13,483 nucleotides of DNA, from NCBI GenBank assembly GCA_019057635.1, contig DXJL01000076.1, positions 1 through 13,483 of the forward strand, written 5' to 3'. The stretch is from Candidatus Heimdallarchaeota archaeon (GTDB lineage: Archaea > Asgardarchaeota > Heimdallarchaeia > Hodarchaeales > Hodarchaeaceae). A program made the translations under genes and the position numbers. Numbering within the stretch: the first letter of the stretch is position 1; every line of letters begins with the position of its first letter. Of the stretch, positions 1 to 13,483 are shown piece by piece. Below the pieces are notes generated by a model. It was not told the DNA's origin and did not search any database. It was given only the letters and a program-made list of their open reading frames with translations.

Positions 1-285
1 ATTATAGATGCGGAAGAAGCACACAGAATAGGCCTTGTCAATCAAGTATTCTCCTTAGAATCTTATGAGCAAGATGTATCTACATTTCTTGAAAGATTTA
101 ACAAATTAAGTGCTATTGTATTACAATATTCTAAAAAGGCCATTAAATTAGGAATATCTGACTTTGAGACCAAGTTAGACGAAGTAGAAACTCTTTATCT
201 CAAAGAACTTATGGCAACAACTGATGCGAATGAGGGTTTACAAGCTTTTATTGAGAAACGTCCGCCTCAATGGCAGAATCGATAA
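1..285 (+). CDS. dch: Enoyl-CoA hydratase (crotonase) C-terminal fragment, probably cyclohexa-1,5-diene-1-carbonyl-CoA hydratase (5' truncated by window)
   Basis: Frame 1 is open from base 1 to TAA 283-285: IIDAEEAHRIGLVNQVF...LYLKELMATTDANEGLQAFIEKRPPQWQNR. This is a typical crotonase C-terminus. The LYLxELM..DA.EGL segment and the position directly before had, in a cluster with oah, suggest Dch. Not in the ORF track. Confidence 0.75.
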   Translation: MIDAEEAHRIGLVNQVFSLESYEQDVSTFLERFNKLSAIVLQYSKKAIKLGISDFETKLDEVETLYLKELMATTDANEGLQAFIEKRPPQWQNR

Positions 286-352
286 TTATCACTAATTTGA
301 GAGATTAGGGAATTTAAACCGAATAATTATAAGAATACTGGAAGAAATTAAT

Positions 353-1399
353 ATGAGAGCTGCTGTTTTTGAAGAAGTAAAATCACCATTAATAATCAAG
401 GACGATTATCCTAGTCCGAAAATCAATGAATTACAAGGGCAAGTACTCATAAATATTGTAGCATGTGGAGTTTGTCATACTGATTTAGGATTTCTAGATC
501 ATGGTGTACCCACAGGTAAATCTCCACCATTAATTTTAGGGCACGAAATGGCTGGACGAGTACATGATATCAGTGGAGATGTTGCAAATTTCAAGGAAGG
601 AGACCAGGTTCTTATTCCCGCGGTCACCTCTTGCGGTACCTGTTTCCATTGTAGGACTGGACGGGAAAACATATGTTCGAATCAAGTTTTTTTCGGAAGT
701 AATGTTGATGGAGGGTTCGCAGAACAGATTATGGTTCCAGCGAAAGACATTTTCCATCTTCCAGCAGATATACCTTTGGAGGAAGGATGTATTATAGCTG
801 ATGCAATATCTACTCCATATCATGCAGTCAAAAATAGAGGTCAAGTCAGACCAGGTGATTGGGCTGTTGTTTTTGGGTGTGGTGGGATAGGACTCAACGT
901 GGTCCAGAATATTAAAGCTGCAGGTGGATTACCCATCGCAGTTGATATTGTCCCCAAAAAACTAGATATTGCTAAAAAACTTGGAGCTGTTAAAACAATT
1001 TCAGCAAAGGAATTAGATGACCGTGGTATAGTAGGAGCAATCCGAAAAGCTACAGGCGGAGGTGCAGACATTGCTTTTGAAGCGATTGGAAATCCTATGA
1101 CATTTAAGCAAGCATTTAATAGCTTACGAACTGGTGGAAGATTAGTTGCTGTAGGTTATTCTCCAAAACGATGGGATGGCTTTGATATTGGTCGTGTGAT
1201 GTTTCGTGAAATGGAAATAATGGGAAGTTTGGGTTGTCGCACCGTAGATTACCCACGTATTATAGAATTAGTTAAAAATGGTACACTTGTGGTTAAACCA
1301 CTTGTAACAGGAAAATATCCCCTTTCCGAAATAAATGAAGGATTTGATGTCATGCGACGAGGTGAAGGAGTACGAACTGTTATTTTATGTCAAGAATAA
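353..1399 (+). CDS. had: Zn-dependent medium-chain dehydrogenase, probably 6-hydroxycyclohex-1-ene-1-carbonyl-CoA dehydrogenase (Had/BamQ-like)
   Basis: GVCHTD and GHE catalytic Zn motifs, structural Zn CGTCFHCRTGRENIC, Rossmann GCGGIG and an Asp (VD) indicating NAD. The specific call comes from its position after dch and near oah. Confidence 0.8.
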   Translation: MRAAVFEEVKSPLIIKDDYPSPKINELQGQVLINIVACGVCHTDLGFLDHGVPTGKSPPLILGHEMAGRVHDISGDVANFKEGDQVLIPAVTSCGTCFHCRTGRENICSNQVFFGSNVDGGFAEQIMVPAKDIFHLPADIPLEEGCIIADAISTPYHAVKNRGQVRPGDWAVVFGCGGIGLNVVQNIKAAGGLPIAVDIVPKKLDIAKKLGAVKTISAKELDDRGIVGAIRKATGGGADIAFEAIGNPMTFKQAFNSLRTGGRLVAVGYSPKRWDGFDIGRVMFREMEIMGSLGCRTVDYPRIIELVKNGTLVVKPLVTGKYPLSEINEGFDVMRRGEGVRTVILCQE

Positions 1400-1494
1400 T
1401 ATAGAGAAGTTCGATGGTGTATTTGAAGAGAGGTTTCTTAGGGAAACTCATAAAAATGCATACTAGATAATACTTCTCTTCGGATTGAAAGAAA

Positions 1495-2637
1495 ATGAAA
1501 ATTGGCATTGTTGGTATTGGTCATAGCAAGTTTGGAAGACGTGATGATGTAACAGTTCAAGAACTTGCATTTGAGCCATTTGTTGAAGCGCTTAATGACT
1601 CAGGACTTCAGCGAGAAGAGATTGACGCTACAATTATTGGGGCCTCTCCCGTTTATATGACCCAAAGAAGTATCGCAGGCCCAGTCACAGAATATTTGGG
1701 ATTAAATCCGCAACCTGTTTGGTTGACTGAAGCTGCTTGTAGTAGTTCCGCATCAGCTCTAAGAACCGCATATGCATTAATTAAATCTAAAATGCATGAT
1801 ACTGTCTTAGTTCTTGGTGTTCAAAAAATGTTAGAAAATCCAACATCAGAAATTCTAAAGATTATGGGACGAACGGGAGATGTTCAATGGGAAGCTCCCT
1901 ATGGAACAACCTTTGCCAATTATTATGCAATGTATGCAAATGCTCATATGACAAAATATGGAACAACCTCGGAACAGCTTGCTAAAGTTGCAGTAAAAAA
2001 TCACTTTTATGGGTCGAAGAATAGTAAAGCTATGTTCCAAAAAGAAATTACGGTTGATAAAGTTCTTGAATCACGGATTATTTCTTCACCTTTACATCTT
2101 TATGATTGCTGTGCGAATGCAGATGGTTCAGCAGCTCTGATAGTTTCGAATGAGGAAATATCCAAAAAAATATCTGATACTCCTATATGGGTTGAAGGTT
2201 TAGGTGCAGCAACAGCTCCGTTTTCCCTTCTCACTCGAGCCGAACTGAGTACCTTATCCAGTGCCGTTGAGGCCTCACGGTCCGCGTATACGCAGGCAAA
2301 GATTGATCCAACAAATATTGATGTAGCAGAAGTTCATGATTGTTTCACTATAGCAGAAATCATGGCCTACGAAGATTTAGGTTTTACAGAGCGAGGTAAA
2401 GGTGGAGAGTTTGTGGAGAATACTTACATTGGTGGTAAAGTGCCAATCAATGTCGATGGAGGCCTTAAAGCAAAAGGACATCCAGTGGGAGCCACAGGGT
2501 GTTCACAAGTCGTTGGAATTGTCCAACAACTTCGTGGAGAAGCAGGACAATGCCAAGTGGATGGAGCAGAGAAGGGTTTAACCCACAATGTTGGTGGCCA
2601 TGGCCAGTATTGTCTCGTCCATGTCTTTTCGAGGTGA
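1495..2637 (+). CDS. SCP2-type/archaeal acetyl-CoA acyltransferase (thiolase)
   Basis: EAAC(SS) nucleophile Cys, EVHDCF, GGLKAKGHPVGATG and C-terminal HNVGG motifs. It is immediately followed by a DUF35 partner gene. Confidence 0.9.
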   Translation: MKIGIVGIGHSKFGRRDDVTVQELAFEPFVEALNDSGLQREEIDATIIGASPVYMTQRSIAGPVTEYLGLNPQPVWLTEAACSSSASALRTAYALIKSKMHDTVLVLGVQKMLENPTSEILKIMGRTGDVQWEAPYGTTFANYYAMYANAHMTKYGTTSEQLAKVAVKNHFYGSKNSKAMFQKEITVDKVLESRIISSPLHLYDCCANADGSAALIVSNEEISKKISDTPIWVEGLGAATAPFSLLTRAELSTLSSAVEASRSAYTQAKIDPTNIDVAEVHDCFTIAEIMAYEDLGFTERGKGGEFVENTYIGGKVPINVDGGLKAKGHPVGATGCSQVVGIVQQLRGEAGQCQVDGAEKGLTHNVGGHGQYCLVHVFSR

Positions 2638-2641
2638 AATG

Positions 2642-3853
2642 ATGAAGCAATTTGGATATCGCGATTATATCTCCCAATCCAAGGTAGGAGCACAGCTTTT
2701 AACGTCTTTAAAAGAGGGAAAATTAGAGGGAACTCAATGTACAAAATGTAATATTTCTTATTATCCCCCTAGAGCCTATTGTCGTGAATGTTTATCCGAT
2801 GGATATATAATCGGTTTTATTTTTTCAGGTAAAGGAACGATACTATCTTTTTCAGAAGTTCACGTTCCTCCCGCAGGTTTTGAACGTTTTACTCCATACA
2901 CAGTTTGTATCGTGGAATTAGATGAAGGAGGCCGACTTGTGGGTTGGATTGATCCTGGATCCCAATCTTTGAAAATTGGAGACAAAGTTAGAGTAAAGCC
3001 TGAAGTGATTGAGGGAGATCGTGTAGTTTACAAAATTACAAGAGGATCGTCTCCAGATGTCGATATAAAGGCTGAAAAAATAGCTCAAAATCTTGTAACA
3101 GGGAGTAACAAACTTCAGGGTAAGGTTGCAATAATAACTGGAGCAGGTAAGGGGATCGGGCGTGAAATCGCCTTAAAATATGCTCGAGAAGGAGCAATAG
3201 TTGTTGTAGCAGCTAGAACGCTCAGTGATATCGAAACAGTCGCAAAGGAAATCAAACAATCTGGAGGAGAAGCAACTCCTATCAAATGCGATGTTGGAAA
3301 TGTAAAAAGTGTTCAACAATTAATTGAGAAGACCTTAGAGAGATATGAAACATTTGACATCCTTGTGAACAACGCAGGAATTTCTAAAAGTGCCCTGATT
3401 AGTAAAATGACTGATGATCTATGGAATTCAGTTATTAATGTGAATTTGAAGGGTACATTCAATTGTATTCGTGCAGTTATTCCTCATTTCTCAACGAAAC
3501 GACCTCTTGGAGGGAAAATTATTAACTTTACGTCAACTGCAGCAAAATACGGTAACGTGGGTCAAAGTGCTTATAGTGCATCAAAATGGGGTGTTATTGC
3601 GCTTTCTAAATCTGCTGCACGCGAACTAGCCACTTACAAAGTGAATGTAAATTGTATCATGCCTGGTTATATAGAAACGGCGATGACAGCAGACACTCCG
3701 TCTGTTTATAAGGAACAGACTATAGCTCAAATTCCTCAAATGCGTATTGGTTACCCCGAAGACGTAGCGAAGGTTGCTGTATTTCTAGCCTCTTCTGATT
3801 CGGATTATATGACGGGTTCAATCCTTCAGGTCGACGGTGGATTAAGGATGTAA
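2642..3853 (+). CDS. Fusion of DUF35 (Zn-ribbon + OB-fold, thiolase partner) and FabG/PhaB-like 3-oxoacyl-CoA reductase (SDR)
   Basis: The N-terminus has CTKC...YYPPRAYCREC and an OB-fold (GKGTILSFSEVH..PYTVCIVELDEG..IGDKV). From ~3110 an SDR follows (TGAGKGIG, NNAG, YSASK, PGYIET, VDGG), with no stop between domains. Start moved from 2588 to ATG 2642 (2639 also possible) because SD GAGGTG at 2631-2636 overlaps the thiolase stop. Confidence 0.88.
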   Translation: MKQFGYRDYISQSKVGAQLLTSLKEGKLEGTQCTKCNISYYPPRAYCRECLSDGYIIGFIFSGKGTILSFSEVHVPPAGFERFTPYTVCIVELDEGGRLVGWIDPGSQSLKIGDKVRVKPEVIEGDRVVYKITRGSSPDVDIKAEKIAQNLVTGSNKLQGKVAIITGAGKGIGREIALKYAREGAIVVVAARTLSDIETVAKEIKQSGGEATPIKCDVGNVKSVQQLIEKTLERYETFDILVNNAGISKSALISKMTDDLWNSVINVNLKGTFNCIRAVIPHFSTKRPLGGKIINFTSTAAKYGNVGQSAYSASKWGVIALSKSAARELATYKVNVNCIMPGYIETAMTADTPSVYKEQTIAQIPQMRIGYPEDVAKVAVFLASSDSDYMTGSILQVDGGLRM

Positions 3854-3896
3854 CTAGCTTTAAGTTTTCAGAAGAAAGACGATTTAATGAATTTCT

Positions 3897-5096
3897 CTAT
3901 TGATCTGGAGTATATGGAGGAAGTTCATATCTTAACTTAGCAGATTTTCGGTATCCTAGAATGTATGACCCTTGGATTAATTTTTGAATTTCATTAGTTC
4001 CTTCAAGAATCGTATTAGCGCGTGCATTTCTCCAGTATCTTTCAACTGGAAAGTCTCCACTATAACCCATTGCACCATGGATTTGGATTGCACGATTCGC
4101 AGCATCAGACGCATGATTTGTAGCTTGCCATTTTGCCATAGCTGTTTCTCTAGTATTTCTAATTCCTTGGTTCTTTAACCACGCGGCTTTATAGACTAAT
4201 AACTGAGATTGATCATAGCCAGCCTGCATATAGGCGATATGTTCCTGTATTAATTGTAATTTTCCAATCTCTTGACCAAATGCTTTGCGTTCACGAGAAT
4301 ATTTCACAGCTGCTTCAATACTGGCTCTTATAACACCGCAAGCACCAGCTGCAACTGTAAATCGACCACTATCTAAGGCTGTCATGGCTATTTTGAATCC
4401 TTCTTGCTCCTTCCCAAGGAGATTTTCAGTAGGGATTCTAACATCCTGAAGGATAATTTCACCAGTATCACCTGTTCTAATCCCTAATTTATCATGAAAC
4501 GAACTCGTAGAAAGACCTGGCAATTCTTTTTCTACAATGAAAGCAGAAATACCTTTATATCCCTTTTCCTTCCCTAATCGAGCAAAAATTAAGAAATGAT
4601 CTGCTACATCAACTAAACTAATCCATTGTTTTGCTCCTTTCAGAACAAACTCATCTCCTTCTCTTACTGCTTTTGTTTGTAGGTTTGCAACGTCTGATCC
4701 ACACCCAGGTTCCGTTAATCCATAGGCTCCGATTTTAGTACCTTTTCCTTGGGGTAATAAATATTTCTCTTTTTGTTCTTCTGTTCCCCATTGGTACATT
4801 GTTAAACACGACAAAGCTGTATGGACTGACATTATTACCCTTAACGAGGTATCTACTCGTTCTAATTCTTCACATGCAAGAGCTAAGGCTATATAATCAA
4901 GGCCTGCGCCTCCCCACTTCTCTGGAATACATACTCCAAGTATCCCCAATTTTCCCATAATTGGAAGTACTTTTTTATATACAGATTTTTGTTGTTTATC
5001 ATAATCACTAATAATTGGTGAGACTTCACGCTCTGCAAAGTCTCGTACACTATCACGTAGCATAATATGTTCTTCTGAAAGTGAAAAATCGATCAT
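3897..5096 (-). CDS. Acyl-CoA dehydrogenase, glutaryl-CoA dehydrogenase-like (possibly non-decarboxylating type)
   Basis: ACAD motifs GLTEPGCGSD, KQWIS, R..FG..I, QIHGAMGY and ILEGTNEIQ (catalytic Glu). The SLRV Arg lies where glutaryl-CoA dehydrogenases bind the substrate carboxylate. Start set at ATG 5096 (MIDF) after SD GGTGA; the ORF track start is 5111. The family is secure, the substrate less so. Confidence 0.85.
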   Translation of the reverse strand: MIDFSLSEEHIMLRDSVRDFAEREVSPIISDYDKQQKSVYKKVLPIMGKLGILGVCIPEKWGGAGLDYIALALACEELERVDTSLRVIMSVHTALSCLTMYQWGTEEQKEKYLLPQGKGTKIGAYGLTEPGCGSDVANLQTKAVREGDEFVLKGAKQWISLVDVADHFLIFARLGKEKGYKGISAFIVEKELPGLSTSSFHDKLGIRTGDTGEIILQDVRIPTENLLGKEQEGFKIAMTALDSGRFTVAAGACGVIRASIEAAVKYSRERKAFGQEIGKLQLIQEHIAYMQAGYDQSQLLVYKAAWLKNQGIRNTRETAMAKWQATNHASDAANRAIQIHGAMGYSGDFPVERYWRNARANTILEGTNEIQKLIQGSYILGYRKSAKLRYELPPYTPDQ

Positions 5097-5259
5097 ATAG
5101 TCACCATCCATGTTTTTTATTTGATTATTTGAGCTGTTATAGGGAATTTTCGTTTCTATTTAGAGTGGTTGAGTTGGATTGTTATAGTAATATAATTTTT
5201 ATGATGAACTAAAGAGCGTGTTTACTATCACGATCAGATTTAATAGAAGGATATATGCT

Positions 5260-6369
5260 TTGAAAGATCATAATCTTTGGAAAGAGGAATATTTTGGAAC
5301 GGATCCTCCGAATATAACGTATGAGCTAAAGCCACTGGTCAATCCAAACGGTGACAAGGTGGATGACCTGTTTTCAGCATGGATTATACTCAATAATCCC
5401 AAACAACTAAATTCTTATACAACAAGAATGGTGAAAGGAGTAATAGCAGGTTTTTCTCGCGCATCAATGGATCGTAATGTTGTTACAGTTGTTTTTACAG
5501 GTGCAGGTGACCGTGCATTTTGTACAGGAGGTAATACAAAAGAATACGCAGAATACTATTCTGGGAAACCCAACGAATACGGACTCTATATGGATTTGTT
5601 TAATGCGATGGTAGATGCTATCCTGAACTGTAAAAAACCTGTTTTATGTCGGACCAATGGAATGCGAGTTGCAGGAGGACAGGAAATAGGTATGGCCGCT
5701 GATATTACTATTTCAGCTGATACAGCTATATATGGGCAAGCTGGTCCTCGTCATGGATCTGCTCCGGACGGTGGCTCAACTGATTTTCTTCCATGGATGC
5801 TTTCTATTGAAGATGCGATGTGGAACTGCATTTCCTGTGAGTTATGGAGTGCCTATAAAGTGAAACAATTAGGAATGATAACAGAAGTCGTTCCTGTGCT
5901 ACAACGAGATGGACAATTCATACGAAATCCCACCGTTATAACTGACAAATATATTCAAGATGGAGAAATCGTTTATGGGGAATTTCTCTCGGGAAAGGAA
6001 TATAAAGATGCAAGAGAGGTTTTGAAAAGCTGTGAAACTGACTTTTCGCTTCTTGATAAAGCAATTGATAACTTAATTTGGAAGTTCGCAAATCTATTCC
6101 CTGGATGTCTAATGAAATCCATCGATGGAATACGTATGAAGAAAAAATTCTTTTGGGATCAAACTAAACTTGCCAATCGTCATTGGTTATCAGCTAATAT
6201 GGCTACTGAAGCGTTATTAGGTTTTCGAACATTTAATGAAAGAAAGTTAACCGGTAAAGATACTATTGACTTTATTAAATATCGCCAGTTAATTGCTAAC
6301 GCACACCCATTTGATCAAAAGCTCATTGATACAGTATTGCCAAAACCATTACAAAATGAGGATTCTTAA
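5260..6369 (+). CDS. oah: 6-oxocyclohex-1-ene-1-carbonyl-CoA hydrolase (ring-opening, Oah/BamA)
   Basis: Diagnostic segments NPKQLNSYTT, AFCTGGNTKEYAEYY, NGMRVAGGQEIGMAAD and GQAGPRHGSAPDGGSTDFLP match my recollection of Oah/BamA. Likely start is TTG 5260 (LKDHNL) after AGAAGGA; the ORF is open from GTG 5218. Confidence 0.93.
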   Translation: MKDHNLWKEEYFGTDPPNITYELKPLVNPNGDKVDDLFSAWIILNNPKQLNSYTTRMVKGVIAGFSRASMDRNVVTVVFTGAGDRAFCTGGNTKEYAEYYSGKPNEYGLYMDLFNAMVDAILNCKKPVLCRTNGMRVAGGQEIGMAADITISADTAIYGQAGPRHGSAPDGGSTDFLPWMLSIEDAMWNCISCELWSAYKVKQLGMITEVVPVLQRDGQFIRNPTVITDKYIQDGEIVYGEFLSGKEYKDAREVLKSCETDFSLLDKAIDNLIWKFANLFPGCLMKSIDGIRMKKKFFWDQTKLANRHWLSANMATEALLGFRTFNERKLTGKDTIDFIKYRQLIANAHPFDQKLIDTVLPKPLQNEDS

Positions 6370-7577
6370 TGCAATTCTCAAAAACTTTCATTCCCTATGG
6401 CTGCTATTGGAGCTCTCCCTTTGTCCGTTGGCAAGGGAACTTTGCTAACCAGAACTCGATACAACTCGCTGCGGAAGTAACTACTCTAGCTTTAAATAAA
6501 TGCAATGTTCAACCAGATATCTTCAATTCAATATATTTGGGGATTACTATTCCTCAGAAACATAGTTTTTATGGCCAAAACTGGTTATCTGGTCTTCTAG
6601 GAGCTCCCAATATCACGGGACCTATGATTGCGCAAGCATGTGCCACTTCTACACGAGTGATTGCCAACGCAGCCTCTGAAATCGAAACCCAAGGCCATCC
6701 CAATCATACTGTACTGACCATTACTTGTGATCGAACAAGCAATGGTCCTCATATCCTCTATCCTGCTCCTTTAGCACCTGGTGGAAAGCCTGATACTGAA
6801 AACTGGGTCTGGGATAATTTTGGTTATGATCCTTATGCAAAAAATCCAATGATACAAACGGCAGAAAATGTATCGAAAGATGCAGGAATAACACGAGAAG
6901 CCCAAGAGGAAGCTACATTACTCCGATACAAACAATATGACCAAGCATTAAAGAATGATGCAGAATTTCTCAGAAAATTTATGATCTCACCCATTGAGGT
7001 GAAGTCGGGAAGAAAAATTATTGCTACTGTTGAAAAGGATGAAGGAATTTACCCTACATCGGTAGAAGGATTAGCTAAACTAAAACCTGTTTTGAAAGAT
7101 GGTTCCGTTACTTTTGGAACACAAACTCATCCCGCAGATGGAAATTGTGGACTGGTTCTTACGACTCAAGAAAAAGCAAATGAGATTTCTCTAAATCCAG
7201 ATTATGAAATTCAGATCCTCTCTTTTGGTCAGGCTCGCAGTAAGAAAGGATATATGCCCATGGCACCAGTGCCTGCATCCCAAAATGCACTTGAATCTGC
7301 AAAACTCTCAGTTAGGGATATTGCTGCAACCAAGTTACATAATCCTTTTTCAGTAAATGATGTCTATTTCAGTGAGGAAATGGGAATCTCACTTGCCTCA
7401 ATAAATAACTATGGTTCATCACTTGTATGGGGGCATCCTCAAGCCCCAACTGGAATGCGTTTACTCATTGAACTAATCGAGGAACTGGTGATAAAGAAAG
7501 GGGGTCACGGTCTTTTTACAGGCTGTTCTGCAGGTGATTCTGCAGCAGCAATAGTCATCAAAGTTAATTCGGTTTAA
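6369..7577 (+). CDS. Thiolase, probably 3-oxopimeloyl-CoA thiolase (BamN-like) of the benzoyl-CoA pathway
   Basis: QACATS nucleophile, HNPF in place of NEAF, WGHPQAPTG and GCSAGD. It is translationally coupled to oah through a TAATG overlap at 6367-6371. Confidence 0.82.
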   Translation: MQFSKTFIPYGCYWSSPFVRWQGNFANQNSIQLAAEVTTLALNKCNVQPDIFNSIYLGITIPQKHSFYGQNWLSGLLGAPNITGPMIAQACATSTRVIANAASEIETQGHPNHTVLTITCDRTSNGPHILYPAPLAPGGKPDTENWVWDNFGYDPYAKNPMIQTAENVSKDAGITREAQEEATLLRYKQYDQALKNDAEFLRKFMISPIEVKSGRKIIATVEKDEGIYPTSVEGLAKLKPVLKDGSVTFGTQTHPADGNCGLVLTTQEKANEISLNPDYEIQILSFGQARSKKGYMPMAPVPASQNALESAKLSVRDIAATKLHNPFSVNDVYFSEEMGISLASINNYGSSLVWGHPQAPTGMRLLIELIEELVIKKGGHGLFTGCSAGDSAAAIVIKVNSV

Positions 7578-7581
7578 ATTG

Positions 7582-7615
7582 AAAAAAAACTGGCAGTAAT
7601 AAAGCCATTACTGCC
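7582..7615 (-). terminator. Hairpin plus T-tract terminator between convergent genes
   Basis: Perfect 9-bp stem GGCAGTAAT (7592-7600)/ATTACTGCC (7607-7615) with a 6-nt loop. A8 at 7582-7589 reads as a U-tract 3' of the stem on the minus strand. Confidence 0.7.
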
Positions 7616-7633
7616 TTAAACTTTTCAAAAATA

Positions 7634-8524
7634 TCAGAAAGACCGAGGCGTCGGAGGATTCGTAGAATAATCGTAAAATCCAATTCCTGACTTTCTTCCA
7701 AGATGATTTGCACGTACCATTTTTCGAAGTAGGGTGGGAACTCGGTACTTAGAATCTTGAAACTCGGTAACGAAATAATCAGCTATAAAAAGTGTTGTAT
7801 CTAGACCTACAAAATCCAACAAAGTAAATGGGCCCATAGGATGATTTAAACCTAAAGTTATTGCTTTATCCATATCCTCAACCGTGGTTACTCCTTCTTG
7901 TAATGCAAATATTGCCTCAATGAAGAATGGTAACAGGAGACGATTTACTGCGAACCCAGGTGCTTCATTAACGAGTACAGTTTCCTTTCCTAATTTCTGG
8001 GAAAGCTCATCAATGATCTGATATGTCTCATCCGAAGTTTCATATCCTTTAATTATTTCAACCAACCGCATTACTGGTACAGGATTGAAAAAATGCATAC
8101 CAATGAACTTATCTGGACGTTTTGTGGCTGCAGCCATGTCTGTAATAGATATAGATGATGTATTAGAGGCAAAAACCACATTTGAATCACAGATTTCTTC
8201 CAATTCTGCATAAACTTTTCGTTTTAAGCTCCTATTTTCAATTATCGCCTCAATAACCACATCAGCTCCTTCAGTTGCTTCTTTCAAATCGGTAGTTCCT
8301 TTTATTCTTGCCAGAATCTCGTTCATTTGATCTTGAGTCATTTTTCCTTTTTTAACCCCACGTGACAAGTTTTTATTAATCATAGACAGACCTTTCTCTA
8401 TAAAATTATCTTCAATATCCCTCATGGCAACTTGATACCCAGCTTGAGCACAGACTTGAGCTATACCATTACCCATTAATCCTGCTCCTATAACACATAT
8501 TTTTTTCACATTCTCAATCTTCAT
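7634..8524 (-). CDS. hbd: NAD-dependent 3-hydroxyacyl-CoA (3-hydroxybutyryl-CoA-type) dehydrogenase
   Basis: GAGLMGNGIA, EAIIEN, SNTSS, GMHFFNPVPVMRLVE, PGFAVNR, HPMGP, DFVGLD and GRKSG motifs. Start moved to ATG 8524 (MKIENV) after a GGTG SD; the 20 extra upstream codons in the ORF track look non-coding. Confidence 0.9.
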   Translation of the reverse strand: MKIENVKKICVIGAGLMGNGIAQVCAQAGYQVAMRDIEDNFIEKGLSMINKNLSRGVKKGKMTQDQMNEILARIKGTTDLKEATEGADVVIEAIIENRSLKRKVYAELEEICDSNVVFASNTSSISITDMAAATKRPDKFIGMHFFNPVPVMRLVEIIKGYETSDETYQIIDELSQKLGKETVLVNEAPGFAVNRLLLPFFIEAIFALQEGVTTVEDMDKAITLGLNHPMGPFTLLDFVGLDTTLFIADYFVTEFQDSKYRVPTLLRKMVRANHLGRKSGIGFYDYSTNPPTPRSF

Positions 8525-8618
8525 TTGATGAACACCGTTTAATATAATGATGGTAGAAAGTAATAATTCATTATAGTAGAGCATTTTTAGAATTTTTGTT
8601 TATTTTAAGCTCGAAAGG

Positions 8619-8627
8619 AAAAAAAAA
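8619..8627 (-). terminator. Possible oligo-T terminator downstream of the CoA ligase
   Basis: A9 run on the plus strand (T9 on minus) about 90 nt after the ligase stop. Archaeal terminators are often oligo-T, but the AT-rich background weakens this. Confidence 0.3.
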
Positions 8628-8714
8628 GTGTGATAAATTCATAATCACAAGAAATACGAATTTATAATACACTAAACCTAAGGTAACATCAAGAAGAATC
8701 AAGGTACACATAAA

Positions 8715-10301
8715 TTAAGGTTTTTGAGAAATTAAATTATTGTATCGCTCACGTAGGATTCTGTGAACGATTTTACCAGAGCCTGTTCTTGGTACATCCT
8801 CGTAATCAATAAAAAAGACCTTTTTTGGAACTTTAAACCTTGCTAAATTCTTTTTACAATGATTCATTATCTCATCCGCTAAATCTTCAGTAGCTTCAAA
8901 ATCTGGTGCCAGAACACAAATAACGGTAACTGACTCTCCCCATTTATAATCCTGTAATCCGATCACTGCACATTCAAGTACAGAAGGCATTTCATTAATA
9001 GTTTTTTGTACTGCAGATGGAAAAACATGTTCTCCTCCAGTAATTATCATATTCGCCTTTCTATCAACGAGATATAAATATCCGTCCTCATCTCTTTTAG
9101 CCATATCACCTGCACTGAAAAAACCATCTTCCATACTTTCTACTGATTTTTCTGGCAGCTTATGGTATTTTGTGTGTTGCATTGGACCACGAGAGAATAA
9201 CTCTCCTATTTTCCCTTCAACTACTGGCTTTCGTTTATTATCTAATATTTTAATAATATCAGTCCCAACGCATTCAAGTCCAATTGATCCAGCTTTTTTG
9301 AATTGATCTTCTGGTCTTAGAATTGTAACTAGGCCTGCTTCGGTTGAACCATATGCTTCAAAAAGCCTTACACCCTTGAAAAGCTCCATAACCTCGTATT
9401 TCATCTTTTTAGTTGCGGGAGCAGAGGATGTTAAAAGAGATCGAATAGAGCTAAGATCATACTTTTGCATGATTTCATTTGGGAGGCTAAGAATTAGATT
9501 ATAATGTGTGGGTATCATACTGGTGAATGTGATTTTTTCCTCCTCAAAAATCCGTAAGATATCTTCTGGGTTAAATTGGTATTCAATGTGAACATAAACA
9601 CTTGCCCCAATATATGTAAAAACAAAACCATAAAATGTAGAGTTAACATGGGATAATGGCATTAACACTAAACCGTAATCATCAGGCGTAAAGGAGAATT
9701 CCGCAGCATTGATTAGAAAAAAAGATATGTAGGAGCGATGGGAGCGAACAACACCTTTAGGTTTGCCAGTTGTGCCAGAGGTATATAGAAGAATCCACGT
9801 ATCCTCGAGATTTACCTGTATTGAAGGATATTGTACTTCACCATCTCTTACAATATCCTTGTAATAACTCCAGTTCTCCGCAACTGGCATATCCCCAATC
9901 AAAACATGTTGAAGTTTATCTAGTCCAAATTCAATGATTAAATCCCAACTTTCAATTGTAATGTCATAATATCTATCTTGAACCATGACCATTTCTACTT
10001 CAGCATTTCGAACTATCCAATAAAGATCAGCTGGTAGAAGTCGGAAATTCAGGGGAACAATGATAAGACCTGCTTTTGCAGCTGCGCCGTAAATTTCCAT
10101 AAATTCAACACAGTTATTTAGTAAAACTGCTATTTTATCTCCTTTCTTCAAACCTCTTTTGAGTAAACCGTTTGCTAACATATTTGTTCTTTTATCATAG
10201 TCTCTGAAGGTAAGTGAGCGGTTTTTATCCTTAACTGCTAATTTTTTGGGATATTTAAGAGCATTAACTTTAATTATTTCCCCCAGATGTAACCAATTCA
10301 T
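8715..10301 (-). CDS. AMP-forming acyl-CoA synthetase/ligase (ANL superfamily), substrate unknown
   Basis: LYTSGTTGKPKG P-loop, EAYGSTE, SAGD, VDRK..MIITGGE and PRTGSGKI (A10 Lys) motifs. Confidence 0.92.
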   Translation of the reverse strand: MNWLHLGEIIKVNALKYPKKLAVKDKNRSLTFRDYDKRTNMLANGLLKRGLKKGDKIAVLLNNCVEFMEIYGAAAKAGLIIVPLNFRLLPADLYWIVRNAEVEMVMVQDRYYDITIESWDLIIEFGLDKLQHVLIGDMPVAENWSYYKDIVRDGEVQYPSIQVNLEDTWILLYTSGTTGKPKGVVRSHRSYISFFLINAAEFSFTPDDYGLVLMPLSHVNSTFYGFVFTYIGASVYVHIEYQFNPEDILRIFEEEKITFTSMIPTHYNLILSLPNEIMQKYDLSSIRSLLTSSAPATKKMKYEVMELFKGVRLFEAYGSTEAGLVTILRPEDQFKKAGSIGLECVGTDIIKILDNKRKPVVEGKIGELFSRGPMQHTKYHKLPEKSVESMEDGFFSAGDMAKRDEDGYLYLVDRKANMIITGGEHVFPSAVQKTINEMPSVLECAVIGLQDYKWGESVTVICVLAPDFEATEDLADEIMNHCKKNLARFKVPKKVFFIDYEDVPRTGSGKIVHRILRERYNNLISQKP

Positions 10302-10456
10302 GTTTAATCAAATCTCGGTCGATATTTGTTGGCCGCGAGTACAATAATTCCTTATTGGATTTCCTGATCAGGTAATTGAAATTTTTACGAGGTTTACACG
10401 TATTATTGAAGGAATCAAGGAATCTTATTTAACTTTACAAAACCTACAATTACCAC

Positions 10457-10468
10457 TTATAAATCCTT
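10457..10468 (-). promoter_or_regulatory. Candidate archaeal BRE/TATA promoter for the CoA ligase
   Basis: The minus strand reads AAGGATTTATAA (purine-rich BRE plus TTTATAA) about 155 nt upstream of the start. The AT-rich background makes this tentative. Confidence 0.3.
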
Positions 10469-10741
10469 AGATTATTATCCAACTTTTTCTAATTAAGTAT
10501 TAACTGGTTCTGATTTATCAGGGGTAAGATGCCAATATTTCCAGAAGATTACTCCTGCAAAGATTAGAACAAGAGCGGGAACAAGTGTAAAATATACCAA
10601 AAATCCCTTTTCGTGAGATCACCTTGTACGGCTCTAGGACACGTACAAAAGCGATTACTTGGATAACAATGGGTCGTAAAGTGAAATCTGAGGATATAGA
10701 ATGGTGGGAAAAAAACTACCAATAGCTTCATGGACTCTAAC

Positions 10742-10950
10742 TGTTGATGAGATTTTGTGTTGATGAAAAATCAATTTTGGATTAAACCAAAATTGTTGAT
10801 AAAATTTTGAACAATATGAGTTCAAATTCCAAACTATTACTTCTGTTCTTCTTAAAAAGAATTTTTCGTGGTATCAGAGGAATATTTGCATTTAGGGTAA
10901 TACTTAAAAGTGTTGATGTGTTGATGATGAAATGTTGATTACTTGTTGAC
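10742..10950 (+). repeat. Seven direct repeats of TGTTGA(T/C) in two clusters
   Basis: TGTTGAT at 10742, 10758, 10794, 10911, 10919 and 10933, and TGTTGAC at 10944. All are in the same orientation, in the intergenic DNA upstream of the wHTH gene. Confidence 0.8.
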
Positions 10951-10991
10951 AATCTGTCAAAAACAGGTGATTGACATAGGTAGTGACCCAA

Positions 10992-11258
10992 ATGGCAGCA
11001 ATTGAATCTAAAACCAATGTAAGCGATTTAAACTTAGGGGAAATAGACGAAAGAGTAACAAAATTGCCCAAGTCGGCACGGGAAATATTTCAACTTCTAC
11101 AGACGAATGGCGCTCTTAAACCCCGTGAAATTGGGTTGTACACCTCATTATCTCATAGAACCATTCGCTATGGATTGAAAATACTTGTTGATGCAGGGCA
11201 AATCAAGAGAGTACCCGACTTACACGACTTACGCACTCACTTTTACGCAATTAATTAA
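10992..11258 (+). CDS. Small winged-helix DNA-binding protein (MarR/ArsR-like archaeal regulator)
   Basis: LPKSAREIFQLL..NGALKPREI...TSLSHRTIRYGLKILVDAGQIKRVPDLHDLRTHFY gives an HTH plus wing pattern. Start is ATG 10992 or GTG 10983. Confidence 0.8.
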   Translation: MAAIESKTNVSDLNLGEIDERVTKLPKSAREIFQLLQTNGALKPREIGLYTSLSHRTIRYGLKILVDAGQIKRVPDLHDLRTHFYAIN

Positions 11259-11473
11259 GTGATACTTGAATATAGATTGGATCAGGCAAAATCTTACCGT
11301 TTTCCAATTATCTTGCTTCTTCCTCTCTTTCTTTATTTACTGAAAAACCGAATAGTTCTTAAGAAAGCATGTATTTTGTTTGTATGTATAAATTATCAAA
11401 TATTCATTGAAAGGTTATTCATATACTAAAATAGTTCGCGATAAACCGTAGTAAATTTCATTCGGGTTTCAAT

Positions 11474-12082
11474 ATGAATTCACAAGACTCTTCTAAGAAA
11501 ATTTTGTCCAAGAAACCCTCAGCTGATGTGAATATTTCTCTTAACGATGATTTTCGAGTATTTTTTCAAGAGAATTTTAATGATGTTCGAAGGGAAATGA
11601 AGGTTATTGCTCAGAATGTTCGAGATTCCTTTATTGATATAGAAAATGAAATTCGAGAGATTAAGGTTCTGACTCAAACCAATTTTAAGCGATTAGAATC
11701 CTTAACAGAAGGTTTCATTGTAGAAGAGAGGGAACCAGAACTAATTTCTACAGGTTTAGACATTTTAACTAACATCCCCAGTCATTTACGAAGAACCTTC
11801 AAAGTTATGCTCACAAAAGAGTCTGGTGCTACGGCATTAGAAGTCTCTCTCGTAACTGGAAAGAGTCGTCCACTTGAAAGCGATTATCTTAATCAATTAG
11901 AGCATATGAGTCTCTTGAGGAAAAGACCTGATCCTGAGAACCGAAAACGAGTCATGTTTTTTATCAAATCTAGCGAACCGTGGAAAGACATCACCACTTA
12001 CTCCAATAACGACTCCAACTCACCAGAAGATTTCATTGAGCGACGTCGTCAGGCTGTTCGTGATGCTTCTGAGTTGAAATAA
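11474..12082 (+). CDS. Hypothetical DNA-binding protein with an N-terminal helical/coiled-coil region and a C-terminal winged helix
   Basis: Heptad-like helix FNDVRREMKVIAQNVRDSFIDIENEIREIK, then IPSHLRRTF..ATALEVSLVTGKSRPLESDYLNQLEHMSLLRKR..RKRVMFFI, which fits a wHTH. Confidence 0.7.
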   Translation: MNSQDSSKKILSKKPSADVNISLNDDFRVFFQENFNDVRREMKVIAQNVRDSFIDIENEIREIKVLTQTNFKRLESLTEGFIVEEREPELISTGLDILTNIPSHLRRTFKVMLTKESGATALEVSLVTGKSRPLESDYLNQLEHMSLLRKRPDPENRKRVMFFIKSSEPWKDITTYSNNDSNSPEDFIERRRQAVRDASELK

Positions 12083-12144
12083 TTTTATGCATTCACACGT
12101 ATGAAAACAAGAATATTAAATAGCTAAAAACTGAGCTGAAAAAT

Positions 12145-12942
12145 ATGAAGATTGTTGCATTTCATTCGTATAAAGGTGGAACGGGAAAAACCCATCTTAG
12201 CGCGAACCTTGCCACGGCATTAGCAAGGCGTGGTTACAAAACGGCCATTCTAGATCTTGATTTTCGCGGACCAAACCTGCAAACATTATGTGGAGTTGAC
12301 GCGAAGACGTCTATCAATGATCTCCTGTTTGATCCTGATTTGAACAGTGAAGATATTTTGGTTTCATTTGAAGAAGAGTATAAAATCCCATTATTTGCTG
12401 CTTTTGCTTCTACAGACTTTCGTAAAATGGGGGAAATTGTGCGCGCAGACAAAAAACAGCGTCAACGCTCCTTGAAACGCATTCTAAAGCTTCGTGATGA
12501 ATTAAGTGACGCGAATTTCGATTTCACTATAATTGATACATCACCTGGGGTTCAAATGGAGAGTATCGATGGATTAGTTATTAGTGATGCCACCTGTCTC
12601 GTATTGAAAGCTGATGACTTTGATATAACTGGTACAAAAAGTATGGTTACCCAGCTTTATTCTTTGCTTGATAGTATTAATTACGTTATTTTAAATCGTG
12701 TTGTAGCTGAATCATGCCCTCCCGAAGAAGGTGTCTGGAGTAGTGCAGATCTGGAACAGGTAAAGAAATTCGAAAATACGATTAAAAATGAAATGCGTAT
12801 GGAAGTTCTTACCTCTATTCCTTGTTTTTGTGAGGTGGCCCGTGAAGGTTCTAGAAATATCTTTAGCCTGAAACATCCTGATCATCCTTTCTCTAAACAT
12901 ATCGAAAATCTGGCCACGGCACTATTAGAAGGTTTTAAGTAG
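12145..12942 (+). CDS. MinD/ParA-family (SIMIBI) ATPase
   Basis: Deviant Walker A YKGGTGKT, switch I LDLDFRGPNL, Walker B IIDTSPG and ILNRV. Confidence 0.9.
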   Translation: MKIVAFHSYKGGTGKTHLSANLATALARRGYKTAILDLDFRGPNLQTLCGVDAKTSINDLLFDPDLNSEDILVSFEEEYKIPLFAAFASTDFRKMGEIVRADKKQRQRSLKRILKLRDELSDANFDFTIIDTSPGVQMESIDGLVISDATCLVLKADDFDITGTKSMVTQLYSLLDSINYVILNRVVAESCPPEEGVWSSADLEQVKKFENTIKNEMRMEVLTSIPCFCEVAREGSRNIFSLKHPDHPFSKHIENLATALLEGFK

Positions 12943-12951
12943 ATCTATAAC

Positions 12952-12985
12952 ATAACCCCCTGATAATGGGGTTATATTCCTTTTT
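12952..12985 (+). terminator. Hairpin plus T-tract terminator between convergent genes
   Basis: 8-bp stem ATAACCCC (12952-12959)/GGGGTTAT (12968-12975) with an 8-nt loop, followed by ATTCCTTTTT. Confidence 0.6.
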
Positions 12986-13481
12986 AGATAAACCGACCAT
13001 TGGACATTCGGAATGCTTTATCGGAATACTTTTTCAGTTCCTCATTATGGGAGACTACAAGAATTGCTGTATCACGTTTCGTAAAACTTTTCAGTAATCG
13101 CATAACTGACCCCGCATTATCAACATCAAGATTTCCTGTTGGTTCGTCTGCAAAGATAATCTTTGGTTTTCCGACTAATGCTCGTGCGATTCCAATGCGT
13201 TGTTGTTCGCCCCCTGAAAGTTCATCGGGATAATTATCGACTTTATCCCATAAGCCAACTTGTTTTAGCAGAGAGATTGCTCTTGTTCGGATTTCTTTAC
13301 TTTTGATCTTTAAAGGATACAGGGGACTTTCAATATTTTCTAAAGCTGTTAATGTCCGTATCAATTCCCAATTTTGAAATATAAAACCTATATTTTCTTG
13401 TCGGAATTTCGAGAGCCTTTCTTCTTCCCACCCTGAAATATCCTCATCGTTAAAGATGATTTTTCCTTCGGTAGGTTTATC
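12984..13481 (-). CDS. ABC transporter ATP-binding protein, LolD/MacB/FtsE-like (5' truncated by window)
   Basis: The frame stays open beyond the ORF-track start: DKPTEGKIIFNDEDIS...RQENIGFIFQNWELIRTLTALENI, then LSGGEQQR signature, FADEPTGNLD Walker B/D-loop and VSHN H-loop. Confidence 0.92.
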   Translation of the reverse strand, partial: DKPTEGKIIFNDEDISGWEEERLSKFRQENIGFIFQNWELIRTLTALENIESPLYPLKIKSKEIRTRAISLLKQVGLWDKVDNYPDELSGGEQQRIGIARALVGKPKIIFADEPTGNLDVDNAGSVMRLLKSFTKRDTAILVVSHNEELKKYSDKAFRMSNGRFI

Positions 13482-13483
13482 TA

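Follow-up and report, generated by a model that had tools for sequence, protein, structure and literature searches.

A 13,483-nucleotide contig (hereafter the window, the whole stretch of DNA analyzed) assigned to Candidatus Heimdallarchaeota raises the question of whether a DUF35 domain encoded in one frame with an SDR tethers this enzyme to the thiolase encoded directly upstream, and in which pathway such a pair would operate. The first-pass annotation of the locus had proposed such a tether, serving either acyl-CoA condensation and elongation or a step in an aromatic pathway, and had regarded it as a candidate for an undescribed system. Here we examine the reality of the fusion, the features of its domains, its genomic context and its resemblance to characterized assemblies.

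The fusion gene and its conservation

An open frame on the forward strand (2588-3853) matches both DUF35 Pfam models above their gathering scores, PF12172 (zf-ChsH2, 38.4 bits against 23.2) and PF01796 (OB_ChsH2_C, 58.3 bits against 27.1), together with adh_short (210.7 bits) and adh_short_C2 (209.6 bits). Its mechanical start at 2588 falls within the thiolase gene, and the likelier start is the ATG at 2639 (or 2642). Read directly from the sequence, a GAGG ribosome-binding motif (2631-2634, +) lies in the 3′ end of the thiolase gene, 4 nt before the ATG at 2639, and the thiolase terminates with the TGA at 2635-2637; the first-pass annotation was therefore right in placing the DUF35 domain at about 2642-3045 and in having the Shine-Dalgarno sequence of the fusion overlap the thiolase stop, and the protein comprises 404 aa (2639-3853, +). 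The fusion is translationally coupled to the SCP2-type thiolase at 1495-2637.

The protein consists of a DUF35 module (residues 1-135; 2639-3043, +) with a conserved N-terminal segment, a Zn ribbon and an OB fold, delimited from Pfam, 6esq_E, AlphaFold2 and alignment; a linker (residues 137-154; 3047-3100, +); and a complete FabG-like classical SDR (residues 160-404; 3116-3853, +), recognized from Pfam, NF009466 and conserved residues. AlphaFold2, run on a 47-row alignment (mean pLDDT 79.3, pTM 0.61), yields two folded domains at about residues 16-135 and 160-400, joined by a disordered linker of about 20 residues with pLDDT below 50, which shows no conserved columns and varies in length among fusion relatives. 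Pfam, the structure model and contigs of four runs agree with the earlier description of one ORF in which a short linker joins DUF35 to a complete FabG-like SDR.

We give next to no credence to an artefact in which assembly or gene calling wrongly joined two genes, a concern that the first-pass annotation had raised for positions 3040-3110. Contigs from four runs in four studies cover this junction (X1, 2400-3400 in a single record; X2, 3024-3271; X3, 3049-3249; X4, 3020-3183 and 3025-3400) with substitutions only and with neither indels nor joints, although run X1 may be the source sample itself. Neither a stop nor a frameshift, which had been named as the sign of such an error, separates the domains: full-length, uninterrupted fusions of 405-431 aa without internal stops occur in 15 of the 301 Asgard genomes searched. 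Among the top 120 database clusters, 67 combine PF01796 with SDR families, and SDR families are also present in all 58 matches to the DUF35 part within a length band of 222-707 aa. As far as contigs can show, the artefact is refuted.

Across the 15 genomes the fusion is intact at 67-95% identity, and the same genomes stand out when the DUF35 part alone serves as query (E ≤ 1.5e-52, frames of at least 405 aa), the next best match having E 1.3e-21 in a 160-aa frame. In 15/15 the thiolase gene directly precedes the fusion, with a gap of about 1-11 nt by tblastn coordinates, and a medium-chain dehydrogenase gene lies directly 5′ of the thiolase in 13. By their source names, the carriers form a genus-level Asgard group placed among Heimdall-/Hodarchaeales.

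Catalytic and docking features

The upstream gene (KT1; 1495-2637, +) encodes a 380-aa archaeal SCP2-type thiolase of the catalytic type, as the first-pass annotation had recognized. It matches Thiolase_C_1 (143 bits) and Thiolase_N (65.6 bits) in Pfam, exceeds the NF004720 cut-off (474 against 420 bits) and aligns over the EAAC, VHD.F and GH.xGATG motifs with its two best PDB matches, 7yvy (E 3.3e-71) and 6esq_A (E 1.4e-65). The catalytic residues Cys82 (1738-1740), His281 (2335-2337) and His329 (2479-2481) are invariant among 15 KT1 orthologues, whose columns average 91% identity. An Ltp2/Sal-type aldolase, with a repurposed site that has no nucleophilic Cys, was considered and rejected, given that Cys82 is invariant and aligned with EAAC of 7yvy and 6esq.

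In the DUF35 module, Cys34, Cys37, Cys48 and Cys51 (2738-2791) form a CxxC...CxxC Zn ribbon, predicted to bind metal and followed by the OB fold, with modelled beta strands over residues 29-135; the first three cysteines are invariant among 47 fusions and the fourth is replaced in a few. The best solved relative is 6esq_E (E 6.5e-18), from the archaeal thiolase/HMG-CoA synthase complex, and a thiolase-fold partner gene adjoins stand-alone DUF35 genes in all 12 loci examined. The model of the complex between DUF35 and KT1 reaches ipSAE values of 0.89, 0.88 and 0.89, against 0.00 for the best of three controls, with partner pLDDT of at least 88 and at least 98% of contacts common to runs. Among solved complexes 58 of 80 pass the same mark, as do 2 of 110 mismatched pairs; because a like complex (6esq) has already been solved, passing it denotes likeness rather than binding. 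The predicted interface residues (2, 5-11, 14, 69-79 and 98-103) are conserved across the fusion family. These observations support a DUF35 part that would be of the thiolase-docking kind. The tethering idea put forward earlier is well supported, by the 6esq_E match, the invariably upstream thiolase and the complex model, and is not new in kind.

The SDR carries the Gly motif TGAGKGIG (3137-3160), Arg193 (3215-3217) and catalytic Asn269, Ser299, Tyr312 and Lys316. TGxxxGxG, NNAG and the Asn-Ser-Tyr-Lys residues, which we take to be the classical SDR signature, are invariant in the 47 fusions, as is Arg193, and position 171 is always K or R. The domain exceeds the cut-off of subfamily NF009466 (234 against 222 bits), narrowly misses the FabG equivalog cut-offs (NF004198, 279.5 against 296; TIGR01830, 267.1 against 297.75) and shares 45-51% identity with FabG-like proteins of bacteria, the genes of which have no KT1 or DUF35 relative nearby in any of the 77 bacterial loci kept. 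In its basic Gly-motif residue and the Arg after strand 2 it resembles the FabGs 3ftp, 2uvd and 4jro, and it is without the Asp found in 4nbu and 2et6; the cofactor of each of these five entries, NADPH or NADH, is an assumption of ours. The motifs suggest an NADP-type site, which would be expected more of an enzyme working reductively in biosynthesis. The nearest characterized relatives, FabG and the MFE-2 dehydrogenase, are (R)-specific, and the hydratases neighbouring the SDR are crotonases. No PP-binding (ACP) match to PF00550 was found in the source genome (91.6% complete), the family being found in 11 of 14 controls, and we infer that CoA rather than ACP would be the carrier.

Genomic context and proposed role

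Upstream of KT1 the window holds the 3′ end of a crotonase-type, Dch-like enoyl-CoA hydratase gene (ECH; 1-285, +; Pfam ECH_1) and a gene for a Zn-dependent, Had-like medium-chain dehydrogenase of NAD type (MDR; 353-1399, +; ADH_N, ADH_zinc_N). The full ECH gene lies on an abutting contig of the same genome, C214, where positions 14506-14787 share 98.9% protein identity with window positions 1-282. The best NCBIfam match of ECH is dienoyl-CoA hydratase TIGR03189 (188.2 bits for the full-length copy, 171.7 for a generic hydratase) and that of MDR is 6-hydroxycyclohex-1-ene-1-carbonyl-CoA dehydrogenase TIGR03201 (221.8 bits); both fall below the equivalog cut-offs (292.5 and 338.65), yet each is the best-scoring family. 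In the PDB, MDR scores 185.1 bits with ADH 1rjw and 180.5 bits with Had 7qul, and its alignment displays CGVCH, GHE, the four structural-Zn Cys and AVDI at the end of the second strand, a combination of Zn-ADH ligands and NAD-type motif that appears unlike an NADPH enoyl reductase.

Downstream of the fusion follow a glutaryl-/butyryl-CoA dehydrogenase-like acyl-CoA dehydrogenase identified with Pfam (ACAD; 3897-5111, -; AcrC 373.5 and GlutCoADH_Des 358.5 bits, both under their own cut-offs); the ring hydrolase Oah (5218-6369, +), matched at equivalog level (TIGR03200, 569.6 against 464.45 bits); directly 3′ of it, a second, divergent thiolase (KT2; 6369-7577, +; Pfam, with TIGR01930 at 184.5 bits, below 240.55); an NAD-type 3-hydroxyacyl/3-hydroxybutyryl-CoA dehydrogenase (HCDH; 7634-8584, -; 3HCDH_N, 3HCDH, NF004474 414.2 against 408 bits); and an acyl-CoA ligase (8715-10301, -; AMP-binding, with NF004837 at 410.8 bits, below 476). 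The Oah-KT2 pair is found in loci L005, L122, L123, L124, L126 and L127. Contig C214 encodes BzdN (499.2 against 453.8 bits), BzdO (684 against 448.6) and BzdQ (413.9 against 380.2), a second activase-type ATPase and a GltD-like FeS flavoprotein, the fourth Bzd-type reductase subunit being matched only as an activase-type ATPase. By these assignments the module lies in a bzd-type benzoyl-CoA degradation gene set. The window has no HMG-CoA synthase gene, and a search of the genome for HMG_CoA_synt_C (PF08540) found none, a result that weighs little because the family also misses two of four archaeal controls. The ECH-MDR-KT1-fusion block has no MaoC gene; two occur elsewhere in the genome.

An Oah match is present in every one of the 15 fusion genomes (14 above the cut-off, one cut by a contig end), as against 2 of the 286 Asgard genomes without the fusion, although this co-occurrence amounts essentially to two lineages, one of which is represented by a lone genome that is 9% contaminated, and related genomes are not independent. 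Synteny does not fix the step served by KT1 and the SDR, because Oah has its own KT2, an NAD-type HCDH adjoins, and, in the complete genome of a relative, 129 kb separate the ECH-MDR-KT1-fusion block from the Oah block. Unfused relatives add to this context. A genome of the same order and another family (G265) encodes the thiolase, a 139-aa DUF35 and a 255-aa SDR as separate adjacent genes, the DUF35 stop overlapping the SDR start by 4 nt, in a triad that abuts a Bcr-like gene set and seems to be the split counterpart of the fusion in a sister lineage. Two genomes of a different class (G096 and G043) have Bzd-linked homologous clusters with two unfused thiolase-DUF35 pairs, HCDH, ECH, MDR (51-53% identical), AOR and ligase. 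Of the two roles suggested by the first-pass annotation, the aromatic pathway fits this gene context (the Bzd set, Oah and the relatives' clusters) better than condensation or elongation.

The reading that we hold, with modest confidence, to be the most probable is a tethered 3-hydroxyacyl-CoA dehydrogenase/thiolase pair of the lower pathway that follows ring cleavage. The N-terminal DUF35 module would dock on KT1, so that the C-terminal SDR would be held beside the thiolase by its flexible linker of about 20 residues; the pair, presumably using NADP(H), would interconvert 3-hydroxyacyl-CoA, 3-oxoacyl-CoA, and acyl-CoA plus acetyl-CoA, and the unstable, thermodynamically awkward 3-oxoacyl-CoA would be handed on locally. 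It most likely serves one of two dehydrogenase and thiolase rounds after ring cleavage, either 3-hydroxypimelyl-CoA to glutaryl-CoA plus acetyl-CoA or a later C4 round, and Oah-linked KT2 with the NAD-type HCDH would carry out the other. Some features sit less easily with this degradative pair: the NADP-type SDR motifs, crotonase neighbours beside an SDR with (R)-specific relatives, KT2 next to Oah, and the sub-cut-off scores of Had and Dch.

The main rival, which we consider unlikely, is anabolic: in a fatty-acid (or dicarboxylate) synthase resembling the one in Sulfolobus acidocaldarius, CoA-based and independent of ACP, KT1 and the fusion would form the core for condensation and ketoreduction, with ECH as dehydratase and MDR as enoyl-CoA reductase. 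The Sulfolobus complex is made up in the same way, with an NADPH-dependent, (R)-specific FabG-type reductase and an MDR enoyl reductase in the cluster; KT1 and DUF35 are near-closest and closest, respectively, to the biosynthetic archaeal complex 6esq; and the NADP-type motif, the lack of an ACP match in the genome, the two MaoC proteins elsewhere and a conserved block that holds four activities and can lie far from Oah point the same way. The identity of the partners argues against it, since MDR, a Zn-ADH whose motif is of NAD type, scores higher with Had than with the family of archaeal acryloyl-CoA reductases (165.7 bits) and the candidate dehydratase is a crotonase rather than MaoC, as do the finding of the fusion only in genomes with Oah and the catabolic nature of homologous clusters in other Asgard lineages (Bzd/Bcr-like reductases, ligase, ACAD, NAD-type HCDH). 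Were it correct, it would bear on the 'lipid divide'. A broader proposal, which we also find doubtful, is a covalent condensing and reducing core, made of the thiolase and the DUF35-fused NADPH ketoacyl-CoA reductase, that builds CoA-thioester carbon chains without ACP, either as a proto fatty-acid synthase or with the ring-cleavage branch reversed from glutaryl-CoA plus acetyl-CoA to 3-hydroxypimelyl-CoA; in that case the fusion would mark a step toward multidomain synthases in a lineage near the eukaryotic ancestor.

It is quite improbable that the whole benzoyl-CoA set runs in reverse, KT1 condensing glutaryl-CoA with acetyl-CoA and the tethered NADPH reductase pulling the product to 3-hydroxypimelyl-CoA and ring closure, with alicyclic or aromatic acids as electron sink. 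Such a set is reportedly run reductively in Syntrophus, condensation by the Sulfolobus pair becomes 60-fold more efficient with DUF35, and an NADP-type SDR and a biosynthetic-type thiolase/DUF35 are tightly linked here to Dch-like, Had-like and Oah genes; the ligase and ACAD nonetheless fit degradation, and we know of no ATP-dependent bzd-type reductase running backwards. We attach similarly little weight to the idea that nothing is channelled, DUF35 merely stabilizing or activating the thiolase as stand-alone DUF35 proteins do, and the SDR, an independent enzyme of the same pathway, having been fused by stop loss. In the unfused relative the DUF35 and SDR genes share 4 nt, and a trivial mutation might be enough to join them; the unconserved, disordered linker and narrow distribution are in keeping with such an accident; against it stand the preservation of the fusion in 15 genomes at the identities given above and the binding of the Sulfolobus reductase to thiolase/DUF35 even when unfused.

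Comparison with known systems

Two precedents speak against the view that the system is undescribed: a Sulfolobus assembly of this kind was demonstrated in a 2024 preprint, and a 2010 paper (PMC2954200) lists, in its treatment of DUF35 homologues, fusions to NAD(P)-binding Rossmann domains. As in the thiolase/HMG-CoA synthase/DUF35 complex (PDB 6esq and 6et9), DUF35 would scaffold the next enzyme onto the thiolase, whereas the partner there is HMG-CoA synthase, held non-covalently, and the window has no gene for it. In the MaoC-DUF35 fusions ChsH2 and Shy, which dock on the thiolase-like aldolases Ltp2 and Sal (PDB 6ok1) according to PMC11321319 and PMC12329534, DUF35 is likewise covalently joined to the enzyme of a neighbouring step, in a catabolic pathway, and binds a thiolase-fold partner; by those accounts, however, it lies C-terminal to a hydratase and meets an aldolase with repurposed thiolase residues, while here the SDR is C-terminal to DUF35 and the partner keeps Cys82, His281 and His329.

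In BbsAB, a benzoylsuccinyl-CoA thiolase, and BbsCD, an SDR dehydrogenase (PDB 7pxp and 7pcs), an SCP2-type thiolase with its DUF35 subunit and an SDR likewise act at consecutive anaerobic aromatic steps, and all three match our proteins (BbsB, E 6.1e-49; BbsA, E 0.0023; BbsD, E 6.9e-48). They are less closely related to our proteins than the archaeal relatives, occur as separate polypeptides and have a different substrate. Among benzoate degraders, AabC and AabD of Aromatoleum sp. CIB are proposed for the 3-hydroxypimelyl-CoA dehydrogenase and 3-oxopimelyl-CoA thiolase steps (PMC9795900), and the ech-thiolase-SDR trio Gmet_2057-2059 of G. metallireducens is induced 15-32-fold on benzoate (PMC1924859); the passages on these genes in the two papers mention neither DUF35 nor a fusion and do not state to which protein families AabC, AabD and the Geobacter thiolase belong. 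Bacterial FabG shares the catalytic tetrad and the basic Gly-motif residue with our SDR, which differs in missing the equivalog cut-offs and in coming from a genome in which no ACP was found.

Asgard genomes are rich in thiolase/DUF35 pairs, which have been taken as hints of fatty-acid synthesis, an inference tempered by their presence inside aryl-CoA-reductase-linked catabolic clusters in at least three lineages. The fusion serves as a natural 'Rosetta stone' for the claim, supported so far by a single preprint, of a ketoacyl-CoA reductase or dehydrogenase being recruited to an archaeal thiolase by DUF35, and as a simple two-protein system for structural study of 3-oxoacyl-CoA hand-over. The main text of that preprint (bioRxiv 10.1101/2024.07.05.601840) does not mention a DUF35-SDR fusion of this kind; it describes for S. 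acidocaldarius a biochemically shown, stable assembly of ketothiolase, DUF35, ketoacyl-CoA reductase and, optionally, MaoC dehydratase (Saci_1121/1120/1104/1085), in which the thiolase/DUF35 pair binds the SDR reductase Saci_1104 non-covalently, DUF35 raises condensation efficiency by the factor given above, the reductase is NADPH-dependent, (R)-specific and FabG-type, and an MDR enoyl reductase is encoded in the same cluster. Both systems have an archaeal thiolase gene followed by a DUF35 gene, an attached FabG-type SDR (bound through thiolase/DUF35 in Sulfolobus, joined to DUF35 here), CoA rather than ACP thioesters as substrates (presumably so here) and an MDR in the cluster, and the Sulfolobus cluster also stands alongside beta-oxidation genes. 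Our locus differs in having no MaoC in the block, an NAD-type, Zn-ADH-like MDR closest to Had, and a benzoyl-CoA context; synthesis has been shown for Sulfolobus with four separate proteins, and here DUF35 and SDR form one polypeptide, so that the module would represent the covalent form of a DUF35-mediated thiolase/ketoacyl-CoA-reductase assembly.

The fusion gene and its range

The reading frame that joins the two domains lies on the forward strand and ends at position 3853, with matches to zf-ChsH2 (38.4 bits), OB_ChsH2_C (58.3 bits) and adh_short (210.7 bits), the SDR being complete. Mechanical ORF calling opens it at 2588, within the preceding gene, which encodes the SCP2/archaeal-type thiolase KT1 (1495-2637, forward strand; Thiolase_C_1, 143 bits) and has its stop at TGA 2635-2637. 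ATG 2639 or 2642, 4-7 nt after GAGG 2631-2634, is a plausible start, and the product counted from ATG 2639 has 404 aa. An AlphaFold2 model (alignment of 47 rows; mean pLDDT 79.3, pTM 0.61) predicts a DUF35 domain at residues ~16-135, a disordered stretch at 137-154 and a Rossmann domain at 160-400. ORF calling, Pfam and AlphaFold2 agree with the coordinates and domain description of the first-pass annotation. Across 47 fusions, the N-terminal segment of the DUF35 part is strongly conserved, three zinc-ribbon cysteines are invariant with the fourth substituted in a few, and the linker varies in length and contains no conserved column.

The domain junction (3040-3110), at which an assembly artefact had been considered, is crossed by contigs from four public runs, each of a different study, with substitutions only, no indels and no joints; these are DNA contigs, and the best run may be the window's source sample. 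A single contig record reaches across the whole of positions 2400-3400. The fusion is thus upheld, and the chance that two genes were wrongly joined is negligible.

With the full fusion as query, a match to residues 1/2-404 in an unbroken frame of 405-431 aa was obtained in 15 of 301 Asgard genomes: the window's own, 13 others of the 21 sampled in its genus-level group, and one of another family. The DUF35 part alone separates the same 15 (E <= 1.5e-52) from the next best match (1.3e-21, in a 160-aa frame), while some DUF35 match occurs in 273/301 genomes. PF01796 is combined with SDR families in 67 of the 120 best clusters of a 5.8-billion-protein collection, and all organism-named clusters among these 67 are labelled as some Asgard group, such source labels being less consistent than GTDB-based grouping. 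Carriers are labelled Heimdall-, Hod-, Thor-, Odin-, Hermod-, Kari- and Promethearchaeota, and 14/15 carriers in the GTDB-based sample belong to one genus-level group, making source labels a poor guide to range. In a word-based search, all 58 DUF35-part matches in the 222-707 aa band share the DUF35-SDR architecture; a search for shorter matches yielded four truncated fusions and three stand-alone proteins at 40-45% identity. A 50%-identity library of 1.84 billion representatives gave, within its best 150, P0048 as the sole full-length fusion, with P0076 and P0193 resembling fragments; a Pfam check of nine longer matches from this library found no DUF35. The ESM Atlas, queried with the whole protein and with the DUF35 part, returned only plain SDR or plain DUF35 clusters and no fusion. 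These searches could miss independent, divergent DUF35-SDR fusions, such as those implied by a 2010 paper (PMC2954200). Given the contig bridging, the 15/301 genomes and the architecture counts in the databases, the fusion family is real, conserved and taxonomically narrow.

Active sites and the proposed tether to the thiolase

Cys82 (the nucleophile), His281 and His329 of KT1 align with those of thiolases 7yvy and 6esq and are invariant in 15 orthologues (80-97% identical), which, judged from sequence, makes KT1 a thiolase rather than an Ltp2-type aldolase. Asn269, Ser299, Tyr312 and Lys316 of the SDR are invariant in the 47 fusions, as is Arg193 just past strand 2, and the Gly motif is always basic at K/R171. 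PDB alignments show a basic Gly-motif residue also in the FabGs 3ftp, 2uvd and 4jro, and an Asp ending strand 2 in 4nbu and 2et6. With the cofactors that we take these five structures to use, the motif is of NADP(H) type, which points to NADP(H) as the cofactor of the fusion SDR. The window's own genome (91.6% complete) yielded no match to an acyl carrier protein domain, so the substrates should be CoA thioesters. At 77 bacterial loci of the best SDR relatives, an acyl-CoA dehydrogenase (ACAD) gene often lies ~2 kb away and no KT1 or DUF35 relative was found; these loci are uninformative on function or origin.

Several lines of evidence bear on the proposal of the first-pass annotation that DUF35 tethers the reductase to the thiolase. 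The best solved relative of the DUF35 part is 6esq_E (E 6.5e-18), the DUF35 chain of the archaeal thiolase/HMG-CoA synthase complex, whose thiolase, 6esq_A, is the second-best solved relative of KT1 (E 1.4e-65). The KT1 gene stands directly upstream of the fusion in 15/15 genomes, with a gap of ~1-11 nt. Modelling of KT1 with fusion residues 1-140, a check already proposed with the tethering claim, gave ipSAE values of 0.89, 0.88 and 0.89, whereas the best of three controls reached 0.00. Partner pLDDT was 88 or more, and 98% or more of the contacts recurred between runs; the mark applied is attained by 58/80 solved complexes and 2/110 mismatched pairs. Because a like complex has already been solved, the model shows that KT1 and DUF35 resemble a binding pair, not binding itself. 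On the DUF35 side, the predicted contacts fall in the conserved N-terminal segment, at 69-79 and at 98-103. As SDRs are usually tetrameric and thiolases dimeric, a closed 4:4 arrangement would be predicted.

A genome of the same order and another family (G265) provides a split counterpart: a thiolase, a 139-aa DUF35 protein and a 255-aa SDR are encoded consecutively, the DUF35 stop overlapping the SDR start by 4 nt (thiolase 56% and SDR 41% identical to the window's); one further genome has the order SDR-KT-DUF35. According to the available text of a preprint (bioRxiv 10.1101/2024.07.05.601840), a Sulfolobus KT/DUF35 pair binds a FabG-type reductase and a MaoC dehydratase, and DUF35 raises condensation efficiency 60-fold. 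The likeness to 6esq, the invariable adjacency, the complex model, the split counterpart and the Sulfolobus biochemistry together support tethering well, as an arrangement that is not new in kind. That the fusion involves no channelling we regard as improbable.

The surrounding benzoyl-CoA gene cluster

The window encodes a 383-aa Oah/BamA ring hydrolase of the crotonase family (5218-6369) at equivalog level (569.6 > 464.45). The Zn-type medium-chain dehydrogenase (MDR; 353-1399, forward strand) has Had as its best family, below cut-off (221.8 < 338.65); with a complete Zn-ADH ligand set, an NAD-type 'AVDI' motif and ADH (185.1 bits) and Had (180.5 bits) as solved neighbours, it fits Had rather than an NADPH enoyl reductase. 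For the upstream crotonase, of which the window holds the 3' end (1-285, forward strand; ORF calling and Pfam, as for the MDR), the best family is Dch, also below cut-off (188.2 < 292.5). A minus-strand ACAD resembles glutaryl-CoA and butyryl-CoA dehydrogenases.

The window begins at a contig end, and another contig of the same genome, C214, terminates within that crotonase gene too (98.9% protein identity in the overlap); the assembly break falls inside this gene, and C214 (locus L098, 1-14943) abuts position 1. Upstream of the crotonase, C214 carries equivalog matches to BzdN (499.2 > 453.8), BzdO (684 > 448.6) and BzdQ (413.9 > 380.2) in NCBIfam, and family matches to a second activase-type ATPase within the bzd set and to an 841-aa GltD-like FeS flavoprotein beside it; a GNAT, an AOR with a 4Fe-4S ferredoxin-like partner and an HdrD/CCG-like protein follow the bzd set. 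By gene content, Oah and the abutting Bzd genes place the KT1-fusion module in a bzd-type benzoyl-CoA cluster. Such clusters were previously proposed for Hermodarchaeota (PMC8163825), and in that paper's main text the words 'thiolase' and 'FabG' do not occur.

Oah is matched in 15/15 fusion genomes (14 above cut-off, one cut by a contig end) and in 2/286 genomes that lack the fusion, a co-occurrence drawn from about two lineages, of which one is represented by a genome that is 9% contaminated. BzdO is present in 46/301 genomes and in 12/15 fusion genomes; canonical Oah is found in 17/301. BzdO-bearing genomes of two large families, among the 301, yielded no Oah at E <= 1e-60. Clusters of two genomes of a different class (G096 and G043; L130, L131) instead hold a 315-aa crotonase that shares just 28-36% identity with Oah; either a divergent hydrolase may open the ring there, or the reductase may have a different substrate. 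An apparent recoding in BzdO of one Asgard family was discarded, since the supposed internal stops are where these genes end, at codon 428. BamB was likewise rejected for the 630-aa upstream AOR-family protein (1aor 360.3 bits vs BamB 4z3w 234.2), and a class II reductase was dropped. An AOR with a small 4Fe-4S protein is kept in Bzd/Bcr-linked clusters of three Asgard lineages (L098 9806-13744; L111 7185-9549; L130 11116-13436), and this AOR is closer to 1aor than to BamB.

The homologous Bzd-linked clusters of G096 and G043 contain two KT-DUF35 pairs in unfused form, alongside HCDH (3-hydroxyacyl-CoA dehydrogenase), crotonases, AOR, ligase and an MDR 51-53% identical to the window's, and the unfused triad of G265 adjoins a Bcr-like gene set. 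Thiolase/DUF35 pairs therefore occur in aryl-CoA-reductase-linked clusters of three Asgard lineages. The only other DUF35 of the window's genome is a stand-alone 118-aa protein on contig C71 (locus L099, 6540-8080), whose gene and the stop of a second archaeal thiolase gene overlap by 4 nt; as to an HMG-CoA synthase by this pair, no family match was obtained for the 252-aa ORF upstream, and PF08540 (HMG_CoA_synt_C) was not found genome-wide. The stretch from the ligase gene to the gene of a ParA/MinD-type ATPase (12145-12942) contains two forward-strand ORFs that match nothing in Pfam or NCBIfam (10983-11258, 91 aa; 11474-12082, 202 aa). A leucine-rich-repeat protein of 495 aa is encoded 1.8 kb downstream of the fusion in a related Asgard genome (L003 12986-14473); it matches just the repeat parts of bacterial-effector-named families, all far under cut-offs.

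The step served and comparison with known systems

Relatives show a conserved block A (ECH-MDR-KT1-fusion, ECH being the Dch-like crotonase) and a block B ((ACAD)-Oah-KT2-HCDH-ligase), which adjoin in the window and some relatives and are 129 kb apart in one complete genome, so that Oah has an adjacent thiolase of its own. This thiolase, KT2 (6369-7577), which invariably follows Oah directly, is a divergent one (TIGR01930, 184.5 vs the 240.55 cut-off) and has no close paralogue in its genome (next best tblastn match, 31.6% identity). An Hbd-like NAD-dependent dehydrogenase adjoins Oah/KT2 (NF004474, 414.2 > 408). In the established pathway (Aromatoleum AabC/AabD; PMC9795900), two rounds of dehydrogenase and thiolase are required after ring cleavage, at C7 and C4. 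The gene set offers two such pairs, and sequence does not tell which serves C7 or C4.

We lean, with modest confidence, towards a role of KT1 and the fusion in the benzoyl-CoA lower pathway, as a 3-hydroxyacyl-CoA dehydrogenase/thiolase pair tethered by DUF35. The NADP-type motif of the SDR is the chief argument for a reductive role, and would suit an anabolic module like that of Sulfolobus, which we consider unlikely; that the same benzoyl-CoA gene set is run reductively appears more doubtful still. An NADP-type SDR may also have a catabolic rationale: in bzd-type systems, NADPH is reported to serve for regenerating reduced ferredoxin (PMC8163825), and a GltD-like FeS flavoprotein is encoded next to the Bzd genes.

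The first-pass annotation had regarded the module as a candidate undescribed system. In the literature searched, which excludes the supplementary gene tables of the Sulfolobus preprint and the Hermodarchaeota paper, where such genes may be listed, no paper was found to describe this fusion family, its Asgard range or its benzoyl-CoA context. Within that literature the claim applies to the family and not to the kind: DUF35-Rossmann fusions were listed in 2010 (PMC2954200), and DUF35-scaffolded thiolase complexes and MaoC-DUF35 fusions are known systems of like kind.
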